NCBI RefSeq assembly: GCF_056712565.1
Contig: NZ_CM160072.1
Strand: one strand, 5' to 3'
Length of the DNA stretch: 64,000 nucleotides
The translations under genes and the position numbers were made by a program. Of this stretch, positions 1 through 64,000 are shown piece after piece. How positions within the stretch are numbered: the stretch's first letter is position 1; the number at the start of each line of letters is the position of its first letter. The notes under the pieces were generated by a model. The model had not been told where the DNA came from. It worked only from the letters and a program-made list of their open reading frames with translations, and did not search any database.

Positions 1-261
1 CGGGGAAACCGTTACATCAGACAATCGGTAAATATTGCTAATGCATTGGCGAGTCGCCGGTTTTCCAGACTTAATGCGTTTGTAATAAATGTTGGTTCTC
101 TTTTGATAGGAAAACCTTGCTACCAAGTAAATATTTTAAATAACAGCAAGTTTAACTACTGTTGTTTATTGATCGTTTAGATATTATGTGATTTTTCATA
201 CCGCTCCAAAATACAAACCATTTTTCATTAATAATGAGATGAACATTGGTGAATTTCTCGG

Positions 262-288
262 GTGTGCGTAGCCATGCCACACACACCC
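262..288 (-). other. Stem-loop ~45 nt downstream of the fimbrial subunit stop (gggtgtg...cacaccc); possible intra-operon attenuator or RNA-stability hairpin
   Basis: 7-bp perfect inverted repeat seen in sequence; no clear U-tract follows on the minus strand. Confidence 0.3.
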
Positions 289-329
289 TGTTTCAATTTC
301 AGATGACACATAGTCACCTTAAGAGTGAA

Positions 330-893
330 TTATAGATATTGAACTTTGAAGGTCGCATCAGCGTTTGCAGTACCAGCTACTGACTGCCCGAGAGCAATAT
401 AACGAGCCTGGAACGGCAGTATATTCGTGCCATCAATCAAGTCAGTTTTAGCGCTAAAAGTAGCACCATCAAGTACTAATACCTCCCCTGTACGGTCCAA
501 AATTTGGATACCGACATTTTGGGCAGAGCCTGCCGCTGAACTCTGCAGCGCTAATGTATCGTCATTACTGGTGACAGTAGTACCCAGGAATGCAACAGCT
601 GCATTACTGGAAACATTGGTATCACAATCATTCAGCTTGATATTGAAGCCAACGGCGGAGCTGAGGTCACCCGCTTTAGCCAGGCGAGAAGAACGAACCT
701 GACCCAGCTCAACCGTTTGGTTCATTGATTCTGAATCAATCGCACAAGCGGCATTTACCACTTCACCTTTAAAATGAATTACACCGCCATTAACAGTGGT
801 CGTTACTGATTCATCACCCTCGGCTGCGCTTACCGCAGCAGACGACATCGCCAACACAGAAACGACAATAATACCGACATGTTTGAGTTTCAT
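330..893 (-). CDS. Fimbrial major-subunit-like protein (chaperone-usher family, F9/Fml/yde-type locus), 187 aa
   Basis: ORF track 330..941; internal ATG at 893 preceded by GGAG; Sec signal peptide [24 protein letters not shown]-terminal ...ATFKVQYL typical of pilin donor strand region; 727-bp AT-rich upstream region. Confidence 0.8.
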
Positions 894-1668
894 AATTCTC
901 CAAAATTTATATTTAAGTAGCTGAATAAAGAGAGTTAACAATTAAGTTATTCTGTTATTGCTTATAAAACAAGAATCATTCTTGATTGGATGTTGCCCTG
1001 AGAATATAGTTTCCATGGTTATTACATTTCACGAAGAATGATAATATCTTTAAATTACAAGGACACCTATTCACAACAAGTTTATTGCTGCACTTGTTGT
1101 AGAGAGTATTTGTAAAAACATTTTATGTCGCTAAATAACATGACGATTTCATTATGCATGTTATTTATAAACAGCGACTAAACAGAATATTATTGCGAAC
1201 AAGGGAAGTGTCAGGAAAGGTCAAGAGGTACTAATAGTTTATATGGCTATAAACATTAGCTATGATTAATATTTGCCTGGTGAAACTAACACCAAATTGC
1301 TGTAACTCTCTTTGAATCATAAACTGAAGGATGATGCAGCACAGTTCCTCGTGGACTATCCTGGCTACTACATGACCAAACGCGGATATCATCCTCGAGC
1401 AGTCAACTCTGGCCATCTTTTTACTCAGCTATGAGGACCTGATCGTCGACTTTGCTATCTGCATGATGAATCTCCTCAGCAGCAGATGCAGTATTTACCG
1501 AAATGAATTCCATGAATAATGCAGTAATTAGTAGTGCTTTCATATCTGATACCTGTTTTAAACGATATATTTGAAAGTTGACGAATATCGGAAATAGCTT
1601 CCTCCTTCTTGATCTGTAAATATACAGTTCTAAGCTGTCATAAGACTGACTGTCATATGACAACGTTG

Positions 1669-2451
1669 TTAGATTTTTGAATTTTTCGAATACAGATTCA
1701 GGTCGTTAATAACGCACTCAGGTTCTTCAGTAAGGGGCATATTGTCTATATCGAAAACCCCATCATTTTTTTGTGGATTATCATTCCGCAGCTCTGCAAA
1801 CAGAGGAGTGAGATCCTGCTGTGCTTCTCCTCGCTCTGCGACCAGTTCGAACGTTTTATTTTTTGCCGCATCGTTGCTCAGAGCTGTTACAAGAACCTGG
1901 GCGATTTGCTCCCGGGAGATAACACCATCTTCCGGCGTTCCCGCATGGCGTCTGTCCCCCTGAAGCATGACGATTCTGTGCTCATCATCATTGTTGTAAT
2001 CAAACCAGCCGGGTCTGACGATAGTGTAGATATGCCCACTGGCTCTGACCAGGCGTTCAGAGCGTCTCTTCCAGTCATGAACTTCAGTACGTTGATTCCA
2101 GCTACTGAGCCGCTCAGTTACGCCAATCGTTGTCATCAGGGCGATGCGAACAGGTGTATCCATGAATATTCGCAAAATGTTACGTACACCGCCGTAATCT
2201 ATTGCTCTGGCGCCAATACGTCCCTGACCATCAGAGCCGAGTGTAAAAATGATGGCATCAATATCTTTCGGTAAATCGGTAAGTGTTTCAGGTATTGAAA
2301 CATCGCCATAGAAAATATCTGTTCCACGAGGGAGTAACTTGATTTTCCGCCGATTCCTGACCAGAGTCACGGGCTGATGGCCCATTGCAATAGCAGTATT
2401 CACAACATGAATACCAATACTTCCTGTTGCGCCAGCAACGAGTATTCTCAT
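1669..2451 (-). CDS. NAD(P)-binding Rossmann-fold protein (atypical SDR / NmrA-like), 260 aa
   Basis: N-terminal MRILVAGATGSIGIHVV glycine-rich dinucleotide-binding motif; ATG at 2451 preceded by GAAGG. Confidence 0.65.
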   Translation of the reverse strand: MRILVAGATGSIGIHVVNTAIAMGHQPVTLVRNRRKIKLLPRGTDIFYGDVSIPETLTDLPKDIDAIIFTLGSDGQGRIGARAIDYGGVRNILRIFMDTPVRIALMTTIGVTERLSSWNQRTEVHDWKRRSERLVRASGHIYTIVRPGWFDYNNDDEHRIVMLQGDRRHAGTPEDGVISREQIAQVLVTALSNDAAKNKTFELVAERGEAQQDLTPLFAELRNDNPQKNDGVFDIDNMPLTEEPECVINDLNLYSKNSKI

Positions 2452-2560
2452 GATAAACCTTCTGATAATTCAGCCTTATTTTTGATACAGCCAGAATATC
2501 AATTATCATTATTGCCAGTAACGAGGCTAAAATGATTGTGTCTATGAACACCCTTCATGA

Positions 2561-2818
2561 ATGCGCTTTGAAGGGAATGCTTCTACAAGGAAATCTATTC
2601 AACAACGTCTTAAGCAGGCTTCAGATGCACGAGCTCAGGAAGTCGCCGGTAGCGAAGTGCTTTACTCCGGTGATGCCAACCTGACTGATGAACAGATCGC
2701 TAAATTACCTTTTGCGTTATATCGCCAGGGCTACGAGTACTACTGGAAAACCCACGCACACCCAAACATATTCAGAAGCGTGAGGGATATAGTGCCATCA
2801 AAGCGCTGGCTGCTGTAA
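2561..2818 (+). CDS. Hypothetical protein, 85 aa, no recognisable family
   Basis: ORF track only; no convincing Shine-Dalgarno; could be a gene remnant. Confidence 0.2.
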   Translation: MRFEGNASTRKSIQQRLKQASDARAQEVAGSEVLYSGDANLTDEQIAKLPFALYRQGYEYYWKTHAHPNIFRSVRDIVPSKRWLL

Positions 2819-3076
2819 ACAACGCAATTATCCAACTCATGGTCTATGGTGTGCCATCACTGAACAGAGGTTGAATTTTTCTACCGAAACGGGAGGGAAG
2901 TCAGAAATCACAACGTATTGATTTATCTGTGTGTGGATGTGAATGGTGAAGTAAAGGACCTTCACAGGCAATTTAACATAATATACATTATGCGCACCAA
3001 CATAAACCAAGGGAGAATCCAGTCGTTGGCGGTTCATGATTGTTCTGCTCATTAACAACGACCAAAACCCCATATC

Positions 3077-4399
3077 TTACTTAATACCGTATTCTCGGCT
3101 TAACCGACCGTGCAACCTCAACACATTGGTTTCAACTGCCGTCACCACGTTCTCCGGAAAATCTGTCGGTAATGAAGTCTTCACGTTATCCAGTGCTGCC
3201 GGAATCATTCTGGCAAAGTCACTCAGGATTTCATGCATCTGCACTTCCGGGAATTTCAGCACCTTTGCTGTCGCCAGAAAATGTCGCGGATAAATTTTAT
3301 CGATTGCCGTTTTTTTGCCTTTGGATGCGTTAAGCCCCATTGCCAGTTTGAGATCGCTGATGTGTATTCCCGTACCGCCAAGGACCGGAAATGCCGAAAT
3401 GATGTCATAAAATGGTGTGAGCCGATAACTGCCGCCAGCCTGAATAAATACGGAGAAGTTTTTTGCATGGCCATCTGTTGCGCCAATCAACCACTGGAAG
3501 ACCTGAAACTTCATAAAATCATAGCGATCTTTCAGCGCCTCGCTGGACCCCATCAAAAAAGCCATAATTTGCGCGATACCGGGGCCTCCATCTGATTCAT
3601 ATTTCACCGATGAAGGTAAACCGAATGTCTGGCACATATCCTCCTGTGGCAAGCGAAGTAAAACCGTTCGCTCAGTATTCCAACGCCTGTCAAAACGTTT
3701 GACCGCTAACGCGCGCACCCTTCCCGCTTTAATGATTTCTGCGTCCGGAACATTCAACCCGAGTTCTTTCGCCAGCAGCAAACAGTAATACTCATTATCA
3801 ACGCTTTGGCTAAGATCGAGCGTCGCATTGGGCTGTCTGATTTCGCCAATCGGCAATTTGATAATGTGCGTCGTTGGCGTTATTCCCTTCGGAATGCACC
3901 AGTCATTGCCTATTCTGAGCAGCGCAGTCTTCTCCTGTGCGCCAGCAACCGAGATGCGAAAGTCATTTTCTTCTCTAATCATGCCTAACGGGATATCTGC
4001 TTTATAAGCCGTTAATACTTCTTCAAGTCTGGCTTCAGTAAGCTTTTCCCATGCCATTATCGGACACATTACGGTTTCATCTTCGGGGATTAACGTCACG
4101 GCACCAACGCTGTCTCGCCCTATTTCTGACAATAAATCAAACGGTTGTCTGGATTTAGCATGATAACGTTTAACGATCCGGTCACGTACAATCGGGCTAT
4201 CGGGTAACAGGTTATCGAAGAAGTTAAATACGGCATCAGAGGTGATATTCCTCCTCTGCAATGGCAGCGAAAGTGACAACGGTCTGGCATAACGGCTGGC
4301 TAACCACTCAGGTGCATACTTAAAGGTGTGCGCGCCGTTGGCTAACTTCGTTAACTCGCCTACCCGCTGGTTGTTCATCCAAGTGACTAGTTTAGGCAT
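3077..4399 (-). CDS. hipA: Serine/threonine kinase toxin HipA, 440 aa
   Basis: Protein begins MPKLVTWMNNQRVGEL as in E. coli HipA; ORF track start is 19 codons upstream and overlaps hipB. Confidence 0.95.
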   Translation of the reverse strand: MPKLVTWMNNQRVGELTKLANGAHTFKYAPEWLASRYARPLSLSLPLQRRNITSDAVFNFFDNLLPDSPIVRDRIVKRYHAKSRQPFDLLSEIGRDSVGAVTLIPEDETVMCPIMAWEKLTEARLEEVLTAYKADIPLGMIREENDFRISVAGAQEKTALLRIGNDWCIPKGITPTTHIIKLPIGEIRQPNATLDLSQSVDNEYYCLLLAKELGLNVPDAEIIKAGRVRALAVKRFDRRWNTERTVLLRLPQEDMCQTFGLPSSVKYESDGGPGIAQIMAFLMGSSEALKDRYDFMKFQVFQWLIGATDGHAKNFSVFIQAGGSYRLTPFYDIISAFPVLGGTGIHISDLKLAMGLNASKGKKTAIDKIYPRHFLATAKVLKFPEVQMHEILSDFARMIPAALDNVKTSLPTDFPENVVTAVETNVLRLHGRLSREYGIK

Positions 4400-4665
4400 C
4401 ACCACTCCAGATCTTGCTGTTCTGTTGCTTCTGGCGAGGCATTTTTTGCGTCGCATAGCGTCATTGAGAGTTCAAGCGACTGTAAAATCTTAAAAAATGT
4501 CGTGAGCGAGGTATTGTTAGGATTGTTTTCGAAATTGGAAATTGTCGCCTGCTTAATGCCGATTTTTTTCGCCAACTCGCTCTGCGTCCAGCCGTTTTGC
4601 TGGCGAACCAGTTTCATTGCATTCGCCAATTGCATTGGGCTATAGATCTTCTGAAAGCTCATCAT
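4399..4665 (-). CDS. hipB: Antitoxin and HTH repressor HipB, 88 aa
   Basis: MMSFQKIYSP...TEQQDLEW matches HipB; 1-nt overlap with hipA start. Confidence 0.95.
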   Translation of the reverse strand: MMSFQKIYSPMQLANAMKLVRQQNGWTQSELAKKIGIKQATISNFENNPNNTSLTTFFKILQSLELSMTLCDAKNASPEATEQQDLEW

Positions 4666-4686
4666 GTCATACGTCCACAGCAAATT

Positions 4687-4800
4687 TATCCGCTTAAGGG
4701 GATATTATCAGTTTTATCCTTTAGTGAGGATAAAGTCAATCTGGAAACACATCCTATCCGCTCTACGGGATAAACGCTGCGATATCCGCGATCGCGGATA
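4687..4800. promoter_or_regulatory. hipBA promoter with four HipB operators (TATCC-N8-GGATA at 4687-4704, 4715-4732, 4755-4772, 4783-4800)
   Basis: Four exact TATCC-N8-GGATA palindromes seen directly upstream of hipB; matches the known operator consensus. Confidence 0.85.
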
Positions 4801-4972
4801 AAAAGGAGGATTTAAAAAAGCACATCCTAATGCGGTGGCTTCTTTGACTACCGGAATCTGTAATCTTAATGACCTGGCCGCGTAAAAAACGTCTGTTCAA
4901 TGGGGTGATGCCGTGAGGCGAATTTATCAGTTTTATCTACAATTGGGGTAACGCGCTGACGGGAGTAAAAAA

Positions 4973-5731
4973 ATGTCTGACTGGAACCCCTCTTTATATC
5001 TACACTTTGCCGCTGAACGATCGCGTCCGGCGGTGGAGCTGCTTGCCAGGGTGTCGCTGGAGAATATCGAATACATTGCCGATCTTGGCTGTGGCCCAGG
5101 TAACAGCACCGCCCTTCTACACCAACGTTGGCCTGCTGCCAGGATAACGGGCATCGACTCATCTCCGGCGATGATTGCTGAAGCGCGCAGTGCTTTGCCA
5201 GACTGCCTGTTTGTGGAAGCAGATATCCGCAACTGGCAACCGGAACAGGCACTCGATCTGATTTTTGCTAATGCCTCGCTGCAATGGCTGCCCGACCACT
5301 ACGAATTGTTTCCTCATTTGGTTTCGTTACTCAGTCCGCTGGGCGTGCTGGCAGTACAGATGCCAGATAACTGGCTGGAGCCGACCCATGTGCTCATGCG
5401 CGAAGTTGCCTGGGAACAAAACTACCCGGATCGCGGGCGTGAGCCGCTGGCTGGCGTTCATGCTTACTACGATATTCTGAGTGAAGCCGGATGTGAGGTC
5501 GATATCTGGCGAACCACTTACTATCACCAGATGCCGTCGCACCAGGCGATTATCGATTGGGTGACCGCCACTGGATTACGTCCGTGGTTACAGGATCTGA
5601 CCGAGAGCGAACAGCAGCATTTTCTTACGCGCTACCATCAGATGCTGGAAGAGCAATATCCCCTCCAGGAGAACGGACAGATATTGCTGGCATTTCCGCG
5701 TCTGTTTATTGTTGCCCGCCGTACGGAGTAA
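4973..5731 (+). CDS. tam: Trans-aconitate 2-methyltransferase, 252 aa
   Basis: [24 protein letters not shown]... with SAM-binding motif [10 protein letters not shown]. Confidence 0.9.
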
Positions 5732-5734
5732 TTA

Positions 5735-6649
5735 TCACGTCAGCTGGTAATGGCGATCGGGAAGAATTTTCGCTGGAATTTCTGCTTCATCGTTCATCTG
5801 TAACAGGTCAATTTCAATAGCGTTGCAGATGGCATCCAGCGGTAAATCATTGTTTTCAGTACCGAAGGGATCTTCCAGTTCTTCCGCCAGACAATCCAGC
5901 GAAATAAAAGTGTAGGAAATCAGCACAGAGATAAAAGGCGTCATGTAATGCAGATCCACGACCAGCGCGAACGGCAGCATGATACAAAACAGATAAACGG
6001 TACGATGCAAAATCAGGGTGTAGGCAAAGGGAATTGGCGTGTAGGCAATGCGCTCGCAGCCTGCCAGAACTGCTGAAATATCATTAAGCCGATCGTTGAG
6101 GCTAATAAACAGGATATCTGAAAGCTGCCCATTGCGGCGCTGAACCGCCAACCACTCCCCCATTATTAACAAGATACGGTTAGCTGGAGAGTTCGAAGCC
6201 AGTACACGCTGAAGATCTTCCGTCTTGAGATATTGAGCCAGCACTTCCGCCTGTGGTTGTTTGCGTAATGTCATGCGTAAACAGTGAGCGAAGGCGATTT
6301 GCAGCCGGGCAAACTCCCTTACACTTGCCGAATCTGGCAATGTCGTTTTTACCTCGCGCAGTAACGACCGTGAGGCAATCATCAACTGCCCCCAAAGTTT
6401 TCGCGCTTCAACGTAACGGGCGTACCCGGCATTATTACGAAAACCAAGAAAAATGGCGATGGCGACACCGAGAATGCTGAACGGTGCGAGGGTGAATTTA
6501 ATGCCCAAATGCGTGTACCAGGGCAGCATGAAAATAACAGCGATAGAAAAGAGAAAATTGAGTAGTAAGCGCGAGGATATCTTGGATAATACTGAACCGT
6601 GCCAGACAAAAATACGGCGCAGCCAGTGTTGTTGTGGACGAACAATCAT
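5735..6649 (-). CDS. yneE: Bestrophin-family membrane protein YneE, 304 aa
   Basis: Recognised as YneE; internal start MIVRPQQHW chosen to give the 304-aa length. Confidence 0.85.
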   Translation of the reverse strand: MIVRPQQHWLRRIFVWHGSVLSKISSRLLLNFLFSIAVIFMLPWYTHLGIKFTLAPFSILGVAIAIFLGFRNNAGYARYVEARKLWGQLMIASRSLLREVKTTLPDSASVREFARLQIAFAHCLRMTLRKQPQAEVLAQYLKTEDLQRVLASNSPANRILLIMGEWLAVQRRNGQLSDILFISLNDRLNDISAVLAGCERIAYTPIPFAYTLILHRTVYLFCIMLPFALVVDLHYMTPFISVLISYTFISLDCLAEELEDPFGTENNDLPLDAICNAIEIDLLQMNDEAEIPAKILPDRHYQLT

Positions 6650-6816
6650 GGTTATCTTCAGGCGTGGAAAAGTCGCCCTATTAAACGTGATTACGATCAC
6701 ATTCTCAAGACGCTACTTACAAATTACCTACAAGCTTACAACATTAACAGGTGCTGCATGTGGCACCTGTTAATGATAAAGGCACATAGAATGTTGTAAC
6801 TAATATAGCGAAATAA

Positions 6817-6845
6817 GAAACCCGGTCGAAACCGGGTTCAGAGTA
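6817..6845 (-). terminator. Hairpin terminator downstream of uxaB
   Basis: aacccggt/accgggtt stem followed on the minus strand by a U-rich stretch. Confidence 0.5.
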
Positions 6846-8297
6846 TTAGCACAACGGGCGTACAGCTTCGCGCATCCCTTTTTCGAGAATCGCATCCAGG
6901 TCATTAGCAACCTGCTCGACCAGACCAGGCACTTGCGTCAGGTCCTGCTCCCAGTGGTCTTTTTCTGCCAACACAATCGCTACCAGTTCCTGGGTCCCGA
7001 TAACACGGTCACGATACTGGCTCCAGAGTTGCTGATAACGTTCCAGCCAGTGTGCATCGTCCTGTACCGGATATGTTTCTCCATTACGCTCACCGCGATA
7101 GAACGCAATCAATGCCGCTAATGCGAAAGTAAGGCGCGCCGGAAGTGTGCCGTTTGCCTTCTGCCCTGCCAGCAGCTGCGGCAGGATGCGTGTGCGGAAC
7201 TTGGTCATACCGTTGAGCGCGATAGACAGCAGTTGATGCTTGATGTACGGGTTACGGAAACGTCCGGTGACTGCACTGGCGAAAGACTCCAGCTCATCGC
7301 GTGGCAAATCCAGTACCGGAATAATTTCTTCGTAGATGGCTTTTTCAACGAATGCGCAAATTTCAGCATCGTTCATCGCTTCACCTACGGTATCCAGCCC
7401 TGCCTGGAACGCCACCGGCACCAGCGCGGTGTGCGCACCGTTGAGGATTGCCACTTTGCGTTCTTTATACGGTTTAATATCGTCAACGATCAGCACGTTG
7501 AGCGGATATTTGTCCAGACGAAGTTCAGTCGCTAAGGATTTCGGCCCCTGAATCACAAACAGGTAAAAGTGTTCAGCGGTGTCGAGGAAACCATCGTGGT
7601 AGCCCAGTTCTTCTTCCAGTTTAGCCACTTCATCACGCGGATAACCGGTAACGATACGGTCCACCAGCGTAGAACAGAAGCTGTTAGCCTGATCCAGCCA
7701 TTGAATAAATGCTTCTGGCAGTGCCCACTCTTGCGCATAGCGCAGCACCAGTTCACGCAACGCGTCGCCATTATAGTCAATCAACTCACACGGGATGATG
7801 ATCCAACCTTTATCCAGCGCACCGTTGAAATGGCTAAAACGTTCGAACAGCAGACGGGTCAGTTTTGCCGGATAACTTACCGCTGGCGCGTCATCGAATT
7901 TATCGCCCGCATGGTAGCTGATACCCGCTTCGGTGGTGTTAGAGAAAACAAAGCGCATTTCCGGATTGTGAGCCAGTTTCAGGAATTCATCGTATTCACT
8001 GTAGACGCTGATTTCACGATTAACCGAGCGAATCAGGCGCGCGTCGCTGACCGCTTCACCCTTCTCATTCAGGCCACGGATAATGGTGGTATAAAGACCA
8101 TCCTGCGTGCTCAGTGACGGCGGGAATGAAGTTTCAATCGGACGAACAACGACCACGCCAGAATTCAGATCGGTGTGCTCATTCAGGAGATCGATTTGCC
8201 AGTCAACAAAGGCGCGCAGGAAGTTACCTTCACCAAACTGAATGATACGTTCTGGATACTGTGCACCGGGAAAATCGCGACGATTTAGTGTTTTCAC
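6846..8297 (-). CDS. uxaB: Altronate oxidoreductase (tagaturonate reductase), 483 aa
   Basis: Full-length match to mannitol-dehydrogenase-family UxaB. Confidence 0.9.
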
Positions 8298-8324
8298 AAT
8301 GGGTTCCCTTCTGATTAGTCATAC

Positions 8325-8351
8325 AACCTGTTTGAATTGGTACGACAGGTT
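8325..8351. promoter_or_regulatory. Inverted repeat AACCTGT-N13-ACAGGTT upstream of uxaB; candidate operator (ExuR-type)
   Basis: Perfect 7-bp arms seen 28-54 nt upstream of the uxaB start; regulator assignment is inference. Confidence 0.3.
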
Positions 8352-8523
8352 AGCAAACTTTAATACGCCGAACCCCTGTTTTGATCAACTCCTGATGATT
8401 AATGAGCAGTTTTATGAGAAAAGTGTGGCGCGGATCATGGTTTAATCGAGGAAACAGGCCTTTTCTTGGATCATAAAGTGGTAGAACATATTGCATTTAA
8501 TTCGCTCTGAGTAAATAAAGATG

Positions 8524-9942
8524 TCAGACAACTTCCTCACCGTAACGCATAGTGCTGGTACGGTTGCGCCCATCTTTCTTCGAGCGATACAGACACGTAT
8601 CGGCTTCGACCATCAATTTATTAAAGTCATCGGTCAGCGTTCGGTACGATGCGCAACCACTACCGACGCCAATACTTACCGTGAGATAAAGCGTTTTTTG
8701 TTGCCAGGTGAACGGTTGAAGTTCTACGCCTTTACGGATTTTTTCCGCCATTAGCAGGCCATCGACAGGATTCACCGACGGCACTGCAACAGCAAATTCT
8801 TCGCCGCCCATTCGCGCCACCAGCCCCTTATCACCGACAATCTTCTGAATATGCTGGGCAAACACGCTTAACACTTTATCGCCACATTCATGTCCATAGT
8901 TATCGTTAATGCTTTTGAAATAGTCGATATCAAGCAGCATGACCGTCAGATGTTGTGTCTGTTTCAGCGATGGACTTTTCAGCGCCTCATAAAGACCAGA
9001 CCGTGAGTAAACCTGAGTCAGAAAATCAAAGTCGGCTCGCAGCGCAACTTGCTTCATTAGCGAATGGATCGCTGCCACGCTAAAGGAAACCATAATTGGG
9101 CATATCGCCATCGTGGCAATACCGAGACGTGCGGAGAACATTTGCGGAATAGAGAACGGCGAACCGACCGAGATATCAATCACCGAATTTGCCACCAGTA
9201 CGACTTCCACCGCACCGGTGACAAAGGTCAACAGACATGTTACCTGCGGCGTATAGCGCACTGCACACCAGATTAATGCAGGGAGCGGAAACGCCAGACT
9301 CCCCGCTCCACCAATGACTACCGAGGCAATAACCGACACAATAAGCGCGATAGCAGGCATCATCTGCTCTGCTTTAAAGCGCGGCAGCACTCCAGGAATT
9401 GCCAACGTCAGCATACAAGGCACGATCAACACGCCCGTTGAGAATTGCTCACTAAACCAGTCGGCAAGCAAAGGCCAGAAATCCAGACTATCAATACTGA
9501 CCGAACCAATCGCCCCGACAATAGCGCATAATAATGCGGCAAGCAGACAGTAATTAAATAGCCGTAAGGCACTTACTGGCTCATACTTATTTTTTCCCAG
9601 ACTCTTATCCCGCGCGACCAGTAAGGCGACGGTAACAATAAACATCATATTGGAGAAATTGATAGCCAGTGAAACCAGCCCCCATTCGGTGGTTATGGCA
9701 TCATAAACCAGCATCGCCACATAACTGATCGCATAGTAATGCAGTCGATTAAGCCAGACATAGCGGGCAAACACCCCCGCCATTACGCCATTCAGCGGCC
9801 AGAAAAGAGAAAGTTCGTGAACCAGTCGTAACTCTGCACCAATAAAATAGAACAGCGTGGTTAGCACAAAAATAGCGATGCTATTACGTAGCAGATGACC
9901 TTCCTGGAACAAACGGAAAGTTGAAATGGGCTGTACATGCAT
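8524..9942 (-). CDS. dgcF: Membrane-anchored diguanylate cyclase (GGDEF domain), 472 aa
   Basis: Multi-TM N-terminus, GGEEF active-site motif; position matches yneF/dgcF. Confidence 0.85.
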   Translation of the reverse strand: MHVQPISTFRLFQEGHLLRNSIAIFVLTTLFYFIGAELRLVHELSLFWPLNGVMAGVFARYVWLNRLHYYAISYVAMLVYDAITTEWGLVSLAINFSNMMFIVTVALLVARDKSLGKNKYEPVSALRLFNYCLLAALLCAIVGAIGSVSIDSLDFWPLLADWFSEQFSTGVLIVPCMLTLAIPGVLPRFKAEQMMPAIALIVSVIASVVIGGAGSLAFPLPALIWCAVRYTPQVTCLLTFVTGAVEVVLVANSVIDISVGSPFSIPQMFSARLGIATMAICPIMVSFSVAAIHSLMKQVALRADFDFLTQVYSRSGLYEALKSPSLKQTQHLTVMLLDIDYFKSINDNYGHECGDKVLSVFAQHIQKIVGDKGLVARMGGEEFAVAVPSVNPVDGLLMAEKIRKGVELQPFTWQQKTLYLTVSIGVGSGCASYRTLTDDFNKLMVEADTCLYRSKKDGRNRTSTMRYGEEVV

Positions 9943-10080
9943 TAATTATCTGTCCATACAATTGCGGGTGGCAATTATCTCAACGCAATAAGTAAATTCT
10001 TAGAAAGGATAGCATGTTCGCTGACAACGGCGGCAACTAAAGATACCTAATGAATGCCATTTTATCGATTTCCGTAATTA

Positions 10081-10440
10081 TCATGGCTGATTCATCTGTA
10101 TAACCAGCCAGTGGTAGATTACCGTCACAATATAACGTTGTTGCTCCTCACTTAACGCTTCCCCCTGAGGAATGTTATGCCACTTAGCCAGACAACCGCG
10201 ACAACAGGTCGCGGTGGCGTGTTGAGCGATAAAAACCGGATGCCCGCGCATGGGGGTTTGCTTACCGTCGTTAGCCGGTAATGCCGGAGCAAGACGTTTA
10301 GCGACAAAATCCGCCGCATGTTGTTCAATGACTGGCGCGCCTTTCTCCAGACAATACTGACGCTCTTTCACACCCAAACGAAAGCGAGAGCGAAATTTTG
10401 AACGGGATAAACGCGCGAAGAGTGGATCGAGAGACTGCAT
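10081..10440 (-). CDS. yneG: Uncharacterised protein YneG, 119 aa
   Basis: Position and size; 1-nt overlap with glsB. Confidence 0.8.
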   Translation of the reverse strand: MQSLDPLFARLSRSKFRSRFRLGVKERQYCLEKGAPVIEQHAADFVAKRLAPALPANDGKQTPMRGHPVFIAQHATATCCRGCLAKWHNIPQGEALSEEQQRYIVTVIYHWLVIQMNQP

Positions 10441-46157: not shown

Positions 46158-47399
46158 GTGTTTCATTGCCCATTTCTGCTCATGCATCATCTACACATCT
46201 ATCCGGATCTGCGCACTATGTTCCGCCGTCTGCTTATCGCAACAATCGTCGGTATTCTTGCGGCCTTTGCCGTTGCCGGGTTTCGTCATGCGATGCTGCT
46301 ACTGGAGTGGCTGTTCCTCAATAATGACTCCGGCAGTCTGGTCAATGCAGCGACAAATCTTTCCCCGTGGCGACGGCTGCTAACCCCGGCGCTCGGCGGA
46401 CTGGCGGCGGGTTTGTTGCTGATGGGCTGGCAGAAATTTACCCAGCAACGCCCTCATGCGCCGACCGATTACATGGAAGCGTTGCAAACCGATGGTCAGT
46501 TTGATTACGCAGCAAGCCTGGTTAAATCGCTTGCCTCTCTACTGGTAGTAACCAGCGGCAGTGCAATTGGTCGCGAAGGTGCGATGATTCTTTTAGCTGC
46601 CCTTGCAGCCTCGTGTTTTGCCCAACGTCTTACGCCACGCCAGGAGTGGAAATTATGGATCGCCTGTGGAGCTGCGGCGGGAATGGCTGCGGCCTATCGC
46701 GCCCCGCTTGCTGGCAGTTTATTTATAGCCGAAGTGCTGTTTGGCACTATGATGTTGGCCTCTCTCGGCCCGGTGATTATTTCCGCCGTCGTGGCGTTGC
46801 TGGTTAGCAATCTTATTAATCATAGCGACGCATTACTCTACAGCGGACCACTGTTGTTAACGTTAATGAACGCCTGTCATCGTGGATTTGTGAGTCTCAA
46901 GCTTGCGCCGCCCTGGCAACTGGCACTGGGCGGGTTGATCGTGGGTCTGCTTTCCCTGTTCACACCTGCAGTGTGGGGCAACGGCTATAGCACCGTACAA
47001 TCCTTTTTAACCGCTCCGCCACTGTTAATGATCATTGCCGGGATCTTCCTCTGTAAACTGTGTGCCGTGCTGGCGAGTAGTGGTTCTGGCGCGCCCGGTG
47101 GTGTCTTTACACCGACGCTATTTATCGGTCTTGCCATTGGCATGTTGTATGGTCGTAGCCTGGGATTATGGTTACCTGATGGCGAAGAAATTACGCTTTT
47201 ACTCGGATTGACAGGGATGGCGACACTGTTGGCGGCGACCACGCACGCGCCGATTATGTCGACGTTGATGATATGTGAAATGACCGGGGAGTATCAGCTA
47301 CTCCCCGGTTTATTGATTGCCTGCGTAATTGCGTCGGTAATTTCGCGGACGTTACACCGTGACTCTATCTACCGCCAGCACACTGCGAAGCATAGCTAA
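46158..47399 (+). CDS. clcB: Voltage-gated ClC-type chloride channel ClcB; start uncertain (GTG 46158, ATG 46182 or ATG 46218)
   Basis: ClC-family membrane protein; 3' end overlaps convergent bioD2 by 48 bp. Confidence 0.85.
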
Positions 47400-48047
47400 G
47401 CGGATGTATTGCCCCAGTTCACGCTGTTCGGCGCGCGGCAGATAAGGCAGTTCACCAATGAGCGGTGCCGGAAGTTTTTTACCGAGCACATCAATGATTT
47501 CCGCATAATGCGCCAGTCCTGGGTTGATTCGGTTAGCCACCCAGCCAATGAGCGGCAGCCCGTCGTTGGCAATCGCCTGAGCTGTTAGCAGTGCATGGTT
47601 AATGCAACCTTCCTGAATACCGACAACCATCAACACCGGCAGTTGTTCCTGCACCACCCATTCAGAGAGCGGACGCAAATCATTCATCAGACTGCGCCAG
47701 CCGCCAGTCCCTTCTACCACGACATGATCGACTTTATCGGTCAGGTTTGCCAGGCCGTTTGAAATGAGGGTGTAATTGATTGGGCAACTGTGCGCCACGC
47801 TACTTTCTTCTTCGCTTAACGCGATAGGATTAACTGCTTCATAAGGCAGTTCGATGGTTGAAACACTCTGCAACACCAGGGCATCTTTATTACGCAGCCC
47901 TTCGGGTGTCTCTTTGCTCCCCTTCGCTACGGGTTTATATCCCGCAACCGTTTTTCCCTGGGAGGCTAACGCTTGTAGCAATGCGCGGGAAACCACCGTT
48001 TTCCCTACAGAAGTGTCTGTACCGGTAATAAAGAAACGCTTCAGCAT
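47352..48047 (-). CDS. bioD2: Dethiobiotin synthetase paralogue BioD2 (YnfK), 231 aa
   Basis: P-loop GTDTSVGKT; start MLKRFFITG. Confidence 0.85.
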
Positions 48048-48171
48048 CACTAACTCCACCGTTATGCTTCACAAATATAAACCAGGAAAATAATTAACCT
48101 TGAAAGTCTAAGTTATGCTTTCCTGGCCCAAATTGAGATAGCGCAAATTTTGGTAGAACAGTTAAAAAATG

Positions 48172-49390
48172 TTAACCCTGCAACAGACGAATCAACAAAG
48201 AACCGTTATACATCGCGTCTTTTACCAGCGCAGCGCCTGCCATCGTGCCCTGGTTAGAAAACTGAGTACTCTCAACGCTAATGTGCTGACTATACGCAGG
48301 AAGGGCCTGCTGACGGATGCTGTCCGAGATAACTGGGAAGAGGATATCTGCCGCTTTACTTAACGGTGAGCCAATCAGTATTTTTTGTGGGTTAAAAATT
48401 CACCATGATGGCAAGAATGCGACCGACATGCGCGCCTACCCCGGTAATGATGTCTTTTGCCAGTAGATCGCCGCGCAATGCCGCCTGACACAATGAGTCC
48501 ACGGTTAACGGTTGTCCATGTAACATCGAGCTCATGGATTGATTGAGACGCAGCTGTGCCAGCTCAAGAATACTGTCCACACTGGCGATGGTTTCGAGGC
48601 AACCGTGATTCCCGCAATAACAGCGTTTCCCATACGGGTCGACCTGTGTGTGGCCTATTTCCACGAGGCTACTGCTGCCTGCGTGTAGCAGATGACCATC
48701 GGTAATGACGCCCGCCCCCACGTTGTGATCGATAACCACCTGAATCACATCGCGCGCCCCGCGTGAGGCACCAAACAAGGCCTCAGCCATCGTCCATGCG
48801 CTGATATCATGCTGAATATAAACCGGTACGCCGGTATGCTGCTCCAGCGCCTCGCCGAGCGGCATCTCTTTTACATCCTCGTAGAACGGCATGCGATGTA
48901 CAATACCATTTTCCGTATCAATAATTCCCGGCAAGGTTATGGCAATCGAAGTCAGACGCTCAAGTTTTTTCTGGTGGCGGATAAAAAACTGATCGATATG
49001 GGAAATGATACGATCCAGCAATGGCGAGTCATCTTTTAACGCCAGTTCCTGCGACTCCTCCACTACCAGTTTGCTGCTCAGATCGCGCAAAGCAAGGAAA
49101 ATCTCCCCGCGACTAATGCGCAGAGAAAGATAGTGCCAGGCTTCAGTTTCAACCACCAGCCCCACTGCCGGACGGCCACGGTTCCCCGCTTCTTTGATTT
49201 CCAGCTCTTGCACCAGGTGTGCTTCGAGCATCTCACGGACAATTTTAGTGATACTGGCAGGAGCCAGTTGCGCCAGACGGGAAAGATCGATACGCGAGAC
49301 TGGACCAAGCTGATCAATCAGGCGATAAACCGCGCCCGCGTTGGTCTGCTTTATTTGATCAATGTGCCCAGGCTGATTTTCAGCAACCAC
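48172..49390 (-). pseudogene. mlc: mlc (dgsA) global PTS repressor, frameshifted: 332-codon N-terminal ORF (48392-49390) plus intact out-of-frame C-terminal 73 codons (48172-48393)
   Basis: N-frame ends ...GRILAIMVNF-stop; the adjacent frame reads NPQKILIGSPLSK...LLIRLLQG-stop, matching the Mlc C-terminus; junction is the T-run at 48392-48397; 331+2+73=406 codons points to a 2-bp deletion. Confidence 0.8.
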
Positions 49391-49403
49391 CGCATACTCC
49401 CTA

Positions 49404-49424
49404 TATTTTCGCGCTCCGAAATAA
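49404..49424. promoter_or_regulatory. Palindrome TATTTTCG-N5-CGAAATAA 14-34 nt upstream of the mlc start; candidate Mlc auto-operator
   Basis: 8-bp arms seen in sequence; Mlc/NagC-type AT-rich arms with a CG core; assignment is inference. Confidence 0.4.
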
Positions 49425-49524
49425 TCTGTAGGCTATGGTGAAGCACTTCAATACGTGTCGTCAAATTTTTACTTAGGCATGTGATTAACAGCACATTTTT
49501 CGGGCTTTTTCGCTGAAATTTCCC

Positions 49525-50418
49525 TCACCTGAGAGCATTCAGCAGATGAATACGAAAGTTACGCGCAGCCGGACTTTGTTCATGATGTTTCGGCCAGACC
49601 AACCACATTTCAGAAACCGCATCCTCTTCAGCAATCGGCACCCAGCGCATTTCGTTGAGCTGAACACGTTTAAATGACGCAGGCAAAATTGAAACACCCA
49701 GACCAGCGGAAACCAGACCGATGATGGTCATTGCCTCACCCACCTCCTGAGTGATGACGGGCGTCAAATTGTAACGTCTCATCAGCCCGAGAATATCGTC
49801 ATACAGCCCTGTTCCGACGTGCGGATCAAAAAAGACAAAGGGTTCTTTCGCCAGTTCAGCCAGCGTTACACTCGGGTTATTTGCCAGGGGATGATCGTGC
49901 GGGATCATCGCCATAAGCGGTTCATGGACGATGACTGCGTGTTCAAGCGTCTCCGGTAACGCTGTGTTACGCAGCAATCCCATATCCAGCGTTCCTTCAA
50001 TGAGCGGAGCGATTTGCTCGCGAGTGTTCATTTCGCGGGTTTGTAAATGGACATCGGGATAATCACGGCGAAACAGCGATAACGTATCGGACACCGCCCG
50101 AATAAAAGGAGCGGACGAAGTAAAACCAATGCGCAACTCCCCCGCTTCGCCCTGATGCAGCCTTTCAGCGCGAGCGGCAGCATCATCCACCATAGACAGG
50201 ATTTGCCGACTATCTACAAGAAACTGTTTTCCTGCTTCCGTCAGCAATACACTGCGATTGGTCCGTGCCAGCAGTCGGGCACCAATTTGTTGCTCCAGCG
50301 CCTGAATCTGCTGACTTAGCGGTGGTTGCGAAATATTCAGGCGGGCAGCGGCACGCCCGAAATGCAGCTCTTCTGCAACAGCGACAAAGTAACGCAGATG
50401 ACGAAGTTCAAGATTCAT
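49525..50418 (-). CDS. ynfL: LysR-type regulator YnfL, 297 aa
   Basis: LysR HTH; divergent from ynfM. Confidence 0.85.
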   Translation of the reverse strand: MNLELRHLRYFVAVAEELHFGRAAARLNISQPPLSQQIQALEQQIGARLLARTNRSVLLTEAGKQFLVDSRQILSMVDDAAARAERLHQGEAGELRIGFTSSAPFIRAVSDTLSLFRRDYPDVHLQTREMNTREQIAPLIEGTLDMGLLRNTALPETLEHAVIVHEPLMAMIPHDHPLANNPSVTLAELAKEPFVFFDPHVGTGLYDDILGLMRRYNLTPVITQEVGEAMTIIGLVSAGLGVSILPASFKRVQLNEMRWVPIAEEDAVSEMWLVWPKHHEQSPAARNFRIHLLNALR

Positions 50419-50524
50419 ATTTAAAACATCTTATTTGAGATTATTAATATATTAGACAGAACAATTCGATTTTCCTAATCTATTCATAAGCCTGATCCAC
50501 AGGCATATTTAGCAAGGATTTCAA

Positions 50525-51778
50525 GTGAGCCGTACTACAACTGTTGATGGCGCTCCGGCAAGCGACACTGACAAGCAAAGCATTTCTCAGTCAAATCAAT
50601 TTATTAAACGCGGTACGCCGCAATTTATGCGCGTCACCCTGGCGCTTTTCTCTGCCGGACTGGCAACTTTCGCACTTCTCTATTGTGTGCAACCTATCCT
50701 TCCGGTGCTTTCACAAGAGTTTGGCTTAACGCCCGCGAACAGTAGTATTTCACTGTCCATTTCAACGGCGATGTTGGCTATCGGTTTGCTGTTTACTGGC
50801 CCGCTATCCGATGCCATTGGTCGCAAACCAGTGATGGTCACGGCGCTACTGTTGGCCTCCATTTGTACGTTACTTTCGACAATGATGACCAGCTGGCACG
50901 GCATTTTGATTATGCGCGCCTTGATTGGGCTTTCGTTAAGTGGCGTGGCAGCCGTTGGCATGACTTATCTTAGCGAGGAAATCCACCCCAGTTTCGTGGC
51001 CTTTTCAATGGGGTTGTATATCAGCGGCAACTCAATTGGCGGCATGAGCGGACGCTTAATTAGCGGTGTCTTCACGGACTTTTTTAACTGGCGAATTGCT
51101 CTGGCGGCAATCGGTTGTTTCGCGTTGGCCTCGGCGTTGATGTTCTGGAAAATCCTCCCTGAATCACGCCATTTTCGCCCGACTTCGCTGCGCCCTAAGA
51201 CGTTATTCATCAACTTTCGTCTGCACTGGCGTGACCGGGGATTACCGTTATTGTTCGCAGAAGGCTTTTTGCTGATGGGGTCGTTCGTCACGCTGTTTAA
51301 TTACATCGGCTATAGGTTGATGCTTTCCCCCTGGCATGTCAGTCAGGCCGTGGTTGGCTTATTATCGCTGGCTTATTTGACCGGTACATGGAGCTCACCC
51401 AAAGCCGGAACCATGACCACCCGCTATGGACGCGGTCCGGTGATGTTGTTTTCGACGGGGGTTATGCTGTTTGGTTTACTGATGACCTTATTCAGCTCGC
51501 TGTGGCTGATCTTTGCCGGAATGTTACTCTTCTCAGCCGGATTCTTCGCAGCCCACTCCGTTGCCAGCAGCTGGATCGGCCCCCGCGCAAAACGCGCTAA
51601 AGGCCAGGCCTCCTCGCTGTATCTGTTCAGTTACTATCTGGGGTCGAGTATTGCCGGGACGCTGGGTGGTGTTTTCTGGCATAACTATGGCTGGAACGGC
51701 GTCGGCGCATTTATTGCTCTGATGCTGGTCATTGCTCTGCTGGTCGGGACGCGTTTGCATCATCGTCTGCACGCCTGA
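50525..51778 (+). CDS. ynfM: MFS transporter YnfM, 417 aa
   Basis: Full-length MFS protein. Confidence 0.85.
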   Translation: MSRTTTVDGAPASDTDKQSISQSNQFIKRGTPQFMRVTLALFSAGLATFALLYCVQPILPVLSQEFGLTPANSSISLSISTAMLAIGLLFTGPLSDAIGRKPVMVTALLLASICTLLSTMMTSWHGILIMRALIGLSLSGVAAVGMTYLSEEIHPSFVAFSMGLYISGNSIGGMSGRLISGVFTDFFNWRIALAAIGCFALASALMFWKILPESRHFRPTSLRPKTLFINFRLHWRDRGLPLLFAEGFLLMGSFVTLFNYIGYRLMLSPWHVSQAVVGLLSLAYLTGTWSSPKAGTMTTRYGRGPVMLFSTGVMLFGLLMTLFSSLWLIFAGMLLFSAGFFAAHSVASSWIGPRAKRAKGQASSLYLFSYYLGSSIAGTLGGVFWHNYGWNGVGAFIALMLVIALLVGTRLHHRLHA

Positions 51779-52085
51779 AAAAATAAGTCCGGACTGAGGT
51801 AAATACCCGTCCGGACTTATTGCCTGCTCAAACCAACGTTAATAGCCATCCTAAAATAGACGAAGCGCCAGCCAATTCCCGCAGCGCATCTAGCGTCATC
51901 AGGATTATAAGTACCCAAATAAACGGATTCATTTTGCTGTGTGTCATTTATTACTGATGCGCAGTTATTCTACCGCTTTGTAAGTAGTAAAATAGTTAAC
52001 ACGATCAAGACTACTATTATTGGTAGCTAAATTTTCCTTAAGTCACAATACGTTATTATCAACGCTGTAATTTATTCAGCGTTTG

Positions 52086-52099
52086 TACATATCGTTACA
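52086..52099 (+). promoter_or_regulatory. RstA box TACATATCGTTACA upstream of asr
   Basis: Exact match to the tandem TACA-N6-TACA RstA consensus, ~105 nt upstream of the asr start. Confidence 0.5.
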
Positions 52100-52202
52100 C
52101 GCTGAAACCAACCACTCACGGAAGTCTGCCATTCCCAGGGATATAGTTATTTCAACGGCCCCGCAGTGGGGTTAAATGAAAAAACAAATTGAGGGTATGA
52201 CA

Positions 52203-52511
52203 ATGAAAAAAGTATTAGCTCTGGTTGTTGCCGCTGCTATGGGTCTGTCTTCTGCTGCCTTTGCTGCAGAGACTGCGACCACACCTGCTCCGACTGCGAC
52301 GACCACCAAAGCAGCGCCTGCGAAAACCACACATCATAAAAAACAGCATAAAGCAGCACCTGCCCAGAAAGCGCAGGCGGCTAAAAAGCATCATAAAAAT
52401 GCCAAAGCTGAACAGAAAGCTCCTGAACAAAAAGCGCAGGCAGCGAAGAAACACGCCAAGAAACACAGCCATCAGCAACCGGCAAAACCTGCTGCACAAC
52501 CCGCAGCGTAA
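52203..52511 (+). CDS. asr: Acid shock protein Asr, 102 aa
   Basis: [21 protein letters not shown] signal peptide; Lys/Ala/His/Gln-rich repeats. Confidence 0.9.
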
Positions 52512-52603
52512 GTTTTCAACAGTAATGCTGGCGCGCCCCCTCGCGCCTGAAAATTACGGTGCTAAGCGGGTAACGTTTAGCACCGCCTTTAGCGGAGGGT
52601 AGT

Positions 52604-52687
52604 ATGGTGGGCCGTTATCGCTTTGAGTTCATTCTTATCATCCTTATTTTATGCGCACTGATTGCCGCCCGTTTTTATCTTTCCTGA
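52604..52687 (+). CDS. ydgU: Small hydrophobic protein, 27 aa (MVGRYRFEFILIILILCALIAARFYLS), consistent with YdgU
   Basis: Hand-translated ORF with GGAGGG Shine-Dalgarno; single TM helix; identity recalled, not verified. Confidence 0.45.
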   Translation: MVGRYRFEFILIILILCALIAARFYLS

Positions 52688-52786
52688 TCGTAGTTATCTG
52701 ATTTTACTCCCACTTTCATCCCGTCCCGTCTATAGTATTTATGAGGGTTTGCTTTTAATAATCATAATTACCCACCAGAGTGTGAT

Positions 52787-53608
52787 ATGCGTACAACCAT
52801 TGCTGTAGTGTTGGGTGCAATTAGTTTGACGTCTGCTTTTGTGTTTGCAGATAAACCAGACGTTGCCAAATCGGCAAACGATGAGGTCAGCACCCTGTTT
52901 TTTGGTCATGATGATCGTGTGCCAGTGAATGACACGACCCAATCACCGTGGGATGCGGTTGGCCAACTGGAAACGGCCAGCGGCAATTTATGTACGGCGA
53001 CGCTGATTGCACCCAATCTGGCATTAACGGCAGGACACTGTTTATTGACGCCGCCAAAGGGTAAAGCCGATAAAGCGGTAGCGCTGCGTTTCGTGTCAAA
53101 TAAAGGTCTTTGGCGCTATGAGATCCACGACATAGAAGGCCGCGTTGATCCGACACTGGGAAAGCGGTTAAAAGCAGATGGGGATGGCTGGATTGTACCT
53201 CCCGCAGCTGCGCCCTGGGACTTCGGTTTGATTGTGCTACGTAATCCCCCTTCTGGCATTACACCGTTGCCGTTATTTGAGGGAGATAAAGCCGCGCTTA
53301 CCGCCGCATTAAAAGCGGCTGGTCGTAAAGTGACTCAGGCGGGCTACCCTGAAGATCATCTCGATACGTTGTACAGTCATCAAAACTGTGAAGTGACTGG
53401 CTGGGCGCAAACGTCGGTGATGTCGCATCAGTGCGATACCTTGCCGGGTGACAGCGGTTCGCCTCTGATGTTGCATACCGATGACGGCTGGCAATTAATT
53501 GGGGTGCAAAGCTCGGCTCCTGCCGCGAAAGATCGCTGGCGCGCCGATAACCGGGCCATTTCTGTTACCGGTTTTCGCGACAAGCTGGATCAACTGTCGC
53601 AAAAATAA
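52787..53608 (+). CDS. ydgD: Trypsin-like serine protease YdgD, 273 aa
   Basis: Signal peptide; TAGHC and GDSGSP catalytic motifs. Confidence 0.85.
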
Positions 53609-53616
53609 TGTTCAAA

Positions 53617-53640
53617 CGCTGCCCGACAGCGCGGGCAGCG
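53617..53640. terminator. Bidirectional hairpin between ydgD and mdtI
   Basis: cgctgccc/gggcagcg stem. Confidence 0.55.
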
Positions 53641-53646
53641 TGTTCA

Positions 53647-53976
53647 TCAGGCAAGTTTCACCATGATCATTCCAGCCAACAGCAGCACCAGGCCAATCCA
53701 GCCTTTACGATTTAACCTTTGACCAAACAAGATCCAACCTGCGGCTAACGTGGCGGCAATACCAAACCCGCCCCACAATGCATAAGCGACAGACAAGTCG
53801 ATCCCTTTAACGGCCTGAGAAAGCGCACTAAAGGCAGCCAGCACCGCCGCCAGAGAGAGCAAGCCAAATATTTTGCGACGAAAGCCGTCAGAAAATTTCA
53901 AAAAGACGTTAGCAACGATTTCCAGCACGATTGCCAATGCCAGCCAGGCGGCGTGAACCCATTCAAACTGCGCCAT
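53647..53976 (-). CDS. mdtI: Spermidine export protein MdtI (SMR family), 109 aa
   Basis: Four-TM SMR protein; overlaps mdtJ by 14 nt. Confidence 0.9.
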
Positions 53977-54328
53977 GGTTCACCTCCAGTTCAGGTTTAC
54001 GCGCTTTACGGGTACCTGACTTGATCAACACAATCCCGGCCACCAGGGTGGTTAACCCGGCAATTTTCATCAGCGATAAACTTTCGTCGAATAACAAAAC
54101 GCTAAACAAGGTAATAAATAAAATACCGATACCTTCCCACAGCGCATAAGCTACGCCTAAGGCGATTTTTTTAACGGCGAAAGAGAGAAATATATACGAC
54201 AGAGAAATCATCACCAGCATTAAAATAAAGCCGCCATTTCCCTCACTGACGCTCGCCCATTTCATTGACAGCGTACCGGTAATTTCCGTAGCAATAGCCA
54301 GACCTAATAAAATCCAATAAATATACAT
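53963..54328 (-). CDS. mdtJ: Spermidine export protein MdtJ (SMR family), 121 aa
   Basis: Four-TM SMR protein. Confidence 0.9.
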
Positions 54329-54738
54329 TATCCTTCTCCTGCAAGAGAATTATTTTAATTTTCGCTTAATTCAGCGAAACCAAAGTAAAGTGATCAAGCC
54401 CCGCGCATAGCGCAAGCTTAGGCAGAAGAAAGGACTAAAGCGCGTTGCGCCAGTGCTGCTCACCTACGAGCAAGATAGTGGATGAGGTACGAAGATGGGT
54501 AAATGTAGAAAATAACGTCCTGAACAAATTGTCCATAATATTACAATTATCCGCAGTGTTGCTTCTCGTCCTCGCGGATGATAATTGTCCTCGGTAGTTG
54601 AACACGCCTGATTTGTATCACAGCTTAAGAATTAACTCAAAATATTTTCACTTCTTTACCTGAGCGGTTTGATTTTCGTTATGATGACGGAGCGGAAAAG
54701 ACATTATTATTAGCAAAGAAGAAAAAACGGGGACAAGC

Positions 54739-55773
54739 ATGGCAAAGCCGATCATCACGCTCAATGGCCTAAAAATCGTCATTATGTTGGGAATGCTGGT
54801 CATTATTCTCTGCGGTATCCGTTTTGCCGCCGAGATCATCGTGCCGTTTATTCTCGCATTATTTATTGCTGTTATTCTTAACCCGCTGGTGCAACACATG
54901 GTCCGCTGGCGTGTGCCGCGTGTACTGGCAGTGTCAATTTTGATGACCATCATCGTGATGGCGATGGTGTTGCTGTTAGCTTATCTGGGTTCCGCGCTCA
55001 ATGAGTTGACGCGGACGTTACCGCAATATCGCAACTCTATTATGACGCCGCTGCAAGCGATTGAACCGTTGTTGCAACGCGTAGGGATTGATGTCTCAGT
55101 TGACCAACTGGCGCATTACATTGATCCGAACGCGGCGATGACGTTGCTCACCAACTTATTGACGCAGTTATCTAATGCCATGTCATCAATATTTTTATTG
55201 CTGCTGACGGTGCTGTTTATGTTGCTCGAAGTGCCACAATTGCCCGGAAAATTTCAGCAAATGATGGCGCGTCCGGTTGAAGGGATGGCGGCGATTCAGC
55301 GTGCGATTGACAGTGTGTCTCATTATCTGGTGCTGAAAACAGCCATCAGCATCATCACCGGCCTGGTCGCCTGGGCGATGCTCGCCGCACTCGATGTTCG
55401 CTTCGCTTTTGTCTGGGGATTGCTGGCCTTTGCGCTTAATTACATCCCGAATATTGGTTCAGTTCTCGCGGCAATCCCCCCTATCGCTCAGGTACTGGTG
55501 TTTAATGGCTTCTACGAAGCGTTGCTGGTGCTGGCGGGATATCTGCTGATTAATCTGGTCTTCGGCAATATTCTGGAGCCACGCATCATGGGGCGTGGGC
55601 TGGGGCTTTCCACATTGGTGGTATTTTTGTCGTTGATTTTTTGGGGATGGTTGTTAGGACCGGTGGGTATGCTGCTTTCCGTGCCGTTGACAATTATTGT
55701 CAAAATTGCGCTTGAACAAACAGCGGGAGGTCAAAGCATCGCCGTTCTGTTAAGCGATCTCAATAAAGAGTGA
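54739..55773 (+). CDS. tqsA: AI-2 transport protein TqsA (YdgG), 344 aa
   Basis: AI-2E family membrane protein; full length. Confidence 0.9.
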
Positions 55774-55794
55774 CGGCCTCCGCAGAGGCCGTCA
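55771..55794. terminator. Palindromic hairpin between tqsA and convergent pntB
   Basis: Perfect tgacggcctc/gaggccgtca stem. Confidence 0.5.
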
Positions 55795-55797
55795 GGG

Positions 55798-57189
<1,392 letters not shown>

Positions 57190-57196
57190 TTACCCC

Positions 57197-58792
<1,596 letters not shown>

Positions 58793-59252
58793 TCATGTAC
58801 GAGCTAAATGTTACTCCGTTAAAATAAATTAGTAACAAACGCCCTATAACGTACTGAAAATTATGCCTGTGATCTAGCGCCAAAAATCAGTATTTCGGCG
58901 TGAACTCGCAAAATATTAACGATTCAGCCGTGATAGTGGGATAAACACCTTAGAACGCCGGATAAAGACTGATAATTGTCTTCGGCGGCCGGGTAAAACG
59001 AGACATCGCCCCGGCACAAATCACTACTTAACATTAAATTAACTTATACAATTCAGTTGCTTCAGTAGTATTGATGGTGATACGGCTGTTTTTTAAGCAT
59101 AGACGGTCATTTGAGCAGAATTAAAATTGGTTTAAGGAATGTGATATGAAAAATGACGCAGACAGTTACACCGTTTAAATGCAATAATCAGCCACGTTTC
59201 TCGTTAATAACAATACCAGTACCTGGTTTGCGCAAGGCGAAGGATTATTTTT

Positions 59253-60197
59253 ATGAAGCTTAAGAACACCCTCCTGGCGTCGGCACTGCTTTCTGCTACG
59301 GCATTCTCCGTTAACGCAGCAACAGAACTGACACCGGAGCAAGCGGCAGCGGTTAAACCTTTTGACCGTGTAGTGGTTACCGGTCGTTTTAATGCTATTG
59401 GCGAAGCGGTGAAAGCCGTTTCTCGTCGCGCAGATAAAGAAGGTGCCGCCTCTTTTTATGTTGTCGACACTTCTGATTTTGGTAACAGCGGTAACTGGCG
59501 TGTGGTCGCTGACCTCTATAAAGCCGATGCTGAAAAAGCAGAAGAAACAAGTAATCGCGTAATTAACGGTGTTGTCGAACTGCCGAAAGATCAGGCTGTT
59601 CTGATTGAACCGTTTGACACGGTCACCGTCCAGGGCTTCTATCGTAGCCAGCCAGAAGTCAATGATGCCATCACCAAAGCAGCAAAAGCGAAAGGTGCCT
59701 ACTCTTTCTACATCGTTCGTCAAATCGATGCCAACCAGGGCGGCAACCAGCGTATTACTGCATTCATCTATAAAAAAGATGCTAAGAAACGTATCGTCCA
59801 GAGCCCGGATGTCATCCCGGCAGATTCCGAAGCAGGACGTGCAGCTCTGGCTGCCGGTGGCGAAGCTGCGAAGAAAGTTGAGATCCCGGGTGTTGCGACT
59901 ACCGCATCACCAAGTTCTGAAGTCGGTCGCTTCTTTGAAACCCAGTCATCAAAAGGCGGGCGTTACACCGTCACGCTCCCGGATGGCACTAAAGTCGAAG
60001 AACTGAACAAAGCGACCGCAGCGATGATGGTCCCGTTCGACAGCATCAAATTCTCTGGCAACTACGGCAACATGACCGAAGTCTCCTATCAGGTTGCGAA
60101 ACGTGCCGCGAAGAAAGGTGCTAAGTATTACCACATCACCCGCCAGTGGCAGGAACGTGGTAATAACCTGACCGTCAGCGCAGATCTGTATAAATAA
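59253..60197 (+). CDS. ydgH: Periplasmic DUF1471-repeat protein YdgH, 314 aa
   Basis: Signal peptide; three internal repeats. Confidence 0.85.
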   Translation: MKLKNTLLASALLSATAFSVNAATELTPEQAAAVKPFDRVVVTGRFNAIGEAVKAVSRRADKEGAASFYVVDTSDFGNSGNWRVVADLYKADAEKAEETSNRVINGVVELPKDQAVLIEPFDTVTVQGFYRSQPEVNDAITKAAKAKGAYSFYIVRQIDANQGGNQRITAFIYKKDAKKRIVQSPDVIPADSEAGRAALAAGGEAAKKVEIPGVATTASPSSEVGRFFETQSSKGGRYTVTLPDGTKVEELNKATAAMMVPFDSIKFSGNYGNMTEVSYQVAKRAAKKGAKYYHITRQWQERGNNLTVSADLYK

Positions 60198-60215
60198 CTA
60201 TTCAGTTACTCCTAT

Positions 60216-60246
60216 AAGGCGGCTTGATGCCGCCTTTCGCATTTTT
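60216..60246 (+). terminator. Rho-independent terminator of ydgH
   Basis: aaggcggc-ttgat-gccgcctt hairpin followed by a T-run. Confidence 0.65.
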
Positions 60247-60382
60247 AGTCACAAATTTCCCCGCGACCATTGCATGCAGACACATCTCTTCGTAAAATCC
60301 CGCGCTTCAGTGGCAAACTCCATTTTTATGCGTTTTGCCCTAATATTTATTCTTCTTATCACGTTTTAATCACTGGATATCG

Positions 60383-61765
60383 ATGGAAAAGAAACTGGGA
60401 CTGAGCGCACTCACCGCGCTGGTATTAAGCTCAATGCTGGGCGCGGGTGTTTTCAGTCTGCCGCAAAATATGGCGGCAGTTGCCAGCCCGGCAGCACTGC
60501 TCATCGGCTGGGGTATTACTGGCGCTGGCATTTTATTGCTGGCCTTTGCCATGCTGATCCTCACGCGCATTCGTCCCGAACTTGACGGCGGTATCTTTAC
60601 CTATGCCCGCGAAGGGTTTGGCGAGCTAATCGGCTTTTGTTCCGCATGGGGATACTGGCTGTGCGCAGTCATCGCCAACGTCTCCTATCTGGTGATCGTT
60701 TTTTCCGCGTTAAGCTTTTTTACGGACACGCCGGAATTGCGCCTGTTTGGCGATGGTAATACCTGGCAATCGATCGTCGGTGCATCGACTTTATTGTGGA
60801 TTGTTCACTTTTTGATCCTGCGCGGGGTGCAAACCGCTGCCAGCATTAACCTGGTGGCGACACTGGCAAAACTGTTGCCGCTGGGTCTGTTTGTTGTACT
60901 GGCGATGATGATGTTCAAACTGGATACCTTCAAGCTCGACTTCACCGGACTTGCACTTGGCGTACCCGTGTGGGAACAGGTGAAAAACACCATGCTGATC
61001 ACCCTGTGGGTTTTCATTGGTGTGGAAGGTGCCGTGGTTGTTTCTGCGCGTGCGCGTAATAAGCGTGATGTTGGCAAAGCGACACTGCTGGCGGTTCTCT
61101 CCGCTCTGGGCGTTTATTTGCTGGTAACGCTGCTTTCGCTGGGCGTGGTGGCACGTCCTGAACTGGCTGAAATTCGTAACCCGTCAATGGCCGGTCTGAT
61201 GGTGGAAATGATGGGACCGTGGGGCGAAATCATCATCGCTGCCGGTTTGATCGTTTCCGTTTGCGGCGCGTACTTAAGCTGGACCATCATGGCAGCAGAA
61301 GTTCCGTTCCTTGCAGCCACTCATAAAGCATTCCCGCGCATTTTTGCGCGCCAGAACGCACAAGCTGCGCCATCCGCTTCACTGTGGCTGACCAACATCT
61401 GCGTGCAAATTTGTCTGGTGCTCATCTGGCTGACCGGTTCCGATTACAACACATTGCTGACCATCGCCTCAGAAATGATTCTGGTGCCCTATTTCCTGGT
61501 CGGCGCGTTCTTGCTGAAAATCGCAACCCGTCCACTGCATAAGGCGGTAGGTGTCGGTGCCTGCATTTATGGCTTATGGTTACTGTACGCCTCTGGTCCA
61601 ATGCACTTGCTGTTATCCGTTGTTCTGTATGCGCCGGGGCTGCTGGTTTTCCTGTACGCGCGTAAAACGCATACACATGATAATGTACTGAACCGTCAGG
61701 AAATGGTGCTGATTGGCATGCTGTTAATTGCCTCAGTTCCGGCGACCTGGATGCTGGTGGGATAA
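60383..61765 (+). CDS. ydgI: Putative arginine/ornithine antiporter YdgI (ArcD family), 460 aa
   Basis: APC-superfamily transporter; full length. Confidence 0.85.
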   Translation: MEKKLGLSALTALVLSSMLGAGVFSLPQNMAAVASPAALLIGWGITGAGILLLAFAMLILTRIRPELDGGIFTYAREGFGELIGFCSAWGYWLCAVIANVSYLVIVFSALSFFTDTPELRLFGDGNTWQSIVGASTLLWIVHFLILRGVQTAASINLVATLAKLLPLGLFVVLAMMMFKLDTFKLDFTGLALGVPVWEQVKNTMLITLWVFIGVEGAVVVSARARNKRDVGKATLLAVLSALGVYLLVTLLSLGVVARPELAEIRNPSMAGLMVEMMGPWGEIIIAAGLIVSVCGAYLSWTIMAAEVPFLAATHKAFPRIFARQNAQAAPSASLWLTNICVQICLVLIWLTGSDYNTLLTIASEMILVPYFLVGAFLLKIATRPLHKAVGVGACIYGLWLLYASGPMHLLLSVVLYAPGLLVFLYARKTHTHDNVLNRQEMVLIGMLLIASVPATWMLVG

Positions 61766-61801
61766 CGTTCATCCCATCGTTGGATAGCAAAGGAGATAAC
61801 G

Positions 61802-62524
61802 ATGGGTAAAACCCAGTCCTTGCCAATATTAATTACTGGCGGAGGTCGCCGCATCGGCCTCGCCCTCGCATGGCATTTCATTAATCAAAAGCAACCGGTG
61901 ATTGTCAGCTATCGGACGCACTATCCCGCCATTGATGGACTGATTAAGGCAGGTGCGCAGTGTATTCAGGCTGATTTTTCGACCAACGACGGTGTGATGG
62001 CGTTTGCCGATGAAGTACTAAAAAGCACCCATGGTCTGCGTGCTATTTTGCATAACGCCAGCGCGTGGATGGCGGAAAAACCGGGAGCGCCACTGACCGA
62101 TGTACTGGCTTGCATGATGCAGATCCACGTTAATACCCCATACCTGCTCAACCATGCTCTGGAAAGATTACTGCGTGGGCACGGACACGCCGCCAGCGAT
62201 ATCATTCACTTTACCGATTATGTGGTGGAGCGCGGTAGCGACAAACATATTGCGTATGCTGCAAGCAAAGCGGCACTGGATAATATGACCCGCTCGTTTG
62301 CCCGCAAGCTGGCACCGGAAGTGAAAGTGAATTCTATTGCGCCATCGCTGATCCTGTTTAATGAACATGATGATGCTGAATATCGACAACAGGCGCTGAA
62401 TAAATCACTGATGAAAACAGCGCCTGGCGAGAAAGAAGTGATCGACCTGGTCGATTACTTACTTACCAGCTGCTTTGTCACCGGACGCAGTTTCCCTCTT
62501 GATGGCGGTCGTCATCTGCGTTAA
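61802..62524 (+). CDS. folM: Dihydromonapterin reductase FolM (SDR), 240 aa
   Basis: Rossmann TGGGRRIG motif; full length. Confidence 0.9.
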   Translation: MGKTQSLPILITGGGRRIGLALAWHFINQKQPVIVSYRTHYPAIDGLIKAGAQCIQADFSTNDGVMAFADEVLKSTHGLRAILHNASAWMAEKPGAPLTDVLACMMQIHVNTPYLLNHALERLLRGHGHAASDIIHFTDYVVERGSDKHIAYAASKAALDNMTRSFARKLAPEVKVNSIAPSLILFNEHDDAEYRQQALNKSLMKTAPGEKEVIDLVDYLLTSCFVTGRSFPLDGGRHLR

Positions 62525-62856
62525 TGCAGCTTTATCCAGCATATAATCAACACCCATGCGCTTATTCCCCAGCACGCAACAGAACCAACAAAAGCAGCGG
62601 GCAAGCGCATCATTCCGGTGAAATACCATAGCGCCGCCAGGTAAACAAAATAGGGAATAATCGGCCACATACTAAAAATGATGGTTGCGCGTAAGGCTTC
62701 AATGCCGCGTTCGCTGGCAACAATATAATGCGCGATAAGCGCAAAGGTCGGGAAAAGTGGAATCAGCCCGGCGATATAATAATTTTTCGTTTTTGCTAAA
62801 ACACCAATCAACAGCACTACCAGCGCACCGAGCGCGGCTTTGATTACCAGCCCCAT
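62521..62856 (-). CDS. ydgC: GlpM-family inner membrane protein YdgC, 111 aa
   Basis: Convergent with folM, 4-nt overlap. Confidence 0.85.
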   Translation of the reverse strand: MGLVIKAALGALVVLLIGVLAKTKNYYIAGLIPLFPTFALIAHYIVASERGIEALRATIIFSMWPIIPYFVYLAALWYFTGMMRLPAAFVGSVACWGISAWVLIICWIKLH

Positions 62857-62984
62857 CTTTTTACCTTAACACTTCCATAACAAGTCATCAGTAGAATACC
62901 TGATGAAACCTTGTTTAGAAACGATTGATAGTAAGTAAAAACAGTGCGGTGTATTGTGACGTTTTTATATCTACCGTGAATGTT

Positions 62985-63704
62985 ATGAACACTATCGTAT
63001 TTGTGGAAGATGATGCGGAAGTCGGTGCACTGATTGCCGCATACCTGGCAAAACATGATATGCAGGTTACCGTAGAGCCGCGCGGCGACCGGGCCGAAGA
63101 AACTATTCTGCGAGAAAATCCGGATTTGGTGTTACTCGACATCATGCTACCAGGCAAGGACGGCATGACCATTTGTCGTGATTTACGCGCAAAGTGGTCC
63201 GGACCGATTGTTCTTCTAACCTCTCTCGATAGCGATATGAACCACATCCTGGCACTGGAAATGGGCGCCTGCGACTATATTCTCAAAACGACGCCCCCTG
63301 CTGTTTTGCTAGCGCGTTTACGCTTGCATTTGCGTCAGAATGAGCAAGCCACAGTGACCAAAGGTATTCAGGAAACGTCTCTGACTCCCTACAAAGCCCT
63401 GCATTTCGGCACGTTGACCATCGATCCCATCAACCGCGTAGTCTCCCTGGCTAACACTGAAATCTCGCTCTCGACAGCTGATTTCGAATTATTGTGGGAA
63501 TTAGCTACCCATGCCGGGCAAATCATGGACCGCGATGCATTGCTGAAAAATTTACGCGGCGTCAGTTATGACGGACTGGATCGTAGCGTGGACGTGGCTA
63601 TTTCGCGGTTAAGAAAAAAACTGCTCGATAACGCCGCAGAACCTTATCGTATTAAAACCGTGCGTAACAAAGGCTATCTTTTTGCGCCTCATGCGTGGGA
63701 ATAA
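62985..63704 (+). CDS. rstA: OmpR-family response regulator RstA, 239 aa
   Basis: Start MNTIVFVEDDAEVG; ORF track over-extends 20 codons. Confidence 0.9.
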   Translation: MNTIVFVEDDAEVGALIAAYLAKHDMQVTVEPRGDRAEETILRENPDLVLLDIMLPGKDGMTICRDLRAKWSGPIVLLTSLDSDMNHILALEMGACDYILKTTPPAVLLARLRLHLRQNEQATVTKGIQETSLTPYKALHFGTLTIDPINRVVSLANTEISLSTADFELLWELATHAGQIMDRDALLKNLRGVSYDGLDRSVDVAISRLRKKLLDNAAEPYRIKTVRNKGYLFAPHAWE

Positions 63705-63707
63705 GCG

Positions 63708-64000
63708 ATGAAAAAACTGTTTATCCAGTTTTACCTGTTATTGTTTGTCTGCTTCCTTGTGATGTCTCTGCTGGTCGGGCTGGTGTACAAATTTACCGCC
63801 GAACGCGCAGGCAAACAGTCGCTGGATGATTTGATGAACAGTTCGCTGTATCTGATGCGCAGCGAATTGCGTGAGATCCCCCCACACGACTGGGGTAAGA
63901 CGCTGAAAGAGATGGATTTAAATCTCTCTTTCGATCTGCGTGTCGAGCCACTGAGTAAATACCATCTTGATGATATTTCCATGCACCGGCTGCGTGGCGG
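63708..64000 (+). CDS. rstB: Sensor histidine kinase RstB, 5' portion only (runs off the window end)
   Basis: ATG 3 nt after the rstA stop; N-terminal TM segment MKKLFIQFYLLLFVCFLVMSLLVGL. Confidence 0.9.
   Translation, partial: MKKLFIQFYLLLFVCFLVMSLLVGLVYKFTAERAGKQSLDDLMNSSLYLMRSELREIPPHDWGKTLKEMDLNLSFDLRVEPLSKYHLDDISMHRLRG

Follow-up and report, generated by a model that had tools for sequence, protein, structure and literature searches.

The closest described relative of the fimbrial DNA examined here is the F9 operon of CFT073 (c1931-c1936; Wurpel et al. 2014, PMC3966885), which occupies the ydeP-hipBA locus with the major subunit gene placed first. Its transcription start site (TSS) and its −10 and −35 elements were mapped in CFT073, where binding of the promoter by H-NS and cold-induced expression were shown as well (PMC3966885), and the variable nature of the DNA 5′ of F9 has been noted earlier (PMC3966885). 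The second described landmark is dif, the chromosome dimer resolution site of XerC and XerD, whose E. coli sequence was given in PMC3025954 and which adjoins hipA in K-12 (PMC5638614). In K-12, the stretch from the F9 upstream region to dif holds the yneL block, a remnant of an AraC-family regulator.

We analyzed positions 1-3076 of a window of 64,000 nucleotides (NCBI RefSeq assembly GCF_056712565.1, contig NZ_CM160072.1), a region that is 100% identical to its counterpart in ST95-type E. coli B2 genomes, including ATCC 11775 and IHE3034, the latter of which has been listed as F9-intact (PMC3966885). With high confidence, we read 1-3076 as the terminus-proximal end of the F9 (Fml/Yde) operon followed by a strain-variable, decaying island that reaches up to dif beside hipA. 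With its two short "new" ORFs explained as by-products of deletions, the region is ordinary; the F9 operon with its promoter, the variable DNA on its 5′ side and dif have all been described before. Its value is one of annotation, in that the protein WP_001210030.1 and a tempting "small secreted peptide" appear to be accidents of deletion, and it provides a case of DNA turnover between a dispensable operon and dif. Upon recomputation from the sequence, all four open reading frames (ORFs) listed in an initial annotation had the coordinates and translations given there.

The F9 pilin gene and its control region

The gene at 330-893 (minus strand), which PGAP labels fimA, encodes an F9/Fml fimbrial major subunit of 187 amino acids. 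The protein matched the Pfam Fimbrial family (PF00419; E 7e-31, 107.9 bits, cut-off 25.6) as well as the NCBIfam FimA model (173.9 bits, cut-off 140) and shares 70% identity with K-12 FimA, while a GGAG ribosome-binding site lies 5 nt 5′ of its ATG. In genomes that are 100% identical over 1-3076, the gene heads an operon with a chaperone gene, an usher gene and three further subunit genes (ydeS/R/Q), all intact and located left of the window. Its context, with chaperone and usher at the ydeP-hipA locus, is thus of the F9 type, where the partner genes lie outside the window and were read from these identical genomes. The initial annotation had called the pilin gene intact and suggested inspecting the DNA left of the window for chaperone and usher genes; their presence there shows that the pilin is no orphan and places it in the F9/Fml locus. 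It had also correctly reported that no chaperone gene starts within 1-329, as the ATG of the chaperone coding sequence, according to the annotation of IHE3034, lies 33 nt beyond the left end of the window. Positions 1-329 (minus strand) hence constitute the right-hand 329 bp of a 361-bp pilin-chaperone spacer. This segment contains a hairpin with a 13-bp stem at 260-288, and RNA folding gave −36.6 kcal/mol (z −5.35), a value reached by 0 of 200 shuffles. The hairpin is not followed by a U-run, and a simple terminator scan 3′ of the pilin gene returned no canonical terminator. A FimI-like remnant was sought throughout the 361 bp and none was found, nor did any Rfam family match within 1-5000 at E values up to 1.

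Compared to F9 of CFT073, the window copy showed no substantive difference: it lies at the same ydeP-hipBA locus and has the same gene order with the major subunit first, the same promoter elements and the same 251-nt leader, the window holding just the first gene and the control region. All the published elements were present exactly, at 1144-1180 on the minus strand, namely a TSS (G at 1144) located 251 nt upstream of the gene, a −10 element CATAAT (1151-1156) and a −35 element TAGTCG (1175-1180) separated by an 18-bp spacer. This sigma-70 promoter would drive the major subunit gene through the 251-nt 5′ untranslated region at 894-1144. Based on the published CFT073 elements and on conservation, we delimited the F9 regulatory region to 894-1305 (minus strand), of which the block 942-1305 is conserved together with F9 in ~4,950 of 5,426 genomes. 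Given the identity of the promoter and a GC content of 29.9% over 894-1305, the window copy is predicted to share the H-NS binding and cold induction of its CFT073 counterpart, such that binding of H-NS to the AT-rich F9 region would lead to silencing at 37 °C.

The initial annotation had described a single 727-bp AT-rich region (942-1668) of the kind seen at H-NS-silenced fimbrial promoters. This description held in so far as the region is AT-rich on average, with 35.5% GC versus 48.3% in the whole window, and contains the F9 promoter for which H-NS binding is experimentally established. Its composition, however, is not uniform (GC rises to 47.2% over 1306-1449), and it does not form one control region: only 894-1305 qualifies as such, while 1306-1668 is island debris.

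A variable island bounded by dif

We located dif at 2971-2998 (minus strand), with a match of 28/28 to the E. coli site. With up to 3 mismatches allowed, the window contained no other match, and shuffled sequences yielded none. The XerD arm points towards the island and the XerC arm towards hipA (3077-4399, minus strand), which forms a conserved right-hand anchor just outside 1-3076. The site agrees with the described E. coli dif/XerCD system in its 28 identical base pairs, its position beside hipA, its single copy and the convergence of KOPS, all four of which point to dif (two on the plus strand to the left and two on the minus strand to the right, albeit small numbers); the difference from K-12 is confined to the flank next to the XerD arm. 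The initial annotation did not mention dif, which of all landmarks here best accounts for the variability of this flank among strains.

Homology to K-12 was restricted to 1072-1305 and returned at 2971, which confirms the earlier statement that the flank stands in place of the K-12 yneL remnant. The intervening island (1306-2970) and the K-12 yneL block are both remnants at the same position, from the F9 upstream region to dif, yet their sequences are unrelated, and the K-12-type and B2-type flanks diverge exactly at the outermost base of the XerD arm of dif. We mapped the island as a set of deletion variants relative to K-12, O157-type, ST131-type, TUM13773, ATCC 25922, FDAARGOS_1373 and 23AR0806 sequences, and found at least 8 different deletion or insertion variants of the F9-dif interval among complete E. 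coli genomes. Across 5,426 genomes, the yneL-type flank was present in 4,337 and the B2-type dif flank in 955, while the single intact gene of the island, encoding a short-chain dehydrogenase/reductase (SDR), was found in 271.

The rest of the island consists of scraps. Positions 1306-1449 (plus strand, 47% GC) hold ~33 internal codons of a hydrolase-like gene, and PGAP annotates a pseudogene "missing N- and C-terminus" at 1318-1416. An exhaustive HMMER search yielded short matches (~35 amino acids, 57-73% identity) in the interior of various proteins, among them an alpha/beta-hydrolase of 440 amino acids, and the matched proteins did not agree in Pfam content; the scrap probably represents a hydrolase-type motif. 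At 2790-2867 (minus strand) lies a 26-codon scrap of an MFS transporter gene, from its 3′ part and containing an in-frame stop; 24 of 26 residues are identical to residues 369-394 of a 400-aa Tatumella MFS protein.

We propose that a larger acquired block was reduced by successive deletions to the present island (1306-2970). The block would have contained a BhsA-like gene, the SDR gene, a LysR regulator, hydrolases, transporters and other genes, of which only the SDR gene, along with its promoter region, survives intact. The variability may reflect the location of this interval between a dispensable operon and dif, in which there are no essential genes and into which elements would repeatedly insert, for instance filamentous phages via Xer. 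Deletions would stop at the edge of dif because dif itself cannot be lost.

An intact SDR gene from a dismantled stress cassette

The gene at 1669-2451 (minus strand) is intact and encodes an atypical SDR/NAD(P)H-binding protein of 260 amino acids. Matches to NAD_binding_10 (PF13460; E 4e-32, 112 bits, cut-off 27.2) and to NmrA (E 3e-8) bear out the initial call of an atypical-SDR/NmrA-like protein. Its Rossmann GxxGxxG motif reads GATGSIG (residues 7-13), and the classical catalytic YxxxK motif is lacking: upon alignment with 3E8X, which together with YtfG and triphenylmethane reductase is among its nearest solved structures, the Lys is aligned but the Tyr position is taken by Glu or His (EVHDWK). 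The missing Tyr would fit the "atypical" branch of SDRs, and the protein probably reduces some electrophile or quinone at the expense of NAD(P)H.

Full-length orthologues, mostly 80-95% identical, occur at 30 other loci in ~30 genera, where the gene is part of an unnamed Enterobacterales stress cassette of SDR, BhsA-like and MarA-like genes under a LysR regulator. This cassette spans ~4.6 kb with sharp common ends, carries a palindrome (GTCCGCTTyTGGCACaAAGCSGAC) at the left one, and shows 88-94% nucleotide identity across enterobacterial families. Of this cassette, the E. coli copy retains the SDR gene, the promoter region between SDR and LysR, and 31 initial codons of the BhsA-like gene, which are orthologous at 81-85% nucleotide identity. 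It no longer has the genes for LysR, the MarA-like protein and two aldo/keto reductases, nor the greater part of the BhsA-like gene. The former divergent SDR/LysR promoter region (2452-2595) aligns colinearly to ATCC 25922 and to the sequences of other genera as far as 2595, that is, until 5 bp before the start codon of the lost LysR gene, and includes the highest-scoring sigma-70-like site of the region, at 2482-2509 on the plus strand (score 10/12). With its divergent LysR regulator gone, the SDR would now be poorly expressed or not inducible.

Rather than being a passive leftover, the SDR might have been kept in some B2 lineages for a useful reductase activity, expressed from the retained promoter without LysR. 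An intact copy, with identity of at least 99%, is found in 271 genomes, which could reflect maintenance by selection despite the loss of its regulator; the ribosome-binding site is good, and the intergenic promoter region has been retained in full. A dN/dS of 0.08-0.13 in the orthologue comparison furthermore signals strong purifying selection over the long term. Within E. coli, however, divergence is too low for selection to be measured, partial deletions of the SDR gene occur in at least 6 other E. coli variants, and the regulator and every neighboring gene of the module have been lost, which leaves such retention a tentative and rather unlikely explanation. In other genera, the BhsA-like gene is followed by the MarA-like one, and we also considered whether K-12 yneL could be a remnant and orthologue of the latter; in that case, the flanks of K-12 and B2 would have arisen from a common ancestor by two different deletions. 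This idea was rejected, as tblastn gave an E value of 2.4, a similarity at the family level only, and blastn gave no match.

Two short reading frames at deletion endpoints

Two short ORFs remain, which the initial annotation had presented as an 85-codon ORF of unknown family and a 40-codon ORF for a signal peptide followed by an acidic peptide. Searches of both against Pfam and NCBIfam at E values up to 10 returned no match. The 85-codon ORF (2561-2818, plus strand; PGAP "hypothetical protein" WP_001210030.1) turned out to be a chimera, created in frame where 823 bp present in ATCC 25922 have been deleted. It consists of 11 codons from the LysR 5′ untranslated region/leader, 58 internal codons of an alpha/beta-hydrolase gene and 16 read-through codons, and the MFS scrap lies antisense to its 3′ end. 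The hydrolase fragment (2596-2768, plus strand, from IQQRL to HAHPN; PGAP "acetylxylan esterase") was delimited by comparison with ATCC 25922 and with relatives of ~212-270 amino acids, which run past both of its ends. The ORF does not qualify as a DLH/AXE1-like alpha/beta-hydrolase: the GICGGGGYS nucleophile motif falls within 63 deleted codons, and the C-terminal catalytic region with DGATHIE is absent as well.

The 40-codon ORF (1424-1543, minus strand) starts at an inner ATG of an 80-codon ORF with a TTG start. Up to codon 31 (1451-1543), it corresponds to the 5′ end of a BhsA/YhcN-family gene for an 83-aa protein, the rest of which is lost; its last 9 codons are unrelated DNA. A word-indexed protein search with the 40-aa peptide had returned only the E. 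coli peptide itself, and the relatives were found instead by synteny in other genera, at least 14 of which carry an intact 83-aa BhsA-family orthologue ~145 nt downstream of the SDR gene. Identity to these orthologues amounts to 21-24 of the first 31 residues and to 2 of the following 9, and nucleotide homology to other genera stops at 1450. In the intact orthologue, PF07338 (YdgH/BhsA/McbA-like, DUF1471) covers residues 32-83, while the ORF retains residues 1-31 only; it is therefore a remnant and no member of the YhcN/BhsA family. In TUM13773, PGAP annotates it as a BhsA pseudogene.

Considering their origin, poor ribosome-binding sites and narrow distribution, neither short ORF would represent a gene or a gene family. 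It is extremely unlikely, in our judgment, that both are real, the one as a gene of an unassigned family and the other as a small secreted acidic peptide tied to the fimbrial promoter region. Such a reading could invoke that both frames are open, that PGAP annotates the 85-codon ORF as a protein and that the LysR-type promoter-like site at 2482-2509 could transcribe it, and that a plausible Sec signal peptide, AxA site included, is still encoded by the 40-codon ORF. Yet the 85-codon ORF, assembled from three unrelated pieces and devoid of a Shine-Dalgarno sequence, exists only where one specific 823-bp deletion occurred, with its junction present in 117 of 5,426 genomes. The 40-codon ORF combines 31 codons of an 83-aa gene with 9 unrelated ones and misses PF07338 entirely, a Gly in the hydrophobic core of the orthologues is replaced by Glu, and relatives of this exact peptide occur in E. 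coli only.

Origin of the exact boundary at dif

The base-exact boundary between strain types could result either from selection on dif or from an Xer-mediated event. In the latter case, an element would have integrated at dif through Xer recombination (an IMEX) and left the island as its remnant, and one of the flank types would be element DNA from the XerD arm outwards. Such an origin would account for the divergence of strain types at the outermost XerD-arm base, but selection on dif after deletions would leave an equally exact boundary. A filamentous prophage is integrated at dif in TUM13773 and shows a degenerate dif half-site, which illustrates the use of dif by such elements, although it inserts on the opposite, XerC/hipA side. 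A relic dif or half-site at the left edge of the island was rejected, as neither the window nor K-12 showed one there when up to 4 mismatches in 17 were allowed, and a half-site search over 1-3300 at the same threshold returned nothing besides dif; the island moreover contains no recombinase or phage genes and does not classify as an IMEX. The cassette is clearly mobile, judging from its high identity across families and its sharp common ends, and its homologues in Tatumella (7.8 kb from dif) and Rosenbergiella (0.3 kb from dif) share both the XerD-side location and the orientation of the E. coli B2 copy, where ~0.1 such cases would be expected by chance among the ~30 loci; in most genera, however, no dif lies within 8 kb of it. 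Overall, we consider an IMEX origin improbable and favor successive deletions of an acquired block that halted at dif.

The region opens no new question apart from a weak hint that the widespread stress cassette tends to land beside dif. That the cassette was the cargo of an unrecognized type of gene movement into the XerD side of dif, with the exact strain-type boundary as its scar, appears very improbable.

Fimbrial genes and the F9 control region

Positions 1-3076 of the window fall into three parts, namely a known fimbrial promoter with the first gene behind it, an acquired island in decay, and dif. At 100% identity, the same sequence occurs in at least 30 complete E. coli genomes from phylogroup B2; ATCC 11775 (the type strain), IHE3034 and several O1/O2/O18:K1 strains are among them. 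The open reading frames (ORFs) named in the initial annotation have the coordinates and translations that it gave them. In IHE3034, the gene order reads ydeP, ydeQ, ydeR, ydeS, usher, chaperone, pilin, pseudogene scrap, SDR, hypothetical protein (the 85-codon ORF), hipA, hipB and tam. Published accounts already cover the F9 operon with its variable 5' flank and its H-NS control, dif, and the filamentous phages that integrate at dif; only the piece-by-piece detail of the debris is new, and it is of no new kind. Comparing annotations, we observed that tam directly follows hipB (4666-4972) and that the K-12 autotransporter pseudogene yneO is missing there; the lsr operon (autoinducer-2 uptake) is presumably also wholly missing at this point, judging by the K-12 gene order.

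The pilin gene (330-893, minus strand; labelled 'fimA' by PGAP) encodes 187 amino acids with a Pfam Fimbrial match (E 7e-31) and 70% identity to K-12 FimA. It heads the F9 (also Fml or Yde) operon, which Wurpel et al. 2014 list as intact in IHE3034 (PMC3966885). The initial annotation rightly saw no chaperone start in 1-329, because in IHE3034 the chaperone ATG is outside the window, 33 nt left of base 1. Inspection of that left flank, which it had proposed, finds chaperone, usher and ydeSRQ adjoining the pilin gene in IHE3034, and the pilin gene is therefore no orphan. The pilin-chaperone spacer is unusually long (361 bp) and holds, ~45 nt past the pilin stop codon, a hairpin with a 13-bp stem (260-288, minus strand; fold z -5.35) that is followed by no U-run; it may attenuate transcription or stabilise the transcript, and so affect how much major subunit is made relative to the other products.

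F9 transcription starts at a G, 251 nt ahead of the coding sequence, with a CATAAT -10 and a TAGTCG -35 element separated by 18 bp, and H-NS binds the 251-bp region, which is repressed at 37 C and expressed at 20 C (PMC3966885). We located the start (G at 1144), the -10 (1151-1156) and the -35 (1175-1180) in the window, which identifies the promoter. The 727 bp upstream of the pilin gene (942-1668), earlier proposed to be an AT-rich, H-NS-silenced fimbrial promoter region, have a GC content of 35.5% versus 48.3% for the whole window, unevenly distributed, with 29.9% in 894-1305 and 47.2% in 1306-1449. While the first 364 nt (942-1305) are kept in ~4,950 of the 5,426 complete E. coli genomes, just 319 hold the whole 727 bp. 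As only 942-1305 is widely conserved, the H-NS proposal probably holds for 894-1305, which carries the mapped F9 promoter, and 1306-1668 is not fimbrial control DNA. K-12 has kept the F9 promoter together with 73 nt from the start of its leader (L002 8080-8314, the counterpart of window 1072-1305), now joined to the truncated usher gene ydeT; the deletion took the pilin gene, the chaperone gene and the 5' part of the usher gene and spared the promoter.

A variable island between the F9 control region and dif

Upon alignment with K-12, we found homology at 1072-1305 and again from 2971 onward, and nowhere else, such that a 436-bp K-12 block with yneL is replaced by 1,665 bp here (1306-2970), as the initial annotation had supposed of the yneL region. 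Across seven other E. coli genomes, this interval occurs as many deletion and insertion variants. The much larger TUM13773 variant runs from a scrap, a truncated bhsA, SDR and a truncated LysR gene through an alpha/beta-hydrolase, a carboxymuconolactone decarboxylase, a cupin, further fragments and an 'acetylxylan esterase' to a filamentous prophage; ATCC 25922 has SDR with a LysR and an esterase fragment, the ST131-type variant has lost SDR, the O157-type and K-12-type variants carry the yneL block of unrelated sequence, and strain U1 has yet another redox gene set. The yneL-type block is present in 4,337 of the 5,426 genomes and the B2-type dif-proximal flank in 955, and 271 carry the SDR gene at 80% coverage or more. 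On our reading, the island is acquired DNA in decay, and its two small ORFs are by-products of that decay.

The 85-codon ORF (2561-2818, plus strand), which was thought to belong to an unknown family, is instead an accident of a single deletion in a single lineage. It has no family match in Pfam or NCBIfam at E up to 10, and its creating junction occurs in 117 of the 5,426 genomes. Compared with ATCC 25922, 823 bp are missing from the window (L007 11178-12000); the gap opens 5 bp ahead of the LysR start codon and closes at codon 64 of the esterase fragment, with 1 base of microhomology. The ATG at 2561 lies inside the former LysR 5'UTR and is by chance in frame across the junction, so that the ORF consists of 11 leader codons followed by 58 hydrolase codons (IQQRL...HAHPN) and, in place of the relatives' C-terminal 90 residues with their DGATHIE motif, 16 unrelated codons. 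Relatives of the hydrolase (~212-270 aa) extend past both ends of this piece, and the deletion has removed the nucleophile motif GICGGGGYS. Opposite the 3' end of the ORF, on the minus strand, lies a scrap of 26 codons from an MFS transporter gene (2790-2867; in-frame stop) that is identical to a Tatumella protein at 24 of 26 positions. No Shine-Dalgarno sequence precedes its ATG. A 50-codon ORF in another frame (2532-2684, plus strand) overlaps it and also crosses the junction; its ribosome-binding site (GAGG, 5 nt upstream of its ATG) is the better of the two.

The 40-codon ORF (1424-1543, minus strand) likewise has no Pfam or NCBIfam match at E up to 10, and a direct protein search with its 40 residues had no matches beyond E. 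coli copies of this remnant. However, at least 14 of 30 SDR loci outside E. coli carry an 83-aa ORF ~145 nt downstream of SDR (MKALLITTLVMGFISVNAASAAQEINHAVGKEKIGVVSASNAY...AEIYK in Pseudescherichia vulneris), whose residues 32-83 form a YdgH/BhsA/McbA-like domain (PF07338, E 6e-18). The 40-codon ORF matches it at 21-24 of the first 31 residues and then at 2 of 9, and nucleotide homology with all these loci stops at window 1450; it is therefore a beheaded BhsA-like gene. The signal peptide proposed earlier is thus genuine in origin, while the short acidic peptide gene is not, being a 31-of-83-residue remnant with foreign sequence beyond. In TUM13773, PGAP independently calls the equivalent of 1451-1543 a BhsA pseudogene 'missing C-terminus', and the remnant carries a Glu in the hydrophobic core where orthologues have Gly. 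Neither small ORF is probably expressed.

The SDR gene and its cassette

The SDR gene (1669-2451, minus strand; 260 aa) was correctly assigned as atypical SDR/NmrA-like (Pfam NAD_binding_10, E 4e-32; NmrA, E 3e-8). A search outside E. coli, with one genome per species, gave 30 loci with mostly 80-95% amino-acid identity. Compared with all orthologues (257-263 aa), the gene is full length, it is under purifying selection (dN/dS 0.08-0.13), and it carries the GATGSIG motif (residues 7-13), a ribosome-binding site of GAAGG and a complete intergenic promoter region. Aligned with 3E8X, its best solved relative, it keeps the SDR Lys and not the catalytic Tyr position, which fits the atypical branch; further solved relatives include YtfG and triphenylmethane reductase.

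In other genera, the gene sits in a ~4.6-kb cassette with two aldo/keto reductases, a divergent LysR regulator, the BhsA-like gene and a 112-aa MarA-like regulator. The cassette (L031 4925-9566 in Tatumella saanichensis; equivalents in L010-L037) recurs in more than 20 genera from two families at 88-94% nucleotide identity, with sharp, common ends and unrelated flanks, and its left end falls inside a REP-like palindrome (GTCCGCTTyTGGCACaAAGCSGAC) that recurs elsewhere in some loci. This context suggests that the enzyme reduces an electrophile or quinone with NAD(P)H and would normally be LysR-induced; here, the gene is left without that regulator and is presumably poorly expressed or not inducible. 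In strain P4, PGAP names a truncated SDR (H159, equivalent to 1671-2083) 'LecA/PA-IL family lectin', which looks like an annotation artefact; SDR residues 130-198 give a weak PA-IL Pfam match of 18.7 bits versus a cut-off of 22.5.

dif and the filamentous prophage

The segment 2971-2998 (minus strand) matches GGTGCGCATAATGTATATTATGTTAAAT, the experimentally confirmed E. coli dif (PMC3025954), at 28 of 28 positions; it is the sole match in the 64 kb at up to 3 mismatches, with none in 100 shuffles. dif adjoins hipA (PMC5638614), with its XerD arm toward the island and its XerC arm toward hipA, and all four KOPS motifs nearby point toward it, albeit in small numbers. K-12-/O157-type and B2-type sequences are unrelated on the island side, where they part exactly at the edge of the XerD arm, and are conserved on the other side. 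The island is so variable, we suggest, because it is dispensable DNA beside a site that attracts insertions and is itself undeletable, and the same circumstance may account for the base-exact boundary. At the left edge of the island we found no relic dif or half-site, and the idea that the island itself arose through Xer recombination is therefore unsupported and rather improbable.

In TUM13773, a filamentous prophage (L006 23157-32410) with Zot-like, pII/X-like and GspD-like genes begins right after the XerC arm, on the hipA side. Its island-side border is the perfect dif, and at its far end stands a half-site (TTGACATTATGCGCACC) whose XerD arm is degenerate; filamentous phages that insert at dif are known to integrate in this way (PMC7307601). 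A dif with 1 mismatch also lies 7.8 kb from the SDR module in Tatumella saanichensis (L031 153-180) and 0.3 kb from an SDR module fragment in Rosenbergiella nectarea (L038 7690-7717), so that three genera (E. coli B2, Tatumella and Rosenbergiella) agree in having the module on the XerD side and in its orientation. Together with the cassette's high identity across families and its sharp ends, this placement is a weak hint of a dif-directed mode of transfer, which we nevertheless consider very improbable. Lastly, the 4-6 bases beside the XerD arm (2965-2970, and equivalents in the loci L004, L006 and L008) differ among B2 strains that are otherwise almost identical in this flank, reading caggca, cataatca, cagtca or caggta.

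Follow-up and report, generated by a model that had tools for sequence, protein, structure and literature searches.

What removed the yneO and lsr genes from between hipB and tam, and did their removal affect the control of hipBA or the handling of AI-2? In the 64-kb stretch of DNA analysed here (the window), hipB and tam are divergent neighbours separated by 307 bp (4666-4972), whereas the hipB-tam interval of E. coli K-12 measures 14.9 kb and holds yneO, lsrKR and lsrACDBFG. Our reading, to which we assign a probability of about 0.95, is that this interval is a scar left by the deletion that typifies E. coli phylogroup B2, a lineage to which many urinary and bloodstream pathogens belong.

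The hipB-tam interval and its comparison with K-12

The original prediction that hipB adjoins tam, with yneO and the lsr genes gone, is borne out by the open reading frames, the profile matches and the comparison with K-12. The genes hipA, hipB and tam are all intact (Table 1), and yneE, then uxaB, lie beyond tam. The first two form an overlapping operon in which base 4399 is common to both genes. Together, the genes for the HipB antitoxin/repressor and the HipA kinase and the four operators identify the locus as a HipBA type II toxin-antitoxin module. The true start of hipB is the ATG at 4665 (MMSFQK...), as indicated by the full-length match to NF007271 and by the RefSeq annotation of identical genomes; the TTG at 4683 opens the longest open reading frame containing hipB. 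Since the interval had previously been measured from this TTG, the earlier estimate of about 290 bp, starting at 4684, has to be corrected to 307 bp.

At the protein level, HipA carries 10 substitutions relative to K-12 (G50R, T111M, H112C, N227R, E234K, A242T, R277Q, R382K, S424T and S439I) and HipB carries five (T11M, D50N, T53S, S80A and N85D). At G22 and D291, the positions of the high-persistence allele hipA7, the HipA of the window shows no change from K-12.

Table 1. Features of the hipBA-tam region and tqsA, in window coordinates
Feature	Position	Strand	Description
hipA	3077..4399	-	440 aa, intact; N-terminal domain TIGR03071, E = 2.3e-30; hipA in the annotation of identical genomes
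hipB	4399..4665	-	88 aa, intact; HipB equivalog NF007271, 181.9 bits (cutoff 79), residues 1-88 of 88
HipB operator O1	4687..4704		TATCCGCTTAAGGGGATA, exact TATCCN8GGATA
HipB operator O2	4715..4732		TATCCTTTAGTGAGGATA, exact TATCCN8GGATA
HipB operator O3	4755..4772		TATCCGCTCTACGGGATA, exact TATCCN8GGATA
HipB operator O4	4783..4800		TATCCGCGATCGCGGATA, exact TATCCN8GGATA
Left deletion junction	4820..4821		K-12 hipB-side homology stops 20 bases past the last base of O4 (4800)
lsrK remnant	4820..4857	-	38 bp, internal (nt 1345-1382 of 1593), K-12 orientation; 36/38 identical, E = 9e-11
Right deletion junction, lsrK remnant to lsrG remnant	4854..4857		Two blastn alignments overlap here
lsrG 3' remnant	4854..4916	+	Last ~64 nt, TGA stop 4914-4916; blastn match, E = 7e-17
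lsrG-tam spacer	4917..4972	+	Original 56 bp, collinear with positions 19291-19346 of the K-12 segment
tam (trans-aconitate 2-methyltransferase)	4973..5731	+	252 aa, intact; NF002463, 443.9 bits (cutoff 297)
tqsA (ydgG), AI-2E family transporter	54739..55773	+	Intact; NF008930, 672.6 bits (cutoff 318), residues 1-344 of 344

The K-12 reference was the segment 1,588,000-1,612,000 of NC_000913.3, in which the locus from hipBA to tam occupies 1,590,854-1,608,104. The gene order read there is hipA, hipB, the yneO pseudogene, lsrK, lsrR, lsrACDBFG and tam, which confirms the order that had been stated earlier (hipBA, yneO, lsr locus, tam). When window positions 4300-5300 are aligned with this segment by blastn, they resolve into three collinear pieces. 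The first (4300-4820, 96% identity) comprises the end of hipA, hipB and the operator region; the second is a short internal fragment of lsrK; and the third (4854-5300, 95% identity) carries the tail of lsrG, the lsrG-tam spacer and tam. The lsrG remnant is also recognised by tblastn, which aligns LsrG residues 81-96 with 14 of 16 positions identical (E = 4.6e-6). The lsr remnants make up about 100 of the 307 bp, or about a third of the interval. Hence, of the earlier description of the interval as operators and a tam promoter and nothing else, the operators stand but the exclusivity does not, since the 38-bp lsrK and ~64-nt lsrG remnants are present.

The same alignment, which had been proposed as the way to define the breakpoint, places breakpoints at 4820/4821 and at 4854-4857. 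The left junction accounts for about 6.23 kb of missing DNA (yneO and the 3' 211 nt of lsrK) and shows a microhomology of 1 nt (G), and the right junction accounts for about 8.36 kb (the rest of lsrK, lsrR, lsrACDBF and most of lsrG), with GAA(T) microhomology. In total, about 14.6 kb is missing relative to K-12. Neither blastn nor tblastn gave any other match to yneO or the lsr genes in the 64-kb window, at the DNA or the protein level: lsrA, lsrC, lsrD and lsrB have no match beyond chance, lsrR and lsrF none, and lsrK and lsrG are found there as remnants only. On the other hand, the flanks remain collinear with the K-12 MG1655 locus at 95-97% identity, the operator half-sites are identical, and conservation extends to tam and the spacer between lsrG and tam. 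The differences from MG1655 include the missing 14.6 kb and the lsrK fragment that replaces the K-12 sequence upstream of O4. As for coding potential across the scar, the sole ATG found by reading (4840) is followed by a stop after five codons, and the antisense open reading frames at 4866-5252 and 4933-5232, which overlap tam, were treated as spurious.

Some differences from K-12 lie elsewhere in the window. A stretch of 498 bp absent from K-12 (9510-10007) overlaps the open reading frame 8524-9942 on the minus strand; dgcF/yneF, annotated as a sensor domain-containing diguanylate cyclase, encodes 472 aa here versus 315 aa in K-12, whose copy seems to have lost its 5' end. Positions 1306-2970, which lie between the fimbrial operon and hipA, have no K-12 counterpart. 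In FDAARGOS_536, the annotation of this region shows a LysR regulator and an NAD(P)H-binding protein, both fragmentary, together with a small acetylxylan esterase; in SF-468 it shows an SDR oxidoreductase. The fimbrial usher is full length in the window, whereas ydeT of K-12 is truncated.

Control of hipBA and tam next to the junction

The presence of four intact HipB operators, as originally predicted, is clear: all four are exact TATCCN8GGATA matches, against 0.01 such sites expected by chance from shuffles of the window. The gaps between them measure 10/22/10 bp, compared with 10/21/10 in K-12 (PMC4150777). To this comparison we can add an alignment of the operator region from thirteen alleles, eight of them lsr-positive, in which the extra O2-O3 base also occurs in the lsr-positive strains A30, A38 and FDAARGOS_1281. 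Since lsr-positive strains have it, the longer O2-O3 spacer is an independent polymorphism, and the idea that it results from the deletion, or goes along with it, was rejected. The suggestion that the junction had altered operator spacing therefore finds no support. On the hipB strand, the K-12 TATAAT reads GATAAT here, the C being common to all sampled alleles except K-12, BL21 and FDAARGOS_1248. In E2348/69 (NC_011601.1), a 1-bp spacer deletion turns O2 into TATCC-N7-GGATA, which departs from the HipB consensus; the other twelve alleles keep N8.

The positions of the hipBA and tam promoters are putative. A consensus scan returned neither a sigma-70 promoter nor a terminator in 4600-5050, and a candidate tam -10 element, C-TACAAT at 4937-4943, was noted by eye and not detected by the scan. 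The tam promoter formerly assigned to the interval thus keeps the standing of a candidate. In strain 83972, tam is induced at the entry into stationary phase regardless of lsr (PMC12263705), and such induction in an lsr-negative strain fits a tam promoter located within the retained DNA. Autoregulation of hipBA by HipB and expression of tam should be essentially unchanged by the deletion.

A 22-nt imperfect direct repeat (86% identical) links the two sides of the interval, with one copy at 4697-4718, between O1 and O2, and the other at 4916-4937, in the lsrG-tam spacer. The copies share the exact 13-mer TATCAGTTTTATC, a length of exact repetition that chance would not be expected to produce within 451 bp. 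The K-12 counterparts of this 13-mer differ from each other at 2 of 13 positions. The repeat may be AT-rich promoter-like sequence present on both sides.

A possible effect of the deletion on hipBA concerns IHF. K-12 carries the IHF-like motif CATCAACGCCTTA, with one mismatch to the consensus WATCAANNNNTTR, immediately upstream of O4; it is the only such motif in the K-12 hipB-yneO spacer. Located at 4594-4606 of the NC_000913.3 segment (1,588,000-1,612,000), it straddles the left breakpoint at 4597, and window 4666-4972 contains no sequence within one mismatch of the IHF consensus. Reviews describe IHF as an activator of hipBA that binds DNA upstream of its promoter (PMC7167474, PMC3376134). 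Both the cut motif and this reported activation would favour a regulatory rewiring, in which the deletion altered the control of hipBA (or tam) and left B2 strains without IHF activation of hipBA. However, small indels have removed the motif from four of the eight sampled lsr-positive strains (A30, A38, CH458 and FDAARGOS_1281), while the window retains intact operators and an intact core promoter region. Since half of the sampled lsr-positive strains are without the motif, it cannot count as a conserved element, and its loss also occurs independently of the lsr deletion. We thus regard such rewiring as unlikely, and a regulatory effect on hipBA specific to the deletion is likewise unlikely. 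Less probable again is the fuller scenario in which the breakpoint exchanged a putative IHF site for lsrK DNA, so that hipBA in B2/ExPEC strains would be without IHF activation and the levels of HipB/HipA and of persisters would be shifted. If this were true, basal HipB/HipA and persister formation would differ systematically from K-12, and the lsr deletion would be tied to antibiotic tolerance.

Origin of the scar and its distribution in E. coli

Because lsr debris sits inside the interval, the arrangement arose by deletion. An ancestor with the K-12-like order hipBA, yneO (autotransporter), lsrK lsrR, lsrACDBFG and tam lost about 14.6 kb at two junctions, one extending from the O4 side to the interior of lsrK and the other joining lsrK with the terminal 64 nt of lsrG. 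Both junctions show microhomology of 1-4 nt, which points to illegitimate recombination, and the yneO-lsr DNA could have been lost by two sequential deletions or by one complex event. The loss left behind the full hipBA regulatory region with its four operators, the 38-bp lsrK piece, the lsrG tail and the 56-bp spacer. None of the alleles compared is an intermediate that carries just one of the two B2 breakpoints. The alleles of BL21 and FDAARGOS_1248 were considered as such intermediates and rejected, as their breakpoints differ and both keep K-12-like sequence beyond O4.

An early-branching position within E. coli is often assigned to phylogroup B2, and this position would suit the opposite polarity, namely a primitive B2 state, with yneO and lsr entering the hipB-tam interval of other lineages by insertion. 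A proposed horizontal movement of the lsr locus between genera (cited in PMC12263705) would also be compatible with it. However, deletion alone leaves fragments such as those seen here, a 38-bp stretch of internal lsrK sequence and the terminal 64 nt of lsrG together with its stop codon. Moreover, lsr is present in E. fergusonii, in the cryptic Escherichia clades and in Salmonella, and ancestral-state reconstruction favours its presence (PMC3595036). Ancestral absence is thus very improbable, and deletion remains the preferred origin.

The scar is widespread. Of 5,426 complete E. coli genomes searched by megablast with window 4300-5300, 960 carry the contiguous hipB-tam junction, each in one unbroken alignment of 98.4-100% identity; among them are SF-468, Nissle 1917, E2348/69 (99.4%), O25:H4 and FDAARGOS_536 (100%). 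SF-468 is 100% identical to the window over 5 kb and FDAARGOS_536 is 100% identical across the region; the scar sequence, including both junctions, is identical in E2348/69, FDAARGOS_1253, O25:H4 and FDAARGOS_536. We take E2348/69, Nissle 1917 and O25:H4 to be B2 strains. The Clermont markers of the phylogroup (chuA, yjaA and TspE4.C2) lie outside the window; judging from its 99-100% identity to SF-468, Nissle 1917 and E2348/69, the host of the window would probably belong to phylogroup B2 as well. The frequency of the junction in our collection (17.7%) is near the 18.6% share of B2 in the data set of PMC12263705. In substance, nothing distinguishes the window from the B2 lsr-negative allele (83972, Nissle 1917, E2348/69, NC101 and ST131 O25:H4), with which it shares the contiguous hipB-tam junction, less than 100 bp of lsr and a retained tam.

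Copies of lsr elsewhere in the genome, which the original prediction had named as the sign of an assembly artefact, were searched for with two kinds of query. A first chimeric query, made of window 3300-6300 and eight 100-bp lsr tags, had its top matches filled by 80 genomes of the BL21/B and FDAARGOS_1248 types, because their partial deletions let all pieces join. A second one combined window 1300-6300 with one 60-bp tag per lsr gene, eight in all, and was read in 11 junction-type genomes: in 10 of them no lsr fragment was found elsewhere on the chromosome, and MS1494 had a second matching place. The other query was the K-12 lsrK-lsrG block (8,673 bp), run against complete E. coli genomes. 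It was covered to at least 80% in 4,175 genomes, and in about 939 chromosomes, such as those of NC101, Seattle 1946 and UPEC 26-1, the best lsr match was the lsrG remnant of 56-64 bp (90-95% identical), as judged by megablast, which would overlook a horizontally acquired lsr copy of high divergence. That lsr is missing elsewhere is thus established for SF-468 and FDAARGOS_536, which match the window exactly over 1-5 kb, and for the junction class. A collapse of lsr out of the assembly, or its relocation elsewhere in the genome, is practically negligible as an explanation, given 960 independent complete genomes with the junction, a single matching place for the tagged query in 10 of the 11 sampled junction-type chromosomes, the lsrG remnant as the sole best lsr match in some 939 chromosomes, and lsr places on plasmids that number 5 in the whole collection. 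The loss of yneO and lsr is therefore real.

Deletions with other breakpoints occur at the same locus. In E. coli B/BL21, the DNA from the 5' part of yneO through lsrC is lost, and in FDAARGOS_1248 most of yneO, lsrK, lsrA and part of lsrC are lost while lsrR and lsrDBFG are kept. Both alleles resemble the window in kind, being large truncating deletions that inactivate AI-2 uptake. Since their breakpoints differ from those of the B2 scar, they are independent deletion events, and such independent partial deletions fit the at least eight losses inferred by Brito et al. BL21(DE3) carries a truncated autotransporter gene fused to a truncated lsr permease gene, with lsrB, lsrF and lsrG kept. As for the lsr-positive strains A30, A38, CH458 and FDAARGOS_1281, the counterpart of yneO is an intact 5.4-kb autotransporter gene of the ECSE_1600 family, and the spacer from O4 to the autotransporter stop has deletions of 13 to 40 bp relative to K-12.

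Relation to published lsr losses and meaning for AI-2

Loss of lsr in E. coli has been described at the level of genes. Brito et al. (2013, PMC3595036) found lsr to be ancestral in the species, with at least eight losses, mostly large truncations, and luxS always kept. In a 2025 study of 32,404 genomes (PMC12263705), more than 95% of B2 genomes keep less than 100 bp of lsr-locus homology and retain tam and luxS, and reintroduction of lsr into strain 83972 lowered its fitness. With its contiguous junction and its 38-bp and 64-bp remnants, the allele of the window falls within the "<100 bp" class of that study, that is, the B2-type lsr deletion. The lsr deletion in B2 is thus already known, published since 2012-2013, and is the norm for the phylogroup; what had been singled out as a noteworthy feature of this strain is the standard published state of B2. 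A term search of PMC3595036 and PMC12263705 returned no mention of hipB, yneO or the remnants, and the breakpoints given here at the level of bases are a small refinement of the published loss. The description of the scar, with its two junctions, 38-bp lsrK piece and 64-bp lsrG piece, shows deletion rather than non-acquisition and can serve as a precise marker, in silico or by PCR, of the B2-type allele. It is accompanied by the direct finding that lsr is missing elsewhere in junction-type genomes (10 of 11 sampled) and by the observation that the hipBA operators are untouched, the 1-bp spacer difference being unrelated to the deletion.

The gene for the AI-2 exporter, tqsA, is present where it had been reported, with a match to NF008930 well above the cutoff; its export activity is predicted. 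It follows from the deletion that the strain is without the Lsr transporter, the LsrK kinase, the LsrR repressor and the LsrFG processing enzymes, while tqsA is kept. Very probably, luxS is also kept, outside the window. The expectation that such a strain releases AI-2 and is unable to import it via Lsr broadly holds, with one nuance. Strain 83972, an lsr-negative member of B2, produces AI-2, releases it and still takes it up without LsrACDB, but lacks phosphorylation by LsrK and LsrR-based sensing (PMC12263705). This persistent uptake indicates that the functional loss lies in LsrK phosphorylation, sequestration and LsrR sensing, not in an absolute block of AI-2 entry. Strains of this type would thus produce and release AI-2 without phosphorylating, sequestering or sensing it through Lsr.

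What the first reader, a model, noticed from the sequence alone, without database searches (positions are those of the whole stretch)
8325..8351. Perfect inverted repeat AACCTGT-N13-ACAGGTT upstream of uxaB
A 7-bp perfect inverted repeat lies 28-54 nt upstream of the uxaB start codon, positioned to overlap the promoter or 5' UTR. It is a candidate operator for the hexuronate regulators (ExuR/UxuR); the regulator assignment is not verified.
Basis: inference. Interest (0 to 1): 0.3.

Follow-up and report, generated by a model that had tools for sequence, protein, structure and literature searches.

The report
Known ExuR operator boxes before uxaB
The 7-bp inverted repeat upstream of E. coli uxaB is real, but its arms belong to two neighbouring binding boxes for the hexuronate repressor ExuR that cover the promoter, which is an ordinary and already described arrangement.

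Summary
The repeat AACCTGT-N13-ACAGGTT is at window 8325-8351, 28-54 nt upstream of the uxaB GTG (8297, minus strand). The window is E. coli.

A repeat like this is not unusual. About 0.56 such repeats are expected per 226 bp at this window's own rate. It is also not conserved: only 4 of 81 orthologous uxaB promoters keep all 7 pairs, and no changes are compensatory.

The conserved elements are two GntR/FadR-type boxes of the form 7-N3-7 with a GT-N3-AC core:
- O1, AACCTGT-CGT-ACCAATT (8351..8335).
- O2, AGGTTGT-ATG-ACTAATC (8329..8313), 22 bp from O1.

One arm of the repeat is the left half of O1. The other arm is 2 nt of gap plus the first 5 nt of O2.

The boxes match the E. coli exuT, uxaC and exuR operators and a matrix built from 48 published non-uxaB ExuR sites. 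They do not fit the N2-spaced UxuR type. O2 and a distal box (8517-8535) are already in a published ExuR site list. O1 is not in that list, although it is the best-conserved box (76 of 81 loci).

A published start site maps to 8337, so O1 covers the -10 element and the start, and O2 covers about +9 to +25.

The parts
6846..8297 (-). uxaB coding sequence (tagaturonate/altronate oxidoreductase), GTG start at 8297
   Evidence: ORF list. 100% identical annotated record NZ_CP033092.2.
8325..8331 (.). It consists of 2 nt of the O1-O2 gap plus the first 5 nt of box O2.
   Evidence: register relative to O2
8345..8351 (.). It is the promoter-proximal (left) half-site of box O1 and overlaps the -10 element.
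8335..8351 (-). ExuR-type box O1, AACCTGT-CGT-ACCAATT (GT-N3-AC core), centre 8343, about -14..+3 relative to the mapped start
   Evidence: Independent matrix: 12.8 bits, rank 4 of 63,980 positions. A box at -46/-47 is present in 76 of 81 orthologous loci. A matrix built from its orthologues finds the K-12 uxaC and exuT operators as the top two hits in 9 kb.
8313..8329 (-). ExuR-type box O2, AGGTTGT-ATG-ACTAATC, centre 8321, about +9..+25
   Evidence: Published predicted ExuR site for b1521, CAGGTTGTATGACTAATCA. Nearly invariant in orthologues. The core TTGTATGAC is identical to the exuT operator core. Its matrix score alone is weak: 8.6 bits, rank 12.
8476..8492 (.). Upstream ExuR-type box O3 (AAGTGGTAGAACATATT on the + strand), centre 8484, about -147
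   Evidence: Independent matrix: 11.2 bits, rank 6 in the window. Found only in Escherichia loci.
8517..8535 (-). Distal ExuR-type box O4, GAAGTTGTCTGACATCTTT, centre 8526, about -189. It overlaps the stop codon of the upstream diguanylate cyclase gene.
   Evidence: Rank 1 in the 64-kb window, 18.9 bits, with no shuffle position reaching that score. Listed as an ExuR site for b1521 in the PMC4494728 supplement.
8347..8355 (-). Probable extended -10 element TGCTAACCT (conserved pattern TGnTAAnnT)
   Evidence: Column conservation over 81 loci. It lies just upstream of the mapped start. The assignment is an inference.
8337..8337 (-). Published 'experimentally validated' uxaB transcription start (1608744 in U00096.2 coordinates), mapped onto the window
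   Evidence: PMC4447067 Table 1. The coordinate offset of 1976 was checked with lpp and uxaB positions in NC_000913.3. It lies 40 nt upstream of the GTG.
8424..8439 (.). CRP-like site TGTGG-CGCGGA-TCATG, centre about -94
   Evidence: Read from the sequence. The TGA...CACA columns are conserved. uxaB is cAMP-activated. Inference; not tested with a CRP model.
8304..8310 (-). Shine-Dalgarno region AAGGGAA

Best explanation
The repeat is a by-product of a composite ExuR operator at the uxaB promoter.

Anatomy (shown):
- Read in the uxaB sense, the DNA is TGCTAACCT(ext -10)...[AACCTGT CGT ACCAATT]=O1 CAAAC [AGGTTGT ATG ACTAATC]=O2 ...AAGGGAA..GTG.
- O1 and O2 are GntR/FadR-subfamily dyads of the form 7-N3-7 with a GT-N3-AC core.
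- Their centres are 22 bp apart, about two helical turns.
- Two more boxes lie about 140 bp and 185 bp further upstream.

Mechanism (inferred):
- Without hexuronate, ExuR dimers occupy O1, which covers the -10 element and the start point, and O2, which covers the early transcribed region. This blocks RNA polymerase binding or escape.
- The upstream boxes may add cooperativity or DNA looping.
- Inducer derived from galacturonate or glucuronate releases ExuR.
- cAMP-CRP, bound at a site centred near -94, then supports transcription.

Shown here: the boxes, their motif class, their conservation and their position. Inferred: occupancy by ExuR, the occlusion mechanism, any looping, and the CRP site.
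For: (1) The E. coli K-12 operator regions carry the same architecture. exuT has AAGTTGT-ATG-ACAAGTT, uxaC has AAGTTAT-CAC-ACCAATT and exuR has AAGTGGT-ATA-ACAAATA. The uxuA and uxuR sites have GT-N2-AC instead.
(2) PMC4494728 states that ExuR sites have 3 nt between GT and AC and UxuR sites have 2 nt.
(3) The supplement of that paper lists CAGGTTGTATGACTAATCA (O2) and GAAGTTGTCTGACATCTTT (O4) as ExuR sites of b1521, which is uxaB.
(4) I built a matrix from 48 published ExuR sites of other operons. It ranks O4, O1, O3 and O2 at positions 1, 4, 6 and 12 of about 64,000 in the window, all within about 225 bp.
(5) Matrices built only from non-Escherichia orthologues of O1 and O2 pick the K-12 uxaC and exuT operators as best hits in a 9-kb locus. 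They find nothing comparable in the uxu locus.
(6) Among 81 orthologous promoters, a box at -46/-47 is present in 76 and a box at -24/-25 in about 50, with constant 21-22 bp spacing.
(7) The published start site maps to 8337, inside O1.
(8) Literature states that ExuR represses uxaB and that uxaB is induced on glucuronate.
Against: - No binding data were available to me for these exact boxes.
- O2 scores only 8.6 bits with the independent matrix, and about 6.7 such hits are expected per 64 kb. Its support comes from conservation and the published list.
- O1's left half in E. coli (AACCTGT) departs from the usual AAGTTAT/AAGTTGT.
- The mapped start is 10 nt from the end of the proposed -10 hexamer, which is further than usual. 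Either the start or the hexamer assignment may be off by a few nt.
- The simple promoter scan found no sigma-70 consensus match.
- uxaB is also derepressed in a uxuR deletion, so UxuR or ExuR-UxuR heterodimers may take part.
Confidence: 0.8

Rival explanations
1. The repeat AACCTGT-N13-ACAGGTT is itself the operator. A dimeric regulator (ExuR, UxuR or another) would contact the two arms, which lie one helical turn further apart than in a normal GntR-type site.
For: The arms are perfect and lie at the promoter. Each arm ends in a GT/AC core, so the repeat reads GT-N13-AC, which is N3 plus 10 bp. PMC4494728 reports weaker extra half-sites 7-12 nt from the centres of GntR-family sites.
Against: All 7 pairs are kept in only 4 of 81 loci, and 50 loci keep 3 or fewer. 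On 24 diverse sequences no pair changes on both sides, and the paired fraction equals the shuffled control (67.1% against 66.8%). Most genera have AAGTTAT in place of AACCTGT, yet they keep the 7-N3-7 box. No published ExuR site has this spacing.
Confidence: 0.05
2. The repeat acts as a stem-loop. It could be an RNA hairpin at the 5' end of a uxaB transcript (affecting stability or translation) or a DNA hairpin or cruciform at the promoter. Alternatively it is a neutral product of quasi-palindrome template-switch mutation.
For: Other lineages carry different perfect repeats around the same spot: Enterobacter TGATAAG-N13-CTTATCA, Klebsiella AACCTGA-N20-TCAGGTT, and arms of 10 and 11 bp in K. 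indica and Intestinirhabdus. Fold-energy z-scores average -1.4 over 70 distinct segments. The Escherichia/Citrobacter changes from AAGTTAT to AACCT(G/A)T are exactly those that create complementarity to CAGGTT.
Against: The mapped start (8337) lies downstream of the 5' arm, so the arm would not be transcribed. For the E. coli 68-nt leader the z-score is only -0.34. RNAalifold gives a consensus energy of -0.06 kcal/mol with no compensatory pair. There is no Rfam match. Tandem dyad operators lower fold energies by themselves. There is no T-run, so it is not a terminator.
Confidence: 0.08
3. Box O1 is bound by a different FadR-subfamily regulator, such as FadR, rather than by ExuR.
For: AACCTGTCGTACCAATT resembles some published FadR sites, for example AACTGGTACGACCAATA. 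A FadR matrix ranks it 7th in the window.
Against: Its FadR-matrix score is 7.4 bits, compared with a training minimum of 7.0 and a median of 16.5. The ExuR matrix gives 12.8 bits. Orthologous O1 versions score 13-17 bits with the ExuR matrix and -0.4 to 9.9 bits with the FadR matrix. The gene is a hexuronate gene.
Confidence: 0.03

Closest known systems
ExuR operators of the E. coli exu regulon (exuT, uxaCA, exuR promoters)
   Same: They share the 7-N3-7 dyad with a GT-N3-AC core and A/T-rich flanks. The O2 core TTGTATGAC equals the exuT operator core. In most genera O1 (AAGTTAT-NNN-ACCAAT) equals the uxaC operator AAGTTAT-CAC-ACCAATT.
   Different: In E. coli the left half of O1 is AACCTGT and doubles as part of the -10 region. 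Two boxes sit in tandem 22 bp apart, with two further boxes upstream. O1 is absent from the published list I could read.
UxuR operators (uxuAB/gntP, uxuR)
   Same: The regulator is a paralogue in the same GntR/FadR subfamily, and the half-sites are similar (TTGGT/ACCAA).
   Different: UxuR sites have 2 nt between GT and AC, while O1-O4 all have 3 nt. Matrices from O1 and O2 find nothing strong in the uxu locus.
FadR operators
   Same: They share the GT-N3-AC spacing and the overall dyad.
   Different: The flanks differ (CTGGT...ACCAG). The FadR matrix scores all four boxes lower than the ExuR matrix does.
Extra half-sites next to GntR-family palindromes (PMC4494728)
   Same: A third half-site-like element (ACAGGTT) lies beside O1 on the same face.
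   Different: The reported extra boxes lie 7-12 nt from the site centre. This one is about 13.5-15 nt away, overlaps a second full box, and is not conserved.

Membership tests
ExuR (GntR/FadR-subfamily) operator | Dyad with TKGT-N3-ACMA core (3 nt between GT and AC) and A/T-rich flanks | tested here: met
O1 reads CTGT-CGT-ACCA, O2 reads TTGT-ATG-ACTA, and O3 and O4 fit likewise. The spacing rule comes from PMC4494728.
ExuR (GntR/FadR-subfamily) operator | Score within the range of accepted ExuR sites using a matrix trained on other operons | tested here: met
   The training range is 5.9-24.8 bits with a median of 18.6. O4 scores 18.9, O1 12.8, O3 11.2 and O2 8.6. They rank 1, 4, 6 and 12 in 64 kb, and all lie within about 225 bp. 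O2 alone is at chance level.
ExuR (GntR/FadR-subfamily) operator | Conserved at the same position in orthologous promoters of a hexuronate gene | tested here: met
   The box at -46/-47 is present in 76 of 81 loci and the box at -24/-25 in about 50 of 81. Column conservation supports this.
ExuR (GntR/FadR-subfamily) operator | Bound by ExuR protein, with the gene derepressed in exuR mutants and by galacturonate | not testable with these tools
   Only literature statements are available: ExuR represses uxaB and uxaB is induced on glucuronate. The primary operator papers were not held.
UxuR operator | 2 nt between GT and AC | tested here: not met
   All four boxes have 3 nt. The K-12 uxuA and uxuR sites have 2 nt. 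The rule is stated.
FadR operator | Match to the FadR matrix (consensus AACTGGTCAGACCAGTT) at the level of accepted sites | tested here: inconclusive
   O1 scores 7.4 bits against a training minimum of 7.0 and a median of 16.5. The score is always lower than with the ExuR matrix, and orthologues score -0.4 to 9.9 bits.
Structured RNA leader / known RNA family | Transcribed helix supported by covariation, or a match to a curated family | tested here: not met
   No Rfam match at E<=1. RNAalifold gives -0.06 kcal/mol. No pair has changes on both sides. The 5' arm lies upstream of the mapped start.
Intrinsic terminator | G+C-rich stem followed by a T-run | tested here: not met
   No terminator-like site in 8250-8560.

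The most novel reading that the evidence does not exclude
The invariant CAGG(T/C)T element just upstream of box O2 has independently acquired a perfectly complementary 5' partner in several enterobacterial lineages, each in a different register. These are Escherichia 7-N13-7, Enterobacter TGATAAG-N13-CTTATCA, Klebsiella AACCTGA-N20-TCAGGTT, and arms of 10-11 bp in two species. This could reflect selection for a DNA or RNA stem-loop at the uxaB promoter or leader, layered on the ExuR operators. It could also be a natural record of quasi-palindrome template-switch mutation.
Probability: 0.1. Interest if true: 0.35.

Novelty: already known. Interest (0 to 1): 0.12.

Why it matters
It matters little beyond annotation. 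uxaB has long been assigned to the ExuR-controlled exu regulon, and ExuR sites upstream of it are already in comparative-genomics tables.

Three details are useful:
- The correct operator geometry is two tandem 7-N3-7 boxes, not a 7-N13-7 repeat.
- Box O1 covers the -10 element and the start point. It is the best-conserved box across Enterobacteriaceae, yet it is missing from the published list I could consult.
- The conspicuous perfect repeat is lineage-specific and should not be used as the ExuR motif.

Tried and rejected
Literature and data look-ups that gave nothing:
- Key primary papers were not held: Suvorova 2011, Portalier 1980, Mata-Gilsinger 1983, Thomason 2015. I could not read the original operator-constitutive or S1-mapping data, or RegulonDB.
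- A full-text search for the operator strings found nothing relevant.
- Four attempts to find uxaB in genome-wide start-site supplements failed, because files were truncated or the gene was absent.
- The 'ExuR biosensor' papers concern a designed promoter and gave no native site. PMC6989600 and PMC9369180 gave no site data.

Analyses that gave nothing:
- The simple sigma-70 and terminator scan found nothing in 8250-8560.

Readings rejected:
- An RNA hairpin.
- FadR as the regulator of O1.
- A sigma-54 promoter. A weak RpoN gSELEX peak is reported near uxaB, but I could not fit a GG-N10-GC element by eye.
- A uORF starting at the ATG inside O2. It is out of frame with uxaB, and indels in orthologues shift it (read).
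- ExuR-matrix hits at 54608-54628 (tqsA-mdtJ intergenic) and 57785-57805 (inside pntA). These are at chance level.

Full report
**Observation.** The + strand at 8325-8351 reads AACCTGT-TTGAATTGGTACG-ACAGGTT, a perfect 7-bp inverted repeat with a 13-nt spacer. The window is E. coli: 6800-10000 is 100% identical to strain ATCC 11775 and is present in 5419 of 5426 complete genomes. uxaB (tagaturonate reductase) is the minus-strand ORF 6846..8297 with a GTG start. The gene upstream is a diguanylate cyclase gene (8524..9942), and yneE and tam lie downstream. The 53 bp around the repeat are identical in about 4999 of 5335 matching E. coli records.

The repeat is not a statistical outlier. The window holds 159 perfect 7-bp inverted repeats with spacers of 3-20 nt. 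That is 0.56 per 226 bp, the size of this intergenic region, and shuffles give about 0.25.

**What is conserved.** I fetched 80 orthologous uxaB loci from Enterobacteriaceae genomes and aligned the upstream regions. In the uxaB sense the E. coli sequence reads: TTGATCAAAACAGGGGTTCGGCGTATTAAAGTT TGCTAACCT GTCGTACCAATT CAAAC AGGTTGTATGACTAATC AGAAGGGAACCCATT GTG. The strongly conserved blocks are:
- TTGATCAAAACAGGG.
- TGnTAAnnT.
- ACCAAT.
- CAGG(T/C)TGTATGAC(T)AAT.
- The ribosome-binding region.

This is not complementary to the downstream CAGGTT.

**Motif class.** The E. coli K-12 operator regions of the exu regulon carry the same 7-N3-7 dyad with a GT-N3-AC core:
- exuT has AAGTTGT-ATG-ACAAGTT.
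- uxaC has AAGTTAT-CAC-ACCAATT.
- exuR has AAGTGGT-ATA-ACAAATA.

The uxuA and uxuR sites have GT-N2-AC instead. PMC4494728 states that ExuR sites have a 3-nt distance and UxuR sites a 2-nt distance.

The uxaB region holds two such dyads. O1 is AACCTGT-CGT-ACCAATT (8351..8335) and O2 is AGGTTGT-ATG-ACTAATC (8329..8313). Their centres are 22 bp apart. The supplement of PMC4494728 lists two ExuR sites for b1521 (uxaB). CAGGTTGTATGACTAATCA is O2. GAAGTTGTCTGACATCTTT is a distal box at 8517-8535 that I call O4. O1 is not listed for E. coli, C. koseri or K. pneumoniae.

**Independent tests.**
- I built a symmetrised matrix from 48 published ExuR sites of operons other than uxaB and scanned the 64-kb window. 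O4 ranks 1 (18.9 bits), O1 ranks 4 (12.8), a further box O3 at 8474-8494 ranks 6 (11.2), and O2 ranks 12 (8.6). Four of the top twelve positions therefore fall within about 225 bp. O2 alone is at chance level, since 6.7 such hits are expected per 64 kb.
- Matrices trained only on non-Escherichia orthologues of O1 and O2 were run on a 9-kb K-12 locus. They pick the uxaC operator (22.4 bits) and the exuT operator (16.0 and 16.4) as best hits. They find nothing above 8.8 bits in the uxu locus.
- Across 81 loci the independent matrix finds a box centred at -46/-47 in 76 loci, usually at 13-20 bits. It finds a box at -24/-25 in about 50 loci. The spacing is constant at 21-22 bp. O3 and O4 are confined to Escherichia, and Citrobacter has a single box near -209.
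- A FadR matrix scores every box lower than the ExuR matrix does.

**How the repeat relates to the boxes.** The arm at 8325-8331 is the last 2 nt of the 5-nt gap plus the first 5 nt of O2. Only 4 of 81 loci keep all 7 complementary pairs, and 50 keep 3 or fewer. On 24 diverse sequences no pair changes on both sides, and the paired fraction (67.1%) equals the shuffled control (66.8%; 284 of 500 shuffles are at least as high). The repeat is a feature of Escherichia and a few Citrobacter lineages. It is not the recognition unit.

**Promoter.** PMC4447067 Table 1 gives an 'experimentally validated' uxaB start at 1608744 in U00096.2 coordinates. I checked the offset of 1976 to NC_000913.3 using lpp and uxaB coordinates. 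With that offset the start lies 40 nt upstream of the GTG, which is window 8337, inside O1. The conserved TGnTAAnnT (8355..8347) looks like an extended -10 element. This assignment is an inference, and the start is 10 nt from the end of the hexamer, which is further than usual. The consensus scan found no sigma-70 match. That fits a weak, activator-dependent promoter, and uxaB is cAMP-activated. A CRP-like site, TGTGG-N6-TCATG, lies at 8424-8439 (centre about -94) with conserved TGA...CACA columns. On this map O1 spans about -14..+3 and O2 spans +9..+25.

**Mechanism (inferred).** ExuR dimers on O1 and O2 would block RNA polymerase binding or escape. The two boxes lie on one face of the helix, which suggests cooperative binding. 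O3 and O4 may stabilise repression by looping. Hexuronate-derived inducer would release ExuR. Literature supports the regulatory link: ExuR represses uxaB and uxaB is induced on glucuronate. uxaB is also derepressed in a uxuR deletion, so UxuR or ExuR-UxuR heterodimers may contribute, although the N3 spacing is the ExuR type.

**Rival readings.**
- *The 7-N13-7 repeat as the operator* fails on conservation.
- *An RNA hairpin* is unlikely. The 5' arm is upstream of the mapped start. The E. coli leader folds no better than shuffles (z -0.34). RNAalifold gives -0.06 kcal/mol with no compensatory pair. There is no Rfam match.
- *FadR as the regulator of O1* is disfavoured.

**Unexplained.** Several lineages have different perfect repeats around the same spot:
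- Enterobacter and Lelliottia have TGATAAG-N13-CTTATCA.
- Klebsiella has AACCTGA-N20-TCAGGTT.
- K. indica has 10-bp arms and Intestinirhabdus has 11-bp arms.

Fold-energy z-scores average -1.4 over 70 distinct segments. A weak GTYTGn/n'CAGGY complementarity shows some co-variation at two positions. Tandem dyads explain part of this. Selection for a stem-loop, or quasi-palindrome template-switch mutation, cannot be excluded.

**Novelty.** ExuR control of uxaB and ExuR sites upstream of it are already described. The finding is ordinary. The only additions are the corrected geometry and the observation that O1 is well conserved but absent from the one site list I could read.

Noticed in passing
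window 8516-8536 and 8474-8494: Two further ExuR-type boxes lie about 190 bp and 147 bp upstream of the mapped uxaB start, 42 bp apart. The distal box overlaps the stop codon of the upstream diguanylate cyclase gene and is the best ExuR-matrix hit in the whole window. They occur only in Escherichia; Citrobacter has one box near -209. Repression by looping is possible.
   Followed up: partly
window 8371-8388 (minus strand TTGATCAAAACAGGGGTT): This block is almost invariant in 81 Enterobacteriaceae uxaB promoters and contains a GATC palindrome (TTGATCAA). It lies about -34..-51 from the mapped start. In most genera it continues as AAAACAGGGTTTCAT, which by eye resembles a KdgR-type GAAACAnTGTTTC core. 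In E. coli the right half is degenerate. Its function is unknown.
   Followed up: no
window 8424-8439: A CRP-like site, TGTGG-CGCGGA-TCATG, is centred about 94 nt upstream of the mapped start. Its TGA...CACA columns are conserved in orthologues. This fits the cAMP activation of uxaB.
   Followed up: partly
loci L025-L081 (Enterobacter, Lelliottia), L052/L078/L080 (Klebsiella), L020 (Intestinirhabdus), about 1438-1480 in each locus: Different perfect inverted repeats flank ExuR box O1 in different registers: TGATAAG-N13-CTTATCA, AACCTGA-N20-TCAGGTT, and arms of 10 and 11 bp. All use the conserved CAGG(T/C)T region, or the gap just 5' of it, as the 3' arm.
   Followed up: partly
window 8524-9942 (minus strand): The gene upstream of uxaB is a 472-aa sensor-domain diguanylate cyclase in this strain. 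In K-12 MG1655 the corresponding gene dgcF (b1522) is annotated as only 948 bp, or 315 aa.
   Followed up: no
window 54608-54628 and 57785-57805: These are ExuR-matrix hits of 15.3 and 14.8 bits. The first lies in the tqsA-mdtJ intergenic region and the second inside pntA. Both are within the range of shuffled-sequence maxima (mean 13.1, highest 17.5), so they are probably chance.
   Followed up: partly
window about 8325 (K-12 position 1,608,732 in the source paper's coordinates): A published genomic SELEX screen lists a weak (38%) RpoN-holoenzyme peak between uxaB and yneF. I could not fit a sigma-54 -24/-12 element by eye.
   Followed up: no

What the first reader, a model, noticed from the sequence alone, without database searches (positions are those of the whole stretch)
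47352..47399. Convergent 48-bp overlap of clcB and bioD2, plus other tight convergent pairs
The clcB 3' end overlaps the bioD2 3' end by 48 bp on opposite strands. tam/yneE (3 bp apart), speG/ynfC (2 bp apart) and folM/ydgC (4-bp overlap) are likewise convergent with no room for terminators, which implies read-through antisense transcription or unusual termination.
Basis: seen in the sequence. Interest (0 to 1): 0.2.

Follow-up and report, generated by a model that had tools for sequence, protein, structure and literature searches.

The report
Neighbour's terminator hairpin inside clcB
The 48-bp tail-to-tail overlap of clcB and bioD2 (ynfK/bidA) in E. coli is real, long annotated and conserved across enteric bacteria, and there is in fact a terminator: the hairpin that ends the bioD2 message sits inside the clcB coding sequence, with Rho handling read-through.

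Summary
clcB (+, ends 47399) and bioD2/ynfK/bidA (-, ends 47352) overlap by 48 bp. The tam/yneE (3-bp gap), speG/ynfC (2-bp gap) and folM/ydgC (4-bp overlap) junctions are also as described. RefSeq annotates all four the same way in K-12.

The overlap is ancient: 39-66 bp in about 58 Enterobacteriaceae species. Both protein tails are real. BioD2 is 231 aa everywhere, even where clcB is absent, and ClcB's overlapped SIY motif is family-wide.

"No room for terminators" is wrong. An 11-bp GC-rich hairpin (47283-47309) lies inside clcB, 42 nt past the bioD2 stop. It is the most synonymously constrained part of clcB (Thr ACC 58/58, Pro CCC 58/58), and one stem pair covaries. It survives in lineages that lost clcB, twice followed there by a T7-8 tract. 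A published primary ynfK 3' end maps 8 nt after it.

Published bicyclomycin data show Rho-dependent termination of antisense read-through at three of the four junctions. Read-through is therefore real, but its termination is ordinary.

This is a well-supported new example of a known kind, of modest interest.

The parts
46182..47399 (+). clcB CDS (PGAP start 46182; the UniProt-style start MFRRLL is at 46218). In this strain it carries a 75-bp in-frame deletion at 46842/46843.
   Evidence: Pfam Voltage_CLC covers residues 60-402 of the 418-aa K-12 protein. Deletion mapped.
47352..48047 (-). bioD2 (ynfK / bidA, b1593) CDS, 231 aa, a dethiobiotin synthetase paralogue.
   Evidence: Pfam AAA_26 covers residues 3-207. 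It aligns to E. coli BioD (PDB 1a82) only up to residue 220, so the last 11 aa are an extension.
47352..47399 (.). The 48-bp dual-coding overlap: ClcB ...[15 protein letters not shown] opposite BioD2 ...[15 protein letters not shown], in codon register 123:321.
   Evidence: The overlap is conserved at 39-66 bp in the intact-clcB loci. Codon choice is locked while both genes are present (ClcB Arg417 CGC 51/51; BioD2 Val226 GTA 44/44) and relaxed in BioD2 where clcB is absent.
47283..47309 (-). Hairpin ACCGGGGAGTA-gctga-TACTCCCCGGT (11 Watson-Crick pairs, loop of 5 nt; a 12th G.U pair forms on the + strand at 47282/47310). It is encoded by clcB codons Thr-Gly-Glu-Tyr-Gln-Leu-Leu-Pro-Gly and lies 42 nt downstream of the bioD2 stop.
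47275..47351 (-). bioD2 3' UTR, lying wholly inside clcB. The published dominant 3' terminus, MG1655 1666447, corresponds to window 47275, 77 nt past the stop. The RNA ends ...CCCCGGU-CAUUUCAC.
   Evidence: PMC10687069 Supplementary Data 2; coordinates checked on MG1655 sequence. The fold z-score is -4.87.
47342..47342 (-). Published coordinate of highest Rho score (MG1655 1666514) for the ynfK-primary / clcB-antisense Rho termination region. Resolution is coarse because 800-nt windows were used.
   Evidence: PMC7815308 supp. file 2: -BCM 85 falling to 11 reads, +BCM 292 falling to 159, Rho score 4.2, p = 1.5e-6. The minus-sense RNA here has C/G of 1.3-1.5.
5732..5734 (.). tam/yneE convergent junction, 3-bp gap.
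   Evidence: No significant structure downstream of either stop.
37645..37646 (.). speG/ynfC convergent junction, 2-bp gap. A candidate speG hairpin AAACCCG..CGGGTTTTAC lies at about 37680-37705, inside ynfC.
   Evidence: Fold z-score -2.8. Rho region at MG1655 1656955(+). A 'Primary speG' 3' terminus is listed in PMC10687069, but its coordinate was not seen.
62521..62524 (.). folM/ydgC convergent junction, 4-bp overlap.
   Evidence: Rho region at MG1655 1681110(-), antisense to folM. No significant structure.

Best explanation
clcB and bioD2 (ynfK/bidA) form a genuine, ancient tail-to-tail overlapping gene pair. Both proteins are made as annotated. bioD2 transcripts do not stop in an intergenic spacer. 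They run 77 nt into the antisense of clcB and end 8 nt after a GC-rich hairpin that is written into clcB codons Thr-Gly-Glu/Gln-Tyr-x-Leu-Leu-Pro-Gly.

That hairpin is the 3'-end-forming element of the bioD2 (mlc-ynfK) message. It acts either as an intrinsic terminator with a U-tract weakened by clcB's coding needs, or as the stem-loop that stops 3' exonucleases after Rho-dependent termination, or as both. Rho terminates what reads through. clcB has no conserved terminator of its own inside bioD2, so its weak read-through is presumably also left to Rho. The other three tight junctions behave the same way, with Rho-terminated antisense read-through.

Shown: the overlap, its conservation, selection on the hairpin independent of ClcB, the mapped 3' end, and the bicyclomycin sensitivity. 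Inferred: that the hairpin causes the 3' end, and how the work is divided between intrinsic termination and Rho plus trimming.
For: (1) The overlap and both tails are conserved. BioD2 is 231 aa in all 80 loci, including 13 with no clcB at all. There its tail motif (V/A)DR(V/I)xA* persists with relaxed codons and TGA stops. ClC homologues at 43-49% identity also carry the SIY motif and end 2-4 aa, in one case 13 aa, after it.

(2) Of 265 conserved degenerate codon columns in clcB across 58 species (<95% nt identity), only three have near-zero synonymous entropy: Thr393 ACC 58/58 and Pro400 CCC 58/58, both in the stem, and Arg417 in the overlap. Gly394 is GGG 48 / GGA 9 / GGC 1. The lowest-entropy windows of the whole gene are the hairpin and the overlap.

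(3) Pairing is kept through change. Glu GAG/GAA pairs with Leu CTC in 21/21 species; Gln CAG/CAA pairs with CTG/TTG in 31/37. In total 91.5% (+ sense) and 86.2% (- sense) of cells are paired, against 21-51% when partners are slid. The 9-pair core is better kept in the bioD2 sense, because GGA and CAA give G.U pairs there: my count from the per-pair tables is 97.5% versus 89.5%.

(4) Codon-randomisation null: observed median -19.1 (+) and -17.3 (-) kcal/mol versus -9.3 and -8.3; p <= 0.05 in 81% and 91% of species.

(5) The hairpin is retained downstream of bioD2 in 9 loci where clcB is deleted or a remnant (L010, L017, L047, L079, L057, L011, L023, L052, L059). In L010 and L017 it is followed by T7-8, giving a canonical terminator.

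(6) ClC homologues not next to bioD lack the hairpin, including one with the same TGQY..LPG motif.

(7) The 51 nt around the hairpin are identical in 5292 of 5418 E. coli genomes, whereas only 996 are >=99% identical over the 2.2-kb region.

(8) Experimental data: a primary ynfK 3' terminus at MG1655 1666447 (peak 1666442-1666455; three replicates with adjusted p of 4e-15 to 4e-9), 8 nt after the stem; and a Rho termination region at 1666514(-).
Against: On the bioD2 strand the tail CAUUUCAC fails the usual U-tract criterion. The consensus scan flagged the hairpin as terminator-like only on the + strand.

Some wobble pairs (12-40 and 22-30) and the strong TTA/TTG bias at Leu402 (50/58) favour the + strand, or a bidirectional design.

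Adams et al.'s curated Term-seq list has no ynfK 3' end. The gene is FNR-activated, so expression in their aerobic cultures was probably low.

Only two stem pairs show changes on both sides. The species are phylogenetically related, so the shuffle statistics overstate independence.

Eight clcB-less loci have no recognisable copy of the hairpin. Two of these carry unrelated canonical terminators.
Confidence: 0.8

Rival explanations
1. The hairpin acts on the + strand, as an intragenic terminator/attenuator or a translational pause site within clcB mRNA. It would work only when translation is uncoupled, stopping clcB transcription before it enters bioD2. Alternatively it is a truly bidirectional terminator.
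For: The consensus scan calls it terminator-like on the + strand (stem followed by TATTGATTGC). Leu402 is TTA/TTG in 50 of 58 species against about 22% expected. Pairs 12-40 and 22-30 are kept only as + sense G.U wobbles.
Against: The + strand U-tract is not conserved (GGGCTGCTG, GGTCTGCTG and others). The hairpin persists where clcB is gone. CCT and ACT, which would pair in the + sense, are never used, while GGA and CAA, which pair only in the - sense, are tolerated. No + strand 3' end is listed near it in the two data sets that could be searched, although clcB is weakly expressed.
Confidence: 0.1
2. The overlap exists for antisense regulation, in the manner of an excludon. When FNR induces bioD2, its 77-nt 3' UTR pairs with the 3' end of clcB mRNA, or the polymerases collide, and ClcB expression falls; or the reverse.
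For: The arrangement is conserved and the transcripts necessarily overlap by at least 125 nt. ynfK is directly FNR-activated (PMC3688515).
Against: There is no expression evidence for reciprocity. Both genes are weakly expressed. The hairpin and the BioD2 tail persist without clcB, so the conserved features do not need a partner. This mechanism could still coexist with the best explanation.
Confidence: 0.1
3. The overlap is an annotation artefact: one of the two proteins really ends earlier.
For: BioD1 ends 11 residues before BioD2 does. The Pfam domains stop before the overlap. A few lineages carry earlier ClcB stops (L004, L060, L065).
Against: The BioD2 tail has invariant length and a conserved motif in all 80 loci, with or without clcB. 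ClcB's overlapped RTL..SIY motif is shared by distant ClC homologues. No frame-breaking indels occur in 58 species.
Confidence: 0.03
4. The hairpin is a by-product of the conserved ClC amino-acid motif and codon bias, with no function of its own.
For: Thr-Gly-Glu and Leu-Pro-Gly codons can be reverse complements of each other, and the motif is functionally conserved.
Against: The stem uses rare codons that never vary (CCC, GGG), unlike other Pro, Gly and Thr columns of the same gene. The codon-randomisation null is rejected. A homologue with the same motif has no hairpin. The hairpin is retained after clcB loss. A mapped 3' end lies beside it.
Confidence: 0.03

Closest known systems
Convergent overlapping genes of E. 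coli with a terminator inside the partner's coding sequence (Lillo & Krakauer 2007, PMC2174442)
   Same: A tail-to-tail overlap in which the terminator hairpin must lie within the other gene, so that one sequence both codes and regulates. That paper counts 58 convergent overlaps, with 23 of 116 genes having a predicted intrinsic terminator.
   Different: Those were predictions from one genome. Here the element has cross-species synonymous constraint, one covarying pair, retention after loss of the host gene, and a mapped 3' end. Whether this particular hairpin was in their list could not be checked.
Rho-dependent suppression of antisense read-through (bicyclomycin-sensitive regions; Adams et al. 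2021, PMC7815308)
   Same: Untranslated RNA running antisense into a convergent gene is terminated by Rho. The ynfK/clcB, speG/ynfC and ydgC/folM junctions are all in their table.
   Different: At ynfK/clcB there is additionally a conserved hairpin with a discrete 3' end 8 nt after it, so the end is not defined by Rho alone.
Bidirectional intrinsic terminators between convergent genes (Ju, Li & Liu 2019, recalled from my own knowledge; cited in papers found)
   Same: One hairpin serves a convergent junction. Four other junctions in this window have exactly that in their 24-56-bp gaps (17324-17351, 31807-31827, 53616-53641, 55771-55794).
   Different: Here the hairpin lies inside one gene's coding sequence, 89 nt before that gene's own stop. 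Only the minus-strand 3' end is documented, and the U-tracts are imperfect.
Stem-loops that protect the 3' ends of Rho-terminated transcripts (Dar & Sorek 2018, PMC6061677; content recalled from my own knowledge, since only the record and its lack of held supplements were seen)
   Same: A stable hairpin without a good U-tract, a 3' end just after it, and bicyclomycin sensitivity downstream.
   Different: Trimming versus direct termination was not tested here.

Membership tests
Convergent (tail-to-tail) overlapping protein-coding genes | Two CDSs on opposite strands share their 3' ends. | tested here: met
   47352-47399 is shared, with the same annotation in three RefSeq genomes.
Convergent (tail-to-tail) overlapping protein-coding genes | Both reading frames stay open and conserved across species in the shared stretch. 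| tested here: met
   overlap of 39-66 bp in the intact-clcB loci. The BioD2 tail is kept without clcB. The ClcB SIY motif is family-wide.
Convergent (tail-to-tail) overlapping protein-coding genes | Both C-termini are actually translated. | not testable with these tools
   This needs C-terminal peptide proteomics.
Intrinsic (Rho-independent) terminator of bioD2 | A GC-rich stem with a short loop on the transcribed strand. | tested here: met
   11 bp, loop of 5 nt, about -21.5 kcal/mol in the minus sense.
Intrinsic (Rho-independent) terminator of bioD2 | A U-tract immediately after the stem (at least 5 U in 8 nt). | tested here: not met
   The minus-strand tail is CAUUUCAC, and the scan lists the site only on the + strand. 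In clcB-less L010 and L017 the same stem is followed by T7-8.
Intrinsic (Rho-independent) terminator of bioD2 | The RNA 3' end lies 7-9 nt after the stem. | tested here: met
   The published dominant terminus 1666447 is 8 nt after the stem end at 1666455.
Intrinsic (Rho-independent) terminator of bioD2 | Termination is independent of Rho. | tested here: inconclusive
   Published bicyclomycin data show downstream/upstream coverage rising from 0.13 to 0.54, so the site is partly Rho-dependent. The 800-nt windows cannot separate the hairpin site from later sites.
Rho-dependent terminator | Bicyclomycin-sensitive read-through. | tested here: met
   PMC7815308 supp. file 2: Rho score 4.2, p = 1.5e-6 at 1666514(-). 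Similar entries exist for the speG and ydgC read-through.
Rho-dependent terminator | Untranslated RNA with C > G downstream of the stop. | tested here: met
   C/G is 1.3-1.5 over the first 300 nt of the minus-sense RNA.
Bidirectional terminator | 3' ends on both strands flank one hairpin. | tested here: inconclusive
   Only the minus-strand end is listed. clcB expression is low, so absence of a + end is weak evidence.
Excludon / regulatory antisense overlap | Reciprocal expression of the two genes mediated by the overlapping transcripts. | not tested
   No expression data were examined.
Described RNA family (Rfam) | A match at the family's gathering score. | tested here: not met
   There are only two sub-threshold chance matches (E about 0.6) in 46000-48500.

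The most novel reading that the evidence does not exclude
The bioD2 3'-end hairpin has been imposed on the codons of ClcB's conserved EMTG(E/Q)Y..LPG motif, so that an RNA element of one gene shapes its convergent neighbour's protein. The Glu/Gln replacement in ClcB is coupled to a synonymous Leu change that keeps an antisense RNA base pair, and the hairpin outlives clcB when that gene is lost. In addition, BioD2's 11-residue tail (...VDRV..) may have arisen by overprinting, as the reverse-complement reading of ClcB's ancient ..DSIY.. motif, and later became useful in its own right.
Probability: 0.4. Interest if true: 0.4.

Novelty: new member of a known kind. Interest (0 to 1): 0.3.

Why it matters
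The locus is a clean, checkable example of one stretch of DNA serving three purposes: two proteins on opposite strands, plus a neighbour's RNA 3'-end signal. It has measurable consequences. Synonymous sites in clcB are frozen, and a ClcB amino-acid change covaries with an RNA pair.

It is a practical warning for recoding, codon optimisation or deletion of clcB, because such edits would alter bioD2 (bidA) mRNA termination. It is also a warning for dN/dS or codon-bias analyses that assume synonymous sites are neutral.

It does not change how termination is understood. Embedded terminators and Rho clean-up of antisense read-through are established.

Tried and rejected
- I looked for a matching clcB terminator inside bioD2. 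Synonymous entropy there is normal outside the overlap and the 5' end, so none is conserved.
- The terminator scan and folds at the tam/yneE and folM/ydgC junctions gave only weak 5-6-bp stems and no significant structure.
- An Rfam scan of 46000-48500 found nothing above threshold.
- The search for homologous proteins with ClcB returned only close relatives and was useless for outgroups. The representative search supplied distant homologues instead.
- Supplements held nothing relevant for TERMITe and SMRT-Cappable-seq. No supplements are held for Dar & Sorek 2018 or Conway 2014.
- A first tblastn of flanking genes gave odd 40-50% identities for mlc, ynfL and ynfM. I traced this to a 2-bp deletion in the window's mlc, which shifted my coordinates out of frame. 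It is not biology of the loci.
- I rejected a DNA-level palindrome or protein-binding site. Complementarity rather than sequence is conserved, and G.U-compatible variants are tolerated in one sense only.
- I could not test whether the BioD2 tail exists outside Enterobacteriaceae, because only the best 80 of 189 loci were kept.

Full report
**Observation**

The window is E. coli. Positions 46000-48200 are 100% identical to strain ZJ3920, and the region is present in 5421 of 5426 complete genomes. The ORF listing gives ClcB on the + strand ending at 47399 and BioD2 on the - strand ending at 47352, so they share 47352-47399, which is 48 bp. RefSeq annotates the same overlap in ZJ3920, K-12 RP437 and MG1655, where the gene is now called bidA (b1593).

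The frames are in exact antiparallel codon register. Each gene's TAA stop is the reverse complement of a Leu TTA codon in the other.

The other three junctions are also exact: tam/yneE with a 3-bp gap, speG/ynfC with a 2-bp gap, and folM/ydgC with a 4-bp overlap. MG1655 has the same arrangement.

By my reading of the feature tables, the window holds about 15 convergent junctions. The other eleven have gaps of 24-258 bp. Four of those gaps contain a perfect hairpin of at least 9 bp, the usual shared-terminator layout.

**Is the overlap real and more than chance?**

In this register only TTA, CTA and TCA codons of one gene create stops for the other. They are 3.1% of the window's codons, so 15 open codons has a probability of about 0.63. 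The length alone is therefore unremarkable.

Conservation is the informative part. I collected 80 species-representative loci around bioD2.

- BioD2 is 231 aa in every one of them.
- Where clcB is present and intact, it overlaps bioD2. The overlap is 48 bp in most genera, 45 bp in Salmonella and Citrobacter, 66 bp in Enterobacter and 39 bp in Raoultella terrigena.
- In 13 loci with no clcB, the BioD2 tail keeps its length and its (V/A)DR(V/I)xA motif. Its codons relax there: Ala231 is GCC, GCT or GCA; stops are TGA; Leu217 is CTG. The tail therefore belongs to BioD2 and is not an annotation artefact.

E. coli BioD (PDB 1a82) aligns only up to BioD2 residue 220, so the last 11 residues are an extension.

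On the ClcB side, homologues at 43-49% identity from unrelated contexts all carry the R(R/T)L..SIY motif. Five of the six end 2-4 residues after it, and one ends 13 residues after it. The overlapped part of ClcB is therefore also intrinsic. Only the last few residues are variable, and their number is set by where the antisense of bioD2 offers a stop.

**The hairpin**

An 11-bp Watson-Crick hairpin lies 42 nt downstream of the bioD2 stop, inside clcB, at 47283-47309. Its sequence is ACCGGGGAGTA-gctga-TACTCCCCGGT, with a folding energy of about -21.5 kcal/mol. It is encoded by the ClC motif codons Thr-Gly-Glu-Tyr-Gln-Leu-Leu-Pro-Gly. The bioD2 3' region folds far better than shuffled sequence (z = -4.87, 0 of 200 shuffles as good).

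I built a clcB codon alignment of 58 species (<95% nt identity). It has 265 conserved degenerate columns.

- Only three columns have near-zero synonymous entropy: Thr393 (ACC 58/58), Pro400 (CCC 58/58) and Arg417. The first two are in the stem and the third is in the overlap.
- Gly394 is GGG 48, GGA 9, GGC 1.
- The most constrained windows in the whole gene are the hairpin and the overlap.

Pairing is maintained through change. Glu codons (GAG/GAA) go with Leu CTC in 21 of 21 species. Gln codons (CAG/CAA) go with CTG/TTG in 31 of 37.

The named structure pairs 91.5% of cells in the + sense and 86.2% in the - sense, against 21-51% when partners are slid. Only two pairs show changes on both sides, and the species are related, so I treat covariation as supporting evidence rather than decisive evidence.

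The tolerated variants are asymmetric. GGA and CAA are G.U-compatible only in the bioD2 sense, and they occur. ACT and CCT are G.U-compatible only in the clcB sense, and they never occur. As a result the 9-pair core is kept better in the bioD2 sense: my count from the per-pair tables is 97.5% versus 89.5%.

A codon-randomisation null that keeps each species' protein and codon usage gives about -9 kcal/mol, against an observed median of -17 to -19. It is rejected at p <= 0.05 in 81% of species in the clcB (+) sense and 91% in the bioD2 (-) sense.

Within E. coli, the 51 nt around the hairpin are identical in 5292 of 5418 genomes. Only 996 genomes are >=99% identical over the surrounding 2.2 kb.

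**Gene-loss test**

In nine loci clcB is deleted or reduced to a remnant, yet a hairpin with the same arms (CCGGG[G/C]AG ... CT[C/G]CCCGG) remains just downstream of bioD2.

- L047, L079 and L057 have no detectable clcB, and the hairpin lies 8-12 nt after the stop.
- L010 and L017 are followed by T7-8, which makes a canonical terminator.
- L011, L023, L052 and L059 are clcB remnants.

Two other clcB-less loci (L040, L041) carry unrelated canonical terminators at the same place.

Conversely, three distant ClC homologues that are not next to a bioD gene have no comparable hairpin. One of them has the same TGQY..LPG motif.

bioD2 contains no similarly constrained segment outside the overlap, so there is no conserved clcB terminator inside bioD2.

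**Experimental data in the literature**

TRS analysis of E. coli K-12 RNAtag-seq (PMC10687069, Supplementary Data 2) lists a minus-strand 3' terminus with these properties:

- peak 1666442-1666455, dominant position 1666447;
- signal 0.83, adjusted p of 4e-15, 4e-9 and 2e-11 in three replicates;
- class 'Primary' for ynfK.

On the MG1655 sequence the stem ends at 1666455, so the RNA ends ...CCCCGGU-CAUUUCAC, 8 nt after the stem. That is 77 nt past the stop codon and inside clcB. It corresponds to window position 47275.

Adams et al. 2021 (PMC7815308, supp. file 2) list a Rho termination region at 1666514(-), classed as primary for ynfK and antisense to clcB. Coverage falls from 85 to 11 reads without bicyclomycin and from 292 to 159 with it; the Rho score is 4.2 and p = 1.5e-6. 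They list similar regions antisense to ynfC (211 nt past the speG stop) and antisense to folM (downstream of ydgC).

Their curated Term-seq table has no ynfK end. ynfK is directly FNR-activated (PMC3688515), so expression in their aerobic cultures was probably low.

The minus-sense RNA downstream of the bioD2 stop is C-rich relative to G (C/G 1.3-1.5).

**Mechanism**

The best-supported reading is that the hairpin embedded in clcB defines the 3' end of the bioD2 message. On the bioD2 strand the tail (CAUUUCAC) is a poor U-tract, because it is fixed by clcB's Cys-Glu-Met-Thr codons. In clcB-less Citrobacter relatives it becomes a run of T.

The bicyclomycin data say that a good part of the termination here needs Rho. 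So there are two possibilities. The hairpin may be a weak intrinsic terminator backed up by Rho. Alternatively, Rho may terminate a little further on and exonucleases trim back to the hairpin. These tools cannot separate the two.

Some features point to the other strand as well: the strong TTA/TTG bias at Leu402 and two wobble pairs. A bidirectional role is therefore not excluded, although no + strand end is recorded.

For tam/yneE and folM/ydgC I found no convincing hairpins. For speG a candidate hairpin lies inside ynfC (z = -2.8), and a 'Primary speG' terminus is listed, but I could not see its coordinate.

**Comparison with what is known**

Lillo & Krakauer (2007, PMC2174442) already noted that E. 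coli has 58 convergent overlaps, that any intrinsic terminator there must lie in the partner's coding sequence, and that 23 of 116 such genes have a predicted one. Rho's role in ending antisense read-through is established.

The finding is therefore a known annotation feature. On inspection it yields a well-documented new example of a known kind. It is neither an anomaly nor an unusual termination mechanism.

**Verdict**

Novelty: new member of a known kind. Interest: about 0.3.

Noticed in passing
window 46842/46843 (inside clcB): This strain's clcB lacks 75 bp (25 codons, [25 protein letters not shown]) relative to K-12. The deletion is in frame and lies within the Voltage_CLC domain. The 75-bp segment is found in 5286 genomes while the locus is found in 5421, so roughly 2.5% of complete E. 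coli genomes carry the deletion or a divergent version. PGAP does not flag it as a pseudogene. The channel may be non-functional, yet the hairpin and overlap are intact.
   Followed up: partly
window about 48396-48398 (inside mlc, - strand): There is a 2-bp deletion (AT) relative to both ZJ3920 and MG1655. It shifts the mlc frame, so the ORF ends at 332 aa instead of 406 (...ILAIMVNF*). The window is therefore not identical to ZJ3920, and coordinates to the right of this point are the ZJ3920-derived ones minus 2. It may be a real mlc (dgsA) mutation or a sequencing error. mlc lies directly upstream of bioD2 on the same strand.
   Followed up: partly
window about 37680-37705 (+ strand, inside ynfC): A hairpin AAACCCGttcgacggCGGGTTTTAC lies 35-60 nt past the speG stop (fold z = -2.8). 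It is probably speG's terminator embedded in ynfC. PMC10687069 lists a 'Primary speG' 3' terminus whose coordinate I could not read, and PMC7815308 lists a Rho region 211 nt past the stop.
   Followed up: partly
window about 46103-46154 (+ strand, dmsD-clcB spacer / clcB 5' UTR): PMC10687069 (supplementary file 5) lists a 3' terminus in the clcB 5' UTR at MG1655 1665250, after a GCGGC...GCCGC hairpin. This suggests that most transcription is stopped before clcB is reached, which would explain clcB's low expression.
   Followed up: no
window 17324-17351, 31807-31827, 53616-53641, 55771-55794: Perfect 9-12-bp hairpins sit in the short gaps of four other convergent pairs: marB / 6-phospho-beta-glucosidase, ydfZ/ydfI, ydgD/mdtI and tqsA/pntB. 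This is the ordinary shared-terminator layout that the clcB/bioD2 pair lacks.
   Followed up: no
window 6742-6775: A 13-bp perfect palindrome CATTAACAGGTGC-tgcatgtg-GCACCTGTTAATG lies between uxaB and yneE. It is the longest perfect hairpin in the window. It could be the uxaB terminator or an operator site.
   Followed up: no
window 17206-17236 (marB) and 18168-18191 (6-phospho-beta-glucosidase): These are the only other perfect hairpins of at least 9 bp that lie inside coding sequence in the 64-kb window. The marB one is an 11-bp stem about 85 nt before the marB stop.
   Followed up: no
L089 3751-3754: A distant ClC homologue (45% identity) also ends in a 4-bp convergent overlap, here with an M20/M28 peptidase gene. 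Tail-to-tail abutment of this ClC subfamily is therefore not unique to Enterobacteriaceae.
   Followed up: no

Follow-up and report, generated by a model that had tools for sequence, protein, structure and literature searches.

A 2-bp deletion in mlc (dgsA), probably strain-private and inactivating, in a phylogroup B2, ST95-like Escherichia coli genome

The gene for Mlc (mlc, also dgsA), the global repressor of the phosphotransferase system (PTS), is read in two pieces in the 64,000-nt stretch of DNA analysed here (the window; contig NZ_CM160072.1 of RefSeq assembly GCF_056712565.1), which raises the question of whether the source strain carries a broken regulator or whether the assembly alone makes it appear so, and of what a protein cut at this point could still do. 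On the minus strand the frame opens with GTG at 49390-49388 and closes with TAA at 48394-48392 after 332 codons ending ...GRILAIMVNF. The C-terminal 73 codons and their stop codon (48174-48172) are intact in the +1 frame at 48393-48172, with a translation that opens NPQKILIGSPLSK and closes ...LLIRLLQG*; in full, the 73 codons and stop read NPQKILIGSPLSKAADILFPVISDSIRQQALPAYSQHISVESTQFSNQGTMAGAALVKDAMYNGSLLIRLLQG*. Both frames, as given in the initial annotation with their coordinates, agree with the open reading frame list and the translations, and its sum of 331+2+73=406 codons for the undamaged gene is reproduced by the alignments described below. The features of the broken gene are as follows.

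48392..49390, minus strand: 5′ part of mlc, 332 amino acids, made up of 331 wild-type codons, one frameshifted Phe codon and a premature TAA (open reading frame list)
48394..48398, minus strand: deletion junction, a T5 run, at mlc nt 995-996, codon Leu332 (alignments to four genomes)
48392..48394, minus strand: premature TAA made by the frameshift, with C as the next base, in the context UUU UAA C
48172..48393, minus strand: orphaned 3′ part of mlc, 73 codons (N334-G406 of intact Mlc) and the native TAA, in the +1 frame

The locus is the mlc gene by score, synteny and motifs. Against NF049930.1, the NCBIfam equivalog model for Mlc, the 332-amino-acid product scores 600.5 bits (cut-off 530) over profile positions 1-330 of 405, and the second piece matches positions 333-405 of the same 405; the intact B2 allele of Mlc scores 741.4 bits. 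The model for the NagC paralogue gives the 332-amino-acid product 330.6 bits, under the NagC cut-off of 650. The gene neighbourhood is the canonical one, ynfL - mlc - bioD paralogue (bidA/ynfK) - clcB, as annotated in UTI89, ATCC 11775, Z0117EC0054 and K-12 MG1655. With the three close B2 genomes the window aligns collinearly over 32-36 kb, at an identity of at least 99.97 %, and gene order around mlc is the same in K-12 MG1655. The winged helix-turn-helix is kept in the 332-amino-acid product, as are the RGRP linker motif (...AGNRGRPAVG...) and the zinc ligands H247, C257, C259 and C264 (within ...EIGHTQVDPYGKRCYCGNHGC...), both motifs being taken from PMC4288165 and PMC11863449. The whole profile (1-405, with the C-terminal helices at 381-406 and Gly406) is split over two frames instead of lying in one, which leaves the product of the locus short of a complete Mlc.

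Base-level alignments to UTI89, ATCC 11775, Z0117EC0054 and K-12 MG1655 each contain one gap within the gene, of 2 bp, bearing out both the identification of mlc and the 2-bp deletion proposed initially; the comparison with K-12 mlc that had been suggested as a check puts it in codon Leu332, at nt 995-996 by K-12 numbering. As it is a fixed difference from all the relatives compared, coincidence does not enter into it. The wild-type codons AAT TTA TTT AAC (N L F N) are replaced in the window by AAT TTT TAA C (N F stop), and on the gene strand the junction is AATTTATTTAAC in the wild type and AATTTTTAAC in the window. The indel is not divisible by three relative to the intact orthologues and creates a premature stop. 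The lost bases are T and A (or A and T) from TTTATTT, and since one T and one A have gone from a site of that composition, the event is not a change in homopolymer length. The shift had been located in a T-run at 48392-48397; it does lie at a T-run, but at one of five T at 48398-48394, so that the coordinates were off by one to two bases. Nor was this run there beforehand: the intact gene reads TTTATTT, and the T-run at 48398-48394 is a product of the deletion that is absent from the intact gene.

Apart from the gap, mlc in the window differs from K-12 mlc by 21 substitutions with a single amino-acid change, L122S, and residues 1-331 of the product are otherwise those of K-12 Mlc. Relative to the three aligned close B2/ST95 genomes, the 2-bp deletion is the sole difference within the gene, and the sequence on either side is unchanged close to it. 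The orphaned 3′ part is thus undecayed, being the same as in the intact B2 allele, and the event is therefore either very recent or artefactual.

To judge between a recent event and an artefact it matters how the rest of the window compares with its closest relatives. These comparisons are best explained by an E. coli source strain of phylogroup B2 and ST95-like type, whose nearest genome is Z0117EC0054 (NZ_CP098206.1), followed by other ST95-like genomes. Positions 1-32516 of the window are 100 % identical to Z0117EC0054, and between 31517 and 64000 there are three differences, namely the mlc deletion and the positions 44877 and 58009. The last of these lies on the Z0117EC0054 side, because the window agrees there with both UTI89 and ATCC 11775. 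Position 44877 is a synonymous G>T change in ynfH (Ala123, GCG>GCT), 3.5 kb from the mlc deletion, and has no 100 % match among 5,329 complete genomes; apart from the deletion, nothing else in the window is private to it.

To look for the deletion allele elsewhere, we compared an 81-bp segment having the mlc junction at its midpoint with 5,426 complete E. coli genomes, of which 5,367 gave a match. None of these 5,367 matched at 100 %, and among the matches listed every best one carries the same 2-base gap relative to the window. The exact junction 34-mer had 0 matches in metagenome contigs and in species-representative genomes, while a control wild-type 36-mer was present in 86 metagenome contigs. 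At the protein level, the exact 332-amino-acid product is missing from a collection of about 15 billion proteins, some of them from public read sets that had been assembled independently, and the intact B2 Mlc protein occurs there on at least 1,000 contigs. Across the databases searched the mlc deletion allele is a singleton, a status that fits a private mutation and an error alike.

We consider the best explanation to be a very recent, strain-private 2-bp deletion that inactivates Mlc and leaves its regulon derepressed, and assign to this reading as a whole a probability of about 0.65; that the deletion is real in the DNA, rather than present in the assembly alone, we infer from comparison of the sequences and hold to be likely, at about two-thirds. 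The principal alternative is an assembly or consensus error, in which the strain would have an intact 406-codon mlc and the gap would have been introduced into a low-complexity, A/T-rich stretch at the base-calling, polishing or assembly stage. We regard such an error as unlikely, although with a weight that is far from negligible. It would account for an allele that is a singleton in every collection searched when the wild-type 36-mer is readily found (the 86 metagenome contigs), and for a truncated protein that is missing even from the collection that draws on independently assembled public sequencing runs. The position of the other private difference, 44877, just 3.5 kb away, would also be compatible with an assembly that is weak in this neighbourhood, and error-like mlc indels do exist in some low-coverage metagenome contigs, for example L036 and L068.

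Weighing against an error of this kind is the nature of the change, which is no homopolymer-length miscall given that an A is lost as well from TTTATTT, and the state of the surrounding sequence, in which an error-prone long-read or flow-chemistry assembly should have left further discrepancies. The window holds 279 homopolymer runs of at least 5 bases, 92 of at least 6 and 18 of at least 7. The run made by the deletion aside, all 279 runs of at least 5 bases are equal in length to those of Z0117EC0054, including a T9 at 46090-46098 that is shared with that genome. No further indel was found across the 64 kb relative to this nearest relative, and the assembly is therefore not prone to homopolymer errors. 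The signature of a homopolymer artefact is accordingly absent at both levels, the intact site not being a homopolymer and no other run being discrepant. It had been proposed that the split could equally be a homopolymer sequencing error; an error does stay among the explanations, but an equal footing for it is overstated in view of the TTTATTT site and the agreement of the 279 runs. These observations lower the case for a homopolymer error specifically and affect other kinds of consensus error less.

The T9 tract, in the dmsD-clcB intergenic region upstream of clcB, varies in length among the genomes compared, with T9 in the window and Z0117EC0054, T8 in UTI89 and ATCC 11775 and T7 in K-12 MG1655. 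Elsewhere in the window, at about 17376-23551 (mapped from L004:8966-15141), the B2 genomes hold between eamA and marB a block encoding a GntR regulator, PTS IIB/IIC/IIA components of the lactose/cellobiose type, a carbohydrate porin and a 6-phospho-beta-glucosidase, with short pseudogene remnants (ydeI, 2-oxo-tetronate isomerase) nearby. In K-12 marB and eamA are adjacent, and the block looks like a lineage-specific sugar-uptake island. In the protein collection, Mlc (406 amino acids) falls, at 90 % identity, in a cluster that also lists many LysR-family proteins of 297 amino acids (YnfL, the product of the neighbouring gene), which looks like a clustering artefact, perhaps due to fused or mis-called bridging sequences.

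If the deletion is real, its consequence depends on what the last part of Mlc does. The Pfam ROK domain (PF00480) spans residues 88-389 and is cut by truncation at 332 of 406, so that the product ends without the final ~58 residues of this domain and without the two helices at the C terminus (381-394 and 395-406). In the sugar-kinase/actin-like fold, the region lost from the ROK domain contains a conserved strand, NPxxIxxG, as well as the G-A-A helix. Seitz et al. (2003) reportedly found that Mlc lacking 18 C-terminal residues forms non-repressing dimers. Solved structures of Mlc (3BP8, 1Z6R and 9SRT) cover residues 1-406. An AlphaFold2 prediction for intact Mlc, made from a shallow alignment of 9 sequences, had a mean pLDDT of 39.9 and was too poor for any structural conclusion. 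According to PMC11863449, the C-terminal helices are packed against the DNA-binding domain, and both EIIB(Glc) binding and optimal DNA binding depend on them; the C terminus including Gly406 is required for EIIB binding.

Mutants of K-12 bracket the truncation on both sides. In ptsG-deleted adapted strains, mlc C904T (Q302stop) and del1101G (a frameshift at codon 367) are associated with fast growth and with a fermentation profile that, like the growth, is the same as that of mlc::IS5, mlc::IS1 and a 6-kb deletion (PMC6989600, Table 1); expression of manX and manY is markedly raised in the mlc::IS5 mutant (PMC6989600). As both Q302stop and the codon-367 frameshift are null-like and codon 332 falls between them, the truncation in the window is expected to be null. 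The initial prediction that the truncated protein is likely non-functional thus gains from the loss of ROK sequence and helices and from the null-like behaviour of the bracketing truncations: judged by these K-12 mutants and by the missing part of the ROK domain, the 332-amino-acid product is most likely inactive and the allele a null.

One could conceive of the opposite outcome, in which the deletion is real and the fragment keeps repressor activity, acting as a constitutive repressor insensitive to EIICB. The fragment retains its DNA-binding domain, RGRP linker and zinc ligands, and the need for the C terminus including Gly406 in EIIB binding would make any residual repressor non-inducible. 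We nevertheless think this extremely unlikely, given that Q302stop and the codon-367 frameshift act as nulls (PMC6989600), that DNA binding already suffers when just the C-terminal helices are removed (PMC11863449), and that core elements of the ROK fold are gone as well.

A second way of retaining function would be through the ribosome. The sequence A AUU UUU UAA C at the junction resembles the "shifty stop" of RF2, and a +1 slip there would yield a 405-amino-acid Mlc lacking only Leu332, making the allele a leaky hypomorph; the candidate shift site of about 30 nt reads CATCATGGTGAATTTTTAACCCACAAAAAA, and the +1 product would contain the peptide ILAIMVNFNPQK. The layout of an RF2-type site is indeed present, in that AAU UUU UAA C combines a P-site codon able to re-pair in the +1 frame, a stop codon and a 3′ C. 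On slipping from UUU to the overlapping UUU, tRNA-Phe would re-pair perfectly and the NPQK... frame (AAC CCA...) would be restored exactly. A C after the stop is the 3′ context conserved at prfB sites, and in a minority of species the RF2 shift takes place at UUU_U (PMC5009743). In addition, a GGUGA lies 2 nt upstream of the UUU and could pair with the 3′ tail of 16S rRNA.

We nonetheless rate leaky expression as highly unlikely. UUU_U is far less efficient than CUU_U (PMC5009743), and the Shine-Dalgarno-like element is weak and off the canonical 3-nt spacing. RNA folding revealed no notable structure around the site (z = -0.07). The stop itself is UAA, which is read by both release factors. 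The site occurs in the window alone, as an accident of a private mutation, with neither the conservation nor the Shine-Dalgarno element at about 3 nt that mark the RF2 type, and repression would not be recovered at frameshifting levels of about 1 % or below. The mlc junction is thus not a member of the RF2-type programmed frameshift family, and leakiness is a possibility. A more elaborate version, in which a real deletion with an accidental shifty stop gives a tunable hypomorph set by termination efficiency, and/or a pathoadaptive null in an extraintestinal lineage raises PTS capacity for glucose and mannose, seems to us comparably improbable.

Two other routes to a second product were considered and set aside. 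Re-initiation giving a C-terminal fragment finds no in-frame ATG, GTG or TTG start in the orphan frame for an ORF of at least 40 amino acids. Transcriptional slippage requires a longer run than the T5 at the junction, which is too short for it.

Upstream of the gene, the sequences through which Mlc would control its own expression appear undamaged. The 150 bp preceding the mlc start are the same as in K-12 MG1655 and contain, as a further feature of the window,

49403..49425, minus strand: candidate Mlc operator quasi-palindrome of the mlc promoter region, ATTATTTCGGAGCGCGAAAATAT, sequence intact and in agreement with the published criteria

The Mlc operator has been described as a 23-bp quasi-palindrome with TT/AA at -6,-5 / +5,+6 and A/T at +/-11 (PMC4288165). 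Read from 49425 to 49403 the sequence has every one of these characters, and the palindrome noted initially at 49404-49424 is thereby supported as a putative operator, with the matching 23-mer at 49403-49425. A promoter scan of 47950-49600 returned 4 promoter-like sites against 1.8 +/- 1.2 in shuffled sequences, at most a weak enrichment, and a terminator scan of the same interval returned 2 terminator-like sites against 1.7 expected. Within this interval no terminator-like site was found between mlc and the downstream bioD paralogue.

Under the preferred reading of a real, inactivating deletion, translation would shift at codon 332 and stop at once at TAA. The 332-amino-acid fragment would be misfolded or unable to form an active oligomer, leaving a null allele. 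In the absence of repressor the operators at ptsG, ptsHI-crr (P0), manXYZ, malT and mlc would be unoccupied, and expression of the Mlc regulon would be constitutive, with sequestration by EIICB(Glc) having no further effect on it. Derepression of ptsG, manXYZ, malT, ptsHI-crr and mlc itself is thus a likely outcome; ptsG, manXYZ and malT all lie outside the window.

Should the deletion be real, the source strain would be a natural Mlc-deficient E. coli of the extraintestinal pathogenic (ExPEC) type. Constitutively raised PtsG, ManXYZ, MalT/LamB and general PTS proteins would be expected, together with faster uptake of glucose and mannose, more overflow acetate and no induction by glucose through EIICB sequestration, all of which is relevant to phenotyping or modelling of the strain. 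For annotation, mlc here is best flagged as a frameshifted pseudogene and not as two ORFs. The allele opens no new question, Mlc, its regulon and its null phenotypes being already well characterised.

Altered copies of mlc were also seen in metagenome contigs, in a survey with 60 full-length copies of the gene. L060 lacks 8 bp (nt 952-959), L066 has lost 21 bp in frame and L059 a total of 18 bp through in-frame deletions, and in L079 codon 300 is an amber stop with another change beside it. The scattered 1-bp indels of L036 and L068 occur in contigs of about 2x coverage and look like assembly errors. In three contigs (L019:1108-2328, L061:904-2124 and L064:2474-3694) codon 369 carries an amber change, Q369amber (CAG>TAG), also present in AB1157 (L092:444-1664). 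A 98-bp stretch with this change has a 100 % match in only 11 complete genomes, nearly all of them recognisable K-12 laboratory derivatives (among them AB1157, HB101 twice, RR1, HST04, JM83, RP437, ET12567 and a dam/dcm strain), and the three metagenome contigs probably derive from laboratory-strain DNA.

Set beside known systems, the allele has several counterparts. The Q369amber allele of the AB1157 lineage (AB1157, HB101, RR1, JM83, RP437, ET12567) is likewise a C-terminal truncation in viable strains, and is annotated in RefSeq as a pseudogene with "internal stop". It is a nonsense substitution that removes 38 residues and is found in 11 complete genomes, whereas the allele of the window is a frameshift and a singleton. 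Strains of that lineage carry the amber suppressor supE44, by which Q369amber may be partly suppressed. The RF2 gene prfB, with its site CUU_UGA_C, shares with UUU_UAA_C of the window the arrangement of a re-pairing P-site codon, a stop and a C, although the window has the weaker UUU, the stop UAA, no canonical Shine-Dalgarno element at a spacing of 3 nt and no conservation, and the similarity is one of resemblance only. The closest parallel is with mlc nulls of K-12 selected in the laboratory (Q302stop, del1101G, Q217stop and IS1/IS5 insertions; PMC6989600), in which the same gene terminates prematurely in its ROK/C-terminal part and the same outcome is expected, namely derepressed manXYZ, ptsG and malT. 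Mutations that inactivate Mlc are described as an adaptive class in glucose-limited chemostats (PMC2763269), and inactivation of mlc also arises after loss of ptsG (PMC6989600), which makes a selected origin of the deletion in the window plausible. It is a distinct mutation (2-bp deletion at nt 995-996) in a B2/ST95-like, ExPEC-type background, and is most likely an ordinary null allele of a known gene, differing from these K-12 nulls only in the exact change and in the background in which it occurs.

Follow-up and report, generated by a model that had tools for sequence, protein, structure and literature searches.

[quoted passage not shown] This 14-mer is almost certainly the functional operator from which phosphorylated RstA activates the σ70 promoter of the asr-samT operon, and no contrary evidence was found. 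The box itself is not new. What is mildly new here is a map of its conservation, together with two conserved elements beside it, i.e., a 24-bp block directly 3' of the box and an element in the asr leader. The analysis covered a window of 64,000 nucleotides, i.e., the whole stretch of DNA taken from contig NZ_CM160072.1 of the RefSeq assembly GCF_056712565.1. The features of the promoter and its regulator genes are as follows; promoter positions are counted from the putative transcription start at 52154.

52086..52099 (+): RstA box TACA-N6-TACA, TACATATCGTTACA, at -68..-55, centre -61.5
52083..52123 (+): conserved upstream promoter block of 41 bp, i.e., TTG + RstA box + CGCTGAAACCAACCACTCACGGAA, delimited by information content
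52100..52123 (+): conserved block CGCTGAAACCAACCACTCACGGAA, 24 bp, -54..-31, from the 36-promoter alignment
52115..52132 (+): reported Pho box (PhoB site) CTCACGGAAGTCTGCCAT, -39..-22, placed by the coordinates of PMC9026648 with +1 = 52154
52142..52147 (+): -10 hexamer TATAGT; T1, A2, and T6 invariant in 36/36 promoters
52154 (+): putative transcription start, an invariant A 7 nt after the -10 hexamer, giving a 49-nt leader
52157..52173 (+): predicted leader hairpin GGCCCC-GCAGU-GGGGUU, +4..+20 of asr mRNA
52203..52511 (+): asr CDS, acid-shock periplasmic protein of 102 aa; Shine-Dalgarno GAGG at 52191-52194
52605..52688 (+): samT (ydgU), small membrane protein of 27 aa; ORF from the sequence, function from PMC13425233
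62985..63704 (+): rstA, OmpR/PhoB-family response regulator of 239 aa, Asp52 present
63708..64000 (+): rstB, sensor kinase, first 97 of approximately 433 codons, cut by the window end

Position and uniqueness of the RstA box

The two TACA half-sites were found at 52086-89 and 52096-99, and form a direct repeat with a 6-bp spacer and a 10-bp period. The box ends 103 nt 5' of the asr ATG (52203). This fits the first-pass annotation, in which an RstA box had been placed at these positions, approximately 105 nt upstream of asr. When the 64-kb window was searched with the published consensus TACATNTNGTTACA, the asr box was the one exact match (0.00 expected; 0/100 shuffles), and it was still the sole match when up to one mismatch was allowed (0.27 expected). 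The position of the box was borne out, and the site was unique in the window.

The site had also been called an exact consensus match. As a count this is correct, i.e., the asr box agrees with TACATNTNGTTACA at 12/12 specified bases, but as evidence it is circular. The consensus was reportedly derived by Ogasawara et al. in 2007 from footprints on the asr and csgD promoters. The site in the K-12 csgD promoter is TACATTTAGTTACA, and the positions common to the asr and csgD sites are exactly TACATNTNGTTACA. The exact match at asr is therefore uninformative alone, and independent evidence is needed. The non-circular evidence is the conservation of the box.

The looser pattern TACA-N6-TACA was matched five times in the window, against 1.14 expected. 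Three of the further matches were rejected, being placed inside a CDS or in a terminator stem. One of these, at 26137, is a palindrome by-product and not a regulator site, as it is part of the stem of a strong hairpin resembling a terminator. This hairpin (26125-26165), i.e., GGCCCCTTGT...ACAAGGGGCC followed by a T-run, was observed at the end of mgtS/mgtT. The sole other intergenic match was TACAGTACTTTACA at 38403-38416, in the divergent intergenic region of ynfC/ynfD. The same sequence appears as the untested RstA-box candidate 'z2572' in Table S4 of an EHEC study (PMC6824119).

Identity to other E. coli genomes

The window was recognized as E. coli. The asr promoter region (52040-52210, 171 bp) was 100% identical to that of K-12 MG1655, and 841 bp around asr were 100% identical to those of NU14, UM146, APEC O18, and ATCC 11775, which are E. 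coli of the ExPEC/B2 type. Judged from sequence identity, the host strain is of the B2/ExPEC type and is not K-12. The 841-bp asr region was present in 5422/5426 complete E. coli genomes, with most of them showing 95-99% identity, and the 49-bp core (52079-52127) was at least 99% identical in 5405 of these 5422 genomes. Because the promoter is identical to that of K-12, the published results for K-12 and LF82 apply to exactly the DNA at 52040-52210.

RstA and its published action at asr

The cognate regulator gene rstA was found intact at 62985-63704, as annotated, and lies approximately 10.9 kb downstream of the box. The first-pass annotation had reported rstAB in the same window. This is right for rstA, but only the first 97 codons of rstB are present and the window end cuts the rest. 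The receiver domain of RstA matched K. pneumoniae RstA 4NIC (E = 2e-63), and the DNA-binding domain matched K. pneumoniae 4NHJ (E = 3e-56), with the stretch DRSVDVAISRLRKKLLDNA identical.

The genomic SELEX and the RstA consensus were reported in Ogasawara 2007 (J Bacteriol 189:4791), as cited in PMC4117788. The latter study describes the binding of an RstA dimer to the tandem TACA repeat and takes the E. coli asr box as the canonical repeat (PMC4117788). Purified RstA shifted the asr promoter of strain LF82 in EMSA, and deletion or scrambling of the box abolished the shift; asr expression was down in rstAB mutants (PMC11135836). [quoted passage not shown] In that assay, RstA bound and activated with or without acetyl-phosphate, and hence a dependence on phosphorylation was not seen. 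In a published fluorescent fusion of Pasr, the induction at pH 5 was RstBA-dependent.

These studies, on identical DNA, demonstrate binding, box dependence, in vitro activation, and rstA dependence in vivo. The annotated statement of an RstA binding site in the asr promoter holds, as this promoter is the K-12 sequence for which box-dependent RstA binding is published. Two checks had been proposed, i.e., EMSA or footprinting with RstA, and an acid-shock test of an asr reporter in cells deleted for rstA. Both are in the literature already: the shift is positive and is lost with the box (PMC11135836), and the induction of Pasr under acid depends on RstBA. One further data set needs care. The 'asr' EMSA primers of PMC6824119 map to 52270-52291 and 52489-52504, i.e., within the asr CDS. 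The fragment given by the listed primers is without the box, and therefore that EMSA is no test of the RstA box.

The rstA gene is controlled by PhoQP in response to low Mg2+ (PMC4117788). PhoP-box-like direct repeats, TGATGAAACCTTGTTTA and TGTTTAGAAACGATTGA, were observed 5' of rstA at 62901-62928, and are consistent with this published control. A perfect PhoP-box match, TGTTTAGTCGCTGTTTA, was also seen at 1168-1184 (-). The PhoP-box pattern was not enriched in the window (24 observed vs 17.5 expected).

Promoter anatomy and proposed mechanism

In the published description of the asr promoter, the RstA box covers -77..-55, the Pho box covers -39..-22, a 9-bp spacer leads to the -10, and A is found at -17 and -13 (PMC9026648). 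The end of the RstA box at -55, the Pho box, the spacer, and A-17/A-13 all fit the present sequence only if +1 is 52154. The transcription start is probably this A, and the geometry of -61.5 depends on that numbering. With this putative start, the asr box occupies -68..-55, which agrees with the published -77..-55 and is a promoter distance compatible with activation.

A consensus σ70 scan of 51700-52800 called zero promoters, with no acceptable -35. In an activator-dependent promoter a missing consensus -35 is expected, so the scan is no argument against the -10 at 52142-47. An in-frame ATG at 52176, 27 nt 5' of the annotated start, extends the mechanical asr ORF to 111 aa. Across other genera, GAGG and the ATG at 52203 were conserved but this upstream ATG was not, and therefore the annotated start of the 102-aa Asr is right.

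Other small elements were seen around the promoter. The motif ACGCTG/CAGCGT occurs three times within 52061-52106, making perfect 7- and 8-bp inverted repeats, of which the upstream arms are E. coli-specific. Between ynfM and asr, a 39-aa ORF at 51828-51947 (-), named 'KPN_01571 family protein' in RefSeq, is divergent from asr and starts 139 bp away from the RstA box. Directly after ynfM, a perfect 13-bp inverted repeat was found at 51782-51821 (AATAAGTCCGGAC / GTCCGGACTTATT). This repeat may act as a terminator in both directions, serving the convergent small ORF as well.

In the proposed mechanism, acid pH would make RstB and RstA active, and low Mg2+ would add to this via PhoQP control of rstA. 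RstA would then bind the box as a head-to-tail dimer, with one winged-helix domain per TACA half-site, 10 bp apart. The site, centred at -61.5, would lie on the same helix face as a promoter with a good -10 (TATAGT) and no recognisable -35, and from there the dimer would recruit RNA polymerase in a class-I-like manner. The transcript from approximately 52154 would encode Asr and SamT, both feeding back on RstB. Three parts of this scheme are our inference: where exactly transcription starts, the geometry of -61.5, and the recruitment in a class-I-like manner. For the end of the scheme, the literature reports that asr and samT form an operon, that both products feed back on RstB, and that SamT is an RstB inhibitor (PMC13425233).

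Conservation across Enterobacterales

By a scan with the Asr protein in one genome per species, 35 other asr loci were collected, and with the window included 36 promoters were aligned. The loci were from Escherichia (including E. albertii), Citrobacter, Enterobacter, Klebsiella oxytoca, Kluyvera, Cedecea, Pluralibacter, Siccibacter, Shimwellia, Superficieibacter, Serratia, Rahnella, Rouxiella, and Hafnia. TACA-N6-TACA was present on the coding strand in 35/35 other loci, 116-122 nt before the ATG. Both TACA half-sites were invariant in 36/36 promoters, and GTTACA was nearly so. In the spacer, by comparison, four central positions varied, and 12 different box variants were found among the 36 promoters. 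The orthologue-wide box is TACA-W-W-N-S-G-TTACA, without conservation of the 'T' that the consensus has at position 7. Invariant half-sites with a free spacer are, at the level of the alignment, the hallmark of two half-sites recognized by a dimeric protein. By the same comparison, the RstA box is an ancestral feature of Enterobacterales.

Conservation sets in abruptly at 52083, 3 bp 5' of the box, and stops at 52123. The mean information was 1.67-1.70 bits within 52083-52123, against 0.31 bits in the upstream flank, which is unalignable, and 0.43 bits in the 18 bp between 52123 and the -10, which are free. To the published results, the present analysis adds as observations the position and uniqueness of the box, its identity to K-12, this deep conservation, and the intact regulator gene.

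The asr loci themselves were variable in content. A samT-like small ORF was found 3' of asr in 18 of the 35 other loci. The length of Asr ranged from 69 to 166 aa, owing to a varying repeat number. Rahnella bonaserana, R. bruchi, and Enterobacter sp. Ag1 had two asr paralogues each, placed on different contigs (L013/L034, L024/L027, and L023/L029), and every paralogue came with an RstA box of its own, the conserved block 3' of it, and the leader hairpin.

Alternative explanations for the site

It is hardly credible that the match arose by chance, or as a by-product of local inverted repeats that could fold into a hairpin or terminate transcription from upstream. A perfect 8-bp inverted repeat, TTCAGCGT (52075-82) and ACGCTGAA (52099-106), does bracket the box, and a third copy, AACGCTG, is at 52061-67. 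However, the number of exact matches expected by chance is 0.00, no T-run accompanies the repeats, and no terminator was called at this place by the scan. The left arms of the repeats carry 0.0-0.4 bits outside E. coli, whereas the box is invariant, and it is this conservation pattern that excludes the explanation. The inverted repeats were likewise rejected as hairpin, terminator, or second operator on the lack of conservation of their left arms outside E. coli. Other regulators of the same family were also considered as occupants of the box. OmpR could target the site mainly or additionally through similar GTTACA-type tandem half-sites, so that the box would integrate EnvZ-OmpR signals, but this is improbable. 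The second half-site GTTACA appears to resemble OmpR half-sites. [quoted passage not shown] At asr, however, the pH 5 induction of Pasr depends on RstBA, the in vitro activators were RstA for Pasr and OmpR for PomrB (PMC13425233), and in the literature reviewed no report of OmpR binding at asr was found.

The older model from 1999, in which asr is under phoBR control, would make PhoB the direct activator at the 14-mer and leave RstA an indirect role only. It draws on the first report of asr as a gene under phoBR control that is induced at low phosphate (Suziedeliene 1999, as related in PMC9026648). This is very improbable for the 14-mer. The reported Pho box lies elsewhere, as an element of its own at -39..-22, i.e., 52115-52132 (PMC9026648), and RstA alone activates Pasr in vitro (PMC13425233). 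The 14-mer, with its 10-bp period, TACA cores, and position at -68..-55, is also unlike CTGTCAT repeats with 11-bp spacing; as a candidate Pho box, i.e., two CTGTCAT-like 7-mers in 11-bp repeats over the -35, it was rejected. The second half of the Pho box (52124-52132) has CTGCCAT here, CTGTCAC in E. coli E69, and CTGTCAT in E. albertii, and its conservation is limited to Escherichia. The good Pho half-site is thus confined to this genus, whereas the TACA repeat is universal. It is the separate Pho box and its Escherichia-only half-site that exclude PhoB as the protein reading the 14-mer. As far as the alignment indicates, PhoB control may have been added, in one lineage, to an asr promoter that was ancestrally controlled by RstA.

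The conserved block and the leader hairpin

With RstA as the protein reading the 14-mer, the extent of the operator has to be considered. The block at 52100-52123 was as conserved as the box (mean 1.70 bits, 12/24 columns invariant, and mean pairwise identity 0.88 in the 36 promoters), and its invariance spans Escherichia to Hafnia, Serratia, and Rahnella. Given that these 24 bp 3' of the box are equally conserved, the 14-mer may not be the whole operator. A tentative reading is that the 14-mer is the high-affinity part of a 41-bp composite operator (52083-52123), and that activation also needs the block at -54..-31. The block could be occupied by a weaker second RstA dimer near -41.5, by a co-regulator, or by the RNA polymerase α-CTD together with σ region 4.

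Several points are in favor of the composite operator. The information of the block equals that of the box, while both flanks are low. The conserved stretch of 41 bp corresponds to about four 10-bp units, and (T/A)ACC is found 10 bp after the second TACA, with TCAC another 10 bp on, i.e., in phase with the TACAs. The published assignments give only -77..-55 to RstA and -39..-22 to PhoB (PMC9026648), and the Pho box, by its first half, covers only the 3' part of 52100-52123. On the other side, the same assignment ends the RstA region at -55 (PMC9026648). The third and fourth 'half-sites' have just AC in common with TACA. Inside the block, the spacer is conserved, unlike the free spacer of the RstA box, and the block is therefore more than a weaker version of this box. 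Moreover, the csgD RstA box of K-12 is without such an extension, i.e., no block similar to CGCTGAAACCAACCACTCACGGAA was found after it.

The second conserved element is in the leader. The leader block at 52153-52172 was near-invariant (mean 1.85 bits in the 36 promoters), and the element CAACGGCCCCGCAGTGGGGT (52153-52173) is predicted to fold, at +4..+20 of asr mRNA, into a hairpin with a 6-bp stem and the loop GCAGU. By RNAalifold, the leader stem showed zero covariation; the stem is invariant, so nothing varies. The fold energy of the 62-nt leader was not better than that of shuffles (z = -0.22). No family was matched in an Rfam scan of 51000-53500 at E<=1, and a literature search on the asr leader returned nothing relevant. 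It is possible, though rather doubtful, that the promoter combines the 41-bp composite operator, in which the -54..-31 block would be an undescribed site for a second RstA dimer or an acid-response co-regulator, with the hairpin at 52157-52173 as a separate post-transcriptional control element.

In strain engineering, the asr promoter serves for acid-inducible expression (PMC9026648), and it is the standard reporter of RstBA activity. The finding adds nothing new on RstA, and its modest value is the conservation map, in which the constraint on the block at -54..-31 and on the leader hairpin is as strong as that on the box; the literature reviewed assigns a function to neither.

Comparison with known systems

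The operators of the OmpR/PhoB family, i.e., the Pho, OmpR F/C, and PhoP boxes, are direct repeats approximately one helical turn apart. A dimer, induced by phosphorylation, binds such operators head-to-tail, and the promoter that follows has a weak -35. The asr box differs from the other operators of the family in its TACA half-site, and its centre is at approximately -61.5, not over the -35 as in Pho boxes. The architecture of these operators is discussed in PMC4117788.

The closest known system is the asr RstA box of K-12 (Ogasawara et al. 2007), which is the same box in the same promoter with the same downstream gene. The site is without any difference, and only the host differs, the strain of the window being of the B2/ExPEC type. 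The csgD box TACATTTAGTTACA has, like the asr box, a tandem TACA with a 6-bp spacer and GTTACA as the second half, and RstA binding to it is likewise lost on deletion or scrambling of the box (PMC11135836). Unlike the asr box, it has different spacer bases, its site is also used by OmpR, and the CGCTGAAACCAACCACTCACGGAA block does not follow it.

The asr box of K. pneumoniae was used in the crystal of the RstA DNA-binding domain with DNA (4NHJ; PMC4117788), in which two domains are placed on the tandem repeat; both the promoter and the regulator are orthologous to those of the window. In K. pneumoniae, the box is an imperfect repeat, i.e., TACA/TACT, with very unequal affinities of the half-sites (PMC4117788), whereas the E. 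coli box is a perfect repeat. The K. oxytoca box, TACATACGGTTACA, is a perfect repeat, as in E. coli.

What the first reader, a model, noticed from the sequence alone, without database searches (positions are those of the whole stretch)
54543..54588. Imperfect inverted repeat in the 410-bp divergent mdtJI-tqsA intergenic region
ACAATTATCCGC...GCGGATGATAATTGT (arms at 54543-54554 and 54574-54588) lies in an unusually long divergent promoter region between the spermidine exporter operon and the AI-2 exporter gene. It is a candidate regulator binding site or RNA structure of unknown function.
Basis: seen in the sequence. Interest (0 to 1): 0.2.

Follow-up and report, generated by a model that had tools for sequence, protein, structure and literature searches.

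The report
Conserved RNA hairpin before uORF mdtU
The inverted repeat is real and most likely folds into a conserved RNA hairpin near the start of the spermidine-exporter (mdtUJI) messenger, between a ribosome-binding motif and the start codon of the small regulatory reading frame mdtU; it is an undescribed piece of an already known control region, not a new kind of element.

Summary
It is the best inverted repeat in the 410-bp mdtJ-tqsA spacer, and only 5 of 300 shuffles match it.

It is not in untranscribed promoter DNA. The published mdtJI start site maps to window 54605 (minus strand), so the repeat is +18..+63 of the mdtUJI mRNA. It ends 6 nt before the AUG (+70) of mdtU, the uORF required for spermidine induction and linked to Rho-dependent attenuation of mdtJI.

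The 69-nt segment from +1 to that AUG is the most conserved part of the locus: 86% identity across 22 taxa, against 75.5% for the mdtJ coding sequence.

In 105 distinct leaders, 97% of stem positions pair, and two pairs show compensatory changes. The G·U pairs fit only the mdtU-sense strand. The hairpin persists where tqsA is absent.

A GAGG/GGAG motif abuts the 5' foot in 104 of 105 leaders, and no Shine-Dalgarno lies near the AUG. All indels fall inside the hairpin.

My best reading, which is inferred, is a split ribosome-binding site for mdtU of the phage T4 gene 38/25 type, possibly polyamine-sensitive. The invariant loop remains unexplained. This is an ordinary-to-moderately interesting new part of a known system.

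The parts
54635..54640 (-). -35-like hexamer TTGAGT of the mdtUJI promoter (inferred)
   Evidence: It lies 17 bp upstream of the -10-like hexamer relative to the published start site. It scores below the threshold of the consensus scan. It is conserved in the relatives.
54612..54620 (-). Extended -10-like element TGaTACAAA (inferred)
   Evidence: Its position relative to the start site is read from the sequence and the published start. Leuzzi et al. report -10/-35 boxes associated with this start, but their exact letters are only in a figure.
54605..54605 (-). Transcription start site of mdtUJI (+1, a G)
   Evidence: Primer extension placed the start at a G, with the mdtJ ATG at +278 (PMC4636849). 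dRNA-seq gives the same start in PMC7815308. The K-12 and window leaders have no indel between the start and mdtJ, so +1 = 54328 + 277.
54589..54592 (-). Shine-Dalgarno-like GAGG (+14..+17), directly abutting the 5' foot of the hairpin
   Evidence: It is the strongest anti-SD match upstream of mdtU (-5.9 kcal/mol; the window strain alone has an equal GAGGAC in the loop). GAGG, GGAG or GGGG occurs at this spot in 104 of 105 distinct leaders.
54574..54588 (-). 5' arm of the RNA hairpin (+18..+32, ACAAUUAUCAUCCGC), including the 3-nt bulge
54555..54573 (-). 19-nt loop (+33..+51). Its core GACGAGAAGCAA (54559-54570) follows the pattern GA-N-GA-R-AAGCAA, which is invariant
   Evidence: The column counts over 105 distinct leaders are. 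No consistent pairing partner was found in the leader.
54543..54554 (-). 3' arm of the RNA hairpin (+52..+63, GCGGAUAAUUGU)
54537..54542 (-). A/U-rich 6-nt spacer AAUAUU between the 3' foot of the hairpin and the mdtU AUG
   Evidence: The spacer is 6 nt long in 91 of 105 leaders, 7 nt in 13 and 8 nt in 1. No SD-like motif lies within reach of the AUG.
54435..54536 (-). uORF mdtU (= ydgV; 33 codons plus stop; AUG at +70)
   Evidence: It is identical to K-12 mdtU b4777. Its translation, and its requirement for spermidine induction, are shown in PMC7815308. Pfam PF23502 covers exactly these 33 residues. It is conserved in all related loci.
54329..54434 (-). Distal leader between the mdtU stop and the mdtJ AUG, including the small conserved hairpin UUCUC/GAGAA (54334-54349) over the mdtJ ribosome-binding site
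   Evidence: The leader alignment and RNAalifold are. A Rho-dependent 3' end lies 6 nt into mdtJ.

Best explanation
The inverted repeat is an RNA stem-loop in the 5' leader of the mdtUJI mRNA and forms part of the translation-initiation region of the regulatory uORF mdtU.

Shown or taken from the literature:
- Transcription starts at 54605 on the minus strand.
- The repeat is +18..+63 of that RNA.
- The mdtU AUG is at +70.
- mdtU translation is required for spermidine induction of mdtJI, and the leader is subject to Rho-dependent premature termination.

Shown here:
- The helix is conserved across enterobacterial genera, with compensatory and wobble changes. It consists of about 6 bp, a 3-nt 5' bulge and a further 6 bp.
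- A GAGG/GGAG motif sits directly at its 5' foot.
- The AUG has no Shine-Dalgarno of its own and sits 6-7 nt past the 3' foot.
- All length variation lies inside the hairpin.

Inferred:
- Folding of the hairpin brings the distant Shine-Dalgarno, 52 nt away in the linear RNA, to a functional distance of about 6 nt from the AUG. This would be a split ribosome-binding site.
- The amount of mdtU translation would then depend on this fold. That in turn would set ribosome cover of the C-rich mdtU region against Rho, and hence mdtJI expression.
- Because the helix carries a conserved bulge between a distant SD and the AUG, spermidine might tune this step, as proposed for group-1 'polyamine modulon' mRNAs. 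This last step is the most speculative.
For: Position:
- The start site is a G with the mdtJ ATG at +278.
- The K-12 and window leaders are colinear and the arms are identical.

Structure:
- The hairpin appears in the minimum-free-energy folds of the 77-nt, 90-nt and 287-nt leader. In the window sequence the arm pairing probability is about 0.95, while the SD and the spacer plus AUG stay about 0.75 unpaired.
- RNAalifold on 64 leaders returns ACAA/UUGU plus AUCCGC/GCGGAU.
- On 105 distinct leaders, 97% of cells pair, against 30-45% when partners are slid. There are 5 CG->UA changes and 6 GC->AU changes, the latter with a G·U intermediate.
- The six G·U cells would be A·C on the plus strand.

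Constraint:
- The +1..AUG segment is 86% identical across 22 taxa. The comparison values are 75.5% (mdtJ coding sequence), 71% (mdtU), 68% (promoter) and 54% (mdtJ third codon positions).

Split ribosome-binding site:
- The strongest anti-SD match is GAGGA at the 5' foot; the only candidate nearer the AUG is a weak GGAU buried in the 3' arm.
- The SD core is kept in 104 of 105 leaders, including a GAGGA->GGAGA swap.
- Linear SD-AUG distance varies from 48 to 56 nt, but the folded distance is 6 nt in 52 of 64 leaders and 7 nt in 7 of 64.
- Robust mdtU-lacZ translation from the native leader has been reported.

Precedents: T4 genes 38 and 25, and the polyamine-modulon rule of a distant SD plus a bulged hairpin.

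Consistent with an RNA-structure-dependent leader: overproduction of CspD raises mdtUJI.
Against: - No experiment has addressed this hairpin.
- Single-sequence folding energies are not significant (z -0.8 to -1.9).
- Covariation is limited to two base pairs, because the sequence is almost invariant. The measure 'pairs with a change on both sides' is reached by 59 of 500 shuffles.
- SD-less AUGs in A/U-rich unstructured contexts can be translated well, so the bridging may be unnecessary.
- The intervening hairpin (46 nt) is about twice the size of the T4 precedents (22-27 nt).
- Bridging does not explain why the loop core is invariant.
- In K-12, reporter-transposon fusions inside the 3' arm are translated in two frames (PIRT-Seq). 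Ribosomes recruited by this SD may therefore start elsewhere.
- The conserved C-terminus of MdtU points to a nascent-peptide sensor rather than an initiation sensor for spermidine.
Confidence: 0.5

Rival explanations
1. The hairpin is mainly a scaffold that presents its invariant loop (GA-N-GA-R-AAGCAA) to a trans-acting partner. Candidates are Hfq (the loop reads as three A-R-N triplets), an sRNA with a UUGCUUCUC-like seed, or another RNA-binding protein. Alternatively, the stable ~280-nt attenuated leader is itself a regulatory RNA whose seed is this loop.
For: The loop core is invariant in 105 distinct leaders and is better conserved than the stem. The only variable loop-core positions fit an A-R-N reading: G/A at an R position and any base at an N position. 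A discrete ~280-nt leader transcript accumulates, and the same study describes other 5'-UTR-derived regulatory RNAs.
Against: No partner has been identified. No consistent complementary site exists in the leader itself. Two N positions of the putative A-R-N repeats are invariant, which that motif does not require. The conserved SD and fixed folded spacing are not explained by this reading.
Confidence: 0.2
2. The hairpin is itself the spermidine-responsive element. Polyamine binding to the bulged helix stabilises the fold that joins the SD and the AUG. This raises mdtU initiation and thereby blocks Rho, an RNA-level polyamine sensor.
For: The architecture matches the published rule for group-1 polyamine-modulon mRNAs: a distant SD and a bulged-out region in a 5'-UTR hairpin. 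A 5' bulge of 2-4 nt is kept in all 105 leaders although its sequence varies. Spermidine induction needs mdtU translation and is only partly Rho-dependent.
Against: The strongly conserved MdtU C-terminus (GEQHWRNAL) and the speFL precedent favour nascent-peptide stalling as the sensor. Excess spermidine inhibits rather than stimulates other distant-SD mRNAs. There is no direct test.
Confidence: 0.15
3. The repeat is a DNA operator for a transcription factor acting on the mdtUJI promoter (AcrR, H-NS or an unknown dimer), or on tqsA.
For: AcrR shifts a 286-bp fragment that contains the repeat, and two sites were predicted computationally. My scan puts one 24-mer with 10 mismatches at 54532-54555, overlapping the left arm. 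H-NS binds the region, and sites downstream of +1 have been proposed. Compensatory changes also preserve a DNA palindrome.
Against: - The AcrR shift is partial, and is seen only at 1 uM.
- A match with 10 of 24 mismatches is weak.
- The arms do not match the H-NS or Fur motifs better than other spots in the spacer.
- The loop between the arms is more conserved than the arms.
- Indels change the arm-to-arm distance by up to 8 bp.
- The G·U states are asymmetric in DNA.
- The repeat lies at +18..+63, and it is kept where tqsA is absent.
- The H-NS reporter fusions all contain the repeat, so they are uninformative.
Confidence: 0.1
4. The segment is conserved because it is protein-coding. The candidates are the 24-codon CDS61 proposed by PIRT-Seq, or an N-terminally extended MdtU (45 or 56 aa).
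For: In K-12, kanamycin-resistant in-frame reporter insertions were recovered at two positions inside the 3' arm, one in each of these frames (35 and 5 reads). The authors show CDS61 conserved in four genera. PGAP annotates a 56-aa YdgV.
Against: - The CDS61 ATG lies in the -10 box, 16 nt upstream of the mapped start site.
- The CDS61 ORF is intact in only 18 of 80 loci; GTTTAAC gives an early stop in most.
- An in-frame upstream ATG for mdtU exists in only 37 of 80 loci.
- The window strain lacks both ATGs.
- Indels in Kosakonia, Buttiauxella and Phytobacter break the frames while the helix is kept.
- Pfam YdgV covers only the 33-aa part.
- An ATG->ACG change at +70 abolishes the mdtU fusion.
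Confidence: 0.05
5. The hairpin is a generic mRNA-stabilising or co-transcriptional folding element: a 5' stem-loop that protects against RNase E, or a pause hairpin. It has no role in initiation.
For: It lies near the 5' end of a leader whose short form accumulates. The hairpin forms in all folds.
Against: Seventeen conserved unpaired nucleotides precede it, whereas protective 5' stem-loops normally sit within a few nucleotides of the 5' end (established knowledge, e.g. ompA). No U-tract or terminator-like feature is present. Near-invariance of sequence is not expected for a purely structural role.
Confidence: 0.1

Closest known systems
The mdtU-mdtJI leader of E. coli: uORF-dependent, spermidine-responsive, Rho-dependent attenuation (Adams et al. 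2021, eLife, PMC7815308; start site from Leuzzi et al. 2015, PMC4636849)
   Same: The repeat lies inside this very leader, at +18..+63, just upstream of the uORF. The sequence of arms, SD and uORF is identical to K-12.
   Different: In the passages I read, the published work describes the uORF, its conserved C-terminus, the Rho-dependent 3' end and a predicted pairing of the mdtU 3' region with the mdtJ ribosome-binding site. Those passages do not mention a stem-loop upstream of the uORF or the origin of its ribosome-binding site.
Split ('accommodated') ribosome-binding sites of phage T4 genes 38 and 25 (Nivinskas et al. 1999; Malys & Nivinskas 2009; reviewed in PMC3014915)
   Same: In both cases the SD is too far from the AUG in the linear RNA and a stable hairpin fills the gap. 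The folded spacing falls in the functional range (T4: 22->5 nt and 27->11 nt; here 52->6 nt). The hairpin is phylogenetically conserved.
   Different: Here the hairpin is about twice as long, carries a bulge and an invariant 12-nt loop core, and serves a chromosomal regulatory uORF rather than a phage structural gene. Function has not been tested here.
Group-1 'polyamine modulon' mRNAs of E. coli (oppA, fecI, fis, rpoN, rmf and others; Igarashi/Kashiwagi laboratory, PMC7177335)
   Same: Both have a distant or obscure SD, and a bulged-out region in a 5'-UTR hairpin between the SD and the AUG. Both show a physiological link to spermidine.
   Different: Those genes are defined by measured polyamine stimulation of translation, which has not been measured for mdtU. 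Their SD-AUG distances are 10-15 nt, not about 50 nt.
The speFL leader: an arrest peptide that senses ornithine and controls Rho access (cited in PMC7815308)
   Same: Both are polyamine-pathway operons controlled by a uORF and Rho, with a conserved uORF C-terminus.
   Different: In speFL the sensor is the nascent peptide in the ribosome. In what I read, no structured split ribosome-binding site upstream of the uORF is mentioned.

Membership tests
mdtUJI 5' leader (published regulatory region) | The element lies between the mapped start site and the mdtJ AUG, on the mdtJ-sense strand | tested here: met
   The start site is 54605, the repeat is +18..+63 and the mdtJ AUG is +278. The G·U pairs fit only the minus strand.
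mdtUJI 5' leader (published regulatory region) | The element travels with mdtU-mdtJ in other genomes, irrespective of the upstream neighbour | tested here: met
   It is present in all 79 loci with enough upstream DNA. These include loci with pntB or unrelated genes upstream in place of tqsA.
Split ribosome-binding site (T4 gene 38/25 type) | The SD-like motif is too far from the start codon in the linear RNA, and there is no SD at the normal distance | tested here: met
   GAGG lies 52 nt from the AUG. The best motif near the AUG is GGAU (-3.3 kcal/mol), inside the 3' arm. The SD core is present in 104 of 105 leaders.
Split ribosome-binding site (T4 gene 38/25 type) | A conserved stable hairpin fills the interval, and the folded SD-AUG spacing lies in the functional range | tested here: met
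   The folded spacing is 6 nt in 52 of 64 leaders and 7 nt in 7 of 64, while the linear spacing is 48-56 nt. The helix is 97% paired.
Split ribosome-binding site (T4 gene 38/25 type) | Destabilising the hairpin lowers translation and compensatory changes restore it | not testable with these tools
   This needs reporter fusions or toeprinting.
Polyamine modulon, group 1 | A distant or obscure SD, with a bulged-out region in a 5'-UTR hairpin at the initiation site | tested here: met
   A 5' bulge of 2-4 nt is present in all 105 leaders. The rule is quoted.
Polyamine modulon, group 1 | Synthesis of the protein is stimulated by polyamines at the level of translation | not testable with these tools
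   Only spermidine induction of mdtJI mRNA and protein, dependent on the mdtU AUG, has been published.
Palindromic transcription-factor operator (AcrR or other) | A good match to a known binding motif | tested here: not met
   The best AcrR 24-mer overlapping the repeat has 10 mismatches. No H-NS-motif match within 2 mismatches falls in the arms, and the best Fur-box match there has 7 of 19 mismatches.
Palindromic transcription-factor operator (AcrR or other) | Conservation is concentrated in two half-sites at a fixed distance | tested here: not met
   The loop core is invariant while the arm positions vary. Indels alter arm spacing.
Intrinsic terminator / classical attenuator hairpin | A G+C-rich stem followed by a U-tract | tested here: not met
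   No terminator-like site lies in 54250-54800. The stem is followed by AAUAUUAUGG.
Any curated RNA family (Rfam 15), including riboswitches | A match to a covariance model | tested here: not met
   There are only chance-level hits (E >= 1.4, far below gathering scores) in 53600-55000.
Small protein gene CDS61 (PIRT-Seq) | The open reading frame is preserved in relatives and its start codon lies inside the transcript | tested here: not met
   The ORF is intact in 18 of 80 loci. Its ATG lies 16 nt upstream of the mapped start site, and is GTG in the window strain.

The most novel reading that the evidence does not exclude
The bulged hairpin with its invariant loop is the regulatory heart of the leader. 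On this reading it is an RNA module that senses spermidine directly, or through a loop-binding factor, and decides whether the distant Shine-Dalgarno is joined to the mdtU AUG. Polyamine efflux would then be controlled by a riboswitch-like 'SD-AUG clamp' that acts through uORF translation and Rho, rather than (or in addition to) nascent-peptide stalling.
Probability: 0.12. Interest if true: 0.7.

Novelty: new member of a known kind. Interest (0 to 1): 0.35.

Why it matters
MdtJI is the spermidine exporter of E. coli and its relatives. Its induction by spermidine is known to need translation of the uORF mdtU and to involve Rho, but the authors of that work state that the mechanism is open.

This analysis adds three testable points:
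- It shows how mdtU may get its ribosomes, and therefore how Rho access may be set: a conserved structured element that appears to join a distant ribosome-binding motif to an SD-less start codon.
- It separates two possible sensing steps, initiation and elongation arrest, that can be tested with simple fusions.
- It gives a non-coding explanation for sequence conservation that a recent genome-wide screen read as a new small gene (CDS61).

If the split ribosome-binding site is confirmed, it would, to my knowledge, be an unusual bacterial chromosomal example of an arrangement best documented in phage T4.

Tried and rejected
1. Rfam scan of 53600-55000 at a permissive threshold: only chance hits.

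2. Consensus promoter and terminator scan: nothing found. The promoter was placed from the published start site instead.

3. Long-range pairing of the invariant loop with the rest of the leader. RNAduplex in 22 taxa gave different targets in each, and energies no better than shuffled loops. Rejected.

4. Coding explanations (CDS61, extended MdtU, the 56-aa YdgV). ORF and start-codon conservation fail. A mini-ORF from near-cognate AUU/AUC after the SD, ending just before the mdtU AUG, holds in the no-indel majority and in Buttiauxella. It does not hold in Kosakonia, Cedecea, Erwinia or Phytobacter (hand reading sequences). Not adopted.

5. Known protein motifs (AcrR, H-NS high-affinity motif, Fur box): weak or absent at the arms.

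6. The published H-NS deletion fusions all retain the repeat according to their primers. Their effect can also be read as loss of the attenuator. Uninformative.

7. Protein search with YdgV, to reach more distant genera, returned essentially the genera already sampled, adding only Intestinirhabdus. The metagenome DNA-pattern scan did add 41 new leader variants.

8. An alternative hairpin between the 3' arm and the second GGACAAUU copy after the AUG is weak, and is lost where codon 3 differs. Not pursued.

9. Covariance model R1 finds the element once in the 64-kb window, so it is not a dispersed repeat.

Full report
**The observation.** The sequence at 54543-54588 reads ACAATTATCCGC-(19 nt)-GCGGATGATAATTGT. 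The repeat finder reports it as two overlapping registers, 9/9 bp and 8/9 bp. Together they make 12 Watson-Crick pairs interrupted by a 3-nt bulge in the longer arm. The flanking ORFs are mdtJ (53963-54328, -), mdtI (53647-53976, -) and tqsA (54739-55773, +), and the spacer is 410 bp. It is the best inverted repeat of this type in the spacer, and 5 of 300 dinucleotide shuffles reach 12 pairs. The 9+9 pattern is unique in the 64-kb window. Folding energies of the single sequence are not significant (z -0.84 and -1.89).

**Where it lies.** The window is E. coli: the spacer matches 5422 of 5426 complete genomes and is 100% identical to ATCC 11775 and several ExPEC strains. Two papers map the mdtJI start site. 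Primer extension finds a G with the mdtJ ATG at +278 (PMC4636849), and dRNA-seq gives the same start (PMC7815308). The K-12 and window leaders are colinear, so +1 is 54605 on the minus strand.

- The repeat is +18..+63 of the mdtUJI mRNA.
- The uORF mdtU (= ydgV, 34 codons, stop 106 nt before mdtJ) occupies 54536-54435, and its AUG is at +70.
- The hairpin therefore ends 6 nt before the mdtU start codon.

Adams et al. showed that mdtU is translated, that an ATG->ACG change abolishes spermidine induction of mdtJI mRNA and MdtJ protein, and that the leader is subject to Rho-dependent premature termination. The 'unusually long divergent promoter region' is thus mostly a 277-nt transcribed leader.

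**Conservation.** A scan of one genome per species with MdtJ returned 80 loci. The genera are Escherichia, Citrobacter, Salmonella, Enterobacter, Lelliottia, Kluyvera, Leclercia, Silvania, Kosakonia, Buttiauxella, Cedecea, Erwinia, Phytobacter, Pluralibacter and Huaxiibacter. All loci with enough upstream DNA carry an MdtU-like uORF (MD...GEQHWRNAL). The segment from the start site to the uORF AUG is nearly invariant.

Mean identity to the window over 22 taxa:

| Segment | Identity |
|---|---|
| +1..AUG | 86% |
| mdtJ coding sequence | 75.5% |
| mdtU | 71% |
| promoter | 68% |
| rest of the leader | 62% |
| mdtJ third codon positions | 54% |

The hairpin is kept in at least 12 loci where tqsA is not the neighbour. 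In Escherichia sp. MOD1-EC7003 and Salmonella arizonae, pntB is adjacent. In Silvania, Kosakonia, Erwinia, Phytobacter, Pluralibacter gergoviae and Enterobacter sp. ENT03, other sequence lies upstream. The element therefore belongs to mdtUJI, not to tqsA.

**Is it an RNA helix?** RNAalifold on 64 distinct leaders gives ACAA/UUGU plus AUCCGC/GCGGAU. A metagenome scan for the MdtU C-terminal coding pattern added 41 new leader variants. On the combined 105 distinct sequences, a structure of 6 bp, a 3-nt 5' bulge and a further 6 bp is paired in 97% of cells. When the partners are slid, only 30-45% of cells pair.

- One inner pair changes CG->UA in 5 sequences of the Leclercia/Silvania type.
- Its neighbour changes GC->AU in 6 sequences of the Erwinia type, with one G·U intermediate.
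- Six G·U cells would be A·C on the plus strand, which points to the mdtU-sense RNA.
- Indels in Buttiauxella, Cedecea, Kosakonia and Phytobacter fall in the bulge, the loop, or as matched insertions in both arms. The helix is rebuilt in a different register.

The covariation is real but thin, because the sequence hardly varies. 'Pairs with a change on both sides' is not significant against shuffles (59 of 500), while cell counts and the covariation score exceed all 500. No Rfam family matches, there is no terminator-like tail, and a covariance model of the element hits the window once.

**What it most likely does.** The mdtU AUG has no Shine-Dalgarno at the usual distance. The 6-nt spacer is AAUAUU or AAUUUU, and the only purine-rich motif within about 20 nt is GGAU, inside the 3' arm. 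The strongest anti-SD match of the upstream leader is GAGGA, directly abutting the 5' foot of the hairpin. GAGG, GGAG or GGGG occupies that spot in 104 of 105 leaders. This includes a GAGGA->GGAGA swap that keeps an SD core.

The linear SD-AUG distance varies from 48 to 56 nt. With the hairpin closed, the unpaired distance is 6 nt in 52 of 64 leaders and 7 nt in 7 of 64. In the first 90 nt of the window transcript, the arms pair with probability about 0.95, while the SD and the AUG region stay about 75% unpaired.

This is the anatomy of a split ribosome-binding site, as shown experimentally for T4 genes 38 and 25. There, a hairpin reduces 22 nt to 5 nt and 27 nt to 11 nt, and its disruption lowers translation.

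I infer that the hairpin makes mdtU translatable. Because mdtU translation is needed for spermidine induction of mdtJI, in a leader subject to Rho-dependent termination, the hairpin would set the basal gain of the attenuator. A further, weaker inference concerns polyamines. A distant SD with a bulged 5'-UTR hairpin is exactly the feature ascribed to group-1 polyamine-modulon mRNAs, so spermidine could act here too. However, the conserved MdtU C-terminus favours nascent-peptide sensing.

**Rivals.**

*DNA operator.*
- AcrR shifts a 286-bp fragment containing the repeat, but only partially and only at 1 uM. The two predicted sites have 10 of 24 mismatches.
- My scan places one such 24-mer at 54532-54555, overlapping the left arm.
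- H-NS binds the region, but the published deletion fusions all retain the repeat.
- Against an operator: the loop is more conserved than the arms, arm spacing varies, and the G·U states are asymmetric.

*Coding.*
- PIRT-Seq recovered translated reporter fusions inside the 3' arm of K-12 in two frames. The authors proposed a 24-codon CDS61 and an extended MdtU.
- The CDS61 ATG sits in the -10 box, 16 nt upstream of the mapped start.
- The ORF is intact in only 18 of 80 loci, and an in-frame upstream ATG exists in only 37 of 80.
- The window strain lacks both ATGs.
- Those fusions do suggest that ribosomes are recruited upstream of the 3' arm, which is compatible with a functional GAGG.

*Loop-centred function.*
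- The loop core GA-N-GA-R-AAGCAA is invariant in all 105 leaders.
- This is not explained by bridging, and I found no conserved partner in the leader.
- A trans-acting partner (Hfq-type A-R-N triplets, an sRNA or a protein) remains open.

*Stability or pause hairpin.* This is possible, but it does not predict the sequence invariance or the SD geometry.

**Comparison with what is known, and novelty.** The regulatory system (uORF mdtU, Rho, spermidine) is published. In the passages I read, the stem-loop, the origin of the mdtU ribosome-binding site and the invariant loop are not described, and the mdtU/ydgV literature searches turned up no dedicated study. The element works like a T4-type split ribosome-binding site. 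It meets the sequence-level criteria of that class and of the polyamine-modulon rule, but the defining functional tests cannot be done here. I file it as a new member of a known kind within a known leader. It is of moderate interest, mainly because it makes the open mechanism of spermidine-controlled mdtJI expression directly testable. It also offers a non-coding reading of a recently proposed small gene.

Noticed in passing
window 54435-54605 (-): RefSeq/PGAP annotates a 56-aa 'protein YdgV' whose GTG start codon coincides with the mapped transcription start (+1). Its first 23 residues are a translation of the leader hairpin. K-12 RefSeq annotates only the 34-codon mdtU, and Pfam PF23502 matches only residues 24-56. 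The 56-aa model is probably over-extended.
   Followed up: yes
window 54571 and 54621 (- strand; RNA +35 and -16): Relative to K-12, the window strain has G instead of U in the hairpin loop (AUG->AGG, creating a second GAGGAC) and G instead of A in the -10 region (ATG->GTG). It therefore lacks both ATG start codons proposed by PIRT-Seq for an extended MdtU (CDS62) and for CDS61. The spacer variant identical to the window was listed for ATCC 11775 and several ExPEC strains; only 181 of 5422 genomes are at least 99% identical.
   Followed up: partly
window 54559-54570 (-): The loop core GA-N-GA-R-AAGCAA is invariant in 105 distinct leaders and is better conserved than the stem. It reads as three A-R-N triplets and resembles the mdtJ ribosome-binding site GGAGAAG(G/C)A. 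No conserved pairing partner was found in the leader.
   Followed up: partly
window 54645-54659 (-): The block GTAAAGAAGTGAAAA at about -41..-55 of the mdtUJI promoter is nearly invariant across genera, including genomes without tqsA upstream. It could be an UP element or an activator site. No regulator is known to me.
   Followed up: no
window 54527-54534 and 54583-54590: There is a direct repeat AATTGTCC (GGACAAUU on the mRNA strand). One copy spans the SD and 5' arm, the other the mdtU AUG and codons 2-3. The two GGA motifs are 54 nt apart, a geometry reminiscent of dual CsrA sites. This was not tested.
   Followed up: no
window 54334-54349 (-): A small conserved hairpin UUCUC...GAGAA sequesters the mdtJ Shine-Dalgarno in most genera (RNAalifold on 23 leaders). 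Together with the pyrimidine block after the mdtU stop, it is a likely translational lock on mdtJ.
   Followed up: partly
window about 54384-54503: The recurrent 120-bp deletion selected in ionic-liquid tolerance evolution of MG1655 and DH1 (breseq -56/-237; PMC5691611) maps by arithmetic to the distal two-thirds of mdtU plus about 50 nt after its stop. It leaves the promoter, the hairpin and the first ~11 codons intact. This fits loss of the Rho attenuator at least as well as the H-NS-site loss proposed by the authors.
   Followed up: partly
L002 and L062 (upstream of mdtU): In Escherichia sp. MOD1-EC7003 and Salmonella enterica subsp. arizonae, tqsA is missing (only a C-terminal remnant remains in L062), and pntB lies directly upstream of the mdtU leader.
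   Followed up: partly
window 54435-54500 (-): The central part of mdtU is C-rich and G-poor (CAUUUACCCAUCUUCGUACCUCAUCCACUAUCUUGCUC). By eye it looks like a Rho utilisation site lying inside the uORF, which would explain why uORF translation counteracts Rho.
   Followed up: no
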